Below are positions 1 through 64,000 of a stretch of DNA of 64,000 nt, one piece after another; the stretch's first letter is position 1, and each line of letters opens with the position of its first letter. This stretch comes from Cyanobacteriota bacterium. GTDB taxonomy: Bacteria; Cyanobacteriota; Cyanobacteriia; Thermostichales; Thermostichaceae. The position numbers and the translations under genes were made by a program. Location of the stretch: NCBI GenBank assembly GCA_033764955.1, contig JANRIL010000019.1, positions 96,001-160,000 of the forward strand, written 5' to 3'. The notes under the pieces were generated by a model, which worked only from the letters and a program-made list of their open reading frames with translations, made no database searches and had not been told where the DNA came from.

Positions 1-1023
1 CGCCGTTTTGCCTCCGCCTATGATGCCATCTTTGCCCTCAATCCGTTACAAGCCAAATTGGTACAACTGGCGGTAGGAAGGGATCCCGATGTTGAGGTTC
101 AGCCCTCTGCTCCTGCTCTTCCCCCACCTACCAGCCGCAGTTGGGTCTGCCGGCAAACCCTGCTGGGACATCCTCAGGGCATCACCGCCATCGCCATCCA
201 TCCAGAACGGGTCGTCACGGGAGGGGTGGAAGGGGGAATCCGTCTTTGGCACCTGCCGACCGGGCAAGAAACGGGTTACTTTTTGGCCCACCAAGCCGCT
301 GTGACCAGCATTGCCCTGACCCGTCGAGGGGAGTGTTGTGTGAGTGGCAGCCTTGATCAAACCCTCAAACTCTGGCATTTGCCCAGCCAGCAGGAATTGC
401 ATTGCTTTCAAACCGAACAGGGTGGGATCCGTGCGGTGGCGGTCAGTCCTGATGGGCAAACCTTGGCAGTGGGCAGCACCAACTCCCAGATTCTCTTGTG
501 GGATTTCGAGACGGGGGTGTTGAAAGGTACCCTCAAAGGGCACAGCGGGCCGATTCGCTGTTTGGCCTTTAGCCGGGGCGGAGAAATTTTAGCCAGTGGC
601 AGTGAAGATGCCATGATCCGCCTTTGGGATCCGGAAACGGGAACGAAACTGCGGGAGGTGGCGGCCTTTTATCCGATTTTTTCGGTACAGATCACCCCGG
701 ACGGGCAATGGCTGATCGGCGGGGGCTATGACTCTACCTTGAAAATTTGGGATTTGATTAGCGGCAAGATGCTATCCATCTGTACCGATCATGCCAACTG
801 GGTCACCAGCACCGCCATTACCCCAGACGGGCAGATTTTAGCCAGTGGCAGCGACGACTATACGATCAAACTGCGCCACCTCAAGACGCGGCAGGTGTTG
901 GGATCCCTGACGGGACATCACGGTCGGATTACGGCTCTGCAATTTAGCGCTGATGGGCACTACCTCCTGAGTGGTTGTACGGAAGGATTTCTCAAGTTTT
1001 GGCAGACGGGGCGAAGTCTGTGA
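1..1023 (+). CDS. WD40-repeat protein, 5'-truncated by the window edge; probably the C-terminal part of a Ser/Thr kinase-WD40 protein
   Basis: About 7 GH...W(D/H) repeats (e.g. LKGHSGPIRCLAFSRGGEILASGSEDAMIRLWD). Frame is open from base 1 (RRFASAYDAIFAL), which resembles the end of a cyanobacterial Pkn2-type kinase domain, followed by a Pro-rich linker. Confidence 0.8.
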   Translation, partial: RRFASAYDAIFALNPLQAKLVQLAVGRDPDVEVQPSAPALPPPTSRSWVCRQTLLGHPQGITAIAIHPERVVTGGVEGGIRLWHLPTGQETGYFLAHQAAVTSIALTRRGECCVSGSLDQTLKLWHLPSQQELHCFQTEQGGIRAVAVSPDGQTLAVGSTNSQILLWDFETGVLKGTLKGHSGPIRCLAFSRGGEILASGSEDAMIRLWDPETGTKLREVAAFYPIFSVQITPDGQWLIGGGYDSTLKIWDLISGKMLSICTDHANWVTSTAITPDGQILASGSDDYTIKLRHLKTRQVLGSLTGHHGRITALQFSADGHYLLSGCTEGFLKFWQTGRSL

Positions 1024-1102
1024 GGGATCCGTTAACCCCCACAGCCCCTCGAAAAAAACAGAAAACCTCCTAAAATTAGAATCTCTCCCTCCTGGGATCT
1101 TT

Positions 1103-2101
1103 ATGCAGATTGAGTTTCAAGTTTTTCGGCAACTGCCACCGGCTCCCCCTCACATGCAGTCTTTTTGGCTAGAGATCTCCCCTAGCAGCACGATTCTGGA
1201 AGCCCTCACCCGCCTGAAATGGGAGCAAGATGGCAGTCTGGCCTTCCGCAAAAATTGCCGCAATACGATTTGTGGCAGTTGTGCGATGCGGATCAACGGG
1301 CGGGCGGCGCTGGCTTGTCAACGGCATATCAGCGAGGAGCAGCAGGGATCCCAGCCGATTGTGATTGCCCCCCTGGGTAACCTGCCCATCATGAAAGATC
1401 TGATCGTGGATATGCAGAACTTTTGGCAGGATCTTGAGAGGGTGGATCCCTACGTCAGCACTGCCACCAGGAAAATTCCTGAACGGGAGTTTTTGCAGTC
1501 TCCTCAGGAACGGCAACAGATCGGTCAAGCCGCCAACTGCATCCTCTGTGGGGCTTGCTATTCCGACTGCAACGCCAAAGAAGTCAACCCCGCATTTGTT
1601 GGCCCCCATGCCCTGGCAAAGGTTAACCGTCTGATAGGAGATTCCCGAGATGACCAAACCGCCCAACGGCTAGCTCAACAAAATAGTCTGGCGGGAGTCT
1701 GGGGGTGTACCCGTTGCCTCAATTGCGATCATGTTTGTCCGATGGGGGTGGCTCCCCTTGATCAAATCACCCAAATCAAGCAAACGTTGTTGGCGCAAAC
1801 CCCCGATACTCCTGCTGCCAGCCGCGCCATCCGCCACCGCAAAACCCTCGTCACCCTTGTGCAGGCGGGGGGATGGATCGATGAGCGCCAATTTGGTCTG
1901 ACCGTGGTCGGTAACCGCGGACGGGATCCCTTAGGATTGTTGTCCTTAGCTCCTCTGGGGTTACGGATGCTTCGCAAAGGTAAATTTCCTCTGCATTTCA
2001 AAGCCTCGCTGGGATCCGCCACTGTCAAGAAACTGATTCAACGGATTCGTGCCCAGACCCCCTCTGATCCCAAAAATCTGCTAGGTCGTGTTGATCTTTA
2101 G
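1103..2101 (+). CDS. sdhB: Succinate dehydrogenase/fumarate reductase iron-sulfur subunit
   Basis: [2Fe-2S] motif CRNTICGSC...C, plus CILCGACYSDC and CTRCLNCDHVCP. ATG at 1103 (MQIEFQV) preferred over the longer ORF start. Confidence 0.93.
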   Translation: MQIEFQVFRQLPPAPPHMQSFWLEISPSSTILEALTRLKWEQDGSLAFRKNCRNTICGSCAMRINGRAALACQRHISEEQQGSQPIVIAPLGNLPIMKDLIVDMQNFWQDLERVDPYVSTATRKIPEREFLQSPQERQQIGQAANCILCGACYSDCNAKEVNPAFVGPHALAKVNRLIGDSRDDQTAQRLAQQNSLAGVWGCTRCLNCDHVCPMGVAPLDQITQIKQTLLAQTPDTPAASRAIRHRKTLVTLVQAGGWIDERQFGLTVVGNRGRDPLGLLSLAPLGLRMLRKGKFPLHFKASLGSATVKKLIQRIRAQTPSDPKNLLGRVDL

Positions 2102-2249
2102 CCAAGCAACCGGAGAGATCTCCCTTAGCCCCCCTTAAGAAAGGGGGGAACTGGATTTAAAGTCCCCCTTTTTAAGGGAGATTTAGGGGGATCCGAGACT
2201 AGAACTGGCGGTATTTTCTGACTGAAGAAAAAGATCAACAGAAACCTAG
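2081..2249. mobile_element. MITE-like element, 169 bp, CTAG at both ends, overlapping the sdhB 3' end
   Basis: Left end CTAGGTCGTGTTGATCTTT (2081-2099). Right end AAAGATCAACAGAAACCTAG (2230-2249; reverse complement CTAGGTTTCTGTTGATCTTT). No coding capacity. Confidence 0.7.
2117..2193. repeat. Inverted pair of cyanobacterial REP-like short dispersed repeats (CCCCCTTAA..AAGGGGG hairpins)
   Basis: GATCTCCCTTAGCCCCCCTTAAGAAAGGGGGG and CCCCCTTTTTAAGGGAGATTTAGGGGGATC are imperfect reverse complements, each with its own internal hairpin. Confidence 0.75.
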
Positions 2250-2431
2250 TCCACTCTAGATGAGTTGATTCACGAATGCGGCAAGAACCTGAATTCTGTG
2301 GAATAGGTTGGATAGAGGTAAAGATTCTTGGGAACTGATCACCTGTATGTAGGGATCCGGTAAGGAGCAAGCTGATCCCTTTCTGTTGGCTGGATTTCTC
2401 ATAAATAGCTCTGTCTAGGCAACTTACGACT

Positions 2432-2525
2432 TATAGTTATTCCAAATAAGAATGCAACCACCTAAATCTTCATATTCAAACTTTGAGAGATTTTGGGTTT
2501 CTCAAACTAAGTTGGAACAACTATA
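2432..2525. mobile_element. Small AT-rich MITE-like inverted-repeat element with TATAG...CTATA ends
   Basis: TATAGTTATTCCAAATAAG (2432-2450) versus the reverse complement of 2507-2525, TATAGTTGTTCCAACTTAG: 16/19 identical, with weaker pairing further inside. Confidence 0.6.
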
Positions 2526-2790
2526 GCTCGCTATCTGTAGGTGCTTGAGACGATAACTCAGCCATGTACCGTTTCGATCCAAGCCTCTAGGGATCCGGCT
2601 GAACGTAATTTTTGCCGGAGGGTTTTGATGGGAGCTTTGCCGGTTTCTTCTTCGGGAGATTCTTCGGTTGTCCAGATGTGCTCAATTAGGGGTCAGGGCA
2701 AAGTTTAAGAAATCCTAGCTGTCTGGGGAGAAGAGGGATCCCCTATAACGGGAGGAGCGATTACCCTGTTGGCTCCGACAGGCTTTCCTT

Positions 2791-5067
2791 ATGGATAACA
2801 TCTATTGGTTAGGACTCGCTTGGATTGGCGGATTGTTGGCACGCTTTCTTCCCTCCGGCGAAACCTGGGGTTGGATCTGGCCGTTGCTAGGTGCCTTGCT
2901 GGGGGCAGGATTGGCTCGGCGGCAGCCTCGCCTGTTGCGAACTTGGCTGCTGGCCGGGTTGGTGGGGGTGATTGCCTGGGGATATCTGGGTTTTCGCACT
3001 CCTTATCCAGCTCCCGATGATGTCAGTCTGTCCGCTCCCCAAAACCGCGCCATCCTGGTGGGCAAGCTGACGACCGATCCGCAAACCACCCGCAGTGGAC
3101 GACAACGCTTTTGGTTGGAAGCTCAAACCCTAGAACAGGCCAATGAGCAATCCGAATCGGTGACGGGCAAAGTCTATGTCACCATCAAGCCTGATAACTT
3201 ACCCAAGCAACAAACCCTCGATCCAGGTCAAATCCTCAAGCTAACCGGATCCCTTTATTTGCCCAGTCCCGCCCAAAATCCGGGGGGCTTTGACTTTCAG
3301 AAATATCTACAAAATCAGGGATCCTTTGCTGGATTGAGTGCCTATGAGGTGGAGATCCTTCAGCCGGCATCCTGGGGGGGCTGGGTTTGGCGACGCCGCA
3401 TCCGCGCTGCTTTGGTAAACGGACTGGGGCAACAGCAGGGGGAACTACTCAGTTCGATGGTTTTGGGATCCCGTGCCGCCGATCTGGATTATCAGATACG
3501 CGATCATTTCCGGCAAATTGGGCTATCCCATGTCTTAGCGGCCTCTGGCTTTCAGGTGACCCTCCTAATTGGGGTGGTGTTGGCTCTAGTGAAAACTCGT
3601 TCTCCCCAACAGCAGCGAGCGATTGTCCTCTTGGGGTTAGGACTTTATACCCTGCTGACGGGATTGAGTCCTCCTGTTTTACGAGCTGCTTTGATGGGTG
3701 TAGCAGCAACCTTCGCGCTGACGGCTAGTGAGTCACGGCGCAAGCTGCATCTGGATCCTTTAATGCTATTGTTGCTGGCGGCAGTGGTTCTGTTGATCGT
3801 GATTCCCACCTGGGTGAACGATCTGGGCTTTCAACTGAGCTTTTTGGCGACATTGGGTTTGATGGTGGGTGTGGAGCCAATCAGCAAACGCTTGGAGTGG
3901 TTGCCCGTAGGATTGGGGGCGGCGGTGGCGGTCTCGCTGGCCGCACAGTTCTGGACGCTGCCCCTACAACTGTCGGCGCTAGGACAAATGGCTAACTACT
4001 TTTTGGTGGCAAACCTGATCACACTTCCCTTTGTGGTGGTGCTATCGGTGGTGGGATTTGCGGTCTGTGGAATTGCTCTGATCGCCCCCCCTCTGGGATC
4101 CCTTTTAGCCAGTCCCCTGCAATTTTTGTTGACTCCCCTAATCAACCTGGTGGGGTGGATGGCCAGTTGGCCTCATGCTACCTACTATGCCGGACAGGTC
4201 TCTTGGCTACAGTGCGTTCTCTGCTACGGGGTTTTCGCTGCCCTCACCTTTTGGGGGGGCTGGCGGCAACGGGTGCGCTGGCAGGGATCCCTGTTGCTGG
4301 TGGCGGGGATCCTACTCCTGCCCAATTTTTTGCCGGATCCCTCCCTGCAAATCACGGCGCTAGCCACCCGTGATGCCCCAGTTTTGGTGATTCAATCTCG
4401 GCAAGAAACCCTGCTCATCAACAGCGGCGATCCAGAAACGATCCAGCAGGTGGTGCTGCCCTTTTTACGTCGTCAAGGGATTCGTAACCTGGATCAAGCC
4501 ATAGTCACTTCCTCAGAGGGCAAGCTCAACAGTGGGTGGGGAGAACTGCTCAAAGCAGGCATTGGCGTCCGTCAATTTTGGGATGGGGGGGGAGGCTCCT
4601 CTCTGTCGGGGGGATATGCGGAAGCTCTGCAAGCGGTGCAATCCCGGCAAATTCCCTATCAAGTGCTACAAGTAGGTCAGCAGCTATCCACCCGCTCTGG
4701 TCTCATCCTGACTAGCCTCTATACCAATCCCCTGGTACTCAGTCTGACCTTGCCTGAAAGTGCGAATCAGGGTGCAGCGGATAACTGGTTATTGTTGGGA
4801 ACCGCTCAGCCTGCGGTGCAAACCACCTTGCTTTCCTCACCCCAACTGCCCCAAGGGATCCCTGGATTGTGGTGGAATGGAGGGCTGATCCAACTATCCC
4901 TTTTGCAACGGCTAGGGGCGCAAACCGGATTGGTGAGTGGATCCAATTTAGAAGACAGTAGAGCCTGGTTTCAGGAATCAGGTCGCGCCCTGTTTAGCAC
5001 CGATACCCTAGGGGCGATCACCTGGACACCTCAGCAGGTGCAAACCTGGCAAGCCCGCCTGGATTGA
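2791..5067 (+). CDS. comEC: ComEC/Rec2 DNA-uptake competence protein
   Basis: N-terminal TMs, OB-like domain with NPGGFDFQKYL, competence motif GLSHVLAASGFQV, SPPVLRAALM, DLGFQLSFLAT, and a degenerate metallo-beta-lactamase-like C-terminus. Confidence 0.92.
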   Translation: MDNIYWLGLAWIGGLLARFLPSGETWGWIWPLLGALLGAGLARRQPRLLRTWLLAGLVGVIAWGYLGFRTPYPAPDDVSLSAPQNRAILVGKLTTDPQTTRSGRQRFWLEAQTLEQANEQSESVTGKVYVTIKPDNLPKQQTLDPGQILKLTGSLYLPSPAQNPGGFDFQKYLQNQGSFAGLSAYEVEILQPASWGGWVWRRRIRAALVNGLGQQQGELLSSMVLGSRAADLDYQIRDHFRQIGLSHVLAASGFQVTLLIGVVLALVKTRSPQQQRAIVLLGLGLYTLLTGLSPPVLRAALMGVAATFALTASESRRKLHLDPLMLLLLAAVVLLIVIPTWVNDLGFQLSFLATLGLMVGVEPISKRLEWLPVGLGAAVAVSLAAQFWTLPLQLSALGQMANYFLVANLITLPFVVVLSVVGFAVCGIALIAPPLGSLLASPLQFLLTPLINLVGWMASWPHATYYAGQVSWLQCVLCYGVFAALTFWGGWRQRVRWQGSLLLVAGILLLPNFLPDPSLQITALATRDAPVLVIQSRQETLLINSGDPETIQQVVLPFLRRQGIRNLDQAIVTSSEGKLNSGWGELLKAGIGVRQFWDGGGGSSLSGGYAEALQAVQSRQIPYQVLQVGQQLSTRSGLILTSLYTNPLVLSLTLPESANQGAADNWLLLGTAQPAVQTTLLSSPQLPQGIPGLWWNGGLIQLSLLQRLGAQTGLVSGSNLEDSRAWFQESGRALFSTDTLGAITWTPQQVQTWQARLD

Positions 5068-5104
5068 CATCCTCACCATCCAACCTGCCCGCTCTTGGCT
5101 AGGG

Positions 5105-6493
5105 TTATTCATTCATCGTTTTGTAGGTAGCGACAGCGGAAGGGGAAACACGATTGAGGTAACGGAAGATCCAATACTTAAAGAGAGTATCCAGAAAAAC
5201 AGGAAATGTTGCGATAAAAGCATAAATAGCATCTTGATTTTCGGGGATCCCCAAGTGATGAGCCGTGATCGATAGTAAAACCTCCCATCCGTGGGGAGAG
5301 TGATATCCAACAAAGACATCGGTAAATAAGATAATAATAAATGCCTTAGCACTATCACTCAAACCATAAATAAGTCGATCTAAAAAAGCTTTGAGAACCT
5401 CAATCTCTTCTTTGCCAATGTAGATCAACCATGCAAACACTCCAAATGAAAGGGCGTCTGCCACAACATTTTTGAGTCCCTCTAGATTGTCATAGCCATA
5501 TTTGCGAACCAATTGGATAGCTTTATCCCGCAGAATTTGTTCCGTATTGTCTTCTGCCTCTTTACTTATCCCATTGTCAGGAGCCAATAGCTTTTGAAAT
5601 TCTAAATGCTCCTTAAAAGCTGCAAATTCTCCCATGGCTTTTTCTTCAAACTCATAGCTGAGGGTAATTTCCGTGGGATCCCGTTGCTGAAAGAAATAGT
5701 GATCGATGAGAGGGCTAATCAGAAAGTTTTTGGCCATGACCTGCACGAGCAAAGGCAGAAAAGCCAACAGCACCAAATAACGAATCGAGATCATCGTTTT
5801 GGCACGAGCATCCCGAAAATCATTCACGACTTCCTGCTCATACTCAGGATCGAGTTCGCGGCGAATTCGGCTGGCGGTTCGCAAAATAGAGCGGGGCAAA
5901 AGACCTGTTTTTGTCGCTACGGGTTCGCCAGATTTGACCGAGGCGGCAGCCAGTTCTTCCTGAGAGGAAAGCGGGCTGGGACGAAAGCCGTTATTGCCAT
6001 TATTCTGGGCAAGGGAGGTCTCCGAGTCCGCCGAGGATCCCTGGCTAGAGGATTCGGCAGACTTAGCGGGAGTGGTAGGAGATTGTGGACGACGAGCCGC
6101 ATAGCGACTGGTGACTTGATCAATAAATCGCAGTTTTTCCAGGACTTCAGATTGGGGGTCGGCAGGTGGATTGGGTTGGGATCCGTTACGGGTGGCCGCT
6201 GCCTCTGGATCGGATCCCGCAGAGGGAACCAGTGGCGTAGGACGAGTTAAGGTACTGGCAGTGCGATATTCTGCCAGTCTTACCTCAATTTTGCTGAGGT
6301 TTCTCCGTAACTGCAGCTGAAAATATTGGCTGACATTCCGCCCATGCTCGCTGCCCGATCCGACCTTTTTGCCGTTAAAATGCTCAATTTCTAGGGTTTG
6401 GATGGCTTGGGCTGCCGTGTAGGCTTCCTCTAGAGAGCGAAATGGCGTATCGCTGATCCATTGATTGATCTTCCCCAAAAATGATGATCCCAT
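5105..6493 (-). CDS. pxcA: Proton extrusion protein PxcA (CemA/CotA family)
   Basis: GLSDSAKAFIIILFTDVFVGYHSPHGWE and FIATFPVFLDTLFKYWIFRYLNRVSPSAVATY are CemA-family signatures. Confidence 0.93.
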   Translation of the reverse strand: MGSSFLGKINQWISDTPFRSLEEAYTAAQAIQTLEIEHFNGKKVGSGSEHGRNVSQYFQLQLRRNLSKIEVRLAEYRTASTLTRPTPLVPSAGSDPEAAATRNGSQPNPPADPQSEVLEKLRFIDQVTSRYAARRPQSPTTPAKSAESSSQGSSADSETSLAQNNGNNGFRPSPLSSQEELAAASVKSGEPVATKTGLLPRSILRTASRIRRELDPEYEQEVVNDFRDARAKTMISIRYLVLLAFLPLLVQVMAKNFLISPLIDHYFFQQRDPTEITLSYEFEEKAMGEFAAFKEHLEFQKLLAPDNGISKEAEDNTEQILRDKAIQLVRKYGYDNLEGLKNVVADALSFGVFAWLIYIGKEEIEVLKAFLDRLIYGLSDSAKAFIIILFTDVFVGYHSPHGWEVLLSITAHHLGIPENQDAIYAFIATFPVFLDTLFKYWIFRYLNRVSPSAVATYKTMNE

Positions 6494-6742
6494 TGCTGAT
6501 CCTGCGGCGATTCATCAAGTATTTAACGCCTGTCACTCAGCACCTGTGTCAAAATTTACATTGGGTGCTAACTCCAGAGGGATAGGGTCATCCCTCCTTG
6601 CCTACCTACGAATTCCAGTATACACAATGACATAATCGTCAAGAATAGCTTAACGATTAGAGAATAGGCAGGTATTTTCTTGTCTAACTCCAGCCAGCCA
6701 GATCCCAGAATACAGCCATCTCTGCCTAACCCCTCTGCTGGC

Positions 6743-8233
6743 TTAGTCCGCTTGATCGAGTTTTTGTTGCAGGAGGGTATTAGCCAGTTGTGGATCGGCG
6801 CGTCCTTGGGTCTTTTTCATCAGTTGACCGACAAAATAACCCAGCAACTTGGTTTTGCCGCTGCGATATTGCTCCAGTTGGGTCGGGTTTTCGTCAAGAA
6901 TTGCCTGAATGATCTGTTGCAAAGCCGAGCTGTCAGAGATTTGGGTTAGCCCCTTGGCGGTCACCAATTCACGGGCAGAACCGCCCTTTTCCAACAGCTC
7001 CGGCAGAATATCTTTGGCAATTTTGGAAGAAATGGTGCCTAACTCAATCAGCGCAATTAACTCCGCTAGGGTTTCGGGTTGGAGGGCAATGGTGGTGTAA
7101 TCTTGTCTGTGGGTGTTGAGGTAGCTGGCCATATCACTCATCATCCAATTGGCGACGGCTTTGGCGTCGGCACCCTGCTGAAGCACCCGTTCAAAATAGT
7201 CGGCGGTTTGCCGATCATCACTCAGATAACGGGCATCATAAACCGATAGTCCATACTCCTCTTGATAGCGTTGCCGCTTTTGGGCGGGTAGTTCGGGGAG
7301 TTCCTGTTGCCAGGTGGTTAGTTGATCTTGGCTGACGCGAATCGGCAATAGATCCGGCTCTGGGAAATAGCGGTAGTCGCTAGATCCCTCCTTCTTCCGC
7401 ATACTGATGGTGCGCTGCCCATTTTCATCCCAGAGGCGGGTCTCTTGGATGAGCTTTTCTCCGGCTTCTACGGCTTTTACCTGGCGATGAAATTCATAAT
7501 CGATGGCTCGTTGGATGGCATTAAAGGAGTTCATATTTTTGATCTCCACTTTGGTGCCAAAGGTTTGGCTGCCTAGAGGACGCACCGAGATATTCACATC
7601 GCAGCGCATCGAGCCTTCTTGCAGGTTACCGTCACAAATCTCCAGATAGCGCAGGATCCGTCGCAGTTCTTGCACATATTCGGCAGCTTCTTCTCCGGTG
7701 CGGATATCCGGTTCGGAAACGATCTCGGCAAGGGGGGTGCCTGTGCGGTTAAAGTCCACCAAGGAGTGGGTGGATCCAGATAGGCGATCACTGCCGGCGT
7801 GAACTAATTTTCCGGCATCTTCTTCCATGTGCAGGCGGGTGATGCCAATTTGTTTCCGGCGTCCATCGGTTAACTGAATCTCTAGCCAGCCGTGGGTGGC
7901 AATCGGCAAATCGTACTGGGAGATTTGATAGTTTTTCGGCAGATCGGGATAGAAGTATTGCTTGCGGTCAAATTTGCTGTAGGGGGCAATTGAGCAGTGC
8001 AGAGCCAAGCCTGCTTTCACGGCATATTCCAGCACCTTTTCGTTGAGAACAGGTAATACTCCGGGCATCCCCATGCAGATCGGACAAACCTGGGCGTTGG
8101 GATCCCCGCCAAACGTAGTGGAACACTCACAAAAAATCTTGGAGGCCGTCTGAAGTTGACAATGTACCTCCAGACCAATCACGGCCTCGTATTGGGTGGT
8201 GGATAGGGATGGGGTAGGGGCAGCCAGTGTCAT
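6743..8233 (-). CDS. gatB: Asp/Glu-tRNA amidotransferase subunit B
   Basis: YEAVIGLEVHCQL, FDRKQYFYPDLPKNYQISQ, HMEEDAGK, DYRYFPEPDL. Confidence 0.97.
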   Translation of the reverse strand: MTLAAPTPSLSTTQYEAVIGLEVHCQLQTASKIFCECSTTFGGDPNAQVCPICMGMPGVLPVLNEKVLEYAVKAGLALHCSIAPYSKFDRKQYFYPDLPKNYQISQYDLPIATHGWLEIQLTDGRRKQIGITRLHMEEDAGKLVHAGSDRLSGSTHSLVDFNRTGTPLAEIVSEPDIRTGEEAAEYVQELRRILRYLEICDGNLQEGSMRCDVNISVRPLGSQTFGTKVEIKNMNSFNAIQRAIDYEFHRQVKAVEAGEKLIQETRLWDENGQRTISMRKKEGSSDYRYFPEPDLLPIRVSQDQLTTWQQELPELPAQKRQRYQEEYGLSVYDARYLSDDRQTADYFERVLQQGADAKAVANWMMSDMASYLNTHRQDYTTIALQPETLAELIALIELGTISSKIAKDILPELLEKGGSARELVTAKGLTQISDSSALQQIIQAILDENPTQLEQYRSGKTKLLGYFVGQLMKKTQGRADPQLANTLLQQKLDQAD

Positions 8234-8347
8234 AGCAGGCTAAAACCTCGCTGGATAGGGGGTGGTCAATATTCAGCAGATGGGGTTCGGGATCCCTCTC
8301 CGCGGATCCGTGAGGAGGAATCCGCATGTGCCGATCGGGCTGAATCT

Positions 8348-8782
8348 TTATGCTAGCTCCCCTGTCTGGACAACTTTAGCCATCCGGCGAAAGAATTTTC
8401 CAACCGCCTGCACGAGTTTGGGGGTGGCTTCTGCATGGGCGGGAATGGTCTCCATCAGGGCATAAAAATCATCCAACAAGCGATGTTCGGGAGGGCTGAC
8501 TTCGTTATCCGCTATCAATAGGTTACCAAGAGCCGCCAATAGCTTCATCCGTTCCCCTTCCCCTGCCTGCGAGAGATACGCAGCTATCCACTGTTCCGTT
8601 TGGCGGAGGGAGACGGGCTGACTAAGCAACGCCCGCAGGTGGGGATCCCGATCATAGCCATAGCGCTGCATCAGACGGTCAAGATAGCCTACCTCAGCTG
8701 CCTCAAGGTGCCCATCCACCCAGGCAGCGGCTATGACAATCTGCAAAAGCTGATAATGCTGCTGATCAGAATCCATCAACAT
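8348..8782 (-). CDS. TerB-family protein
   Basis: Two TerB-like motifs: AAAWVDGHLEAAE and LIADNEVSPPE. Confidence 0.7.
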   Translation of the reverse strand: MLMDSDQQHYQLLQIVIAAAWVDGHLEAAEVGYLDRLMQRYGYDRDPHLRALLSQPVSLRQTEQWIAAYLSQAGEGERMKLLAALGNLLIADNEVSPPEHRLLDDFYALMETIPAHAEATPKLVQAVGKFFRRMAKVVQTGELA

Positions 8783-8830
8783 CCATCCATTGACATCGTC
8801 AGTGTGAGAAGGAGCCTCCGCCCAAGCCGG

Positions 8831-10072
8831 TTAGCGGATGTATTCTTTCAAGACGCTGTTGCGATTGGGATGGCGTAGTTTGCGGAGGGCTTTGGCTTCG
8901 ATTTGCCGAATCCGCTCGCGAGTGACATTAAAAATCTGGCCGATTTCCTCTAGGGTTTTCATGCGCCCATCATCCAGACCATAGCGCAGCTTTAGCACAT
9001 CCCGTTCGCGGGGGGTCAATGTGCCCAAAACACTTTCTAAATCTTCCCGCAACAGCACTTTCGCTACGCGATCCTCCGGGGTTTCGCCATCCGATTCGAT
9101 AAAGTCTCCCAAGCGGGAGTCTTCTTCCTTGCCAATGGGGGTCTCTAGAGAAATGGGCAGTTGAGCCGACTTGGCAATAAACCGCAGCTTCTCGATGGTG
9201 ATTTCCATGCGGGTGGCAATTTCTTCTTCGCTGGGTTTGCGCCCCAGTTCTTGAGAAAGTAGTTTGGTGACTTTCTTGATGCGAGAGATGGTTTCGTAGA
9301 GGTGAACTGGTAGGCGGATCGTGCGGGATTGATCGGCGATGGCGCGGGTGATGGCTTGGCGAATCCACCAGGTGGCGTAGGTGGAGAATTTGTAGCCTTT
9401 TTCGTGGTCAAACTTTTCGGCGGCACGGATTAGCCCCAGGGATCCCTCTTGGATCAAATCCTGAAAGGAAAGTCCTCGGTTCATGTATTTTTTGGCAATC
9501 GACACCACCAAGCGCAGGTTTGACTGCACCATCTTTTCCTTCGCTCGCCGTCCACGGTAGAGTCGCCGCCGAAAATCGGGGAGGGGCATGTTAACTTCTT
9601 CTGCCCAGTGGGAATCGGGAACTTCTTCCGGATCTTCCCACAAGCCCATCCGGTCAAAGATTTTTTCGCGGATGCGTTCCAGTTCCAACAGGTCGGCGAT
9701 TTTCCGCGCCAGTTCGATTTCTTCGTCCGCCCGCAACAGTCGAATCCGCCCAATTTCTTGGAGATAGACCCGGATCGAGTCATCGGTATAGTGCTTTTTC
9801 TTGGCTGGGGTGCGGCGACGGGAGCGAGACTTGCTGGGAGATGCAGCTTCTTCTCCCTCTTCCCCTTCCATGTCTAGGTCTTCGTCAAGATCAAGGTCTT
9901 CGTCCTCGCTCTCCAAGGAATCGGAGTCCACGCCTCTGGCGATACCACCTGCTGGGGGAACCGGAGCAAGCAGATCCGTCGCTAACTCTGGGTTGGCATC
10001 GTCAAGGGATGGGTCATCCAACTCCAATGGGCTAGAGGTCAACGGTTTCAGCAGTGGTTTCGCTTGCGTCAT
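8831..10072 (-). CDS. sigA: Principal (group 1) RNA polymerase sigma factor
   Basis: [58 protein letters not shown], region 4 [22 protein letters not shown] at 10072 (MTQAK) is preceded by GAGGAG. Confidence 0.95.
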
Positions 10073-10599
10073 GCTGGTCTCCTCATATTCCAGGGCAGGG
10101 TAGGGTAGGTGATCTAAGCCGTCAGGAGAGTGAAGTTGGTCTCCCTCCCCTCTGGCGGCTGGGTCAAAAGCTGAGGATCCCATCGATTCCCCACTGCCCT
10201 ATCTTGCCCAAAAGCAGGCTGACGAAGAGCTCTTTTGGGGTGTTGATAGGCATCTCCCTCGAGGAGACAAATGGAGTGATCCAAAGCTGGTCTCATAGTC
10301 TATGACTGGTGCTTTCCGTGAAGCGACGATTTTCTGTGTCTGAGCAACCATCTAAGCCCCAAACAAACTGTAGAGTTTAGATACTGTTTAGATATCAATT
10401 ACCCTCATCAACGCTCAACATCTCCCAAAAATGGGTCAATAAAGGAGGGTTTTTCAGACCGAGAGAAATCAACTGTAGCCGTTCACACAAAACATCCTTC
10501 CTAAGTTAGCCCGACGTTTGGCAAACAGCAACAGGTTCGGGACAAAATTTGGAGAGAATCTGAAATTTATCGGGGAAATTGCCAGGAGGGGGACGAAAT

Positions 10600-10992
10600 A
10601 TGGGGGAGGATGCCGTTGCCGACCAGCCATGCCTATGGATCCCGCTGTTTGTTTATGGATCGCTGATGCGGGGAGGGCAGTATCACCATCTGTTAGGGGG
10701 GGGTGAGTTTGTGGCCGAAGACTGTTTGCCCAATGCCCAAATGTATGACTTGGGGCCTTATCCGATGGTGATTTGGGGATCCCGGTGCGTCTATGGGGAG
10801 CGCTATCGGTTACCTGTGCATCGCCTGCCGACTCTGGATGCTTTGGAGGAGCATCCCCATGTGTATGAGCGGCAGTGGGCGGACTTAGCCAGTGGTGAGT
10901 CAGCCTGGGTCTATGTGGGGCGACCCCAGTTCACCCATGGTTATGCTGAGATTATCGAGGGAAAGTGGCTAAGGAGGTCGTCCATTCTGTGA
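10600..10992 (+). CDS. Gamma-glutamylcyclotransferase family protein (AIG2/YtfP-like)
   Basis: LFVYGSLMRG, YDLGPYP, VYGERY, LDALEE..VYER. Confidence 0.85.
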   Translation: MGEDAVADQPCLWIPLFVYGSLMRGGQYHHLLGGGEFVAEDCLPNAQMYDLGPYPMVIWGSRCVYGERYRLPVHRLPTLDALEEHPHVYERQWADLASGESAWVYVGRPQFTHGYAEIIEGKWLRRSSIL

Positions 10993-13451
10993 CAGAAGCG
11001 AGGGTTGGTCAAGCTTATGGGGATCCCCTGCCCTTCGAGCGGCTCCACAAAGCCCTTGCGGTAGAGGCGGAGCAGGGGTTTGCGGATTTGCAGGGGCGGC
11101 AACAAAAGTTTTCGCAATTTTTGGCGGGATCCCTTGCCCAGCATCCGCCAGCGGAATGGCACCTGGACGAGGATGACCGACGCAAATGGCGGGAATTGGG
11201 ATCCCGTTATGGGGAGTATGCGGACTTGCCCCTGGGGGAACGGCAACATCTGGTGGCGGAGACCCGGCGCTGGCTCTATCAGGTCAAAAAGCAACTGGAA
11301 CCCCCCCCCGCCCCCAAGCCCTCCTATCTACCCAAAAGTGAGCTATCGCTAGAACAATCGGTGCAGTTTCTCAAGGGAATGGGGCCAAAATCTGCCGAAA
11401 AATTGGCGCAGTTGGGAATATTGACCGTTAGGGATGTTTTGTATTACTTTCCCCGCGATTACATTAACTATGCCAATCAAGTCTTGATTCGAGAGGCTCG
11501 TCCTGGAGAAACGGTCACGCTGGTGGGCACGGTGCGGAGTTGTCGTGTTTTTAGCAGCCCAAAGAACAAAAATCTGACCATTTTTAACCTGAAATTGGCG
11601 GATGCTAGTGGGGTCATCACCCTGAGCCGCTTTTATGCAGGCCGACAATTTGCCCATCGCGGTTGGCAAGAAGCTTGGCAACGTCAATTTCCTCCTGGGG
11701 TGATGGTGGCTGCCAGTGGATTGGTCAAAACCAGCAAACTTGGCTTGACTTTAGAGGAACCCCAAATCGAGGTTTTATCGGAGGAAACCGCCGACATTCG
11801 CTCCCTCAAAATAGGCAAGATTTTGCCTGTCTATCCCTTGACCGAGGGTATCACCGCCGATTTGGTGCGAAAAGCCGTGCAAGCCGCCTTGCCTGCTGTT
11901 GTGCATCTGTCGGACAGTTTGCTGGGATCCTGGCGGCAAACTTGGGGGTTGATGGATTTGCCCCATGCGGTTCAGTCCATCCATTTCCCTGAAAATTCGG
12001 AGCAACTAAGTCAAGCCCGCCGCCGCCTGGTGTTTGATGAGTTTTTTCTTCTACAATTGGGACTTTTGCAACGGCGACAAGCCTATCGTAGTCAAGCCCA
12101 ATCGGTGCCTCGGTTTCAGCCGCTAGCCGGCGAATTGGTGGATCGCTTCTATCAAATTTTGCCTTTTGCTCTGACTGGGGCACAGCAGCGGGTGGTGGAT
12201 GAAATCCTTCAGGATTTACGGGATCCCATGCCCATGAATCGGTTGGTGCAGGGGGATGTGGGATCGGGAAAAACAGTTGTGGCCGTGATTGCTTTGTTAG
12301 CCGCCATTCAATCGGGATGGCAAACTGCTTTGATGGCTCCCACCGAGGTTTTGGCTGAGCAACACTATCGCAAATTGGTGGAATGGTTCAGTCAATTGCA
12401 GTTACCCGTAGAGTTGCTGACGGGATCCACTCCTGCCGCCAAACGACGGGAAATTGCCCGCCAATTAGAAACTGGAGAACTATCCCTCTTGGTGGGCACT
12501 CATGCCCTTATTCAACCCAATGTCAAGTTTCAAAATTTAGGTTTAGTGATTATTGATGAACAACACCGCTTTGGGGTCGGACAGCGAGCTAAACTGCAAG
12601 AAAAAGGCCGTCACCCTGATGTTTTGAGTATGACCGCAACGCCGATTCCTCGCACCTTAACCTTAACTATTCATGGGGATTTGGATATCAGTCAAATTGA
12701 CGAATTGCCACCGGGACGCAAGCCGATTCAAACAACCGTGTGTCGCCCACGAGATCGCCATCATATTTATGATCTGATACAGCGAGAAATCGTGCAGGGA
12801 CGGCAAGCTTATGTGGTATTGCCTCTCATTGAAGAATCTGAAAAACTTGATCTGAAGTCAGCCATAGAAGAATACCAAAGGCTACAGGAGAAAGTTTTCC
12901 CCCAGTTTCAGGTGGGTTTACTGCATGGTCGGATGAGTTCTGCCGAAAAGGATCAGGTGATTGAGTCTTTTCGCCAGCGAACGCTGCACATTTTAGTCTC
13001 CACAACCGTTGTAGAAGTGGGGGTGGATATTCCCAATGCGTCGGTGATGCTGATCGAACATGCCGAACGCTTTGGGCTTTCTCAACTGCATCAATTGCGG
13101 GGGCGGGTGGGGCGAGGATCCGATCAGTCGTTTTGTTTGTTGATGACCCCCTCGCAGTCGGATACGGCTCTGCAACGCTTAAAAGTTTTGGAACAGTCCA
13201 ACGACGGCTTTTTTATTGCCGAAATGGATTTGCGCTTCCGTGGCCCTGGGGAAGTGATGGGAACCCGCCAATCGGGCTTACCCGACTTTGCCCTGGCTAG
13301 CCTGATCGAAGATCACGACGTGCTGGAGTTAGCCCGCTCAGCCGCCGAAGCCGTGTTGGCCGAGGATCCCGATCTTGAGCGCTATCCTCACCTGCAAGCG
13401 GTTTTGCAAGCACAACAGTCTCGGCTGTTGGGGCAAGCCATTTTTACATGA
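10965..13451 (+). CDS. recG: ATP-dependent DNA helicase RecG
   Basis: MNRLVQGDVGSGKT, IIDEQHRFGV, MTATPIPRTL, QLHQLRGRVGRG, DLRFRGPGE. Exact start uncertain. Confidence 0.95.
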   Translation: MAKEVVHSVTEARVGQAYGDPLPFERLHKALAVEAEQGFADLQGRQQKFSQFLAGSLAQHPPAEWHLDEDDRRKWRELGSRYGEYADLPLGERQHLVAETRRWLYQVKKQLEPPPAPKPSYLPKSELSLEQSVQFLKGMGPKSAEKLAQLGILTVRDVLYYFPRDYINYANQVLIREARPGETVTLVGTVRSCRVFSSPKNKNLTIFNLKLADASGVITLSRFYAGRQFAHRGWQEAWQRQFPPGVMVAASGLVKTSKLGLTLEEPQIEVLSEETADIRSLKIGKILPVYPLTEGITADLVRKAVQAALPAVVHLSDSLLGSWRQTWGLMDLPHAVQSIHFPENSEQLSQARRRLVFDEFFLLQLGLLQRRQAYRSQAQSVPRFQPLAGELVDRFYQILPFALTGAQQRVVDEILQDLRDPMPMNRLVQGDVGSGKTVVAVIALLAAIQSGWQTALMAPTEVLAEQHYRKLVEWFSQLQLPVELLTGSTPAAKRREIARQLETGELSLLVGTHALIQPNVKFQNLGLVIIDEQHRFGVGQRAKLQEKGRHPDVLSMTATPIPRTLTLTIHGDLDISQIDELPPGRKPIQTTVCRPRDRHHIYDLIQREIVQGRQAYVVLPLIEESEKLDLKSAIEEYQRLQEKVFPQFQVGLLHGRMSSAEKDQVIESFRQRTLHILVSTTVVEVGVDIPNASVMLIEHAERFGLSQLHQLRGRVGRGSDQSFCLLMTPSQSDTALQRLKVLEQSNDGFFIAEMDLRFRGPGEVMGTRQSGLPDFALASLIEDHDVLELARSAAEAVLAEDPDLERYPHLQAVLQAQQSRLLGQAIFT

Positions 13452-13609
13452 GCCAGGCAGACCGATGGGAGGGGATCCCCGAAACAGGCATTTGGCGAGT
13501 CTTTTCCAAAAGGTTTTCAGAAAGGGTAGATCCGGTTGACCGTCGTCTCTCGGGCAAAGCCTTAAGATATGTGCGTTAAGATATGTGAAGTTGATTTCTC
13601 CGGCATCCA

Positions 13610-15451
13610 ATGGCGATCCCTCCTGTTTTAGATGCTCCTGCCACCACTCCCCGCCTGCCCAGCGGAGCCTTGTCGGTACACCGATTGGATCCCCCCCTGC
13701 GCTACGACCCGACGGCTATTGCCCAGGAATATCGCGGCCAATACGGTCAGGTTTGGCGTCGCCTGTTTAGCCTGGTCTACCCGTTTGTGGCGCTGCTGGT
13801 GCAGGTGTTTTGGGATCGCCTGTGGGGACAAGAACACCAGCAACGACCTCGCCATGCCATCCGGTTGCGGGAAATTTTAACGGAATTGGGGCCAACCTCC
13901 ATCAAAATTGGGCAGGCGCTTTCCACCCGTCCAGATTTGGTCTCACCCCTCTTTTTGGAGGAACTGACCAAGCTACAGGATGAACTACCCCCCTTTGACA
14001 ATCAAATTGCTTTTGATTTGATCACCGCCGAATTGGGCTTGCCTCCCCACGAAATTTATCGAGAAATGAGTGCTCAGCCGATTGCTGCTGCCAGCTTGGG
14101 GCAGGTTTATCAAGCCTATCTAAAAACGGGAGAAAAAGTAGCGGTTAAAGTGCAAAGACCGGATCTGATCAAACATATCTCTATTGATATGTATATCATC
14201 CGCTCCTTGGCTGCCTGGGCAAAACGAACCTTTCCCAAAATTCGTAGCGATTTGGTGGGAATTGTGGATGAATTTGCCAGCCGTCTCTACGAAGAAATGG
14301 ACTATACCCAAGAGGGAGAAAACGCCGAGCGTTTTTTACAGCTTTATCGTCATCCTTCAATCTATGCCCCCAGAATCTACTGGCCTTACACGGGTCGGAA
14401 GGTCTTGACAATGGAATGGATTGACGGGATAAAACTTACCCAGTTGGAAAAAATTACGGCGGCGGGTTTGAATGGGCGGCAACTTATTGAAGTGGGGGTA
14501 AACTGTTCCCTCAGACAGCTTTTAGAAAATGGTTTCTTTCATGCGGATCCCCATCCTGGCAACCTATTAGCGATGCCCGACGGACGATTGGCCTACATTG
14601 ACTTTGGCATGATGAGTGCCATTCAACCTCATCAACGCTATGGATTGATCAAGGCGATTGTTCACCTAGTGAATCGAGATTTTTCGGGTTTAGCCCATGA
14701 CTATGTGGAACTTGAGTTCTTGACAAAAGACACTGATCTAACCCCTATCATTCCAGCTTTGGGTCATGTATTTGCCGAGGCGATGGGGGCAAGTGTGGCG
14801 GAAATGAACTTTAAGAGCATGACGGATAAATTGTCAGCGGTGATGTATGACTATCCATTTCGTGTACCTGCTTACTATGCCTTAATCATTCGCTCCCTGC
14901 TCACATTAGAAGGTATTGCCATCAGCTTGGATCCCAACTTCAAGGTGTTAAGCGTTGCCTATCCCTACGTAGCTGGTCGATTGCTGAGTGATCCGGCTCC
15001 TGAGCTACGCATTTCTCTCAAAGAATTGCTATTTGGTGAAGGACAATTTCGTTGGAATCGTCTAGAAAATTTATTGCGAAATGCCTCCAAAAGTGAAGAC
15101 TTCGATCTGGAGGGATCCCTAGAGAAAGTCCTGGATTTCATCTTCTCTGAGCGGGGAACGTTCCTGCGGGAAGGTTTGGTGGAGGCGATCTTTACCCCCA
15201 GCTCTTCCAACGGATCCCAGCCGCAGCAGGGCTGGCATCATCTGCAACGGGTCTGGCAACTCCTTTCGGAAAATCCCTCCTTTCAACCCCTCAACCTGTT
15301 GCCGGTGGTTGCTAAAGTTGCCACCAAACCAGAAGCTCAGCAATGGGGGCAGCAGTTGGCCTCGCGCTGGTTGCAGCGCTCGGCGGCTCAGTGGTTGCGT
15401 CAGTGGTTTGCTCCCGCCCAACTGCCTGCCTCTACCCTGCGAGATCCCTAA
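13610..15451 (+). CDS. ABC1/AarF/UbiB family atypical kinase
   Basis: LGPTSIKIGQALSTRPD, AAASLGQVY, VAVKVQRP, FFHADPHPGN, IDFGMM. Confidence 0.92.
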   Translation: MAIPPVLDAPATTPRLPSGALSVHRLDPPLRYDPTAIAQEYRGQYGQVWRRLFSLVYPFVALLVQVFWDRLWGQEHQQRPRHAIRLREILTELGPTSIKIGQALSTRPDLVSPLFLEELTKLQDELPPFDNQIAFDLITAELGLPPHEIYREMSAQPIAAASLGQVYQAYLKTGEKVAVKVQRPDLIKHISIDMYIIRSLAAWAKRTFPKIRSDLVGIVDEFASRLYEEMDYTQEGENAERFLQLYRHPSIYAPRIYWPYTGRKVLTMEWIDGIKLTQLEKITAAGLNGRQLIEVGVNCSLRQLLENGFFHADPHPGNLLAMPDGRLAYIDFGMMSAIQPHQRYGLIKAIVHLVNRDFSGLAHDYVELEFLTKDTDLTPIIPALGHVFAEAMGASVAEMNFKSMTDKLSAVMYDYPFRVPAYYALIIRSLLTLEGIAISLDPNFKVLSVAYPYVAGRLLSDPAPELRISLKELLFGEGQFRWNRLENLLRNASKSEDFDLEGSLEKVLDFIFSERGTFLREGLVEAIFTPSSSNGSQPQQGWHHLQRVWQLLSENPSFQPLNLLPVVAKVATKPEAQQWGQQLASRWLQRSAAQWLRQWFAPAQLPASTLRDP

Positions 15452-16446
15452 AGAGCCTGCGCCAGGATCTCTGCATCCACGTTGCCCCCTGACAGCACCA
15501 GTCCAACCCGCTTCCCTTGAATGGCTAGCTTGTGGGAGAGAAGCGCCGCCACTGCCACCGCCCCCGTTGGTTCGACGACCATCTTCATGCGATAAAGCAA
15601 AAACCGCATCGCCTGCAAAATCTCCGCATCGGAAACCAACAGCACTCCGTCCACCATCTGTCGAATCACCGCAAAGGTACACACTCCGGGATAGGTGGTG
15701 CGGATCCCGTCGGCAATCGTATCAGGCACAGGGATCCGCACCCGCTCTCCCTTTTGCAGGGATTGGTAAAAATCATCCCCAGTTTCTGGTTCCACGCCAT
15801 AGATCGTGATGGTGGGGTTGACGGTGCGAGCCACCATACTGCATCCGCTCAGTAACCCCCCGCCGCCCAGGGGCACCATCAATACATCCAGATCCGCCAC
15901 CTGCTGAAATAGCTCCAGGGCAACCGTTCCCTGTCCGGCGATAATTTGCCAGTCATCATAGGGAGGAATCAGGGTCAGCCCTCGCTCCCTGGCCAACTCT
16001 TGGGCGATCGCCTCGCGGTCTTGCTGTTGCCGATCATAATCCACGATCTCCGCCCCATAGCCGAGTGTGGCTTGCCGTTTGGCCTGAGGAGCATCGTTGG
16101 GCATGACAATTGTGGCCGGGATCCCCAGGGTTTTAGCGGCGATGGCGACCCCTTGGGAATGGTTTCCTGACGAAAAGGCCACTACCCCCCGCTCTCGCTC
16201 CCCTGTCCCCAATTGTAGGATCCGATTCATGGCTCCCCGCACCTTGAAGGATCCCCCCCGTTGGTAGTGTTCTCCCTTGAAAAAGCATTGATTATGGACA
16301 ATCTGGTCAAAAGTTCGACTGGTGAATAAGGGCGTGGGTTGGAGGAAGGGGGTGATCCGATTGGCGGCAGCCTCAATGTCGCGGATTGTCAGGGGAAGTG
16401 GAGCCGGACTATTGGTGAAGGGAGGAGAAACCGTCATTATCTTCAT
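15448..16446 (-). CDS. PLP-dependent serine/threonine dehydratase family (threo-3-hydroxyaspartate ammonia-lyase-like)
   Basis: QRGGSFKVRGA (PLP lysine), SSGNHSQG, GGGGLLSG, SGGNVD. Confidence 0.88.
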   Translation of the reverse strand: MKIMTVSPPFTNSPAPLPLTIRDIEAAANRITPFLQPTPLFTSRTFDQIVHNQCFFKGEHYQRGGSFKVRGAMNRILQLGTGERERGVVAFSSGNHSQGVAIAAKTLGIPATIVMPNDAPQAKRQATLGYGAEIVDYDRQQQDREAIAQELARERGLTLIPPYDDWQIIAGQGTVALELFQQVADLDVLMVPLGGGGLLSGCSMVARTVNPTITIYGVEPETGDDFYQSLQKGERVRIPVPDTIADGIRTTYPGVCTFAVIRQMVDGVLLVSDAEILQAMRFLLYRMKMVVEPTGAVAVAALLSHKLAIQGKRVGLVLSGGNVDAEILAQAL

Positions 16447-16449
16447 GGT

Positions 16450-16911
16450 TTAGTGAATAAACCGATCCAGGGCACGTTTCAGTTCTTCCAGCTCCATCTC
16501 AATATTGCCCGTCTCGGCGGCATGGACAATGCAACTGCTGATATGGTCATCCAAAATTAAGCGAGCCACCCGATCCAAAGCTCCCCTGACCGCCGCAATC
16601 TGCAACAGCACATCGGGGCAGGGCTGCCCTTCCGCAATCATTGAGCGGATCCCATGCACATGCCCTTCAATGCGCGCCATCCGATTGAGGAGCTTGCGCT
16701 GCGCTTCCGGATCATGCTGGTGGGCATGGGCACGTCCCGACAGGGGTGGGTTTTCTAGAGCGATCTCCAACTCATCTTGCCAGTCATCCTGGACAGACTC
16801 AGAACCGACCCGCGTATCGCGAGATTCTTGGGTGGAGACATGAGATGGCAGCGATGGGGAAAGGGGGGAATGAACGTGTTGATGGTGGGGGTTGCCAGAG
16901 AAGGTAGACAT
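16450..16911 (-). CDS. CsoR/RcnR-family metal-sensing repressor (InrS-like) with His-rich N-terminus
   Basis: RMARIEGHVHGI..M....PCPDVLLQIAAVRGAL...ILDDHISSC; N-terminal HHQHVH and HAHQH. Start taken at MSTF (16911). Confidence 0.88.
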   Translation of the reverse strand: MSTFSGNPHHQHVHSPLSPSLPSHVSTQESRDTRVGSESVQDDWQDELEIALENPPLSGRAHAHQHDPEAQRKLLNRMARIEGHVHGIRSMIAEGQPCPDVLLQIAAVRGALDRVARLILDDHISSCIVHAAETGNIEMELEELKRALDRFIH

Positions 16912-17259
16912 AAAAAGCAGGCTAGCCACTCTAAGGTAGTGGGATGAGCATCTCTCCATAGTCGAAAAGGAACTAAGGACAGACATTCTCCAGGCATCTT
17001 ATCTCAGATCCCCAGTGGGGTTGGAAAAGCGGGAGCGGCTCTTCCAATATCTCCAGAGGGATCCCTTAACCCATACTCCACACTATTTCACCATTCACAG
17101 CCGTAAAATCTAGGGAATTTCCCCCTTGCTATCAATTTGTAGTCCCTACGCGATCTCTCCTGTACAATTGCCTCAGTTATGGAAAGTAGGGCAATCTTGC
17201 CTAGCTAAGCAGTATGTTGAGTGGATTTCGCCCCGCCCTTTTTCTCGCGTGATTTGGTG

Positions 17260-18339
17260 ATGAATGGATTCTTGCCCTCCCTAAAACTGCTGAGTGTATT
17301 GGCATTCTGGGCATTGCTTAGCCCTCCTGTCTGCCTTGCCCAGTCTGATTTGCCGGTTCCTAATCCCGCCCAGCCCCGCCTCGATGTAGAGTTGCCCCAG
17401 CCCCAAAAACGCTACATCTTAGGTGCTGGAGATCGGGTGCAGATCAATGTCTTTAATGTGCCGGAGTTTACGGGCGAACAACAAATTTTATTGGATGGAT
17501 CGATTACCCTGCCACTGGTGGGATCCATCACCGTAGAGGGACTAACCCTACAGCAAGCCGCCGATGAAATTACCTTTCGCCTGTCGGCCTTTTTGGAGCG
17601 TCCCATTGTTAACGTGTTGCTGCTGGCAGCTCGTCCCCTGCGGATTGCCGTGATTGGAGAGGTCAACCGTCCGGGTGTTTATACGCTACCCAGTGGCACC
17701 TCCACGACGACGGCAGGAGCTAACCAGCCCAGGATCCCCACCGTCAGCGAACTCATTCAGACGGCAGGTGGCATTACCCAAACGGCTAACATTCGCAACA
17801 TTCAAGTCCGCCGCCCTCAAATTGGTTCGACCGGGGTCAACCAGAGTTTTACCGTTAATCTTTGGGACGTGTTGCAGGGAGGGGATCCCCAAAAAGATTT
17901 GCTCTTGTTTGATGGCGACTCGGTGTTTATCCCCACCGTCGTGGATCTGGCTGCCGAAGAAGCCAGCCAGCTAGCCAGTGCCAACTTTGCTCCCGATGAA
18001 ATTGCCGTCAACGTTGTGGGGGAAGTGGTCAACCCTGGGCAACTGCGCCTCACCCCCAATGCCACCCTCAATGAGGCGATTCTGACGGCGGGAGGACTCA
18101 ACCAGCGGGCGGATCCCAACGCTGTTGAACTGATTCGCCTCAATCCCAACGGCAGTGTTTCCCGACAGGAGGTGGTGGTGGATTTCAGTCAAGGCTTGAA
18201 TGCCCCCCAAAATCCCGCCCTGCAAAATACGGATATCATTGTCGTCAAGCCGACGGAATATGTGCAGGCTTCCGATAGCTTCGAGCTTTTTATAAGTCCT
18301 CTCCTCAATATCAGCAATGCCCTGCGTATTTTCCGTTAA
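17260..18339 (+). CDS. Polysaccharide export protein (Wza/OPX, SLBB domains)
   Basis: Signal peptide, YILGAGDRVQINVF, DGSITLPLVGSI, VIGEVNRPGVY, and a second SLBB motif VVGEVVNPG. Confidence 0.9.
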   Translation: MNGFLPSLKLLSVLAFWALLSPPVCLAQSDLPVPNPAQPRLDVELPQPQKRYILGAGDRVQINVFNVPEFTGEQQILLDGSITLPLVGSITVEGLTLQQAADEITFRLSAFLERPIVNVLLLAARPLRIAVIGEVNRPGVYTLPSGTSTTTAGANQPRIPTVSELIQTAGGITQTANIRNIQVRRPQIGSTGVNQSFTVNLWDVLQGGDPQKDLLLFDGDSVFIPTVVDLAAEEASQLASANFAPDEIAVNVVGEVVNPGQLRLTPNATLNEAILTAGGLNQRADPNAVELIRLNPNGSVSRQEVVVDFSQGLNAPQNPALQNTDIIVVKPTEYVQASDSFELFISPLLNISNALRIFR

Positions 18340-18430
18340 TTCCCTTGCCTTCCGTTGACTGAAGATCCCATGAATTGGATCCCGTAAACAACCCCCATCC
18401 CTAGCTCCCGTTCTGTACCCCGTGACACCT

Positions 18431-20743
18431 ATGGCTGATACTATTCTCGAAAAGCCAGATTATCTCAGTTCGGCTGGCCCAGAAGCTGAAATCAATATGA
18501 TGCGAGCCTTGCGGCGGCATTGGCTAGCTGGCTTAGGAACAGCGGTAGCGATGGTATCGGGGGTGGCTTTCTACACCAACTCACAGGTGCCCATCTATCA
18601 ATCTGAAGCGCTCATTTTGCTAGATACCCAGTCGGCAATTCCGGTGGTGGATTTATCTACTTCAGCCACGGTGGGCAGTTCCAAAGATCGCTCCACAGAA
18701 GTAGAAATTTTGCGAAGTCGCCCGCTAGTGGAACGAGCGGTGGCGGATTTGATTACTGAGGATCCCACATTGACCGTTGGACAGGTATTAGGAGGGCTTT
18801 CGGCTCGACAAATTGAACGTTCGGATATCTTGCGAGTCACCTACAAAGATACGGTTCCTGACCGCATTAAAAAAGTCTTGGATGCCCTGGGATCCACCTA
18901 CGTGGACTACAGCTTAGAGAGCAAACGCTCTCAGGCTACGAACGCCATTCGCTTTATCGAAGAACAACTGCCGGTGGCGCGCGCCGCTCTCGATACCTCA
19001 GCCGCGGCTATCCGTGACTTTCAAGAAGCCTATGGAATTGTTAACTTTGATGCTTATGCCACAGGCGTAGCCGATGTCGCCCAAGCCCTAGCTACCCAGT
19101 CCCTGCAAGCCAAGATTCAGTTGGAACAAACCCGCCAGCAGGAACAGGAAATCCTGGAGCAAATTCGCCAACTGGGGCAGGATCCCTCCACCCTCATGCA
19201 GCAATCCCTGCTCAGCCAAAGTAGTAGTTACCAAGAGCTAGCCAAACAATTACAAGAGATCGATATTCAGTTAGCCCTAGAACGGGTGCGCTTTCGAGAT
19301 GACTCCCCCACGGTTTTAAGTTTGAGTAATCGTCGCCGTAATCTGGAAAATCTCCTCAAACAGGAGGCACTCAGTATTTTGCAAGGCACAACCCCCGTGG
19401 CGCTTTCTCCGGAAGTGGGATCCTCTACTCCCACCTCCGTCCCCCTGCTACGGGATAGCCTGACGACTCCCCCCCTAGCCACTGCCGGATTGCCTGCTAC
19501 CCCTACTAATGCTGGAACCACTGAAAGTCTAGCCGGGATCCCGGATTCCGGATCCCTGCAACAGAGTCTGATGGCCGAACTGCTGCAAGCCCAAACCAAC
19601 CTGGCGGTTCAATCGGTACAAGTCCTCAGCATCAATCAAGCCGAAGTCGAAGTGGCTAGCCGCCTAGAGCAGATCCCTTCTCTCCAGAAAGCTTATGTTG
19701 AGCTGGTGCGGCAAAATCAGGTGGATTCAGCGGTGGTTAACAACTTTCTAGAAAAACTACAAAACCTCCGCATTACCGAAGCGCAAGAGACCTCCCCCTG
19801 GCGCGTCTTGCAACCCGCCATTACCCCAACCACTCCCATCTCTCCTGACTTAAGGCGCAACTTAGTCCTGGGTTTGATGGCGGGCGTATTAAGTGGTCTG
19901 GGGATTGCTCTTTTGTTGGAGAGTATTGATCACCGCATTAAAGATGTGGAAGAAGCTCGCGCCCTAACGGGTTTACCGCTGTTGGGGGCGGTGCCGAAGG
20001 TGACAAGCGAAATTTTGTCAGGGGTGATTCACAACAACGACTACACTCCATTTACCGAAGCCTTCCGGTCAATCGCCGTCAGCATGGGCTATCTGGGAAC
20101 CGCCGGACAGATCAAAACCCTCTTGTTAACCTCGGCAATTCCTTCAGAAGGGAAGTCAACGGTCAGTTTTTGTTTAGGGATGGCTCTGGCGGATTTAGGA
20201 CACCGCGTCCTGATTGTGGATGCGGACATGCGTAAGCCAGGCATCCACGGTCTGCTCAATCAGCCTAACGCCCAGGGATTGAGCAGTGTGATTGCCTCAG
20301 ATCGCCCTTGGCCTTCCCTGATTCACCTCTATTCGGATCATCTGCATGTCTTGACGGCAGGTCCAGTTCCCCCCAATCCGATTGCCCTCTTGGGTTCCTC
20401 CAAGATGACGCAGCTTTTGGCCGAGTGGCGACAACGATATGACTATGTGTTAGTAGATACGCCACCCGTTTCTGGGATCGCGGACGCCCAAAGTATTGCC
20501 AATCAAGTAGATGGTGTGGTCTATGTCTTGGGCATAGAACGTTCCGATCGGCAAATTATTGCGAGGGCCTTAGAACTACTCAAAAGCACCCAGGCAAATT
20601 TGGTGGGTATGGTGGTCAATCTTGTGGATGCCAAACAAAATGCTTACCACTATCGCTACTACACCGCCTACTATGGCAAGCCTTCCGACCAAAAGAAAAC
20701 GACAAGTCGAGCGACATCTAGCCGCTTGAAGGAGAATTCTTAA
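18431..20743 (+). CDS. Polysaccharide co-polymerase / BY-kinase (Wzc/GumC family)
   Basis: Two TMs around a coiled coil, Walker A SAIPSEGKST, VDADMRKP, Walker B VLVDTPP, C-terminal Tyr cluster AYHYRYYTAYY. Confidence 0.92.
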   Translation: MADTILEKPDYLSSAGPEAEINMMRALRRHWLAGLGTAVAMVSGVAFYTNSQVPIYQSEALILLDTQSAIPVVDLSTSATVGSSKDRSTEVEILRSRPLVERAVADLITEDPTLTVGQVLGGLSARQIERSDILRVTYKDTVPDRIKKVLDALGSTYVDYSLESKRSQATNAIRFIEEQLPVARAALDTSAAAIRDFQEAYGIVNFDAYATGVADVAQALATQSLQAKIQLEQTRQQEQEILEQIRQLGQDPSTLMQQSLLSQSSSYQELAKQLQEIDIQLALERVRFRDDSPTVLSLSNRRRNLENLLKQEALSILQGTTPVALSPEVGSSTPTSVPLLRDSLTTPPLATAGLPATPTNAGTTESLAGIPDSGSLQQSLMAELLQAQTNLAVQSVQVLSINQAEVEVASRLEQIPSLQKAYVELVRQNQVDSAVVNNFLEKLQNLRITEAQETSPWRVLQPAITPTTPISPDLRRNLVLGLMAGVLSGLGIALLLESIDHRIKDVEEARALTGLPLLGAVPKVTSEILSGVIHNNDYTPFTEAFRSIAVSMGYLGTAGQIKTLLLTSAIPSEGKSTVSFCLGMALADLGHRVLIVDADMRKPGIHGLLNQPNAQGLSSVIASDRPWPSLIHLYSDHLHVLTAGPVPPNPIALLGSSKMTQLLAEWRQRYDYVLVDTPPVSGIADAQSIANQVDGVVYVLGIERSDRQIIARALELLKSTQANLVGMVVNLVDAKQNAYHYRYYTAYYGKPSDQKKTTSRATSSRLKENS

Positions 20744-21065
20744 GGCTTAAATTTTTAGCGATTAAAATAGGGATCCCGGCCTTTTACTCCCCGCCTAACG
20801 CTACTCAGCCAAAAATGCTTAAGGATCATCATTGCAAAAATCTATACCAGGGTCTAGTGTGGATCTAGTCTGGATCTTGTGGAAAGACTTGAGTTCCCTG
20901 TGGTGCTGCACGATAGATTGAATAGTTTCCCAGATTTTCTCGATCTGGCTATAGCTTTGGTGCAAAATTACTTAGGAACTACCTTCCACCTCTATGGAAT
21001 ATGCATTAGTAATTGACTCTTGGCCAACTGTTTGTCAAGTTTCCTTTTTTGAACAGTGGCAAGAA

Positions 21066-21566
21066 ATGCTGTCTAGTCTATTTCGTGGAGATAGGCTGGG
21101 TAAACAGGCGGCTTATCGGAAGCGCATGACCACTGTGGACTGGGTGATCCCGGGTAAGTTGGCGGTGGGATCCTTACCTCGTCCTGGTGACAGTGCTATC
21201 CTGGCGAAAGCGAAAATTCAAGTCATCTTTTCCCTTTGTGCCCCAACCGAAGGCTCCTTACCACCGGATGTTCGCAAGCAGTTTTACTGTGGCAATTTAG
21301 TCTTGCCCGATAGCCACTGGAAGCACCCGATTCGGGTTGAGCAGTTGCGGCGGGCTGTCGAAGTGGTGCATCGAAGCGTTGAGAAAAATATGCCCATTTA
21401 TGTGCATTGTTTAGCGGGCATCGAGCGCTCCCCATTGGTTTGTATTGCCTATCTGTGTTGCTATCAAAACCTGCAACTGCAAGATGCCCTTACCTGGGTT
21501 AAACAGGTGCATCCACGCACCATGCCCACTCGTGATCAACTGAATGTTATTAAGCAGTTATTGTGA
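21066..21566 (+). CDS. Dual-specificity (CX5R) protein phosphatase
   Basis: YVHCLAGIERS catalytic loop; N-terminal WVIPGKLAVGSLP. Start is 21066 or 21126. Confidence 0.85.
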   Translation: MLSSLFRGDRLGKQAAYRKRMTTVDWVIPGKLAVGSLPRPGDSAILAKAKIQVIFSLCAPTEGSLPPDVRKQFYCGNLVLPDSHWKHPIRVEQLRRAVEVVHRSVEKNMPIYVHCLAGIERSPLVCIAYLCCYQNLQLQDALTWVKQVHPRTMPTRDQLNVIKQLL

Positions 21567-21740
21567 ATTTCCTGACTGCCCAGCGGGTTTGATTGCCGCC
21601 TTGAATCTAAAGAACTTTGGAAGTTGTGGTAGAGCTAACCATGCCTTTAATGGAGAATCAGCTAAGCTATCCCTGGTGGGTTCTACTCCCTATCAATAAG
21701 GGTTTGAGCCGGTTCTCAACGACAATCAGGACAGGAATCT

Positions 21741-21878
21741 ATGGCAAACTTCAATCGTGGCATCATGCGATTTGCTGGAGCCGATAGCCCTCTAGCAATA
21801 GCCCTCTCCACAGGGGTTGTGATAGGTGTTGTGGGATCCTTAATTTGGTGGGCGCTGCATTCTGCCTACAGTCTTTAG
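21741..21878 (+). CDS. ndhQ: NDH-1L small subunit NdhQ (45 aa; absent from the ORF track)
   Basis: Hand translation MANFNRGIMRFAGADSPLAIALSTGVVIGVVGSLIWWALHSAYSL. FNRGIM.F.GADSP and LIWWALH.AY match NdhQ as I recall it. Single TM; AGGA upstream. Confidence 0.88.
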   Translation: MANFNRGIMRFAGADSPLAIALSTGVVIGVVGSLIWWALHSAYSL

Positions 21879-21905
21879 CCCCTCTGACTCCCCCTTGCCC
21901 CTCCG

Positions 21906-23003
21906 ATGTGGACTCCTGAGCAACAGCAACGTCTGCGTCATCGGCTTTTGGATTGGTATGGGCAGCAGGGCAGAGATCTGCCGTGGCGACACACCAGGGA
22001 TCCCTATGCCATTTGGGTCTCTGAGATCATGCTGCAACAAACCCAGGTGACAACGGTTTTGCCCTACTTTCAGCGCTGGTTAGAGCAACTCCCCCACATC
22101 CAGGACTTAGCTGTCGCTGCTCCGGCTCAGGTACTCAAGCTCTGGGAAGGGTTGGGCTATTATCGACGGGCACGCTACCTCCAGCAGGCGGCTCAGCAGT
22201 TAGTCGCCGAACGACAGGGAGTGTTTCCCACCACTTTGGAAGAAGCGATGGGATTGCCGGGGATTGGTCGCACCACAGCGGCGGGGATCCTGAGTGCTGC
22301 TTTTGATCGACCGCTCCCTATTCTGGATGGTAATGTCAAGCGGATATTGGCTCGTTTGGGGGCGTTGCCGGTTCCTCCCCGCAGGGCAACTCGGCAGCTT
22401 TGGCAATGGTCGGAGACTTTATTGGATCGGCAGCATCCCCGCGACTTTAACCAAGCTCTGATGGATTTGGGGGCGCTGATCTGTCGTCCCCGACAGCCTC
22501 ACTGTAGAGAGTGCCCTTGGCAAGAGGATTGCACCGCTTACAATCACAGACAGCAAGATCACTATCCTATGTCTGAACCCACCCCACCCCGCCCCCACAA
22601 AACCATTGCTGTTGCCGTCGTTTGGCAAGGGGAGCAGTTGCTCATTGATCAACGGTTGGAAAGTTCGATGCTGGGGGGCTTATGGGAATTTCCGGGGGGG
22701 AAGATTGAGGAGGGAGAAACGGCGGCGGAATGCGTCGTGCGGGAGGTGAAAGAGGAAATTGGCATTGATGTGGTGGTGGAATCGGCGCTGACCACTATCG
22801 ACCATGCCTACAGCCATTTTACGATTACGCTCATTGCCTTCATTTGTCGCTATGTGGCGGGAGAAGCGCGGGCGTTGCAATGCAGTGATGTGCGCTGGAT
22901 TTATCCTTCTCAACTGAGTGAGTATGCCTTCCCTTCTGCCAATCAAAAACTTTTTCCGGCTCTCTACGAATGGCTGAACACCCAATCCTCCAGTACCTCT
23001 TAA
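21906..23003 (+). CDS. mutY: A/G-specific adenine glycosylase MutY with C-terminal Nudix (MutT-like) domain
   Basis: RDLPWR, WVSEIMLQQTQV, WEGLGYYRRA, HhH LPGIGRTTA, LDGNVKR, FeS motif CRPRQPHCRECP..C, and a Nudix box. Confidence 0.95.
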   Translation: MWTPEQQQRLRHRLLDWYGQQGRDLPWRHTRDPYAIWVSEIMLQQTQVTTVLPYFQRWLEQLPHIQDLAVAAPAQVLKLWEGLGYYRRARYLQQAAQQLVAERQGVFPTTLEEAMGLPGIGRTTAAGILSAAFDRPLPILDGNVKRILARLGALPVPPRRATRQLWQWSETLLDRQHPRDFNQALMDLGALICRPRQPHCRECPWQEDCTAYNHRQQDHYPMSEPTPPRPHKTIAVAVVWQGEQLLIDQRLESSMLGGLWEFPGGKIEEGETAAECVVREVKEEIGIDVVVESALTTIDHAYSHFTITLIAFICRYVAGEARALQCSDVRWIYPSQLSEYAFPSANQKLFPALYEWLNTQSSSTS

Positions 23004-23129
23004 TTCAGACTGATGACCACTTTTTTTCTGCTGGTTGAGACCCTCTGCCCGGAAGGGTGTCATTGCAGATTTTGTTCACAAAGACGGAACCACAACTATT
23101 TTGTATAGGCAAGTTGGGGCGAGGAATCG

Positions 23130-24311
23130 ATGAAATCATATGACTGGATCGTGGTAGGCGGCGGCATCACCGGAAGTTTGCTGGCCTATCATTTGGTTCG
23201 CCAACCATCCCGTGTTTTATGGCTGGAAAAAGATGTATCCCTGCGGGGAGCCAGCCGCTATAGCTATGGTGGATTTAGTTATTGGGCGGCCAAAACCCCT
23301 CTGCAACAGACCCTCGCCCAACGGAGTTTTGATCGCTATTTTGAGTTGCAAGACGAATTGCCAGAGAATTTCCGACTGCGCTTGCTTGACTTGGTCATGC
23401 CCATTTTGCCGGGATGGGATCCCCAGCAGGTGCTAGCCATGCACGCCGATATGCGGATCCCGCCCCAACTGATTGATGTTCCGTCGGCTTGCCAATTGGA
23501 GCCGCTCCTCAACCCAACCGCCTTTGATGCCGCTCTCACCGTTCAGCACGGCCACCTTCATCCGGGACGATTGGTCAAAGCTTTGCAAGCTGCTTTCCAG
23601 GCGTTGGGGGGCGACGTGATCATTCAGCCCGTCACAGGTTTTTTGGGTCAGCCCAGCATCAGCGGTGTCACCACCCCAACCCACACCTATAGCGGATCGC
23701 AGGTAATTGTCTGTGCAGGTGGTTGGAGTCGGCAGTTGGTCAACCAAACGGGGTTGTCGATCCCCCTTTACTTCACCCATGCCGAGTCGATAGAAATTCC
23801 CCCTCCGCCTGACCTACACCTGCGGGCATTGGTCAACCCCATTCCCCTCAAGCGTTTTGACCTAGAAGCGGAGTCTTGTCGGCCTGAGAAAATCGGTTTG
23901 TGGGCAGCCGCGGGGCATGAGGCAGCGCCACCCATCCTGGATGTGGGGGCAGTGCCATTTGGAGAGGAGGGGATCCGCATCGGGCAGGTGAGCCGCACCT
24001 TGACGGATCCAGAGGCAAGGGTGGATCCCGTCAGCAGCGAGGCGGCCATGCGGCAGGGATTGCGCCCCTATCTTCCCAGCCTTGCCGATCTGCCGGGGCA
24101 GTGGTACGAATGTTTGGTGGCGTTTACGGCTGACCAGTTGCCCCTCGTGGGATCCCTCCAGCCGGGGCTGTCGATTTTTTCTGGATTTAGCAATCCACTG
24201 GCTACCGTACCCGCCCTAGCCGAGCGCTTTGCTACCCATCTCACCGCCGGAACGGTTGACCGGGATCCGCTGCTAGCACCGCTATCCCCCAGCCGCTTTG
24301 GCAAGGGGTGA
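23130..24311 (+). CDS. FAD-dependent oxidoreductase (DAO/glycine oxidase-like)
   Basis: YDWIVVGGGITG, GASRYSYG, VCAGGWS, FTADQLPLVG, LSPSRF. Confidence 0.85.
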   Translation: MKSYDWIVVGGGITGSLLAYHLVRQPSRVLWLEKDVSLRGASRYSYGGFSYWAAKTPLQQTLAQRSFDRYFELQDELPENFRLRLLDLVMPILPGWDPQQVLAMHADMRIPPQLIDVPSACQLEPLLNPTAFDAALTVQHGHLHPGRLVKALQAAFQALGGDVIIQPVTGFLGQPSISGVTTPTHTYSGSQVIVCAGGWSRQLVNQTGLSIPLYFTHAESIEIPPPPDLHLRALVNPIPLKRFDLEAESCRPEKIGLWAAAGHEAAPPILDVGAVPFGEEGIRIGQVSRTLTDPEARVDPVSSEAAMRQGLRPYLPSLADLPGQWYECLVAFTADQLPLVGSLQPGLSIFSGFSNPLATVPALAERFATHLTAGTVDRDPLLAPLSPSRFGKG

Positions 24312-24324
24312 GGATCCCCCCAGT

Positions 24325-26670
24325 TCAACAAGCCACTTCCGAGTCGAGATGAAAAGGGATCCGCACGGTAAAGGTGGTCTGGTTGTTTTCACTTTCGACA
24401 GCGATACTGCCATCCAAAAGAGAAACCCGTTGCTGAACCAGGGCTAAGCCTAATCCTGTACCCCCTTGCCGCCAGGGATCCGCATTGGGCACTCGATAAA
24501 ACTTCTCAAAAATATGGGGAAGCTCACGACTAGGAATTTCTACCCCCGTATTGCGGACAACAATCATCAAATGTTGTCTATTGGCGGTTACCTGCACAAA
24601 AATATCCTCATGAGGGGGGGTATATTTGCAGGCGTTGTTGAGCAGCTCGCTCAAAATTTGCTCCAGACCCAACGGCAGCGCATAAATTTGAGGCAAGTTT
24701 TGGGACAATTCGACGGTTAAGGTTTGTTGACGGCTTTGGGCACGGTCATAAAAGGGCTTGATAACCGTTGGGATCCAACTTTGTAGATCCATCTGCTGAA
24801 ATTGTTGGGGATCGGGATTGGCTTCCAATCGTTGCAGATCCAGCAGATCGTTAATCAGGCGAATTTCCCGCTCACATTCCTCCTGCAAAATTTGCAGATA
24901 ACGAGTGATTTTGGCAGCATCCTGCAAATGGGTTACCTGGGGATGAAGCAGGCTAGTCAGGAGTTGAATAGCCATCCGAATACTGGAAAGTGGTGTACGT
25001 AACTCATGGGAAACGGTACTCAAAAAGTCATTTTTGAGGGCATCCAGACGACGTAGTTCTATGACTTGAGCATTGAGTTGGGCGGTGCGATCCTGAACTT
25101 TGGCCTCTAAATCTTGGTTGAGGGTTTGGATTTGCCCAAACAGTTGACCCTGTTGAATGGCAATAGCTAACTGATCGGCAATCGCCTCCACCAGAACCTT
25201 TTCAGAATTGAGCCACTGTGCCGATAGATTTTCACTGGCTAAGGCTAAATATCCCCAAAAAGTTGTGGGGTTGGATTCAGAAATAGGTTGGGGGATCTGC
25301 GAACTCAGGGATAGGGGTACAAATAGAGAAGTCCTGGCCTTATCCATTAACCAATGGGGGGATGGTTGGGATCCCGTCTGCTGGATGAAGGTCATGGATT
25401 CATTACTACCAGAAGCTAATGACGGAAGACTCGCTTCTGCCGCTAAGAGAGTGACGATTTCAAACCGTTTGAGATGCTGGGTAATGGGATGGGGTTGATC
25501 GGGCAAAATAGAGCCTAATTCATCCAAATGACTGTGATGGCGGCGATAGTCGGCTCGATTGATCCAAACCGCTTGTTCGGGCAGATATTGGGCGATAATC
25601 ACCTGATCCACATGCAAAATTTGGCTAATGGCTGCCACAGCCGTTGAAAAGATATCTTCCAAATGCAGCGAGTTGCGAATGGCTTGAATGACTTGGTTGA
25701 GGGCACGTTCCCGTTGTGCCTGTTGCTGACTGTGCTGATAAAGTTGACTTTGTTGAATAGCACTTTCCACCTGAGATCCCAGGTTTTCCAAAAAGTGCAT
25801 CTGCCAGGAATGCCAATGGCGGGGATGCAGGTAGTGATGCACCACCAATAGACCCCAAAACTCCTCCCCCTGCATGAAGGGAAAACAAAGCAGCGACTTA
25901 ATGGGAGGGGCGATCGGGCTAAAAGGAATGTCAGCAAGAGGAGACTGAAACAGATCCGGTAGAGCATAGCTGCGTCCGGCCTGCAAATGGGGGAGCAGTT
26001 GTTGACACCACTCGCGGTTGAGGGAGGTTTGCAGGAGGCTGGGGTGCTCGGCCTGATGAGCCTCAGCAATCACAAGCGGGGATCCCTGCGGCCATTTACG
26101 ACAGATCAAGACACTATCCGCCTGCAAAAACTGCCGCACCTCTTGCACCGTCGTGGTCAAAATATCATTTAAATCGAGGGATTGACGAATATGAGCTGTG
26201 ATGGTGCTCAGCAGTTGTTCTTGGCGATTTTGTTGTTGCAGCGTTTCGAGGGTGCGACTCGCTTGGAGTAGCCGTTGCATCCGTTGTCGCAACACCGCCC
26301 AATGGATAGGCTTGGTCACATAATCGGCGGCTCCAGCGGCAAAAGCCCGATCCACCGAAACACTATCCTCCAAACCTGTGATCATCAAAACAGGGGTATT
26401 GTGGCTATTGGGCAGGGCTTTCAGGTGGCTACAACAGGCAAACCCGTCCATAACGGGCATGATGGCATCCAGCAGGATAATGTCCGGTTGCAACTGTTGA
26501 AAGAGTCGCAAACACTCCTCCCCATCAATGGCCTCGACAACGCGATATCCTTCCCCAGCTACCAGATGACGTAGCCATTGTCGCGTGACCCGATCATCAT
26601 CCACCAATAACACCAAGGGATCCATGGTGGGGGTGGGGGGTGGGATGGGGTCGAGGGTCTCTAGAAGCAT
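24325..26670 (-). CDS. Hybrid sensor histidine kinase (REC-GAF-GAF-HisKA-HATPase)
   Basis: LLVDDD...PDIILLDAIMPVMDG...YVTKP receiver; two IRxSL.L..I GAF domains; FLSTVSHELRTPL; ELLNNACKYT; GGTGLGL. Start uncertain. Confidence 0.9.
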   Translation of the reverse strand: MLLETLDPIPPPTPTMDPLVLLVDDDRVTRQWLRHLVAGEGYRVVEAIDGEECLRLFQQLQPDIILLDAIMPVMDGFACCSHLKALPNSHNTPVLMITGLEDSVSVDRAFAAGAADYVTKPIHWAVLRQRMQRLLQASRTLETLQQQNRQEQLLSTITAHIRQSLDLNDILTTTVQEVRQFLQADSVLICRKWPQGSPLVIAEAHQAEHPSLLQTSLNREWCQQLLPHLQAGRSYALPDLFQSPLADIPFSPIAPPIKSLLCFPFMQGEEFWGLLVVHHYLHPRHWHSWQMHFLENLGSQVESAIQQSQLYQHSQQQAQRERALNQVIQAIRNSLHLEDIFSTAVAAISQILHVDQVIIAQYLPEQAVWINRADYRRHHSHLDELGSILPDQPHPITQHLKRFEIVTLLAAEASLPSLASGSNESMTFIQQTGSQPSPHWLMDKARTSLFVPLSLSSQIPQPISESNPTTFWGYLALASENLSAQWLNSEKVLVEAIADQLAIAIQQGQLFGQIQTLNQDLEAKVQDRTAQLNAQVIELRRLDALKNDFLSTVSHELRTPLSSIRMAIQLLTSLLHPQVTHLQDAAKITRYLQILQEECEREIRLINDLLDLQRLEANPDPQQFQQMDLQSWIPTVIKPFYDRAQSRQQTLTVELSQNLPQIYALPLGLEQILSELLNNACKYTPPHEDIFVQVTANRQHLMIVVRNTGVEIPSRELPHIFEKFYRVPNADPWRQGGTGLGLALVQQRVSLLDGSIAVESENNQTTFTVRIPFHLDSEVAC

Positions 26671-26904
26671 CGATAGCTGGAGATATGGAGGAACCTGCTG
26701 AGCAGGATCAAGCAGCAGCCCATGTTGAGAAACACGAACTGTATCTATTTTCAACCGCGAAATGGCTGGGCGCATCCTGATTTCTACTACAGAAACCGAT
26801 CAATTGGTTGCTCTGGAGTTACAAGAGTCTGGAGGCACAACCTCCCGCACAAACTAGGACGTTCTTCCCCTTGTTCCCCACTCCTTCCCCACCGCATCTG
26901 TTCT

Positions 26905-26992
26905 GGGCAACACCCCAAATCAGCGGTGGCTAGTAGCCTTGGTAACCCAACCAACTATCTTTATACCGTCCGCTGCATTTGGATTATTAGAC
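26905..26992 (-). other. Integron attC recombination site (88 bp)
   Basis: Minus strand: R'' GTCTAAT - AATCCA - L'' AATGCAGC - GGAC ... CACC - L' GCTGATT - TGGGGT - R' GTTGCCC. Arms CCAAAT(G)CAGCGG(A)CGG / CCACCGCTGATTTGG pair with two extrahelical bases. Starts 18 nt after the stop of the upstream minus-strand gene. Confidence 0.8.
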
Positions 26993-27010
26993 CTTGCGCA
27001 AAGACATCAT

Positions 27011-28117
27011 TCATAGTATTACCGCTTCAACTGGTCGCCGTAGTGATCGCTGAGTCTCAGTACCATATCCAAAACGGACAACTAGATCTGGTCTGAGATC
27101 ACCAATGCCAAGATAAGTAGCGAATTGTGGACGTAATGATAAAACCTCAACTGGCTGGTTCAAAAATGCATTTTTTATGCCTAGTGCAGTTGCTTGCAAG
27201 GCGAACCGCTCGTAACATCGTCCTGTTTCAACCCAATGTTCCTTATCGTTACGCTCAGACACAAATACAGCAATCCCCGCAGAGGTACGAATGTGTTTAG
27301 CATATTTGTCGTTTTCACTCTTGGTTGTAAAAAACAAATTCAACAATCTCATCCCCAGCCAGCGAGGAACAATAGGATTTCCTGACGAACCAGCAAATAG
27401 CCCATCCCTTTTGCTCAAGACTTCGTCATGGCTGAATCTAATCCAAGATTTCAGTTCCTCAACAAAGGCTCGATCATTCATCTGCGCTGTATTACCCTGA
27501 ACAACATACTCCAGGATGTTCTCAATTTGGGCTTTTTCGGTGATCAGCAATATCCTGACCCCATTGCCCTGCCCTGTCGCTTCAAGGGAGGCTAAATCAG
27601 CGGTGCTTAATTTTCTACCGTCATACTCAACTCGACTGCATTGACGTTGAGGAATCGCATTAAAAAGGTCAGAAGATATTATTTTTGAGGGTTCTAAGGT
27701 GACTTTCACCCTGTCATCAACAGAATCGAAATGTGCAAATCCGTGCTTGCCAAATGCCTGTGCCGCTTGAATCAGATTTTCGGCAGCACAGCCTAAACTC
27801 ACAAACAAATGATGGTCATCAGGATCAACAGCAGGGCATCTCCGTGCCCAGTCTGGCAAAATTGAAATGGTTTGATCTGCAATCGTGAATTTCCAGCATT
27901 GCGTATTATGACTCGACGCAGCTAAGGTAGCGTAGCGAACCAGTTCATGATTGACTGCTATCAGGTCGTTCGTTGAGTTATCTAAGGTATGTCGCCAAGT
28001 ATCACGGACGGTATTGTTGTATCGACCGTTAGACTGATGAGCAGTTCCTATTGCATATGTCATTGCTCCTCCCGTCAGTGCAGTAAGACCTAAAATAATT
28101 TGTCTTCGACTCAGCAT
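27011..28117 (-). CDS. Acg-family FMN-binding nitroreductase-like protein with twin-arginine signal
   Basis: MLSRRQIILGLTAL Tat-like N-terminus; ATLAASSHNTQCWKF, VDPDDHHLFVSLGCAAENL, GRCYERFALQATALGI, LNQPVEV, RFGYG. Confidence 0.85.
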   Translation of the reverse strand: MLSRRQIILGLTALTGGAMTYAIGTAHQSNGRYNNTVRDTWRHTLDNSTNDLIAVNHELVRYATLAASSHNTQCWKFTIADQTISILPDWARRCPAVDPDDHHLFVSLGCAAENLIQAAQAFGKHGFAHFDSVDDRVKVTLEPSKIISSDLFNAIPQRQCSRVEYDGRKLSTADLASLEATGQGNGVRILLITEKAQIENILEYVVQGNTAQMNDRAFVEELKSWIRFSHDEVLSKRDGLFAGSSGNPIVPRWLGMRLLNLFFTTKSENDKYAKHIRTSAGIAVFVSERNDKEHWVETGRCYERFALQATALGIKNAFLNQPVEVLSLRPQFATYLGIGDLRPDLVVRFGYGTETQRSLRRPVEAVIL

Positions 28118-28127
28118 CAGTAAACCC

Positions 28128-28544
28128 TCAGTCTGAAACTTGGAGTGATACCCTACGGATTTTTGCAGCGATGAGCGGGGATAGCATTAACCAGACTAAG
28201 CCAATAGGCATTAAGCCACCTTGCAACAAATTATAGTCAGCACCGATTTGCTGCCATGAATAGCCTAAGACAAAAAAACCCAGACTAATCTCGAATACGA
28301 CGGTTAGCAGCAGCCACAGTATACCAATGCCCAAAAGTTGGGAAAAGTGCGATACATGAAGCCATCGGATAAATAACGTGGCGATCATCAACACCAATAC
28401 TGATCCAATAGCAAATGAAACTTGATGAGCAAGAGGATCACCCAGAAATGGCACTAGGCAAAAGATCCGAGCAGCACCATTTAAGCTCTCCACAAGAATA
28501 AATACAAGCCAAATCACAATGCTTTTCAGGATGATTATGGTCAT
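28128..28544 (-). CDS. Hypothetical small membrane protein (about 4 TM)
   Basis: 138 aa with four hydrophobic segments (motifs NGAAR, LTVVFE, DYNLLQGGL); 10 nt upstream of the Acg gene. Confidence 0.75.
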   Translation of the reverse strand: MTIIILKSIVIWLVFILVESLNGAARIFCLVPFLGDPLAHQVSFAIGSVLVLMIATLFIRWLHVSHFSQLLGIGILWLLLTVVFEISLGFFVLGYSWQQIGADYNLLQGGLMPIGLVWLMLSPLIAAKIRRVSLQVSD

Positions 28545-28665
28545 ATGTCATGTCCTTACAACCAAAGTGCCCTCTAGCTATGAGAGTAAAACTGAAAACT
28601 GAGTAACTTGTGAGAAATTCTTGCGATTATAATTCCGATCAGTTGGTTTCGGTCTAACAAAGCGG

Positions 28666-29631
28666 TTAAGCGGGGAAAAGGGTTTGGAGCACCTGAGCGG
28701 GCAAAATAGAGGTAATCTTTTGATCGGCAGCCCGCACCCAGCGATAGGGGCCTTGGGAGGGCAGGAGGCGATGGGGATCCGTTGGGCCAAAGAGAGCCAG
28801 CAAAGGGGTTTGGGTGGCAACGGCTAGGTGCATGGGGGCGCTATCGGTGCAGAGGAGCAGGGTGGCTCCGGCGATCATGCCCGTCAGTTGACTGATCTGG
28901 CGAGGACGGGTTAGGTAGAGATCCGGTTGCCGATCCAAAAAGGCTTGGGCTAGCTCCTGATCCTCAGGGCCAATCAACAGAACCATCGGCAGCTCAGGCC
29001 GTTTTTTCTGAAAGCCCTGCATGATCTCTAGCCAACGCTCCACCGGATAAATCTTTTGAATACCCTTGTTGATGGAGATCTGACTGGCTCCGGGATGGAT
29101 CAACACATAATCAGACTTGTCGCCAAACAAACGCTGCCGCTCCTGTTCACACCAATCGAGAGCCGGCTTTTTGAGGCGAATTTGCGGTAGGGGAGTGGTG
29201 GTAGCCCCCGGAAATCCTTGCAGCAGATCCGCATACATACTCGCGGCATACTGCTCCTCTTTGAGGGGGACTGCATCCGTTAACCACGGACCTGTTGTTT
29301 GTCCATAGCCCACCCGCTTGGGGATCCCGGTCAACCAGAGCAGCAGCTTCAGCCCCCAGGAACGCCCTAGACTGACAACCCCGTCATATTGCCGCTCCCG
29401 AATCCGCCCCAAGAGATCGCTGAGATCCCCCAAAGACACCTGTTCCTTAAAGGCAAAGGTGAGGACACGATCCACGGAAGGACAGACCTCATAAGCCCCC
29501 GCCGCTCGTGGTTCCACCATCACCTCGATTTCCGCCTGGGGAAACCGTTGCCGCAGCCCCGCCAGTGTGGGAAAAAATAAGATCTGATCGCCGATTCCAC
29601 CGGGAACAAGGGCTAAAATACGCTCGTGCAT
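28666..29631 (-). CDS. Glycosyltransferase family 9 protein
   Basis: LVPGGIGDQILFFP, LIHPGAS, CTDSAPMHLAVA..TP..ALFGPTDP. Confidence 0.9.
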   Translation of the reverse strand: MHERILALVPGGIGDQILFFPTLAGLRQRFPQAEIEVMVEPRAAGAYEVCPSVDRVLTFAFKEQVSLGDLSDLLGRIRERQYDGVVSLGRSWGLKLLLWLTGIPKRVGYGQTTGPWLTDAVPLKEEQYAASMYADLLQGFPGATTTPLPQIRLKKPALDWCEQERQRLFGDKSDYVLIHPGASQISINKGIQKIYPVERWLEIMQGFQKKRPELPMVLLIGPEDQELAQAFLDRQPDLYLTRPRQISQLTGMIAGATLLLCTDSAPMHLAVATQTPLLALFGPTDPHRLLPSQGPYRWVRAADQKITSILPAQVLQTLFPA

Positions 29632-29845
29632 GGGGTTGACCTGCGTAAGAGAGATCAGGAACGTGGCCGAGGAACAGGACTTAGGCTAATTATGAGCTTA
29701 ATTATGAATGGGATCAGGAATTAAGGATAATTAAACTGGCCGATTTCGCGGATGCTGAGTTAAGTATTTCTGCTGTGACGGCTGAATAACCTTAACTATT
29801 GTAACGGCTTCAGTCCCTGGATCATCCTTATTCTCCCCAGTCTGC

Positions 29846-30994
29846 ATGGATTCTATTCCCCTTCTTGATCTCCGCCAGCAATACCAGGCGTTAGCCCCTG
29901 AGTTAGTTCCCCAGATTGAAGCCCTTTTGGCCTCTGGTTATTACATTGGTGGAACCGCCGTTCAACAGTTTGAGGAAGCGTTTGCTCAGTTTCTGGGATC
30001 CGGATCCCCAACCCCTCTAGAAGTGATTGGCTGCAACTCCGGTACCGATGCCCTCTATTTGGCGCTACGGGGTCTGGGCATTCAAGCAGGGGATGAGGTG
30101 TTAACCAGCGCCTTTAGTTTTTTTGCCTCGACGGGGGTGATTTCTCAGGTGGGAGCACGCCCTGTCTTTATCGATATCAACCCGCAAACCTTTAATCTGG
30201 ATCCGAGCCAGATTGCTCGCCACATTACCCCCCGCACCAAGGCGATCATTCCCGTGCATTTGTTTGGGCAGCCCCTCGATATGACGGCTGTGATGGCGAT
30301 TGCCCGCCAGCATCAATTAGCAGTGATTGAAGACTGCGCCCAAGCGGTGGGAGCCTGCTGGGCTGGTCAAACGGTGGGCACGTTTGGGGAGGTGGGCTGT
30401 TTTAGTTTCTTCCCCACCAAAAACTTGGGGGCGGCGGGAGATGCCGGAGCAATGGTCGTCCGGGATCCCCATCTTGCAAAAACTCTGCGGATCCTCAAAG
30501 ATCACGGCCAAAGCCAGCAATATCGCCATGAGGTGGTGGGCATCAACAGTCGTCTGGATGCGCTGCAAGCCGTCATTTTATCGGTCAAATTGCGCCATCT
30601 GCGGGAGTGGAATGGGCGACGCCGCAGTTTAGCCGACAGCTATACCCACCTGCTGCATGGGATCCCTGATCTCCTTCTCCCCAGCGCCATTGTAGGGGGA
30701 AATAGCGTCTGGCATCAGTACACGGTACGCATTTTGGGGGATCCGACTCGGCGGCGGGATCGGGTACGCGACTATCTACAACGCATCGGCATCAGCAGTC
30801 GCATTTATTATCCGGTTCCTCTGCACTTACAGGCGGTTTATCACCCCTTGGGCTATCAAGTGGGGGACTATCCAGAAGCGGAAAGGACAGCTCAGCAAGT
30901 GTTGTCATTGCCCTTTTTCCCAGAGCTAACCTTGGCTCAGCAAAAACGGGTGGCTAGTGGGTTAGCCAGCGCGATGCAAGCGACTACCACCTAG
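29846..30994 (+). CDS. DegT/DnrJ/EryC1/StrS family sugar aminotransferase
   Basis: NSGTDALYLAL, IIPVHLFGQ, IEDCAQA, FSFFPTKNLGAAGDAG, NSRLDALQA. Confidence 0.93.
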   Translation: MDSIPLLDLRQQYQALAPELVPQIEALLASGYYIGGTAVQQFEEAFAQFLGSGSPTPLEVIGCNSGTDALYLALRGLGIQAGDEVLTSAFSFFASTGVISQVGARPVFIDINPQTFNLDPSQIARHITPRTKAIIPVHLFGQPLDMTAVMAIARQHQLAVIEDCAQAVGACWAGQTVGTFGEVGCFSFFPTKNLGAAGDAGAMVVRDPHLAKTLRILKDHGQSQQYRHEVVGINSRLDALQAVILSVKLRHLREWNGRRRSLADSYTHLLHGIPDLLLPSAIVGGNSVWHQYTVRILGDPTRRRDRVRDYLQRIGISSRIYYPVPLHLQAVYHPLGYQVGDYPEAERTAQQVLSLPFFPELTLAQQKRVASGLASAMQATTT

Positions 30995-31001
30995 CTTGTC
31001 T

Positions 31002-31098
31002 GCCTAACGCCCTGCCGCTCAGCCGCGAGCGGCGGGCGCGGCTGAGAGAAGGAGTCTAATGCAACTCGCCGCTTGTCGGCTGCAGCGGCTGGTTAGGC
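31002..31098 (-). other. Solitary attC-like site (97 bp)
   Basis: Minus strand: R'' GCCTAAC - CAGCC - L'' GCTGCAGC - CGAC AAGCGGCG ... CGCCGCTCG CG - L' GCTGAGC - GGCAGGGC - R' GTTAGGC. Two extrahelical bases; outer 9-bp perfect inverted repeat CTGCCTAAC/GTTAGGCAG. Confidence 0.78.
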
Positions 31099-31387
31099 AG
31101 GGCGAGGCTACAGACTAAGCTCGACCCGCAGGGCTACACCGAAGGCTATATTGATGCCACTATTTGTGACATTTTCTCTGCGTTTTGCCACAAAACCCCC
31201 TTTCTGAAAAATCGGGGGTGGTAGCTGAGCGGTGGTTTTGTTATCCTGTCGCTAACACTTGCTCATCGTGCCCTCAAACCCTCACCTTGAGAGGCATACA
31301 GCAAATTTCATCAGCGTTGGGTAGAGTGTCTTCCCCCGTTGATTGTGCGTTAAATGGCAGGCAATTTCAGGCTTGGAGAAAAGCGCC

Positions 31388-32149
31388 ATGTTTACCCTCA
31401 TCTGGACAAAAAAGTATTCCCGAATGACCGAGCGGCTGAAAAGCTTGGAGGCAACCCGTGAAGAGCATGTTTTTTCTCCCGATCTGAGTGCCCAGACTTT
31501 AGAAGTGGCTCCTGACTTTTGGCAACGCCAGCAGCAAGCCTTCAGCTATGTCAATCAGCAGATTCAAAAGGTCAATCGCCGTACCCGTGTCTGGGGGACG
31601 ATGGCGCTTATGGCTATCTTGGCGGATGCCACCCTATTTGTCGGGGGGTTGATGGCCTTTCAAGCTTTTCAACAATATCAAGCGAATAACTCCCTGCAAC
31701 GGTTAGCCCAGGGGGACAAAGCCACCGATCCCATTCAAAAAACGATTGATGAAATTTTTGAGCAGCTCCCTCACATGGATCCCACTCAGCGGATTCAGGC
31801 TCTGCAACAACTGGAGCTACTCACTCAGGCTAGTCAATATTCCGACATTCCCACTTACGGATCCTCGGTATTCACGACAGGGGCGGTGGCACTCTCTCCC
31901 TTAGAGATGCAGCTCCAGGCGATTAGTCAATTGGGGGATCGACGCACCCTAGAAGCCGTTCCCGCCCTCCTGACCAAGCTAAGCGATGGAGAGGCTAATA
32001 TTCGGGCGGCGGCGGCGCAAGCCCTTGGCAATATCGGGGATCTGCGGGCACTGCAAAGCCTACATCAGCGTCTCTTGAATGAAAAGAATGAAATGGTCAG
32101 GCAGTCTTTGATCTATGCCGCAGCTCAGTTAAAAATGAATGGGTCATAG
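31388..32149 (+). CDS. Membrane-anchored HEAT-repeat protein
   Basis: One TM (VWGTMALMAILADATLFVGGLMAF); C-terminal HEAT/PBS-like repeats (AVPALLTKLSDGEANIRAAAAQALGNIGD). Start is 31388 or 31424. Confidence 0.75.
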   Translation: MFTLIWTKKYSRMTERLKSLEATREEHVFSPDLSAQTLEVAPDFWQRQQQAFSYVNQQIQKVNRRTRVWGTMALMAILADATLFVGGLMAFQAFQQYQANNSLQRLAQGDKATDPIQKTIDEIFEQLPHMDPTQRIQALQQLELLTQASQYSDIPTYGSSVFTTGAVALSPLEMQLQAISQLGDRRTLEAVPALLTKLSDGEANIRAAAAQALGNIGDLRALQSLHQRLLNEKNEMVRQSLIYAAAQLKMNGS

Positions 32150-32206
32150 CGGTCAGTCTGACCTGCTCAGAAAGGTTGCACGATATTTGGGTGGTGGTGT
32201 TTGGTT

Positions 32207-33112
32207 ATGAAACGCAAGCAAGGATTATCCAGGGCATCCTGGCTTAGCCTATCTTTGATCGGGCTATTGTGGGGTTGGGGGGAGGTGAGTTGGGCTAAGG
32301 ATCCCTTCCGCACGGGGTCAGAGGCTCGTGAGATGAGCGCCGAAGTAGCGGCGGCGTTTGAAGAGTTTTTTTGTGCGGGCAACTATAGCGATAGTCGCGG
32401 CAAGCTGATGGCAGCCCAGCAGGCTTCCCCCGATGAACCCATGGTCTATGCTCTCTTGGCTGCCTTGGCCTATTTGGATGGGGACTACGAGGCATTAGCC
32501 CGCCTCTCTAGCGAAACCCGTCAGGTTGCCACCCGACTCAAAAGTACGGATCCCTTGCGGGGCAATCTTTATGAGGGGGTGGGGTATGGTCTGGAGGCTG
32601 CTAATGTGGTGATTCAAGATGGGGTAGTGTTGGGGCTACCGAAGGCGTTGCCCACCCTTAATCAGTTGTTTGGCTCGATTCGTGCCGCGCAAGCTGTGGA
32701 TGCTGAGGATCCCGAACTGAACCTGATCAATGGGTATATGGATCTTCTACTCACCTATCGGGATAAAGCCCTCACGCAGTTTCAAAAGTCTGCTCCTGAA
32801 TATATGGCCTATCGGGGTCAAGCCCTCGCCTACCGTGATTTAGAAAAATATCCCGAAGCTCTGGCGGCGGTCGATCAGGCTATCGCTGCCTCCTGTGAGA
32901 ATCCTGAACTGTATTATCTGAAGGCGCAAATTTTGGTAACCCAGGGCCAAGATGCGGCGGCAGTGCCTCTGTTTGACCAAGCCCTAGCGGGATCCCAACA
33001 ACTCCCCCAGCCCTTGACCATTCAAATTCAACTGGAGCGGGATCGAGCTGCCCAACGCAGTGCCGAAACCACTGGATCCCTGCCTCCTCCCACCCCGACA
33101 CCTTCTCCTTAG
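32207..33112 (+). CDS. Sll0314/Alr1548-family TPR protein
   Basis: Signal peptide followed by AKDPFR; DPLRGNLY, DPELNLINGYMDLLL, NPELYYLKAQIL. Confidence 0.82.
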   Translation: MKRKQGLSRASWLSLSLIGLLWGWGEVSWAKDPFRTGSEAREMSAEVAAAFEEFFCAGNYSDSRGKLMAAQQASPDEPMVYALLAALAYLDGDYEALARLSSETRQVATRLKSTDPLRGNLYEGVGYGLEAANVVIQDGVVLGLPKALPTLNQLFGSIRAAQAVDAEDPELNLINGYMDLLLTYRDKALTQFQKSAPEYMAYRGQALAYRDLEKYPEALAAVDQAIAASCENPELYYLKAQILVTQGQDAAAVPLFDQALAGSQQLPQPLTIQIQLERDRAAQRSAETTGSLPPPTPTPSP

Positions 33113-33120
33113 CCCTGAAT

Positions 33121-33567
33121 TTATCCGCGAGCCGCTAGCACCTGCAAATCTTCCTCATCCAACTCAACGGGAGTACCGCTGCGAATTAACTCAGCAAAAT
33201 CTTCGTTGGGGATCATAATACAGAGAGCATACAAGCGGCCTGCCCCCGTATTTTGGATCTCATGGATGCCTGTGGCAGGAACCAACAAGCTATCTCCTGC
33301 TCGAATAGGAACGGCTTTCCCATCACAAATAGCGATCCCTTCCCCCTTTAGCACGAAAAACATCTCAACAGCCAACTGATGCCGATTGGGAGGAGTTTTT
33401 CCCCCTTCGTCGAAGATCTCAACGCAAAAAGTCAGGGAAACATTGGCACTGGTTTGATCAAAGACAATCGCCAGACGGTTGCTGTCATGGGGGCTAATGC
33501 GAAAGGCTTGATAATCTTTGGGGGATTTGAGGAGGGGAATCACACAGCGGGTGGCAGTTTCCATCAT
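33121..33567 (-). CDS. Cupin domain protein
   Basis: TPPNRH...EMFFVLKGEG and GDSLLVPATGIHEIQNTG cupin motifs. Confidence 0.85.
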   Translation of the reverse strand: MMETATRCVIPLLKSPKDYQAFRISPHDSNRLAIVFDQTSANVSLTFCVEIFDEGGKTPPNRHQLAVEMFFVLKGEGIAICDGKAVPIRAGDSLLVPATGIHEIQNTGAGRLYALCIMIPNEDFAELIRSGTPVELDEEDLQVLAARG

Positions 33568-33641
33568 AGGGATCCTCGGTCAATAGTCATGGATTGGGCT
33601 ATGCGGTTCTATCCGGTCGGGTCGATGGGGGCTGGGTCTGG

Positions 33642-34448
33642 TTAAGCTAGGGCAGCCAATAAATCATCAGAGGTGGCAACAAACCCAAAGCATTGGTTGA
33701 CGTTGTAAAAAGTGGCCTTCAAACAGTAGTCGGGCGAGGTGGTGGCTGTGGCGTCGGAGAGCAAAATGCAGTCGTAGCCGAGAAAGTTGGCATCTTGTAG
33801 GGTGGCTATCACACATTGATCGGCATTCACCCCAGCAAAAAAGAGGCTGGTGCGTCCCAAGTTACGCAGGATACTGTCGAGGGGGGTATCCCAAAAACCG
33901 CTCATGCGATATTTATCCACAAAAAAATCACTGGCATCCGTTGCCAATTCCTCAACGATGGCTGCCGCCCAACTGCCTTTGGTAAGCACCGGAGCCTGCC
34001 GTTCCGGCAGCAGATCCCCCAAACCAATGCCTTGTCCGGTTGGGTTATAGACATGCAGCAATCCGGCACTGATGTTGAGTAAGTCCGGGCGGTTGCCCCA
34101 GTTCACCCAAATGATTGGTACCTGTTGCTGACGGAGGATGGGGAGCAGTTTTTGCAGAGGGGAAATGGGATCCCTGGCAGGGCTAACATCCACACCAATA
34201 CCCGCCAGCCAACCCTGGGGATGGCAGAAATCGTTTTGCATATCTATTACCAGGAGAGCCGCCTTGGCCAGATCCAACTTAAGGGTTTTGCTGCGGGTGG
34301 GCAGAAGCATCGGGCGGGGAGGAAGGGGGGGGCGCGTGATATCGGCTACCTCACCATTCACCCACCAGGCATTGGGATCCCGGCCTAGTTTTTGCAAGCT
34401 TAGTCCGTCAAAAACTGTCAGATTGAGGGGGCGAGAAGCTACGTTCAT
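33642..34448 (-). CDS. Cysteine hydrolase (isochorismatase/RutB-like family)
   Basis: LLVIDMQNDF, VDKYRMSGFWDT, AGVNADQCV (Asp-Lys-Cys triad). Confidence 0.88.
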   Translation of the reverse strand: MNVASRPLNLTVFDGLSLQKLGRDPNAWWVNGEVADITRPPLPPRPMLLPTRSKTLKLDLAKAALLVIDMQNDFCHPQGWLAGIGVDVSPARDPISPLQKLLPILRQQQVPIIWVNWGNRPDLLNISAGLLHVYNPTGQGIGLGDLLPERQAPVLTKGSWAAAIVEELATDASDFFVDKYRMSGFWDTPLDSILRNLGRTSLFFAGVNADQCVIATLQDANFLGYDCILLSDATATTSPDYCLKATFYNVNQCFGFVATSDDLLAALA

Positions 34449-34643
34449 AGGCTGCTAGGTTCGCAAGACAACCCACATCCTAATCTACGCTTTGCTGGCC
34501 GATGGGATAGCAAAACACAGATTGATGATTTTGCCAAAGAAGTTGGTAACGCAATCCCCACAACACCGTTTAGAATGGCCAGCAGGTTCTGGAACCCTCT
34601 CTCCTTGCCTGCGTCAGCACTAAATATGTGTTGTAGGTTCATT

Positions 34644-35285
34644 ATGACGAATTCTCCCTCTTGGCTAGGGCTATCTGCCTGGCGGACGATGGCTCCGCTA
34701 CTAGTTGGTATGCTGAGCGGATCCCTAGTTGCCTATGCTCCTGCCTGGGGGATCCCTGGGCAATCTACCGATGCCACTCTGGCCTGGATCCGAGAAAATC
34801 CTTATTTGCAAGCCAAGCCGAGCGATCAATACTCCGTCAACCGCACCGAGCCAGATGGATCGCGATTTACCTTTTTGGCTTCGGTAGCCCCCCCCGGACG
34901 GGTGATTGCTCCCGCCGATAAAGAGACGATTCGTTCAGAGCGCATGACCTTTTTTAGACCAAATGGGTTGGATGCCGAGCAACTCAATCAAGCTATCCGT
35001 GATTTGTATGGCCCCGAAATTGCGGCGGATTTAGATCAAGCGGTGGAGGTGGTTCGTTATCCCTCGCTGGACGTGCTCAATCAACCCCCCTCTGGTAATA
35101 ATCTGCAACAGGCGATTCAAGGGGTTATCCGCCAGGGACAACAGCTCACCTACTGGTTAGAACTCACTCAAAATCCCGATGGAACGGTGCAACAGGGTCA
35201 GGTGGTGGTTTTCGAGGCGGAGTGGCTGGACAAAGTGAAGGGGGAATTGGCCGCCCGCACCACTCTCACCGTCACTCAACCCTAA
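34644..35285 (+). CDS. Hypothetical exported protein
   Basis: Signal-peptide-like segment ending APAWG, then IPGQS...WIRENP.L; host-like codon usage. Start uncertain. Confidence 0.65.
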   Translation: MTNSPSWLGLSAWRTMAPLLVGMLSGSLVAYAPAWGIPGQSTDATLAWIRENPYLQAKPSDQYSVNRTEPDGSRFTFLASVAPPGRVIAPADKETIRSERMTFFRPNGLDAEQLNQAIRDLYGPEIAADLDQAVEVVRYPSLDVLNQPPSGNNLQQAIQGVIRQGQQLTYWLELTQNPDGTVQQGQVVVFEAEWLDKVKGELAARTTLTVTQP

Positions 35286-35371
35286 CCCTGGGCAACAGGC
35301 GCGCTCCCTAGGGATCCCCCTTGGTGGCGAGGATCCCACTGCTACCCTAAGCCGCGACCCCTAAGCCCGGA

Positions 35372-36070
35372 TTAGGCCAGATCAAACAGGAGAATTTCGC
35401 TGCCGACATCGCTGCTGATGCTCAGGGATCCCTCTTGAATCAGCGCCATCGCATCCCCCTCCCGCAGTTCCACCCCGTTCAAGCGGACAATCCCTTGCGC
35501 GACGTGCAGCCAGCCATAGCGTCGGTTGGCAAGCTGATAATCCAGTTGTTCCCCAGCCGCCAAGCGTCCGGCGTAAAGAGCGACATCCTGATGAATTGTG
35601 ACCACTCCCCCTTGTCCTTCGGGGGCGGCGATCAGTTTGAGTTGGCTGGGTTGATCCGCCCAGTCGATGGTTTTTTGTTCATAGCTGGGGGCTAGCCCTT
35701 CTTTTTCGGGCAAGATCCAGATCTGCAAAAGATGCACCGGATCGGAGGGAGAAGGGTTGAACTCGCTGTGCTGGATGCCTGTGCCCGCGCTCATCCGTTG
35801 AATTTCTCCGGGGCGGATGATCGAGCCATTCCCCAGACTGTCTTTATGTTCCAGGGATCCGGACAAAACATAGGTGACAATCTCCATGTCGCGGTGACTA
35901 TGGGTAGGAAAACCCGCTCCAGGGGCTACCCGGTCATCATTGATCACCCGCAAAGCCCGAAACCCCATGTGTTTGGGATCGTAATAGCTACCAAAGGAAA
36001 AGGTGTGATAGGTATTCAGCCAACCAAAGTCTAAATGGCCCCGATCATGTCGGCTGCGTAGCGTCATCAT
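35372..36070 (-). CDS. Pirin family protein
   Basis: GFPTHSHRDMEIVTYVLSGSLEHKDSLGN, MSAGTGIQHSEFN, LLQIWILP. Confidence 0.93.
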   Translation of the reverse strand: MMTLRSRHDRGHLDFGWLNTYHTFSFGSYYDPKHMGFRALRVINDDRVAPGAGFPTHSHRDMEIVTYVLSGSLEHKDSLGNGSIIRPGEIQRMSAGTGIQHSEFNPSPSDPVHLLQIWILPEKEGLAPSYEQKTIDWADQPSQLKLIAAPEGQGGVVTIHQDVALYAGRLAAGEQLDYQLANRRYGWLHVAQGIVRLNGVELREGDAMALIQEGSLSISSDVGSEILLFDLA

Positions 36071-36251
36071 AACCCGATCGATCCTCCTTAAGTTGATAAT
36101 CTTATCCTAGATTGTTTGAATTATGACTGTCAATGCCATCAGCAACCTCTGTGATTATCCACCCATCTAATGCCATTCCCAGGGATCCCTAAGTGGCTGG
36201 GCTTGGAGATGGTTAAACTAAGGCAACGGAGTCAAACGGAGAGAAACCCAA

Positions 36252-36944
36252 TTACGCCTGCACCTGGCTAATCTCCACAATTTCACCCGCCGCATCCCGC
36301 ACCCAAAAGGTGAGGGGTTTCTCAGAACGGACACTGTGGGTAATCCGTTGTTTAATCACATATTGCAACAACGCTTTGATGGTGTCGCGGTCATAGCTGG
36401 TATGACGGAAGCGGGAGGTAGGGGATCCGCTGGGGCGCGGGTAGGGGGATCCCACGGATCCCACCGATCCATAGGGGCTGCCTAAGCCACTGCTCATGCT
36501 AGAGACCACGCTGCTATTGGCACGGTCGTTATCGGGGGAACCTGGAATGACGTGAAGTTGGGCATTGTCCGAAAGTTGATACCACAGCCCTGGCGTATCG
36601 GGGGGAGCGGTCGTGACGCTGCGGGGGGAGGTATAGTCTATGCGCCGTCCTGACAAATCAGCCGGGAAGTAGGGAGCATCAAAAGAGGATCCCATCAAGC
36701 CCTGTTCATAACCGTAGTAGTATTGCAGGGGTAGCTCCGCCTCTGACATTTTGAGGTGCTCTTCATAAAACTTGCGGGCACGCTCCAGATCGGGCACCAT
36801 CACCGTATGCACCCGTGGCGCTCCACTGAGAAATGTCCACATCGCCCCCCCATAAGCCGAGAGCAATAAAAACATCAATCCTTTGGTGGAAAGCAAAACG
36901 CCAATGGGGATGAGAGGAAGCAGGATCGCAACAGGGGTGAGCAT
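36252..36944 (-). CDS. Glyoxalase-like (VOC) domain protein with N-terminal hydrophobic segment
   Basis: FLSGAPRVHTVMVPDLERARKFYE, GLWYQL...QLHVIPG, FWVRDAAGEIVEI. Confidence 0.7.
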   Translation of the reverse strand: MLTPVAILLPLIPIGVLLSTKGLMFLLLSAYGGAMWTFLSGAPRVHTVMVPDLERARKFYEEHLKMSEAELPLQYYYGYEQGLMGSSFDAPYFPADLSGRRIDYTSPRSVTTAPPDTPGLWYQLSDNAQLHVIPGSPDNDRANSSVVSSMSSGLGSPYGSVGSVGSPYPRPSGSPTSRFRHTSYDRDTIKALLQYVIKQRITHSVRSEKPLTFWVRDAAGEIVEISQVQA

Positions 36945-37050
36945 CGTTTCAGATTAGGAAAGCACCTTTCTTTATAGTTTGGCATACTCATTCCCTTTTG
37001 CTTGAGCTTTGACGTTGCTGACAACGTTGGGGTAATATAGCAACCTTTAG

Positions 37051-37647
37051 ATGGGGCATGGACGCGTGAGTGGGATTACGCTAGCATCTCAAACTCAAGC
37101 CGCTTGGATTGAACAGGCGGTGGGTCACATTGACATCATTTTGATAGATCATGCCAATTGTGAGAAAAAAGCAGCCGGAAATGCCCTCAGCTTACTGTTC
37201 CGTTATCCCGAATATCCCTCCTTAAACGCCGCTCTTTCTCCCCTAGCGCGTGAAGAGCTACAGCACTTTGAAAAGGTCAATCGCCATCTGGAACGCTTAG
37301 GGATCCCGATGAAACGGCTGACTCCTGCCCCTTATGCCAGTCAGTTAGCCAAACAGATGAAACGGCAGGAACCCGACTATTTGTTGGATTCGTTGCTAAC
37401 GGCAGCCGTGATTGAAGCCCGCAGTCATGAGCGCCTCAGTTTGTTAGGGATCCATTGCCTGGACGCCGAACTTCGAGATTTTTATGCCTGGTTGAGTGTT
37501 GCCGAAGAACGACACTTACGCTTATATCTTGACCTCGCCTTAGAATACTTTTCCGGTCAGCAGGTCGAGCAACGGCTAGCAGAATGGCTGACTTTTGAAG
37601 CAGGCATCTTAGAACATTTGTATTCTCAACCGCGTGTGCATAGCTGA
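37051..37647 (+). CDS. miaE: tRNA-(ms2io6A) hydroxylase
   Basis: LIDHANCEKKAA, LAREELQHF, IEARSHER, AEERH di-iron motifs. Confidence 0.9.
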   Translation: MGHGRVSGITLASQTQAAWIEQAVGHIDIILIDHANCEKKAAGNALSLLFRYPEYPSLNAALSPLAREELQHFEKVNRHLERLGIPMKRLTPAPYASQLAKQMKRQEPDYLLDSLLTAAVIEARSHERLSLLGIHCLDAELRDFYAWLSVAEERHLRLYLDLALEYFSGQQVEQRLAEWLTFEAGILEHLYSQPRVHS

Positions 37648-37726
37648 ATAGCTAAATAAAACACCAGACAAAAAACCTAGCTTGCCATCAACCGTCCTTA
37701 CTTTTATTTTCAGATCCCAATAGCTT

Positions 37727-38902
37727 ATGGCTGATCACTTAACCCGTATGCAGGCTGTCCAGTCCCCCATTATCCCGATTGTGGCCGATTTAATTCGCCA
37801 ACATCCCGGCACTATTTCCCTCGGACAAGGAATTGCCTATTATGGTCCGCCACCACAAGCCCTTGAGCAGATCCAAGCCTTTCTTGAAGATCCCACTAAT
37901 CATCAATACAAAGCTGTACAGGGGATCCCGAATTTAATCACAGCCATCGAGAAAAAGCTAATTACCGATAATCAAATTTTCATTGAACCTGATCGCAACT
38001 GTATTGTGGTGACTGCGGGTAGCAATATGGCATTTACCAATGCGGTATTGGCGATTACACAGACAGGCGACGAAATCATCTTACAAAGCCCTTACTATTT
38101 CAATCATGAAATGGCGATTGTCATGGCGGATTGCCAGCCTGTGATTGTACCCACCAATGCCAACTATCAACTGCAAATAGAGGTGATGGCGGCGGCTATA
38201 ACCCCACGGACCAAAGCCATCGTAACAATCTCCCCTAATAACCCCAGCGGAGCTATTTATCCTGAGGCAGACCTACGGGCGGTCAATCAACTCTGTCAAG
38301 CCCACGGGATTTATCACATTCACGATCAGACCTACGAATACTTCACTTATGACGGGATCCCTTCTTTTTCTCCTGCTTCTATTCTTGGTAGCAGCGATTA
38401 CACCATTTCCTTATTTTCGTTTTCCAAAGCGTATGGGTTAGCAGGATGGCGGGTGGGATATATGGTGATTCCTGCCGCCCTATTCTTTTCCGTCCTCAAA
38501 ATTCAAGATACCGTTCTAATTTGTCCCCCCATTATTTCTCAATATGCGGCGTTGGGAGCGCTGCAAGCAGGAGCTAACTATTGTCTAGAAAAATGCCAGA
38601 TGATCCAACAGGTGCGGCAGATCGCTTTAGAGTCTCTCAGCGATTTGGGGGAGTGGTGCCGGATCCCGGCGGCAGCGGGAGCTTTTTATTTTCTCTTGCA
38701 AATCGACACCCCGCAAAAGACAATGACGGTGGTAGAACGCTTAATTCGGGAGCATGGCGTAGCCGTTATTCCCGGTACCACCTTTGGCATGGATTACGGC
38801 TGCTATCTGCGGGTCGCCTACGGTGCCTTGCAAAGAGAAACAGCCGCCACAGGAATCGGACGGCTGGTTAAGGGGCTAAAAGCGGTGGTCAAAGGATCCT
38901 AG
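37727..38902 (+). CDS. Class I/II PLP-dependent aminotransferase
   Basis: ISLGQG, SPNNPSG, HDQTYEYF, SFSKAYGLAGWRVGY, YLRVAYG. Confidence 0.9.
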   Translation: MADHLTRMQAVQSPIIPIVADLIRQHPGTISLGQGIAYYGPPPQALEQIQAFLEDPTNHQYKAVQGIPNLITAIEKKLITDNQIFIEPDRNCIVVTAGSNMAFTNAVLAITQTGDEIILQSPYYFNHEMAIVMADCQPVIVPTNANYQLQIEVMAAAITPRTKAIVTISPNNPSGAIYPEADLRAVNQLCQAHGIYHIHDQTYEYFTYDGIPSFSPASILGSSDYTISLFSFSKAYGLAGWRVGYMVIPAALFFSVLKIQDTVLICPPIISQYAALGALQAGANYCLEKCQMIQQVRQIALESLSDLGEWCRIPAAAGAFYFLLQIDTPQKTMTVVERLIREHGVAVIPGTTFGMDYGCYLRVAYGALQRETAATGIGRLVKGLKAVVKGS

Positions 38903-38914
38903 AGCAAGACCCCA

Positions 38915-39415
38915 TTACCCTTGCAAATGGGCTTCGATGAACCACATATCTTTGTCGATCTGGCGAGAAATTTCGGTATAAAGGTCGGCGGTATCCGCAT
39001 CCCCCAAGCCACCCGACCGATCAATAGCACTGCGAACTTGGCTGGCATACTGTCCGTAGCGGCTGAGCAACGCTTCCAGATGCTCTTTCCCTTCCACGGC
39101 GGCCAGATTGTATTCCGGTAGGGTGGAATTGTTGGCCGCGATGCGGGTTGTGCCCATTGCTACACCGCCCAGAGCCGTCACCCGCTCCGCAATCATATCC
39201 ACAAACTCTTCTAGGGTCGTGGCAAATTTGTCAAACATCTCGTGCAGAGCAATAAAGTTTATCCCTTTCACGTTCCAGTGGGCTTGTTTGACCTGGGTCT
39301 TGAGATCCAAAGTGTCTGCTAAAGATTGATTCAAAAGCTTAATCAATTGGCTCCGCACCTCCTCATCAAGATCAATATGGCTGGCGTAGAGGCGTGTTTT
39401 TTCGGTGGTTAGCAT
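38915..39415 (-). CDS. dps: DNA starvation/stationary phase protection protein Dps
   Basis: KQAHWNVKGINFIALHEMFD, DMIAERVTALGG, DADTADL, DKDMWFIEAHLQ. Confidence 0.93.
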   Translation of the reverse strand: MLTTEKTRLYASHIDLDEEVRSQLIKLLNQSLADTLDLKTQVKQAHWNVKGINFIALHEMFDKFATTLEEFVDMIAERVTALGGVAMGTTRIAANNSTLPEYNLAAVEGKEHLEALLSRYGQYASQVRSAIDRSGGLGDADTADLYTEISRQIDKDMWFIEAHLQG

Positions 39416-39711
39416 GGACAATCTCCCGTTTAGTGGCCTAGCTGCTATTATCACCCAACCCGTCTGAGGCTTCTGACTTCCCCTCGCTCAGGGATCCCAA
39501 GGCTGCTTCCGATCCGGTAGGGTGGTCTAGCATTAAGTCATAGTCGTTATGAGTTTATTATAGTCTATTGGGTTGGTATAGCTAGTTTCGGGATCCCTAT
39601 CTACATGGAGGGCGGATCGGGGGGCTACAATTGTTTACGAGTTTTGTAACGAACTCTTGAGCTGCTTACCCTTAGACTGGTCATCCCCCTCTTCTGCTGG
39701 AGATCCCAAAG

Positions 39712-41430
39712 ATGCTACGCCTCGAACACATCAGCAAAATTTATCCGACAGGGGAAGTCCTCAGGGATGTCACCTGGGAGGTCAAGCCGGGGGATCGGAT
39801 CGGGTTGGTGGGGGTAAATGGAGCGGGTAAGTCCACCCAACTCAAAATCATCGCCGGGGAAATCGAGCCAACGGGGGGAGAAATTATCCGCCCCGCCAGC
39901 CTGCACATTGCCTACCTCACCCAAGAGTTTGAGGTGGATCCGGCGCGCACCGTGCGGGAGGAGTTTTGGACGGTTTTTCAAGAAGCCAATCGTATTCAGA
40001 TTTCACTAGCAGATGTCCATCGCCAGATGGAAACCGCTTCACCGGAGCTTTTGGATAAACTTCTCAACCAGATGGATCGGTTGCAGCGCCAGTTTGAAGC
40101 TATGCATGGGTATGAACTGGATGCCCGTATTGATAAAATTTTACCGGAAATGGGCTTTGAACTGGATGATGCGGATCGCTTAGTCAGCGCTTTTAGCGGC
40201 GGCTGGCAAATGCGGATGAGCTTGGGCAAGATTCTCCTCCAGAAGCCTGATGTATTGCTATTGGATGAACCCACCAACCACCTCGATCTAGAAACGATTG
40301 AATGGTTGGAGAATTATCTCAAGAACCTAACGATTCCAATGGTGATTGTCTCCCATGACCGTGAGTTTTTGGATCGGTTATGCACTCAAATCGTGGAAAC
40401 AGAGCGGGGCGTATCGACCACCTATTTGGGTAACTATTCCACCTATCTGCAACAGAAACAGGAACAAAAGAACGCCCAACTTAGCGCCTATGAACGGCAA
40501 CAAAAGGAACTGGAAAAACAGCAGGTATTCATCGATCGCTTTCGAGCCAGTGCCACCCGCAGTACCCAAGCCAAAAGCCGTGAAAAACTACTGGAAAAGG
40601 TTGAACGCATTGAGGTGCCGATTAGTGATGTTCGCACCCTACATTTTCGCTTTCCCCCCTCTCCACGCAGCGGTCGGGAGGTCGTCGAGATTAAAGATTT
40701 GGTGCATCAATATGGAGACAAAATCCTTTTTCTGGGGGCTAACCTTTTAATCGAACGAGGGGATCGGATTGCTTTTTTAGGCCCGAATGGGGCTGGTAAA
40801 TCAACGTTGCTGCATTTGATTATGGGCATGGAAAAACCTAGCGACGGCTTGGTCAAGCTCGGCGATCATGGAGTGATTCCTGCTTATTTTGAGCAGAATC
40901 AGGCAGAAGCTCTCGACCTCAATAGAACCGTCATGGAAACGATCCATGATGAAGTTCCCCAGTGGAAGAATGAAGAGGTGAGAACGCTCTTAGGCCGCTT
41001 TTTATTTAGCGGAGATACCGTTTTCAAAAAAGTAGAAGCCCTGAGTGGAGGCGAGAAGGCTCGACTGGCTTTAGCCAAAATGCTGCTCAAGCCTGCCAAT
41101 CTATTGATTTTAGATGAACCCACTAATCACCTAGATATTCCTGCTAAAGAAATGTTGGAAGAGGCGATTCAAAACTATGATGGCACGGTCATTGTTGTTT
41201 CCCATGATCGCTATTTCATCTCCCAGATTGCTAACAAAATTGTAGAGATCCGTGATGGTGAGTTAATTCCTTATGCCGGAGACTATTCCTATTATCTGAG
41301 CAAAATTGAAGAAGAGAAAGAAAAGGCTAGGCAAGCCAAAATGGCCAGCGAAAAGGCCGATAAGGCAGCCGCTAAGCGCGCCAAAGAGCGGGAGAAAGAG
41401 AAGGCTAAAAAAGCAGCCGCTAAGTCTTAA
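39712..41430 (+). CDS. ABC-F family ATP-binding protein
   Basis: Two ABC domains (GVNGAGKST/FSGGWQMR and GPNGAGKST/LSGGEKAR, each with LDEPTNHLD), no TM, charged C-terminal tail. Confidence 0.93.
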   Translation: MLRLEHISKIYPTGEVLRDVTWEVKPGDRIGLVGVNGAGKSTQLKIIAGEIEPTGGEIIRPASLHIAYLTQEFEVDPARTVREEFWTVFQEANRIQISLADVHRQMETASPELLDKLLNQMDRLQRQFEAMHGYELDARIDKILPEMGFELDDADRLVSAFSGGWQMRMSLGKILLQKPDVLLLDEPTNHLDLETIEWLENYLKNLTIPMVIVSHDREFLDRLCTQIVETERGVSTTYLGNYSTYLQQKQEQKNAQLSAYERQQKELEKQQVFIDRFRASATRSTQAKSREKLLEKVERIEVPISDVRTLHFRFPPSPRSGREVVEIKDLVHQYGDKILFLGANLLIERGDRIAFLGPNGAGKSTLLHLIMGMEKPSDGLVKLGDHGVIPAYFEQNQAEALDLNRTVMETIHDEVPQWKNEEVRTLLGRFLFSGDTVFKKVEALSGGEKARLALAKMLLKPANLLILDEPTNHLDIPAKEMLEEAIQNYDGTVIVVSHDRYFISQIANKIVEIRDGELIPYAGDYSYYLSKIEEEKEKARQAKMASEKADKAAAKRAKEREKEKAKKAAAKS

Positions 41431-41484
41431 TGGTTTCAGTTGATTGTTCAGTAAAAATTGGTTGGATTGATTCCTTGAGTTCCC

Positions 41485-43380
41485 TTAATCCCAGTCCGCC
41501 CACTCTGTCTCGGTAATAGTTGTGCCAGGAAATTCAATCGGGTTACCCAGTTGAATGATTTGTTCTTGGAGTCGGCGTAGGGTTTGTTGCTGCCTGAGGG
41601 AGGGTTGGGGGATCCCGGCGGGGTAAATATCTTGCTCTAGGGCAAAGGAGGCCACATGTCCGGCAGCCGTACCAATTGCCCATTCCACTGGATGAACCCG
41701 ATAGGCGGCGCTGGCGATGCGGGTAGTGGCGATATTTTTGGCTCCCGCCAGCAAATTATCCAGCTTTTGAGGAATCAACGCCCGCAGAGGAATTTGAAAA
41801 GGGTAACCAGGGGACTGAGAATCTTTGTTGTTGGCGGGAGGCAACGAGAAATCTGGCTGAAGACAGTCATGGAAATCGATGGCATACTGCCCTACCCCAA
41901 CGCTGTCATAAAATACATAGGGTCTCCCCCGCTGCGACTCCGACGGTTTGCGGGTGAAGTCGCTTTCGTAGATGGCAAACCCATCGGGATATCCCAAACT
42001 AGGGCGACCAATCAGCCGCCGCGCCTCTCGAATGTAGGGATACTTAGAAAGACCGGAAGCGGATCCCATCGGGCTATCGGATCCCTGTAGGTACTTAAAG
42101 CGCAGGTAATAGTCCTTCTGAAAACTGGGATCCTCCTGTTGCAGCAAAAAATCGGTGGTTCCGGCCACCAGCCAATAGAAAAATCCTAGGGCATGTTCTT
42201 CTCCTTGCTGCAAGGCTTCTGGGCGCAATCCTCCCCGCCAACCTCCTGCCTCCAGTTGTCCAGACTCCGCCAGTTGAGCCTGGGTGAGAATAAAATTAGA
42301 GTCGGGGGTGCTAATTCGCCAGTCATTCCCCCATGTCCAATTTTGCATGGACTGATCCCCAACCCGAATGGCCTCGGCTGTGGTTCCGGCTACCTCTCCT
42401 TTAATACGACGGTAGGTAAAAATGAGAGGGAAGTTGAAACGGGGCAGCTCATAGCTATAGTAGGGGCCATGTTCCGGCTCATCATAAAAATCTGGCTTGA
42501 CGGGTAGTTGCGGAAACTCCGTATGCTCCATCACAAAGGTATAGGTAAACCCCTGCGTGCAATAGGGATCTACAATAGGCTTGCCGCTGGGTTCCCAGAT
42601 GGTTTTTTCATCCGTACCCAAACGGTAGGGGACATCCGCCAACGGCCATAGTTCTCCGGTCTCGGTGGCATCAATCACCATCCAAGGGATGCGGTTTTCG
42701 CTCCGTTCCGGCGGCGGCAGAAAGGTGATGAGTTCCTTATCCCAGTTCTCAGAGGGGTTAGGGTCATACCAATCCAAAAAATACTCCGAGAGATTGCCCC
42801 GCTGCCCCCCCACCAGTTCTAGCTTTTTGGGAATATGGCGGATGGCCTGCACCGAGCGAATCAAATTGTCTTGGGTTTCTAAATCTTTGATCACCGTATC
42901 GGTGAACAGGTGCAGTTGCCCACTGTCGATATAGGGTTTGAGCATCTCATTCAACACCTGATGCCCCACCTGGGGAGAAAAACAGAGGACGCTCACCCAG
43001 CACTTACCCGGATTGGGATCCCCGCCATAAGCCGCGATCACCCGCTCCCGAAACTCTTCGTAGCCCGCCGGAAAAATGAACTGCTCCCGTTGCAGCCGCC
43101 GTTCATCCAGAGCCGATACCCCCTGCGCCGACACTTGCCCGCCAATCCAGTCGGTGATTTCGGTCATACAGACCTGCCGCCCCAACCGCAAACTGTCAAA
43201 GGCTGCCGCCACCCCGCCCAACCCTCCCCCGGCCACTAAGATCTCACAGGCAACGGTGCGGGGTGGCAGGTCGGGAGAATTGTCCTGAGCCTGTACGGAG
43301 GGGAAAAGGGATCCCAGCCCTAGCATGAGTAGACTTAGTTTGAGGGCGGTAGCAACGCTCGTCGAAAGAAAAGGTGACAT
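41485..43380 (-). CDS. Exported FAD-dependent oxidoreductase
   Basis: Signal peptide; ILVAGGGLGGVAAA, ETDW-like EITDWIGGQ, IDATETG, PYIREARR, FQIPLRALIP, AYRVHPVEW. Confidence 0.82.
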   Translation of the reverse strand: MSPFLSTSVATALKLSLLMLGLGSLFPSVQAQDNSPDLPPRTVACEILVAGGGLGGVAAAFDSLRLGRQVCMTEITDWIGGQVSAQGVSALDERRLQREQFIFPAGYEEFRERVIAAYGGDPNPGKCWVSVLCFSPQVGHQVLNEMLKPYIDSGQLHLFTDTVIKDLETQDNLIRSVQAIRHIPKKLELVGGQRGNLSEYFLDWYDPNPSENWDKELITFLPPPERSENRIPWMVIDATETGELWPLADVPYRLGTDEKTIWEPSGKPIVDPYCTQGFTYTFVMEHTEFPQLPVKPDFYDEPEHGPYYSYELPRFNFPLIFTYRRIKGEVAGTTAEAIRVGDQSMQNWTWGNDWRISTPDSNFILTQAQLAESGQLEAGGWRGGLRPEALQQGEEHALGFFYWLVAGTTDFLLQQEDPSFQKDYYLRFKYLQGSDSPMGSASGLSKYPYIREARRLIGRPSLGYPDGFAIYESDFTRKPSESQRGRPYVFYDSVGVGQYAIDFHDCLQPDFSLPPANNKDSQSPGYPFQIPLRALIPQKLDNLLAGAKNIATTRIASAAYRVHPVEWAIGTAAGHVASFALEQDIYPAGIPQPSLRQQQTLRRLQEQIIQLGNPIEFPGTTITETEWADWD

Positions 43381-43569
43381 TGATTGGGGATCCCGGACAT
43401 TCTCAACACTCGTTTTCTCAGCCTATCAAACCTTGACCCCCTAGCCAGCAGCAGGTCATCCCGCAGGAGGGTTATTGCCAGAGAAAATCGACAGAAAAAT
43501 AGTGAGATAACCAAGGAAACAACTCCACAGCATCCTTTCAGGAGAATCGGGCTGTGCAATCCAAAAAAA

Positions 43570-43643
<74 letters not shown>

Positions 43644-44006
43644 TTAGCGGACTGGGTTGAAACCAGCTTGTTCACTATAGCCTGTTTGTTACAAAATCAG
43701 CAAGCGGTGGATCCCTTAGGGATCGAGAGCGTTCATGCTGAAATCAGCAAGAAAGAGACCAAACAAGACACTTTGCCAGACTTCACTAATTAAGATATGC
43801 TAAATGTCCCAAGCTGTATGTCAACCCGCATCAGCAAGGGATCCGGACTACAAAAGTTGACTGAATCAAATTGATTGTGGTCAAAACTTCCTTTGCCAGG
43901 AGTTCAGTCTCTCGGAAGTTCCCTTCCCTAGTATTCCTTGTGACATCCTTCCCCTGGTTTGTATCTTAGGCTCGTTGCTAACCTTGACTCCCCATCGCTC
44001 ACCGCC

Positions 44007-47000
44007 ATGCATCACCCCTCCCTTTCTTCCCCATCACGCCATTGGGATCGTTGGTTAACTCAAGAACGTGATGCCTGTGGGGTGGGTTTTTTGGTAGATC
44101 AACAGGGTCGGGCTAGCCACCATCTGATCCAACAGACCTTGACGGCTCTCACCTGTATGGAGCATCGCGGTGGCTGCGGCGGTGACAATGAAAGCGGAGA
44201 CGGAGCAGGGATCACAACGGCGATTCCGTGGGCACTCCTGCAGCAGTGGGCGGAGACCCAAGGGTTAGGGCAATTGGATCCCAGCCATAGCGCGGTGGGG
44301 ATGATCTTTCTGCCTCAGGATCCCCATCTGGCGGAGCAAGTGTGTCAATCCATTACTGAGCATGTGGCGACCACGGAGTGGCGGATCCTGGGCTGGCGGG
44401 AGGTGCCCGTTGCACCGGAGCGGTTGGGGCCAATGGCTCGGCAAAATCAGCCTCAGATTAGGCAACTGCTCCTGCGCCATCCTCAACTGGTAGGGGATCC
44501 CTTAGAACGCGAGCTTTATCTCCTCAGAAAGCGGCTGGAGCACAAGGTCACCCGTACCTTTGGCTCGGATGCCCTCTACTTTGTTTCTCTCTCCTCCCGC
44601 ACGATTGTCTACAAGGGGATGGTGCAGTCAGCGGTTCTGGGACAGTTTTATCTCGATCTGCAAAATCCCGCCTACGTCAGCTTCTATGCCGCCTATCACC
44701 GCCGCTTCAGCACCAATACCCTCCCCCGCTGGCCGTTGGCGCAGCCGATGCGCTATCTCGGTCATAACGGCGAGATCAACACCTTTTTAGGCAATGTCAA
44801 CTGGATGATGGCGCGGGAGCAAACCCTGGCTCATCCCTGCTGGGGGGAACAGGTGAAGGATCTCGAACCGATTGTGGATCCCGATGCCAGCGATTCTGCC
44901 GCCCTCGATAATGTCCTGGAACTCTTGGTGCGTTCAGGACATTCTCCCCTTCAGGCCATGATGATCTTGATTCCTGAAGCCTACCGCAACCAGCCGGAAT
45001 TACAGCCCTATCCTGAGGTGGCGGATTTCTACGAATTTTATGGAGGCTTGCAGGAACCGTGGGACGGCCCCGCTATGGTGGTGTTTTGTGATGGCAAGTG
45101 GATTGGCGCTACTTTAGACCGCAACGGATTACGGCCTGCTCGCTATGCTATTACCCGTGATGGGTTGATCTCCGTTGGCTCGGAAGCGGGGGTCATTGAT
45201 CTGCCAGAATCCGAAATCCTGGAAAAAGGCCGCTTGGGACCCGGACAAATGCTCGCCTTCGACCTAGAGGAGCGGCAGGTTTTGAAAAATTGGCAAATCA
45301 AGCGACAAGTTGCCAGCCAAAAACCCTATGGAGCTTGGTTAGCGGCTCATCGCTCCGCTTTGGTGGCGCATACCTTTGATACGCACACCCATCTCAGTGA
45401 AAGTCAGTTATTGCAGGCTCAAACAGCTTTTGGCTATTCCGCCGAAGATGTAGAGATGGTTTTGGAGGATATGGCGGCTACCGGTAAAGAGCCAACCTTC
45501 TGCATGGGGGATGACACTCCTCTGGCGGTACTATCTACCCAGCCCCACCCCCTCTACGACTATTTCAAGCAACGCTTTGCCCAGGTGACGAATCCGCCCA
45601 TTGATCCGCTGCGGGAAAGCTTGGTCATGTCCCTGGATGTCTATCTGGGATCCCGTGGCAACTTGCTTGATGCCCAACCCGAAGCCGCTCGTCTCTTACA
45701 TCTGCGTAGCCCTGTTTTGAATGAGGCGGAGTTAGAAGCCTTACGGCAGAGCCATCTGACTAGCCAAACCCTCTCTATGTTGTTCCCAGTAGCAGAGGGA
45801 TCCCTAGCTCTGGCTTCTACCCTAGAAAGCCTTTGCCAAGCGGCGGCAGAGGCCGTCAGAAATGGCGTAGAAATCTTAATTTTATCGGATCGAGGACTGG
45901 ACGCCGAACAAGCCTTGATCCCCCCTTTGTTGGCAGTGGGATCCATTCATCACTATCTGATTCGCCAAGGGATCCGTCTTCAGGTCTCCCTGCTGGTAGA
46001 AACCGCTCAATGCTGGAGTACCCACCACTTTGCCTGTTTGATCGGTTACGGAGCCAGTGCCATTTGTCCGTATCTGGCCTACGAAACCGTGCGGCAATGG
46101 TGGCACAAACCCAAGACCCAAACCCAGATGACTGGCAGTGGATTGCCCGCCCTCTCGTTGACGGAGGTGCAGTTAAAATATCGCGCCGCCATTGAAGCCG
46201 GACTGCTCAAAATTCTCTCCAAAATGGGTATCTCCCTGCTTTCCAGCTATCATGGTGCCCAAATTTTTGAAGCGATTGGTCTCAGTTCAGAAGTTGTACA
46301 ACTGGCTTTTTGCGGTACGGTTTCCCGTGTGGGAGGGATGACCCTGGAGGATCTAGCACGGGAAGTTAGGATCAATCACGAGAAGGCTTTCCCTGAGCTA
46401 CAGACGAGTAAGCTGGAAAACTTTGGCTTTATTCAGTCCCGTCCCAAGGGGGAATATCACATCAACAGCCCGCAAATGGCTAAGCTTTTGCACAAAGCCA
46501 TTGCCTCCAAACAGCCGGATCACTACGACATCTATCGTCGTTCCCTGCAAGAGCGTCCAGCCACGGCACTGCGCGACCTGCTGGAGTTTAGCAGTGATCG
46601 TTCCCCTATCTCTATTGAGGAAGTCGAACCAGCCAGCCATCTGTATAGCCGCTTTGCTACCGGCGGCATGTCGTTGGGAGCGCTTAGCCGCGAAGCCCAT
46701 GAGACCCTGGCGATTGCCATGAATCGGATTGGCGGCAAATCCAACTCTGGTGAGGGGGGGGAGGATCCGGATCGCTATCTGATGATTGCGGATGTGACCG
46801 CCGATGGTCGGTCAACCCTCTTTCCCCACCTCAAAGGGTTACAGGCGGGGGATAGCGCCAGTTCTGCTATCAAGCAGGTGGCCTCCGGTCGCTTTGGCGT
46901 CACCCCTGAATACTTACTTAATGCCCAACAAATCGAGATCAAGATTGCCCAAGGTGCTAAACCGGGGGAAGGCGGGCAACTTCCTGGCAAAAAGGTAAGT

Positions 47001-48605
47001 CCTTACATTGCGCGGTTGCGCCGCTCTAAAGCGGGTGTGCCTCTGATTTCACCCCCTCCCCACCACGATATTTACTCGATTGAAGATCTGGCGCAATTGA
47101 TTTTCGACCTGCATCAAATCAACCCACGGGCAAAGGTTTCCGTCAAACTGGTGGCTGAGATTGGTATTGGGACGATTGCAGCGGGAGTGGCGAAGGCCAA
47201 CGCGGATGTCATCCAAATTTCTGGGCATGACGGGGGGACGGGAGCTTCTCCCCTCAGCTCTATTAAACATGCGGGTGGCCCCTGGGAATTGGGGCTGACA
47301 GAGGTACATCGTGCCCTGTTGCTGAACGGGCTGCGGGATCGCTCAGTTTTGCGGGTGGATGGTGGGATCCGCACCGGTTGGGAAGTGGTGATGGCGGCCA
47401 TGCTGGGAGCCGAAGAGTTTGGCTTTGGCACGGTGGCAATGATTGCTGAAGGCTGCATCATGGCGCGGGTCTGCCACATGAACACCTGTCCGGTGGGGGT
47501 AACCAGTCAAAAAGAAGAACTGCGTGCCCGCTTCCCTGGTACTCCCGACCATGTGGTGACCTTTTTTGTCTACATAGCTGAGGAGATCCGCCAGATATTG
47601 GCTCGATTGGGCTATCGTTCTCTGCGGGATGTGATTGGGCGGGCGGATTTGCTGCAACCTCGCCGAGATGTTACCCTCGCCAAAACGGACAAGCTGGATC
47701 TGGCCTGTCTCCTGGAACTGCCGGATGCGGATTCTGAAGCAGGACGGTATTGGCTGCACCACGAAGCGGTTCACTCCAACGGCTGGGTGCTCGATGATCA
47801 GATCCTTCAGGATCCTCAACTACAGACCGCTATCCAAACCTGTGGTTCTGCCAAGCTAGAAAGCAAAATTGTCAACACTGATCGCACCGTGGGTGGACGG
47901 ATTGCCGGGGTGGTTGCTCAGCAATACGGCGACACTGGTTTTGCTCAGCGGGGTGGGCAGATTGACCTGCATTTTGTGGGCAGTGCTGGACAAAGTTTTG
48001 CCGCGTTTAATCTGGCCGGCATCCGCTTGCTGCTGACGGGCGAGGCCAATGACTATGTGGGCAAGAGCATGTGTGGTGGGGAGATCATTCTCAAGCCCCC
48101 CTCCGACTGCCCACGGGATCCCTCGCAAAACGTGATTCTGGGCAACACCTGCCTCTACGGAGCCACTGGGGGATATCTGTTTGCTAATGGGCAGGCGGGC
48201 GAACGATTTGCCGTGCGAAACTCTGGTGCTCAGGCGGTGATCGAGGGCAGTGGGGATCACTGCTGTGAATATATGACCGGGGGTGTGGTGGTGGTACTGG
48301 GATCCGTGGGTCGCAATGTGGGGGCGGGCATGACCGGTGGCCTCGCCTACATTTTGGATGAATCCGGGGACTTCGCGGCTAAGGTTAACTCTGAAATTGT
48401 TCGCATTCAACGGGTGCAGACGGCGGCGGCAGAGCAGCAGGTACGGCAGTTGGTAGAACAGCACTATGACCGTACCCAAAGCCCAAAAGCTCTGGAGATT
48501 TTGCAAAACTGGCAAACTTATTTGCCCAAGTTCTGGCAGGTGATCCCCCCCTCCGAAGACAACTCCGAGTTCACGCATCCGCAATTGCAGACCGCCCAGG
48601 TGTGA
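44007..48605 (+). CDS. glsF: Glutamate synthase large subunit, most likely ferredoxin-dependent
   Basis: [10 protein letters not shown]-terminal Cys, [58 protein letters not shown]. No small-subunit gene adjacent. Confidence 0.93.
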
Positions 48606-48619
48606 GGGATCCCCTCGCT

Positions 48620-49249
48620 TTAGCTGTCCATCATCTGCCAAAGCTGCCACCCCCCCAACAGAAGGAACAGCCCTCCCGCTATCCAGGTCAGCATCCGCTC
48701 CGAGAGGGAGTAGGCTAGCCAGCGTCCGCTCAACACGGCTAAACTGGCGCAAATGCCATGGCCGAGGATGGCTCCTAAAACCGTCGTCCAGAGCGGATAA
48801 GCGGAGGAGAGGGCGATGGTGGTAATCTGGGTGCGGTCTCCCCACTCGCCTAAAAAGGTGAGTCCAAAGGCTTGGCACGCTGTTCGCACGGGCAAGGATC
48901 CCCAACTGAACAGGGGAAGTGCAGGGGATCCCGTCACGGTTGATGCGGCTCCCTCCCACTCCGAACAGGCTGCGCTGGGATCCATCCCGTAGGCTTGGTA
49001 GAGTAGCTTGGCGGCAAATCCCCAAAATAAGAGCAAGACGGCGAGATCGATGAAGTGCTGGGGCAGCCAAACCAACACTTGCCCCAGCAGCGCGGAAATC
49101 AACGTCATCAAAGCTAAGGCGGTGATCACCCCGCTGAACACCCAAACTCGCGGCAAACGGGTGGCTAAAATCATCGCAATGAAGAAGGTCTTATCCCCCA
49201 ATTCGGAAATAGTAATCAGAAATAGGGCTGAAATAAATCCCAGGCTCAT
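48620..49249 (-). CDS. TMEM165/GDT1 (UPF0016) Mn2+/Ca2+ transporter, Mnx-like
   Basis: Twin motifs SELGDKTF and GEWGDRTQ. Confidence 0.9.
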   Translation of the reverse strand: MSLGFISALFLITISELGDKTFFIAMILATRLPRVWVFSGVITALALMTLISALLGQVLVWLPQHFIDLAVLLLFWGFAAKLLYQAYGMDPSAACSEWEGAASTVTGSPALPLFSWGSLPVRTACQAFGLTFLGEWGDRTQITTIALSSAYPLWTTVLGAILGHGICASLAVLSGRWLAYSLSERMLTWIAGGLFLLLGGWQLWQMMDS

Positions 49250-49518
49250 TATCTCTTCATCCCAAATTGCAAAACAGAGGCAAGCAATACCTTATCAAGG
49301 TAGCAGCTTCCCAAGTTAATTACTTTCATAATTGGGTCATCATCAAATCATCATTGATTCATAGTTTTCCTGTCAGAATCTAATTCAGAAAACCTACCAC
49401 TTCCCCTAGACATCATCCGCTAACTTTCTCTTTTTAGCGAACCTCCCCTTAAAACTCCGATACAAACGTTAAGATCGATAGGATCTGTCCGTCGTGTTTT
49501 GGGGTTGAGGAGTGAGGC

Positions 49519-52437
49519 ATGTCCAATCAGCAGGAAATTCGTATCGTTGGGGCACGGCAGCACAACCTCAAAAATGTCAACCTGACGATCCCGCGCAACC
49601 AGTTGGTGGTCTTCACGGGCGTATCCGGCTCTGGCAAGTCTTCTCTGGCCTTTGACACGATTTTTGCGGAAGGACAGCGCCGTTATGTGGAATCTCTGAG
49701 CGCCTATGCCCGCCAGTTTTTGGGACAACTGGACAAACCGGATGTGGATCGCATTGAGGGGCTGAGTCCGGCGATTTCCATCGATCAAAAGTCCACTAGC
49801 CATAACCCCCGCTCCACCGTCGGCACCGTCACTGAAATTTATGATTACCTGCGCCTGCTTTATGGGCGGGCGGGGATCCCCCATTGCCCCCATTGTGATC
49901 GCCCGATTGCTCCCCAAACCGTTGATCAAATCGTCGATCAAGTCATGCAGCTTCCCGATCAGACCCGTTTTCAGTTGCTAGCTCCGGTGGTGAAGGGGAA
50001 AAAAGGATCCCATACTCAACTGTTGCAAAGTTTGGCGCACCAGGGGTTTGTGCGGGTGCGGGTGGATGGACAGGTCAAAGATCTGAGCGAGCCGATCAAA
50101 CTCAACAAAAACCAAGCCCATGACATCGAGGTAGTGGTGGATCGGTTGGTGAAACAACCGGATTTGATGGAACGTCTGACCGACTCCCTGACCACCTGTT
50201 TACGGCAATCGGAAGGGGTGGCGGTGGTGGAGCTGATGCCACGGGAAGCGGAAGCCCCCGAACTGTTGCGAAAAGTCGCGGAATCAGCAGGGCAATATCT
50301 GAACGGCAAACCTACAGAACTCATCTTTTCGGAGAAATTTGCCTGTCCAGTGCATGGCTCGGTTATGGATGAATTATCCCCTCGGTTGTTTTCCTTTAAT
50401 TCTCCGATTGGTGCGTGTCCGGCTTGTCATGGATTGGGTTTTGTGCCCACCTTTGATCCCGATTTGATCATCACGGATCCCACTTTGCCAGTGTATGCTG
50501 CTATCACTCCCTGGGCAGAAAAAGATAATCCCTATTATCTTGCTCTTTTGGTGGGAGCGGCCAAAGCATTTGGTTTTGAAATTAGTGACCGTTGGCAGCA
50601 ACTTCCCGAAAAGATCCAGCATATTTTGCTCTATGGATCGGAAGAAGATATCTATGTGGAAGCAGAATCCCACTATCGTTCTACGCAGGGTTATCATCGT
50701 CGCTATGAAGGGGTGATTCCTCAACTACAACGACACTATCAAGAAACCAATTCGGAAGCCTATCGACAAAAATTAGAAGTGTTTCTTGCCAATCGTCCCT
50801 GTAGCACCTGTGGGGGATCCCGTCTCAAGCCGGAAGTGTTGTCGGTGAGAATCGGCGGCTATCGCATTACCGAATTGACAGAGATTCCTGTGCATGAATG
50901 TTTGCATCGACTGCACCACCTAACCTTAAATCCTCGCCAAGCCCAAATTGGGGAATTGGTCTTAAAAGAAATTCGTGCCCGTTTGCAGTTTTTAGTAGAT
51001 GTTGGGCTTGATTATTTAACGTTGGCTCGACCCGCCATGACCCTATCGGGAGGAGAAGCCCAGCGGATTCGTTTAGCCACCCAAATTGGTTCTGGTTTGA
51101 CAGGAGTTTTGTATGTTTTGGATGAACCCTCGATTGGTCTGCATCAACGGGATAACGAGCGGCTGCTCCATACGCTGCTGCGGCTGCGGGATCTCGATAA
51201 CACGCTGGTGGTGGTAGAGCACGACGAAGAAACGATTCGGGCGGCGGATCATCTCGTGGATATCGGACCAGGGGCGGGTGTGCATGGGGGAGAAATTGTG
51301 GCTCAGGGATCCGTAGCCGATATCGAAGCCTGTCAGCGATCGATTACTGGACAGTATCTCTCTGGGCGGGTGGGGATCCCGACTCCTGCCCAGCGACGGG
51401 CTGGCAAGGCGCAATCTCTAAAAATCGTCAATGCCCATCGCAATAACCTCAAGCATGTCAGTGTGGAGATCCCGTTAGGTAAATTGGTTTGCGTTACCGG
51501 TGTTTCTGGATCCGGTAAATCCACCCTGATCAACGAGTTGCTCTATCCGGCTCTTTGCCATCATCTGGGTCAAAAAGTAGCCAAACCCGCTGATTTAGAA
51601 AAGTTAGAGGGTACAGATTTCTTGGACAAAGTGATTGTGATCGATCAATCTCCCATCGGTAGAACTCCCCGCTCTAACCCCGCCACTTATACCGGGTTGT
51701 TTGATCCGATTCGCCAAACTTTTGCCCAAAGTTTAGATGCTAAATCCAGAGGTTATCAGTCAGGACATTTCTCTTTTAACGTTAAAGGGGGACGTTGTGA
51801 AGCCTGTAAAGGACAGGGCGTTAATGTGATTGAAATGAATTTCTTACCCGATGTTTATGTGACCTGCGATGTTTGTGGGGGATCCCGTTATAGCCGCGAG
51901 ACGTTGCAAGTCAAATATAAAGGAAAAACCATTGCTGATGTCCTAGAAATGACGGTGGGACAGGCTTTGGAATTCTTTTCGGCTTTGCCCCCTGCGGCCA
52001 AAATCTTGCAAACATTGGCGGATGTTGGCCTAGACTATGTGCGATTGGGGCAGTCGGCTCCCACCTTATCGGGTGGGGAAGCCCAACGGGTAAAACTGGC
52101 TTCTGAATTGGCTCGCCGCTCTACGGGTAAAACCCTTTATCTTTTGGATGAGCCTTCCACCGGATTATCTTTTTATGATGTCCATAAATTGCTCAATGTT
52201 TTGCAGCGTTTGGTCGATACAGGTAACACCGTTTTGGTGATTGAACACAATCTTGATATTTTGCGATGTGCCGATTGGATCATTGACTTAGGGCCGGAAG
52301 GAGGCAATCGCGGCGGAGAAATTATTGCCGTTGGTACCCCTGAATTCGTTGCCGAAGTGCCGGGATCCCATACGGGTCGTTATCTCAAGCAAGTCTTGCA
52401 GCAACATCCACCCCATGTCGATTTAATGGAGAGTTAA
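49519..52437 (+). CDS. uvrA: Excinuclease ABC subunit A
   Basis: GARQHNLKN, two GVSGSGKS motifs, [17 protein letters not shown], zinc fingers, DLGPEGG. RBS GAGGAG upstream. Confidence 0.97.
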
Positions 52438-52462
52438 TGACGGCTGACTCAATGGCAGGCAC

Positions 52463-53335
52463 TTAGTTGAAGGAAGAAACGGGCCGCTCATAAACCTGTT
52501 CTTTCACTTCCCCAAAGCTGCCCATCACCCCCAAATCCTGATTATTAAACGTCACCAAAACCCCACCTGCATTACCCGCCCGTAGGACAATTGACTGATC
52601 GGCAGAATAATTTAGCTCAGCTCCGGGTTGTAGGGTTGCTTCAAACACCGTTTGTCCATCCGCAACCACCCGCAGCCAAGAGGGACGTTCTACAACGCGG
52701 ATATCCAGTTGCACGGGTTTGCTACTGTCGGCGGTAATGGGGGAAGGGGGAAAAACTCCGGCAATCGCTGTCCATTGAGTAATATCGGCAAAAACCTGGC
52801 GGGGAGTCTGATCCAGAGACTCTGTAGTAGTGGGAGGGGACTGGCTAACTCCCTCTGGCTGGGGGGGCCAAGGGACGGATCTGACCCATTTCAAGGGTTG
52901 TAACCAGCCCTTAAAGGGGTTAATGCCCCCCTCCAAAAAGGCTGATAGACTGCCGATGGCGACCACAATCAACACAACATAGGCCGTCCACAGGTGAAGG
53001 GGACGCAGAGAGAAGTTGGGCTTGGGTTGGGCGGCGATGGGTTTGAGAGCCTCACGGCGGGTGAAAAGGGGCAACGCCCGCTTGACAATCACCTCGCCTT
53101 CTAGCCCCAGATAGTCGGCGTAGCGCTTGAGAAAACCTCGCACATAAATGGCTTCGGGTAACTGCGAGGGTTTGCCGTTTTCTAGGGCTTCTAAATAGGT
53201 CAGACGAATATAGGTGTCGTGGGAGACTTCCCCTAAGGTTAATCCTCTCGCTTCCCGAGTTTGGCGGAGCAGTGTCCCTAGCGACTCTAATGAGGCGAAG
53301 GGTTCGTTGGTGGGTAGCATTGGATCAACAGACAT
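52463..53335 (-). CDS. rodZ: RodZ-family HTH membrane protein (C-terminal DUF4115-like domain)
   Basis: LGTLLRQTREARGLTL, YLEALENG..LPEAIYVRGFLKRYA, one TM, SWLRVVADG, GNAGGV. Confidence 0.85.
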   Translation of the reverse strand: MSVDPMLPTNEPFASLESLGTLLRQTREARGLTLGEVSHDTYIRLTYLEALENGKPSQLPEAIYVRGFLKRYADYLGLEGEVIVKRALPLFTRREALKPIAAQPKPNFSLRPLHLWTAYVVLIVVAIGSLSAFLEGGINPFKGWLQPLKWVRSVPWPPQPEGVSQSPPTTTESLDQTPRQVFADITQWTAIAGVFPPSPITADSSKPVQLDIRVVERPSWLRVVADGQTVFEATLQPGAELNYSADQSIVLRAGNAGGVLVTFNNQDLGVMGSFGEVKEQVYERPVSSFN

Positions 53336-54152
53336 GATCGGCTTGCGACTCGTGATGAAGGTTGGCAAGCTCAGTGCTACTGAGCCATCGAAACTGGCCT
53401 GGGAGCAATGCCCCTAACGAGAGAGAACCAATCGCTTGCCGATGAAGATAGACCACGGGGTGACCCAGATAGTCGGCGATGCGGCGAATTTGCCGTTTGC
53501 GCCCCTCTCTCATGACAATCATAAGCCAGGTCATATCGTCATGTTGCCCTGGAGGAGTGATTGGATCAGGGATCCCAAGCCCAACAGCAGGACAATAGTC
53601 TACCTGAGCAGGCAAAGTTGTCCCTTCTTCTAAGTCTACTCCTTCTCGCCATTGTTGTAGGGTTGCCTCCCCCACTCTCCCCTTCACCCCCACCCGATAG
53701 GTTTTGGGAATGTGGTAACGGGGATGGGTCAGGCGCAAGGCCAACTCGCCATCATTGGTTAACAAAATCGCCCCCGTGCTGTCCCGGTCGAGCCGTCCTA
53801 CTGGATAAAGTCGGTAGGCTTGGCGAAGCGAAGTAGGTAGCAGATCCAAAACAGTGCGGCGTTGCTGGGGATCCCGACAGGTGGAGAGAATCCCCACGGG
53901 TTTGTGGAGCAGTAGGGTGACCGTTGCAGGAGGAGAGGCCGTGTTGCTGGCAAGGGATCCCCCCGATAGGCGGCGGCCATCCAGCCAAATCTCATCCCGC
54001 TCCAGATCAACCTTGTAGCCCAGTTCCCTAATCACCGCCTGGTTAACCTGCACCCTTCCTGCCACAATCATCCCTTCCGCCTGCCGACGGGAGGCTACTC
54101 CCAGATGAGCCAGAACTTTTTGCAGACGGTGCGAACCTTGCAGGGATCCCAT
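53325..54152 (-). CDS. rRNA pseudouridine synthase (RsuA/RluB family)
   Basis: S4 domain RLQKVLAHLGVASRR, LHKPVG, YPVGRLDRDSTG, EGRKRQIRR. Confidence 0.92.
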   Translation of the reverse strand: MGSLQGSHRLQKVLAHLGVASRRQAEGMIVAGRVQVNQAVIRELGYKVDLERDEIWLDGRRLSGGSLASNTASPPATVTLLLHKPVGILSTCRDPQQRRTVLDLLPTSLRQAYRLYPVGRLDRDSTGAILLTNDGELALRLTHPRYHIPKTYRVGVKGRVGEATLQQWREGVDLEEGTTLPAQVDYCPAVGLGIPDPITPPGQHDDMTWLMIVMREGRKRQIRRIADYLGHPVVYLHRQAIGSLSLGALLPGQFRWLSSTELANLHHESQADHVC

Positions 54153-54167
54153 GCGCTTGAGTCCGAT

Positions 54168-54686
54168 CTAGCTAGCAGCAGGTTGTTCGGAGGAGGGAGG
54201 TAAGGGGTCAAAAAAACCGGAGGAGCTGCCTCGTTCCGAAAGAATGGAGCGGGGAAAAGATTCTGACCGTGAGGGAGAAAGACTGCCAATAAACGAGTAA
54301 ACCAACCCGCAATCAAACTCCTCCGCCAGCCGACAGACCTCCTTCAGATCGGCCACCGACCAGATGCTCCAACTGCCGCGAATTTCATTATCTACCCGCA
54401 CTTCCACACGATTGCCATCAATATAGATCAACCGTTGAGTGGGAATTTCCGGCTCGAGGGGATGATAGCCCGCCTGAATGGGATCCACCCCCAAAGCGGT
54501 CAGGGCAATTAACAACTGGGGTAGCGCTGCCAACAATTGCTGGCTGGCTCGATCTGGCTGACCCTTGATGCAGGCCAGCAAGGCTTCCGTGACCGTTTCG
54601 TTGAGATTTTTGAGGGCTTGTAGGGGAGGGATAGACTCAGCCTCTGAGGTTTGCTGAATTTGCTTCAGAGCACTTTGCAGATCCAT
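54168..54686 (-). CDS. Hypothetical protein
   Basis: 172-aa ATG ORF ending 15 nt upstream of the pseudouridine synthase on the same strand. Confidence 0.65.
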   Translation of the reverse strand: MDLQSALKQIQQTSEAESIPPLQALKNLNETVTEALLACIKGQPDRASQQLLAALPQLLIALTALGVDPIQAGYHPLEPEIPTQRLIYIDGNRVEVRVDNEIRGSWSIWSVADLKEVCRLAEEFDCGLVYSFIGSLSPSRSESFPRSILSERGSSSGFFDPLPPSSEQPAAS

Positions 54687-55103
54687 GCTGAGGAGGTGGG
54701 TGAAGGAGCTTTATCCATTTAAGGATGAATTAATCATAGCAAGTCCTTGTTTTCGATGAGCGATTTTTCGGCACTTGTGGGGAGAAAGATTGGCTTGAGA
54801 AGCCTTGCTTTTGTTTTTCGATAGTGACTTCCTGATAGGCCGCTCATTTTTCTCATCCTGATCGAAGCAGTTTTCTAGAAAGTTAGTGAAGGATTGAGGC
54901 GATGAGATCTATCAATCTAGGGCGGTTGGGATCCCTCTCCATCTCTTTTCAGGAGGAGTCGCTTCGATTCTCTTCCCTAAGGGTTTACTGACCATCGGGA
55001 TCCCTCGCTTCCCTTTCCACCAGCTATCTTCAAAGAGGACAGCGACCCCAGCCCGTCTGAGTTTCCATCCTCCAGGCTGCCCATCGCCAATTTCTGAAAA
55101 GTT

Positions 55104-56270
55104 ATGGTCACACTTACCACCCTGCTGCGGACAGGGCTGATCGGGGGGATCAGCGCCCTACTCCTTTTCACGGATCCCGTTTCCCCTCATCCCACCGCAT
55201 CACTACCGATTTCCGGTCTTACCCTCTGGGGAGAAGCCATCTTACCCCATGGATCGGTCACAGTAGCAGGCACACCAATGGGAGGACTCTCCGGTCTCAC
55301 CTATGATGCCAAGCGCCATCTCTACTACGCCGTATCCGATGATCCCTCCCAGAACGGCCCAGCGCGGTTCTATACCCTAACCATTCAGGGGGGAGCAAAA
55401 CCCCGTGATCCGATGCGGGTGGAGGTGGTCGGGGTCACTCCACTGCGGCGTCCCGATGGGCAACCTTTTGGCAAGGGGACTGTGGATCCCGAAGGAATTG
55501 CCTACACCACCCAAGACTCCCTGTGGATTGCTTCGGAAGGGATAGTGAATCGGCAGGGAAACCGCTTGATTACCCCCTTCATTCATGAGTTTGATCGACA
55601 GGGTAGACATCGAGGAGCGTTGCCCATTCCTCCTAAGGTCATGCCGCGGCTGGTCAACGGCATCCCTGTCGCCGGGATCCGCCATAATTTGTCGTTAGAA
55701 AGTTTGACATTGACTCCTGACCAGAGATTTTTGCTGACTGCCACTGAGAATGCCTTGGTGCCAGATGGGGAGGTGGCTAGCCCGACTTCCGGCAGCTTAG
55801 CGCGGATTCTTAAATATGATCTAAGGCAAGGAACGGTTGTGCGGGAAGCTCTCTATGTGACGGATCCCGTAGCGGCTCCTCCTTTGATAGCCAATGGATT
55901 TCAAACCAGCGGCTTGGTGGAACTCCTGGCGTTGGACAATTCTGGCGAGCAATTGCTGGCTTTAGAGCGCTCGTTTGCGGTGGGACGCGGGCATCGCATC
56001 ACGATTTATCGAGTTGATCTGGCTGGGGCCACCCCAATTCAGGAGATAGACAGCCTAAAAGCTATCGATATTTCCAGCATCGTGCCCGCTCAAAAACAAT
56101 TGCTCCTCAGTTTAGAAACCTTGCGCCTACCCAATGGTTTATCCAATCTGGAAGGAATGACCCTGGGATCCCTTCTCCCCAATGGACAGCCCAGCCTAGT
56201 CTTGATCAGCGATGACAATTTTCAAGCAGGGCAATTCACGCAGGTTTTGCTGTTTAGCCTTGATTTTTAG
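55104..56270 (+). CDS. Esterase-like activity of phytase family exported protein
   Basis: Signal peptide; GGLSGLTYD, YAVSDD, DPEGI, IASEG, NLSLESL, NLEGM, LISDDNF. Confidence 0.85.
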   Translation: MVTLTTLLRTGLIGGISALLLFTDPVSPHPTASLPISGLTLWGEAILPHGSVTVAGTPMGGLSGLTYDAKRHLYYAVSDDPSQNGPARFYTLTIQGGAKPRDPMRVEVVGVTPLRRPDGQPFGKGTVDPEGIAYTTQDSLWIASEGIVNRQGNRLITPFIHEFDRQGRHRGALPIPPKVMPRLVNGIPVAGIRHNLSLESLTLTPDQRFLLTATENALVPDGEVASPTSGSLARILKYDLRQGTVVREALYVTDPVAAPPLIANGFQTSGLVELLALDNSGEQLLALERSFAVGRGHRITIYRVDLAGATPIQEIDSLKAIDISSIVPAQKQLLLSLETLRLPNGLSNLEGMTLGSLLPNGQPSLVLISDDNFQAGQFTQVLLFSLDF

Positions 56271-56337
56271 CGGGTTGTATGGATTAACTATGAGGATTCC
56301 AGACCGGACAACCCTCTCTTTCAACAGATTCTTTCTT

Positions 56338-57036
56338 TCAACAGCTTTGTCTCTCGACAGGGATCCTCAGTTTGTCATAGCTCATTTTCTCATAGTAAAG
56401 AATCGACTCTAGTTCGGCTAAGGCCGTTTCAACATTGTCATTCACAATTAAATAATCAAACTCACCACTGGCCGCCAGTTCTGCCTCCGCCTGTGCTAGC
56501 CGCTTTTGAATACTGGCTTCCGAGTCCTGGGCACGTTCCCGCAACCGTCGTTCCAACTCCGCCAGCGAAGGGGGGCTGATAAAAATGCGAATGGCCTCCG
56601 GACAGCGCTGAGCAATTTGCCGGGATCCCTCTAGCTCAATCTCCAACAACACATCCTGCCCCTGTTGGAGTTGCTGCTGCACGGTGGCTAGGGGAGTGCC
56701 ATAAAAGTTGCCCGCATATTCTGCCCATTCCAATAGTCCGCCTGCTTCTTGCAGTTGCAAAAACTCTTCCCGGCTCCGAAAGAAATAATTGACACCTTCT
56801 GCTTCTCCGGGGCGAGGGGGGCGGGTGGTCACAGAGACCGAAAAATGTAGGTCAGGATGGTGCCGGCGCAACTGTTTGACTAGGGTGCCTTTGCCCACTC
56901 CGCTGGGGCCGGTGACCACCAGCAAGCGACCCGCTTGAGAGGGAGCCGGCGGATCTGTGGGGAAAAGCTCAGACAGCTCAGGCTCTAGGGTGGATGGGCA
57001 GTCTGGCGGCATTGATGCGGTAAGGGGATTAACCAT
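56338..57036 (-). CDS. gmk: Guanylate kinase
   Basis: [43 protein letters not shown]. Confidence 0.95.
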
Positions 57037-57126
57037 AAATCCAAAGAAGCGGGGGGAGGTTTTGGATCAAGACGCCGGAAACGCCGCCGGGGTGTCTTTG
57101 GGAAAAACTTGTTTTTTTAGGATATC

Positions 57127-57393
57127 TCACTCCTCCTCCAGTAAGCTGCTGCGGCTGGTCATAAATCGGTTGGCTACGGTTTCCGGCTGAATGGCGGATA
57201 AGATGACATGCCCAGAATCCGCAATAATCACCGCACGGGTACGGCGACCATAGGTGGCATCGATCAGCTGTCCACGCTCACGGGCGTCTTGGATCGTGCG
57301 TTTGATGGGAGCTGACTCTGGACTGACAATGGCAATCACCCGTCCTGCTGCCACAATGTTGCCAAAGCCAATGTTAATGAGTCGAATATCCAT
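57127..57393 (-). CDS. remA: RemA/DUF370 family regulator
   Basis: [10 protein letters not shown]...[13 protein letters not shown]...[28 protein letters not shown]; conserved linkage upstream of gmk. Confidence 0.92.
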
Positions 57394-57633
57394 AGGTTCA
57401 AAAGTGCGGGCAGCGCCATCTGCCAAAACTTTAACAGAATCCCTCCCTCCAGCCATTTCGTATCCCTCTCCGATCCGACAAGCGAGGGATCCCTAAATCC
57501 AATCGATCAATCTTGACAAGCCGTGGAGTCAGATGAAACTGAGAGATGGAAAAAGCTGGTTTTCCTCTGCAATACTTGACTTAACCTAACCCATCCGTTA
57601 ATTCATCAATCAACCCATCAACAGTAGGCAGCT

Positions 57634-57849
57634 ATGGCAATTAAACGTGGATCGATGGTCAAAGCCGTTCGAGAAAAGCTGATCAACAGCCTGGAATCTT
57701 TGGCGAATGACTCCTTGATTCCGGAGTATGTGTTTCAGACTCCCGGAGAAGTGGTGGATTTGAAGGACAACTACGCCCAAGTCAAGTTTTTGGCGGTTCC
57801 TACCCCCACAGTCTGGCTACAGATTGAGCAGTTGGAGGAAGTGGCCTAA
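57634..57849 (+). CDS. ndhO: NDH-1 subunit O
   Basis: [37 protein letters not shown]. Confidence 0.92.
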
Positions 57850-57925
57850 TTTTTTTTGTTTGTATTTGATACAGAATCTTTGGCTTGTGATTGAATAGCA
57901 ACTAGGGCTAACTTCGCTTCTCCCG

Positions 57926-58789
57926 ATGCCAAACGCAGACTTTCTCCCCCCGTTAACAGCTCCCACCCGTGAACAGTTAATGCAGCGTCGTCAGCAGTTA
58001 CGGCAACAGCGTCGCCATCGCACCCTTCAGGGTACCTGGCGGGTGGTTTCAACGGTTGTGCTGTTGGGGGGGCTGGTACAAGGGATCCGCCAACCCTACT
58101 GGCAATTGCAACAGGCCAACCAAATTGAAATAGAGGGCAACCAGTGGTTAACGGATCAGCAGATTCGCGCCCAGTTGCCTTTAAGCTTTCCAATCAATGT
58201 CTGGCAGGTTCAGCCCCAGCAAATTCAACAGGCGCTGCTCAACCAACCCGAGGAGGATCCCTGGCAGGCTTCCCCCATACGCCAAGTGTCGGTGCGGCGA
58301 CAATTATTTCCCCCCCTAGTCAGCCTCCAGATTGAGGAGCGACAACCGCTTGCCCGCAGTCAGGTCAAAGGGGTGATGGGATTGGTGGATGGGGAAGGTC
58401 TCTGGCTCTCTTTGAAAAACTATCCGACTTTAGCGGCCAGCCGTGATCTGCCCAGCCTGACCCTCTTAGGATGGGAACTTCACCCTCCCCAGCAGTGGGC
58501 TAGCCTATTAGCGGCGTTGCAAACCTCATCAGTCAAGGTAGAGGCTGTGGATTGGCAAAGTACGGAAGCGCTCTATTTGCTGACCGAATTGGGCAAAGTG
58601 TATCTGGGATCCCTGACCCCTCAACTGCCCCAACAACTGCAAGCCCTGGCTCAAATGCGCGATCTGCAACGCTACTGCCAGTGTGATCCACGGGATATTG
58701 ACTACATCGACCTGAGTAGTCCGACGGTTCCCACCATTCAACTCACCCCCCAAGCCGCCGCCCAACGCTGGGGGGAGCCTTCCCCATAA
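57926..58789 (+). CDS. ftsQ: Cell division protein FtsQ/DivIB
   Basis: Arg-rich N-terminus, one TM, POTRA-like IEIEGNQWL, VRRQLFPP..IEERQP, TELGKVYLG, YIDLSSP. Confidence 0.85.
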   Translation: MPNADFLPPLTAPTREQLMQRRQQLRQQRRHRTLQGTWRVVSTVVLLGGLVQGIRQPYWQLQQANQIEIEGNQWLTDQQIRAQLPLSFPINVWQVQPQQIQQALLNQPEEDPWQASPIRQVSVRRQLFPPLVSLQIEERQPLARSQVKGVMGLVDGEGLWLSLKNYPTLAASRDLPSLTLLGWELHPPQQWASLLAALQTSSVKVEAVDWQSTEALYLLTELGKVYLGSLTPQLPQQLQALAQMRDLQRYCQCDPRDIDYIDLSSPTVPTIQLTPQAAAQRWGEPSP

Positions 58790-58802
58790 GCTAGGCCACC
58801 AG

Positions 58803-60071
58803 CTAGGTTCTCCTAGCCTGCTCACCAGGATCCCCATCAACAGGACTTTTGCTGGGGTCAACCTCCCCTCGTTCCAGAAGGCGGGGGGCAAAGGTAGGAA
58901 TAGCCCAGGCTCCCAAGGGGGCTGTCAAGAGAATTGAGAGGGCGGAGAGCGCCAAAATGTCTTCTCCTCCCGACAGTCCTTGGCTGAGGGGAATCGCTCC
59001 AATCGCCGCTTGAACGGTGGCCTTAGCAGAATTAGCGGGCAGCAAAAACAGCCGTTCTTTGAGAGTCCAATTGCTGCCCACAGTGGATAGATACCAGCCC
59101 AAACTACGGCCCAGCAGCGTGCCTATGCCCAAGATCAAGATCCCCACCCCCAGCCGTTCCGTTAGCACCGACAGAGGCAGTTGGGATCCCAGCAACACAA
59201 ACAAAAAAATTTCGGCACCCACCCAGAGGTGGTCAAATCCCCTCCGTAATCGATCAGCCAGAGGCGGATCCATTTCGATGAGAAAAAAGCCTGCCGCCAT
59301 CACGGCCAAATAACCGGAAAAAATGGGCAATCGCTCAGCCGCAACCACCATCCCCAAGGCAAAAGCCGCCGTGATCAACACCTCCTGTCCGACATTCTGG
59401 GCCCAGTGGTGTTGGGTGAAAAGCCATCGCTCCAGCCTTGCCATCCACCATCCTGCCACAATGCCCAAGCCGATTTGGCAGACCACCTGTAGAGAGAAGC
59501 CCAGCCAGATGGGTAACTCCAACCCCTCCCCTCCCCTCTCTGGGGACAAGCCAGCCATCAGCAGACTAAACAGCAGCAATAGCAACACATCCGAGAGGGC
59601 GCTCCCCGTCAAGATGGCGTCCGGGATCCCTTTGCTCACCCCCCAACCCAAACTTTTGAGGCGCAGCATCCCCGGCACAATCACCGCCGGAGACTCTGCC
59701 CCAATCACACAGCCCAATATCAGACCCGTTCGCCAATCCAAGCCCAGCAGGCCAACGCTAGCCACCGCGATGAGCAGTGCTTCGCTGAGAGCTGGCAAAA
59801 ACCCCAACCGCAAGGCCACACTTCCCTGCTGACGGAGCTTCTGTCGATCTAAACCCAACCCCGCCTTCATCAAGATGATCATGACGGCGATGGTGCGAAA
59901 GGCTGCTGCTGCCCCCAATAGCTCTGTATCTAAGAGTCCGCTCACCTCTGGCCCCAGCAGGATGCCAGCCCCCACCATGCCCAGCAAGGGAGGCAGCCCC
60001 AGGCGTCTCACCCCCTGCCCCGCCCAAAATCCGGCCAAGATAATCCAAACGATACTGATCAGACTTGCCAT
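58803..60071 (-). CDS. Cation:proton antiporter
   Basis: Multi-TM protein; LPPLLGMV..GILLGP, ILMKAGLGLD, AESPAVIVP, KATVQAAIG. Confidence 0.88.
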   Translation of the reverse strand: MASLISIVWIILAGFWAGQGVRRLGLPPLLGMVGAGILLGPEVSGLLDTELLGAAAAFRTIAVMIILMKAGLGLDRQKLRQQGSVALRLGFLPALSEALLIAVASVGLLGLDWRTGLILGCVIGAESPAVIVPGMLRLKSLGWGVSKGIPDAILTGSALSDVLLLLLFSLLMAGLSPERGGEGLELPIWLGFSLQVVCQIGLGIVAGWWMARLERWLFTQHHWAQNVGQEVLITAAFALGMVVAAERLPIFSGYLAVMAAGFFLIEMDPPLADRLRRGFDHLWVGAEIFLFVLLGSQLPLSVLTERLGVGILILGIGTLLGRSLGWYLSTVGSNWTLKERLFLLPANSAKATVQAAIGAIPLSQGLSGGEDILALSALSILLTAPLGAWAIPTFAPRLLERGEVDPSKSPVDGDPGEQARRT

Positions 60072-60354
60072 GCTGACTCCTAATGGAAGGGGATCCCTGG
60101 GCAGTCTTGCCATCCTCCCCCTAACTCAGCAATAAATCGCAACTTGCCAGCCAGAATTTATGAAGACTTAAGACAAAACGATCAAGGGTTAAGGGATCCC
60201 GTTCTAATTTAATGGCGGCTTGCTCTCATGCAACCTCAACGGCAATCGTAAAATCTCAAGGCTGTGCGGATCCCTACAGGAAATATCCCTTGATATTTTG
60301 TGGATGTCGGTAATTGCTGTAAAGTTTCTCTACGTTTCTTTAAGGATTATCCTC

Positions 60355-60657
60355 ATGATTTTCGCTGTTATTCCTCCTACTCCGGTTTGGTCTCCTTCTA
60401 TCGCTATCGTGATGATCGCCTGTAACGTAGCCGCCGTTCTCCTTTGGAAAACGATTGTTCCCTTGATTAACAGTTGGCTGGGAGCGATTGGCTATGAAGC
60501 GCGCAGCGTTTTAACGATTCCTGCGGGCAGCGAAATTTACACATTTAATTTTCCAGGGCTGACCCTAACCCTGCCAGAGTTGCTGGCTGCCGCTAGTTTT
60601 GGACATTTGATCGGAGCCGGAGTGATTTTGGGGTTAACCCGTTTAGGGGCGCTCTAA
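60355..60657 (+). CDS. psaK: Photosystem I reaction centre subunit PsaK (long-loop variant)
   Basis: VPPT-like IPPTPVWSPSIAIVMIACN and LPELLAAASFGHLIGAGVILGL. ATG at 60355 with AAGGA upstream. Confidence 0.88.
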   Translation: MIFAVIPPTPVWSPSIAIVMIACNVAAVLLWKTIVPLINSWLGAIGYEARSVLTIPAGSEIYTFNFPGLTLTLPELLAAASFGHLIGAGVILGLTRLGAL

Positions 60658-60859
60658 AACGAACTTCACAAACTTTCCGTCATTTTTTACTCGGCAGGGA
60701 AATTGGAGTCAGAAATTTGAGGTTTTGGCTATCGACACCTGAGAATTTTGGGACTATCAAGGATGGAAGAGAGTTTTTTCTCTGGCCTAGCCAGAATCTC
60801 ATATCGAGAAGCTAAAGTGGGTCAATCAGTTCTCTAGCACTTTCTCTAGGGTCACTCCT

Positions 60860-61417
60860 ATGAACCTATCATCTAACCTGACTAAGCTGGCGCTTGCTTT
60901 TCCGGCCACACTACTGGTAGCTAGCGTAGCCACTGCCTATCCCTGTAATCGTGCCAAGTCGGTCAACGTTGTGGAAACCTCTTCCCAACGGATCCGCATT
61001 GAACAGGTGGATTCCCCTTCCGGGACTATTTTTCGGGTGATCCCCGCGTCTTTTTCTTCTGACCCACAAGCCACTGGTTTTATTGGGGTTGCCATTGAGC
61101 AACTCACTCCTGAGCGGGCTGAAGATCTGAATCGGCAACGCACCTTTGGTCGCTCCATTCCTGAAACGGAAGGGGTATTGGTCTTGAGAACCCTCAGCGA
61201 TGGCCCCGCCGAACTGGCTGGCTTACAAGCCGGAGATGTGCTGTTGGGGGTAAATGGCGAAATGGTGACGAGTGTGCAGCAGGTGCAACAGTTGATTGGC
61301 GGTAGCCAGGTGGGACAGATGGTTCCTGTTACCTACCAGCGGGGTCGGGCTGTTGATACCACGGTGGTGTCGGTGGGGGATGCTCAGGTGCTGCGGGGCA
61401 GAATGCTCAGAGAATAG
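60860..61417 (+). CDS. Exported stand-alone PDZ-domain protein
   Basis: Signal peptide; HtrA-like PDZ (GFIGV, EGVLV, GPAELAGLQAGDVLLGVNG); no protease domain. Confidence 0.8.
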   Translation: MNLSSNLTKLALAFPATLLVASVATAYPCNRAKSVNVVETSSQRIRIEQVDSPSGTIFRVIPASFSSDPQATGFIGVAIEQLTPERAEDLNRQRTFGRSIPETEGVLVLRTLSDGPAELAGLQAGDVLLGVNGEMVTSVQQVQQLIGGSQVGQMVPVTYQRGRAVDTTVVSVGDAQVLRGRMLRE

Positions 61418-61436
61418 CTCCGGTTAGATAGCTTGC

Positions 61437-61482
61437 AACAATGGGGGTGGCGACTGGATCGGGTTGCCACTTTCGTTGTTTT
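61437..61482 (+). terminator. Possible intrinsic terminator after the PDZ gene
   Basis: Stem GTGGCGAC/GTTGCCAC, extendable with G-U pairs, followed by a T-rich tract. Confidence 0.4.
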
Positions 61483-61564
61483 ATAGGTTGGGGGTGGGGG
61501 CTAATGGGTCGGCGGGGAGGCATCCCCAGCTTGTAGAAGATAGAAGATATAGGAGATAGACCCT

Positions 61565-61864
61565 GTGATTGTGGTGGTTTGTTTGGTCAATGCCCTGTTA
61601 TTTTTGGCTTTGCTCTGGGCTTTGCCTGCCATCTGGGGAGTGCGGGAAGCCTTACGCATCACAGCGGGGCTGATGACGGAGTGGGCGGAGGCGGCAGAGG
61701 CAGCCTTGCACCCCGCGCCCGCCGCACTGGGGCAGTTACGGCAATCCTTACGGCAAAGCCGCGCCCGTTTGACGGAATGGCAACAACGGTTGAAGCTGTG
61801 GCGGGGGCTGATGGGTGTGGGGCGTTGGGTGTGGCAACAATGGATCGGCTCGGCGGCGAGGTAA
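61565..61864 (+). CDS. Hypothetical small membrane protein
   Basis: GTG start after AGGAG; N-terminal TM; ends 6 nt before the hydantoinase B gene. Confidence 0.6.
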   Translation: MIVVVCLVNALLFLALLWALPAIWGVREALRITAGLMTEWAEAAEAALHPAPAALGQLRQSLRQSRARLTEWQQRLKLWRGLMGVGRWVWQQWIGSAAR

Positions 61865-61870
61865 CCAGGC

Positions 61871-63478
61871 ATGACCGCTTTCGGGATCCCCTCCCCCAAC
61901 CCTATCCAAACCGAGGTGATGGCCAGTGCGTTGGCGGGTATTGCCGAAGAAATGGGGGCACGTCTAATCCAAGCATCCTATTCCTCCAATATTAAGGAGC
62001 GGCGGGACTGTTCCACAGCTCTCTTCGATGGGGGGGGGCGGCTGTTGGCGCAGGCGGCGCATATTCCTGTCCATTTGGGGGCATTGGCGGAAGCGGTGCA
62101 GGCGGTGATGGCCTGTCAACCCCAGCCTGGGGATAGCTATCTGCTCAACGATCCCTTTCATGGGGGATCCCATTTGCCGGATCTAACGTTGGTGACGGCG
62201 ATGGGTAGCTTGGCGGATCCCGAACGGGTGGTGGCGTTTGCGGTGAATCGCGCTCACCACGCTGATGTCGGGGGGATGCGTCCCGGATCGATGCCCGCCG
62301 ATTCCACTGATATTTGGCAGGAGGGACTGGTGATTCCGCCGATCCGGTTGGCTCGTTGGCGGCAGGGAGAACCGGAATGGGATCCCATGGTGCTACGCCT
62401 GATTTTGGCGAATGTGCGGCGACCGGAACAACGGCGGGGAGATTTGTTAGCGCAACTGGGGGCTAACCGAGTCGGCTTCCAACGGTTTCATGAGTTGCTC
62501 CGCCAACAGGGGGAAGCCACCGTTTGGCAGCGCATCCAGCAGGTGATCGACTCCAGTGAACAGCGGATGCGAGCCTGCATTGAAGCGTTACCCGACGGGG
62601 AGTATGCCGCCACTGACTATCTGGAACCGGACGATTGGAATCCGCAAGGGATCCGCTTGCAGGTGGTGGTCAGGGTGAAAGGATCCGATCTGGAGGTGGA
62701 TTTTTCGGGAACTGAGGCAGCGGTTGTCAACAATTTGAATGCCCCTTTGGCAGTGACCCGCTCGGCGGTATTGTTTGCCCTGCGCTGTTTGCTCGATCCG
62801 ACGGCTCCCAGCAATGGGGGCAGTGAGCGGCCTTTGCATATTCACGTTCCGGTGGGATGTCTATTAAATGCCCAATTTCCGGCGGCGGTGGTGGCGGGCA
62901 ATGTGGAAACCTCGCAGCGGGTAGCAGATCTACTCTTAACCGCTTTATCCCCTGTAGCCGGAGAACGGGCAATGGCTCAGGGACAAGGCACGATGAACAA
63001 CGTGATTCTGGGTAACGCTCATTTCACCTATTACGAGACGTTAGGGGGAGGGCAGGGGGCTAGTCAACGAGGACCAGGACTGGACGGCGTGCATGTGGGA
63101 ATGAGCAACACCCTCAATACTCCCATCGAAAGCCTGGAGTTGGAATATCCCCTGCGGGTGATCGCCTATCAACTGCGGAGTGACAGTGGCGGGGCAGGGC
63201 AGCAGCGAGGGGGATGGGGATTAACTCGTTCCCTACAGATTTTGGAGAACTGCACCCTTTCGTTATTAACCGAGCGACGCCGTTTTGCTCCCCAAGGACT
63301 GGCACAGGGATCCCCTGGGCAGGTCGGGCAAAATCTGGTGAATGGACAACCGATCGCGGGCAAGACGTCCTGTCGGTTGCGGGCGGGGGATATGCTCACC
63401 CTCCATACGCCGGGTGGGGGAGGGTTTGGGGATGCAGAGGTGGGGACGGTGAATGTAGTTTCCACTACAGAAAGCTAA
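61871..63478 (+). CDS. Hydantoinase B / 5-oxoprolinase family protein
   Basis: SSNIKERRDCS, AHIPVHLG, NDPFHGGSHLPD, RAHHADVGG..PGSM, GNVETSQR, YYETLGGGQGA, TPGGGGFG. Confidence 0.92.
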   Translation: MTAFGIPSPNPIQTEVMASALAGIAEEMGARLIQASYSSNIKERRDCSTALFDGGGRLLAQAAHIPVHLGALAEAVQAVMACQPQPGDSYLLNDPFHGGSHLPDLTLVTAMGSLADPERVVAFAVNRAHHADVGGMRPGSMPADSTDIWQEGLVIPPIRLARWRQGEPEWDPMVLRLILANVRRPEQRRGDLLAQLGANRVGFQRFHELLRQQGEATVWQRIQQVIDSSEQRMRACIEALPDGEYAATDYLEPDDWNPQGIRLQVVVRVKGSDLEVDFSGTEAAVVNNLNAPLAVTRSAVLFALRCLLDPTAPSNGGSERPLHIHVPVGCLLNAQFPAAVVAGNVETSQRVADLLLTALSPVAGERAMAQGQGTMNNVILGNAHFTYYETLGGGQGASQRGPGLDGVHVGMSNTLNTPIESLELEYPLRVIAYQLRSDSGGAGQQRGGWGLTRSLQILENCTLSLLTERRRFAPQGLAQGSPGQVGQNLVNGQPIAGKTSCRLRAGDMLTLHTPGGGGFGDAEVGTVNVVSTTES

Positions 63479-63527
63479 GGGAGAGGGGCTTAGCGTGAGG
63501 GCGTTACGTGATACTCTGCAACCCTCC

Positions 63528-64000
63528 ATGCCTATGTCTTTTGTGAAGTCTTTTCTCCCCCTATTGACCACGCTAGCGGCTGGGGTGACCACCTTAACAG
63601 TAACGGCTTTTTCTGGCCTAACCCTGCGGGCTGCCCCACTTGTAGATACCCATCCTCCCCTATTGGCGCAAAATCAATCCCTCACCCCCGTCAAATTCAC
63701 CTTGTCTTGGCTATTGCAGGGAGTAGATGCCCCCCTCACTACCGCTATCGAAAAGGGCTACTTTGCGGAGGAAGGGTTGCAGGTCACGTTTGAACGGGGA
63801 TTTGGCTCCGCCGACTCGATTGGCAAGATTGCAGCAGGTCAATACGATCTGGGGTTTGGGGATCCCTATTCGATGATCGAGTTTAACGAAAAGAACCCTG
63901 ACCAAAAGCTGATCACGATTGCGGTTCCCTACAACAAAGCCCCCTTCACGATCATTTCTTTGAAAAAATCTGGCATCAATAGCCCTGCTGATCTGGCAGG
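63528..64000 (+). CDS. NMT1/THI5-like ABC transporter substrate-binding protein, 3'-truncated by the window edge
   Basis: Hand translation MPMSFVKSFLPLLTTLAAG...VKFTLSWLLQGVDAPLTTAIEKGYFAEEGLQVTFERGFGSADSIGKIAAGQYDLGFGD...SGINSPADLA; open to the window end. Confidence 0.85.
   Translation, partial: MPMSFVKSFLPLLTTLAAGVTTLTVTAFSGLTLRAAPLVDTHPPLLAQNQSLTPVKFTLSWLLQGVDAPLTTAIEKGYFAEEGLQVTFERGFGSADSIGKIAAGQYDLGFGDPYSMIEFNEKNPDQKLITIAVPYNKAPFTIISLKKSGINSPADLA

Follow-up and report, generated by a model that had tools for sequence, protein, structure and literature searches.

A lone integron cassette behind a glycosyltransferase gene in a cyanobacterium, probably inserted there by a resident integrase

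How does a complete integron cassette come to lie by itself between two ordinary host genes? The question is raised by a locus in a 64-kb stretch of cyanobacterial DNA (the window; coordinates without a contig name refer to it). Positions 26911..28657 of its minus strand are a complete two-gene integron cassette with its own attC site, 1747 bp long, with TTAGACC at one end and the G of R' at the other. In the direction of the cassette, a glycosyltransferase gene (GT9) lies upstream and a histidine kinase gene downstream, the start codon of the latter being 135 nt from the crossover. A slash below marks a crossover point, as in G/TT. The locus is laid out as follows:

28666..29631, minus strand: upstream host gene, GT9 glycosyltransferase (PF01075), in the same orientation as the cassette
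28668..28666, minus strand: GT9 stop codon TAA (read from the sequence)
28658..28668, minus strand: left junction, with the GT9 stop, 7 nt and a G (28658) ahead of the cassette TT (read from the sequence)
28657..28651, minus strand: cassette start, TTAGACC (read from the sequence)
28545..28657, minus strand: leader of 113 nt, beginning TTAGACC and conserved in L010, a locus of another genus, from the first base
28128..28544, minus strand: ORF 1, a hydrophobic/membrane protein of 138 aa (ORF translation)
27011..28117, minus strand: ORF 2, a 368-aa Acg-family FMN-binding oxidoreductase (NF047509, PF00881)
26911..26993, minus strand: attC site (profile and covariance model)
26993..26986, minus strand: R'', GGTCTAAT, followed by the spacer AAT
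26982..26970, minus strand: L'', with an unpaired G at 26976
26926..26915, minus strand: L', followed by the spacer GGT
26911 and 26910..26905, minus strand: R', G and TTGCCC respectively (read from the sequence)
26902..26910, minus strand: right half of the putative target, TTGCCCAGA (read from the sequence)
24325..26775, minus strand: downstream host gene, a hybrid histidine kinase (receiver-GAF-HisKA-HATPase; domain search)

The boundaries, the two ORFs and the attC site had been proposed in an earlier sequence-only reading, and the models and the in-array copy described below agree with all of them.

The attC site is recognised by models to which it did not contribute. An nhmmer profile built from 9 attC sites of intI-linked arrays, with the candidate left out, gives it 57.7 bits (genome-wide E 2.3e-15), and a further model without the candidate gives 54.5 bits. 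The covariance model search that the sequence-only reading had suggested returns the site at full length (58.9 bits, E 7e-13, positions 1-93 of 93) as the best match in the window, the model (R1) having been trained on 20 of the genome's other attC sites. In the covariance model alignment, two unpaired bases, G 26976 and A 26969, fall at the family's model positions, and R' starts GTT (GTTGCCC, 26911..26905) 3 nt past L', a spacing common to the family. The family's structure was supplied by hand and then checked by pair counts: 79.4% of the hairpin cells are paired, against 27-48% with the partners slid, and 13 of the 22 hairpin pairs carry compensatory changes, so that covariation backs the hairpin. 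RNAalifold recovered only 6 pairs from the 20-site alignment. Hairpin energy alone does not single out the site, single-stranded DNA folding giving weak z-scores of -1.3 and -1.9, and an Rfam scan of 26400-29000 (E up to 10) yielded no match to an attC family and two chance matches, to mir-766 and snoR114. The candidate is 78.7% identical over 75 nt to an in-array site of the same genome (C9:6469-6540), and its arms are of the commonest resident type.

The canonical form of R'' is RYYYAAC, ending in AAC. Here R'' ends in T instead of C, and this departure, together with an R' that does not match R'', had been taken to suggest that the cassette is locked in place. That suggestion is not supported by comparison with the rest of the genome. 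Of the 79 attC sites with a callable R'', 8 have the T ending, and three of these 8 (C9:6464, C27:113075 and C30:21363) lie in arrays. A mismatch between R' and the cassette's own R'' is nothing unusual either: in 8 of 24 neighbouring array pairs, no more than 6 of 9 positions agree.

The other end of the cassette follows the start rule, under which a cassette begins with the reverse complement of its own R''. TTAGACC is complementary to GGTCTAA of R'' at 7/7 positions, or 7/9 over a wider box. The 7-mer alone is weak evidence, because the two strands of the window together hold 4 copies against 5.25 expected, although only one lies on the minus strand. Among neighbouring pairs in the genome's arrays, the rule holds at 8 or more of 9 positions in 12 of 24, compared with 3.9% of random pairings.

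A mobile homologue elsewhere also bears on the boundaries. In genome G010, of another genus, the same two-gene unit is flanked by attC sites at locus L010, in an array that has 4 or more of them, with 90% nucleotide identity (1516/1679). The alignment to this copy begins exactly at G/TTAGACC (28658/28657) and ends inside the attC. The host flanks of the window match G010 at only ~69%, on a different contig from the cassette copy. In the coordinates of L029, the array copy of L029/L010 lies between attC sites at 2919-3010 and 4664-4757, and in L064 the oxidoreductase gene is followed by an attC at 39.3 bits. The attC arms of the homologous cassettes in L029 and L064 differ from those of the window, with compensation, and past L' the three sequences diverge completely. 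The resident arm type at the window, as opposed to the different arms in L029 and L064, points to the resident pool as the probable source of the cassette.

The composition of the cassette is that of the genome's arrays, and its flanks are host-like. The sequence-only reading had described the segment as AT-richer than its surroundings and devoid of the host motif GGATCC, and both descriptions are borne out. GC content runs at 0.42-0.455 along the cassette (0.439 overall) and at 0.52-0.58 in the flanks. The cassette has no GGATCC at all, and the widest GGATCC-free gap of the window (26618-28775) spans it; gaps of at least 2090 nt make up only 44 of 11,661 in the genome. The arrays have a GC content of 0.43-0.47 and 0-1 GGATCC per kb. 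GGATCC occurs at 3.08 per kb genome-wide, at 3.86 per kb in GT9 and the neighbouring DegT gene, and at 2.45 per kb in the histidine kinase, which is host-like also in its GC content of 0.50.

A search of the genome for intI, likewise proposed in that reading, identified two intact genes, at C9:19-960 and C38:63588-64529. Both are open frames without internal stops and score 463.2 and 451.4 bits against TIGR02249 (cut-off 265). One of them is on the cassette's own contig, ~122 kb away. The resident arrays occupy C9:1.2-8.5 kb and C38:53.3-63.5 kb. The window itself has no integron platform, as had been claimed, with no TIGR02249 match at its coordinates and the nearest resident-family attC 38,734 nt from the cassette. 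A weak attC-like covariance match lies at 31000..31102, on the same strand and 2.3 kb upstream (25.6 bits, E about 5e-4). It has no sequence relatives in the genome, a GC content of 0.69 and no cassette-like DNA alongside. Under the standard 4-kb clustering rule, it might turn the single site into a two-site cluster.

Based on these features, we consider the cassette likely to have been put in place by a resident IntI, at a simple G/TT 8 nt past the GT9 stop. Such recombination between attC and a chromosomal attG site has been shown in the laboratory, where its product is called a SALIN (preprint 10.1101/2022.09.11.507474). The cassette would leave the resident pool with the genome's own integrase acting in trans, and the folded bottom strand of its attC would recombine with a plain double-stranded chromosomal G/TT. 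A crossover between G and TT would explain both junctions: on the left, the host G is followed by the cassette's TTAGACC, and on the right, the G of attC is followed by host TTGCCCAGA. The reconstructed target has G/TT (on the left the G before TT, on the right the TT after G) and fits the attG core 5'-GWT-3' given in the preprint. It also has CAGA at +6..+9 (26905..26902), in line with the preprint's right motif 5'-CRGM-3' at these positions, a motif defined for IntI1 in E. coli and not for the integrases of this genome. Match by chance could account for the CAGA. As a general attG rule for this genome we reject CRGM, found in only 2 of 48 terminal attC flanks, against a background of 1.9% after GTT. 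The left junction is free of any array remnant, with the native GT9 stop 8 nt away (in relatives the alignment reaches the last residue, 321/321), and it is unlike the attI common to the two resident integrons, whose homology ends TAG/TTAG.

We infer an integrase-mediated event at this exact target. GT9 orthologues at 10 relatives' loci have 68-73% amino acid identity, and the GT9-DegT adjacency is kept in 6 of the 10. The two cassette genes are missing at this locus in 22 family genomes. The sequence-only reading had put forward an alignment of the GT9-kinase interval in sister genomes; GT9 adjoins this kinase in 0 of 30 relatives, and the kinase lies beside it in 0 of 6 extended loci. None of the 30 relatives, all of which belong to other genera, shows an empty site, and a 25-nt pattern for the junction, allowing up to 3 mismatches, is absent from all 23 family genomes in which it was sought. 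Among metagenome contigs, the GT9 protein picked out two loci, with partial-length identities of 22% and 54%, and neither is from a close relative; no sequencing run turned up for 24300-31000. Of the earlier claim that an integrase acting in trans placed the cassette here, the presence of candidate enzymes and a reconstructed target with G/TT and CAGA are supported.

The predicted empty junction may never have existed in that form, with the right flank joined later, because GT9 is followed by a different gene in two of six relatives' loci. In these two (L022 and L024), GT9 is followed at 0-13 nt by a homologue of the gene at 15448-16446 of the window, which in this genome sits ~12 kb beyond, oriented the same way. 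Insertion at G/TT behind GT9 could then have been followed by a rearrangement, possibly between attC and a secondary site by IntI, that swapped the right flank for the kinase block; according to the same preprint, chromosomal rearrangements result when cassettes inserted in the genome are excised imprecisely. We think this sequence of events improbable. The relatives are of other genera with ~70% protein identity, and an ordinary unrelated rearrangement gives the same picture; any split between GT9 and its neighbour must break in this intergenic space, so the coincidence carries no weight. The cassette is similarly unlikely to be a fragment of a former array, separated by rearrangement or by decay of neighbouring cassettes. 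Small attC clusters and intI fragments are abundant in this genome (C36, C4, C30, C38:182.6k and C27), rearrangement and intI loss are among the origins of attC clusters discussed by Cury et al. (2016, PMC4889954), the GT9 surroundings differ in synteny from those of relatives, and there is the weak attC-like match at 31000..31102. Against such a fragment stand the left junction itself, where a native host stop and the 8 nt after it show no trace of an attC, the GGATCC-rich host DNA with conserved orthologues on both sides, the 38.7 kb to the nearest resident-family attC, and the isolated, GC-rich character of the 31000 match.

That the two genes are native, and the locus the birthplace of a cassette in which a chromosomal pair gained an attC, we regard as very improbable, even though two cyanobacterial records (L030 and L031) have the gene pair with no detectable attC. 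In composition the segment matches the cassette pool and not the host, the attC is of the commonest resident type, and the genes are absent from the locus throughout the 22 family genomes. Moreover, the cassette opens with 7 nt complementary to its own R'', the footprint of an earlier excision and circularisation. Insertion by a resident integrase remains the reading that we prefer.

Other sites in the genome may have a similar history. Among 86 attC-like sites, 44 have no other within 4 kb, and at least five solitary sites are intact single cassettes of foreign composition; five, the window's cassette included, combine a G/TT start, zero GGATCC and host-like flanks. At four of these five junctions no attC remnant comes first, and each of the four reads TTG/TT. 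It is conceivable, though we would not call it likely, that the integron in this lineage routinely seeds cassettes across the chromosome besides stockpiling them; the window's cassette would then be one snapshot of a genome-wide domestication, with placement behind host genes and read-through. Six further attC sites end before one common 20-nt sequence, which occurs nowhere else in the genome or in 22 relatives; at the five loci examined, the 7 kb upstream contain no shared left half. The pattern may point to a dedicated secondary attachment site of an undescribed kind.

The cargo consists of a putative membrane protein and an oxidoreductase. ORF 1 has about four membrane-spanning stretches, judged by eye, and no Pfam or NCBIfam match; atlas searches returned only clusters of 'hypothetical membrane protein', and partners 83% identical occur in L010, L029 and L031. 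ORF 2 matches NF047509 over the entire profile (290.9 bits, cut-off 199, positions 1-319 of 319) and PF00881 at 30.5 bits, indicating a nitroreductase fold. Its N-terminus has an SRRQ motif, which we take to be Tat-signal-like. A promoter and terminator scan gave counts no higher than in shuffled sequence. Because the cassette lacks a recognisable promoter and lies behind GT9 in the same direction, transcription of both genes most likely comes from GT9 read-through. This suggests that a promoterless cassette could gain expression by landing behind a host gene.

In the laboratory, integron integrases can place cassettes almost anywhere, and natural cases with both junctions legible at single-base resolution are valuable. 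The present one combines an in-array copy in another genus, donor integrases still present in the genome, and GGATCC as a motif that separates cassette from host DNA. If the event took place as we propose, it would be a case of the attC × attG route operating outside Proteobacteria, in a cyanobacterium. It offers a defined attC/target pair for the resident integrases and leaves knowledge of the mechanism unchanged.

How does the locus compare with known systems? It shares the attC family, the R''/R' logic and the composition of sedentary chromosomal integrons (the C9 and C38 arrays and that of L029/L010). Unlike these, it has no neighbouring family attC, attI or intI, and its flanks are conserved host genes. 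Secondary-site insertions of the 1990s, in which IntI reportedly put cassettes at simple GTT-type sites outside attI, resemble the event proposed here; they are said to have involved plasmid-borne resistance cassettes, unlike the cassette of the window. A CALIN, as described in PMC4889954, is likewise attC-bearing DNA away from an integrase, here in a genome that encodes IntI. It needs at least two attC sites, whereas the window has one clear site and the doubtful second match at 25.6 bits. With the SALIN of preprint 10.1101/2022.09.11.507474 the locus has in common a single cassette with one clear attC, located at a chromosomal site that is not an att site and far from any integrase, with a G/TT crossover that fits GWT, a CAGA that fits CRGM, and an insertion behind a resident gene from which read-through is possible. 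It differs in being a natural cyanobacterial case with its own non-class-1 integrases, whereas the published rules are those of IntI1 in E. coli; in the scarcity of the CRGM motif among the flanks of this genome (the 2 of 48 above); and in being known without a before/after pair. On this comparison, the lone cassette is probably a natural instance of an escape route from the integron that had already been shown in the laboratory.

The minus-strand segment 26911..28657 (1747 bp) lies between a GT9 glycosyltransferase gene and a hybrid histidine kinase gene. Re-reading of the sequence reproduced every coordinate and motif of the sequence-only reading, and the layout is as follows (all on the minus strand).

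29631..28666, minus: GT9 glycosyltransferase gene (PF01075)
28668..28666, minus: GT9 stop codon TAA, followed by 7 nt and then G
28658, minus: G of the left junction, followed by TTAGACC (28657..28651)
From TTAGACC to ORF 1, minus: cassette leader, 113 nt
28544..28128, minus: ORF 1, 138 aa, hydrophobic
28117..27011, minus: ORF 2, 368 aa, Acg-family FMN-binding oxidoreductase
26993..26986, minus: attC R'' (GGTCTAAT), beginning 17 nt past the ORF 2 stop, then spacer AAT
26982..26970, minus: attC L'', containing an unpaired G, then the 43-nt centre
26926..26915, minus: attC L', then spacer GGT
26911, minus: G of attC R', followed by TTGCCC
26775..24325, minus: hybrid histidine kinase gene, starting 135 nt beyond the cassette

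ORF 1 had no family match in domain-family searches, and the ORF 2 product matches NF047509 at 290.9 bits (cut-off 199). The small membrane protein (ORF 1) also has counterparts beside the Acg-family oxidoreductase in distant phyla (L041, L042, L085 and L104 from Proteobacteria and Acidobacteriota; 39-49% identity), with its gene placed after the oxidoreductase gene, not before, in L041, L042 and L104. The two proteins probably work together.

Covariance-model and profile checks confirm that the candidate attC is genuine. Rfam gave no attC match on the cassette stretch, and the folding energy of the hairpin, taken alone, is unremarkable. We built attC models from the genome's own sites, leaving the candidate out. 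A profile from nine sites of the arrays adjoining integron integrase (intI) genes scored it at 57.7 bits (E 2.3e-15) and returned 78 matches genome-wide at E ≤ 0.01; the second-round profile (49 sites) gave 54.5 bits and 86 genome matches. A covariance model, from an alignment of 20 other sites with the R''/R' and L''/L' helices set by hand, matched the candidate over its full length at 58.9 bits (E 7e-13), the top match in the window. In that alignment, paired cells amount to 79.4%, versus 27-48% with partners slid, two-sided changes occur in 13 of 22 pairs, and the covariation score was reached by none of 500 shuffles.

A second, weak attC-like match lies at 31000..31102 on the minus strand (covariance model 25.6 bits, E ~5e-4, GC 0.69), in intergenic DNA that separates the DegT stop from a HEAT-repeat gene, and the adjoining DNA is host-like. 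Its R'' (CTGCCTAAC) is the perfect complement of its R' (GTTAGGCAG), and the unpaired G of the L box recurs in it; nhmmer misses this match, and nothing else in the genome resembles it in sequence. It may be a true orphan attC or simply a GC-rich hairpin.

The cassette ends were assigned on the rule that a cassette starts with the complement of its own R'', and this rule was upheld on 24 neighbouring attC pairs of the same genome: at least 8 of 9 positions agree in 12 pairs and at least 7 of 9 in 16, versus 3.9% and 13.9% of all random pairings, respectively. The candidate agrees at 7/9. The cassette part of the query was matched in one of 30 relatives (G010, another genus of the same family), with 90% identity over 1678 nt; the GT9 flank matches there at only 69%, on a different contig. 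The pairwise alignment (1516/1679 identical) begins at GTTAGACC, which is window position 28658, and ends just beyond R'', at 26981. The G010 copy sits inside an array: the preceding attC ends ...AACG|TTAGACC, with a further attC upstream, and the longer locus, L029, holds four co-oriented attC sites by the covariance model, the two-gene unit lying between the last two. In L064, a third record, an attC of 39.3 bits comes after the oxidoreductase gene. When the three attC regions are aligned, the centre is common, the arms differ with mutual compensation, and past L' similarity is wholly lost. Because homology to the in-array copy starts at 28658 and similarity is lost after L', the left boundary is, by alignment, exact to the base and the right boundary lies within a few bases of R'. 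In the regions compared (window 26911..26993, L029 4664-4757, L064 1199-1290), the compensating arm changes among the three genomes look like within-genome homogenisation of attC sites.

Composition also sets the cassette apart. GGATCC occurs 11,709 times in the 3.8-Mb genome (~12.6x expectation, one per 325 bp; 3.08 per kb at a GC of 0.48-0.54 per contig) and 199 times in the window. The cassette was noted as AT-richer than its flanks and devoid of this motif, and indeed it has a GC of 0.439 and zero copies, versus 0.55 and 3.86 per kb for GT9 plus DegT and 0.50 and 2.45 per kb for the histidine kinase; six cassette arrays have a GC of 0.43-0.47 and 0-1.0 copies per kb. The largest GGATCC-free gap of the window is 26618-28775, and a length of 2090 nt is attained by only 44 of the genome's 11,661 gaps. 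GGATCC density separates host from cassette DNA, the motif being near-absent in cassette arrays, and GGATCC-free gaps of at least 1500 nt make up 7% of the genome and contain 39 of the 86 attC matches. By its arms, the attC of the cassette belongs to the type most frequent among resident sites (78.7% identity across 75 nt with C9:6469-6540, an in-array site on the same contig as the window), and copies in other genera have other arms; thus the resident cassette pool is the likeliest source.

An integrase acting in trans had been proposed, and the genome-wide intI search found two intact genes above the TIGR02249 cut-off: C9:19-960 (463.2 bits), ~122 kb off on the window's own contig, and C38:63588-64529 (451.4 bits). 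Cassette arrays adjoin both; seven more matches are weaker or broken. Across the family such integrases are frequent: ten of 23 genomes have a match above the cut-off, with many matches broken. The region upstream of intI common to both integrons (L001, C9:961-1203, and L002 on C38) spans 243 nt at 77% identity and contains a perfect 15-nt inverted repeat. Similarity of the two integrons ends at TAG|TTAG, the attI crossover of both platforms, and the cassette's left junction is unlike this resident attI.

The flanks are ordinary chromosome. At the 10 loci tested in relatives, GT9 orthologues are 68-73% identical in protein sequence and align through the last residue, with DegT still a neighbour in 6 of the 10; genes nearby include MutY, Wza/Wzc-type exporters, UbiB and a threonine-dehydratase-like gene, and no remnant of an attC separates the GT9 stop from the cassette start. 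As the simplest explanation, we consider it probable that IntI recombined the cassette attC with an ordinary G|TT near the 3' end of GT9 (attC x attG); both this event and the empty site are what we infer. The preprint 10.1101/2022.09.11.507474 gives the attG rule, derived for IntI1, as 5'-GWT-3' at the crossover and 5'-CRGM-3' (consensus CAGA) at +6..+9. The right flank of the window cassette, TTGCCCAGA, has CAGA exactly at +6..+9. We regard this as consistent rather than strong, because 1.9% of the genome's GTT sites are followed by the CRGM motif anyway, it is present in only 2 of 48 terminal attC flanks, and a rule derived for IntI1 may not be that of the resident integrases. The cassette is co-oriented behind GT9, and consensus scans, themselves uninformative, found no terminator between them; its genes could plausibly be expressed by putative read-through from GT9.

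No empty site was found among the relatives searched, all of other genera; the 25-nt predicted-junction pattern occurs in 0 of 23 family genomes, and metagenome contigs held no close GT9 relative. The kinase adjoins GT9 in none of six extended relatives' loci, and in two of them (L022, L024) GT9 is directly followed by a homologue of window 15448-16446. Since the empty site was not found and the GT9 neighbour differs in relatives, the cassette may have entered the present GT9-kinase spacer, or may have been inserted behind GT9 before a rearrangement. The ~12 kb separating GT9 from 15448-16446 in the window, with the kinase, a DAO-family oxidoreductase, MutY, Wzc, Wza and the cassette, represents a lineage-specific rearrangement or insertion of host-like composition.

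The proposed interpretation is thus supported in part: for the cassette itself, for where it begins and ends, and for an integrase acting in trans. The suggestion that it may be locked in place is not supported. A T-ending R'' occurs in 8 of 79 attC sites with a callable R'', three of them in arrays (one intI-linked), and the L064 homologue has A there. An R' unlike the complement of R'' is usual in any recombined cassette, array pairs matching at no more than 6/9 positions in 8 of 24 cases. As far as its sequence can indicate, no feature marks the cassette as immobile.

Solitary sites are common in this genome: 44 of the 86 attC-like matches have no other within 4 kb, and for 35 of those the contig ends are over 4 kb away. 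Another of the resident family (38.9 bits, T-ending R'') lies at C9:161726-161811, 1.7 kb past the window end. Among the 25 solitary sites of at least 30 bits, an exact 7-mer start was found 150-4000 nt upstream of 10 (11 candidate starts); permuted R'' boxes gave 4.6 ± 1.7 such sites, reaching at most 12 over 200 permutations. At five sites (C1:44991, C5:77215, the window's, C18:33075 and C28:79190) the start follows G, the enclosed DNA is low in GC and free of GGATCC, and the DNA on either side is host-like; the remaining six candidate starts have none of these features and look like chance expectation. The left junction is TTG|TT at C1:44991, C5:77215, C28:79190 and window 28658, which, in this small sample, may reflect a target that the resident integrases prefer; the fifth, on C18, follows an apparent attC remnant.

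Six different attC sites (five confirmed by the covariance model, the sixth by eye) at six loci, L129-L134 (C4:15557, C11:33788, C23:45268, C27:18905, C27:112546 and C7:103493), have in common a 20-nt sequence directly after the R' G, G|TTAT(C/G)GAATTG(A/G)TNA(C/T)AGA. Past this sequence the DNA is host-like and entirely different among loci. The 20-nt sequence was found nowhere else in the genome and in none of 22 family genomes, and no common left half was found in the 7 kb preceding five of the loci; it may be the right-hand part of a dedicated secondary attachment site.

Cyanobacterial integrons, attC clusters without an integrase and single attC sites are in print (PMC4889954), and the preprint 10.1101/2022.09.11.507474 describes SALINs (single attC sites lacking an integrase) as well as the attG route. 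Because these are already published, the window cassette is a well-resolved further case of something known. It is valuable as a natural example whose junctions are resolved to the base, in a genome that still has the donor integrases, and with a homologue inside an array.
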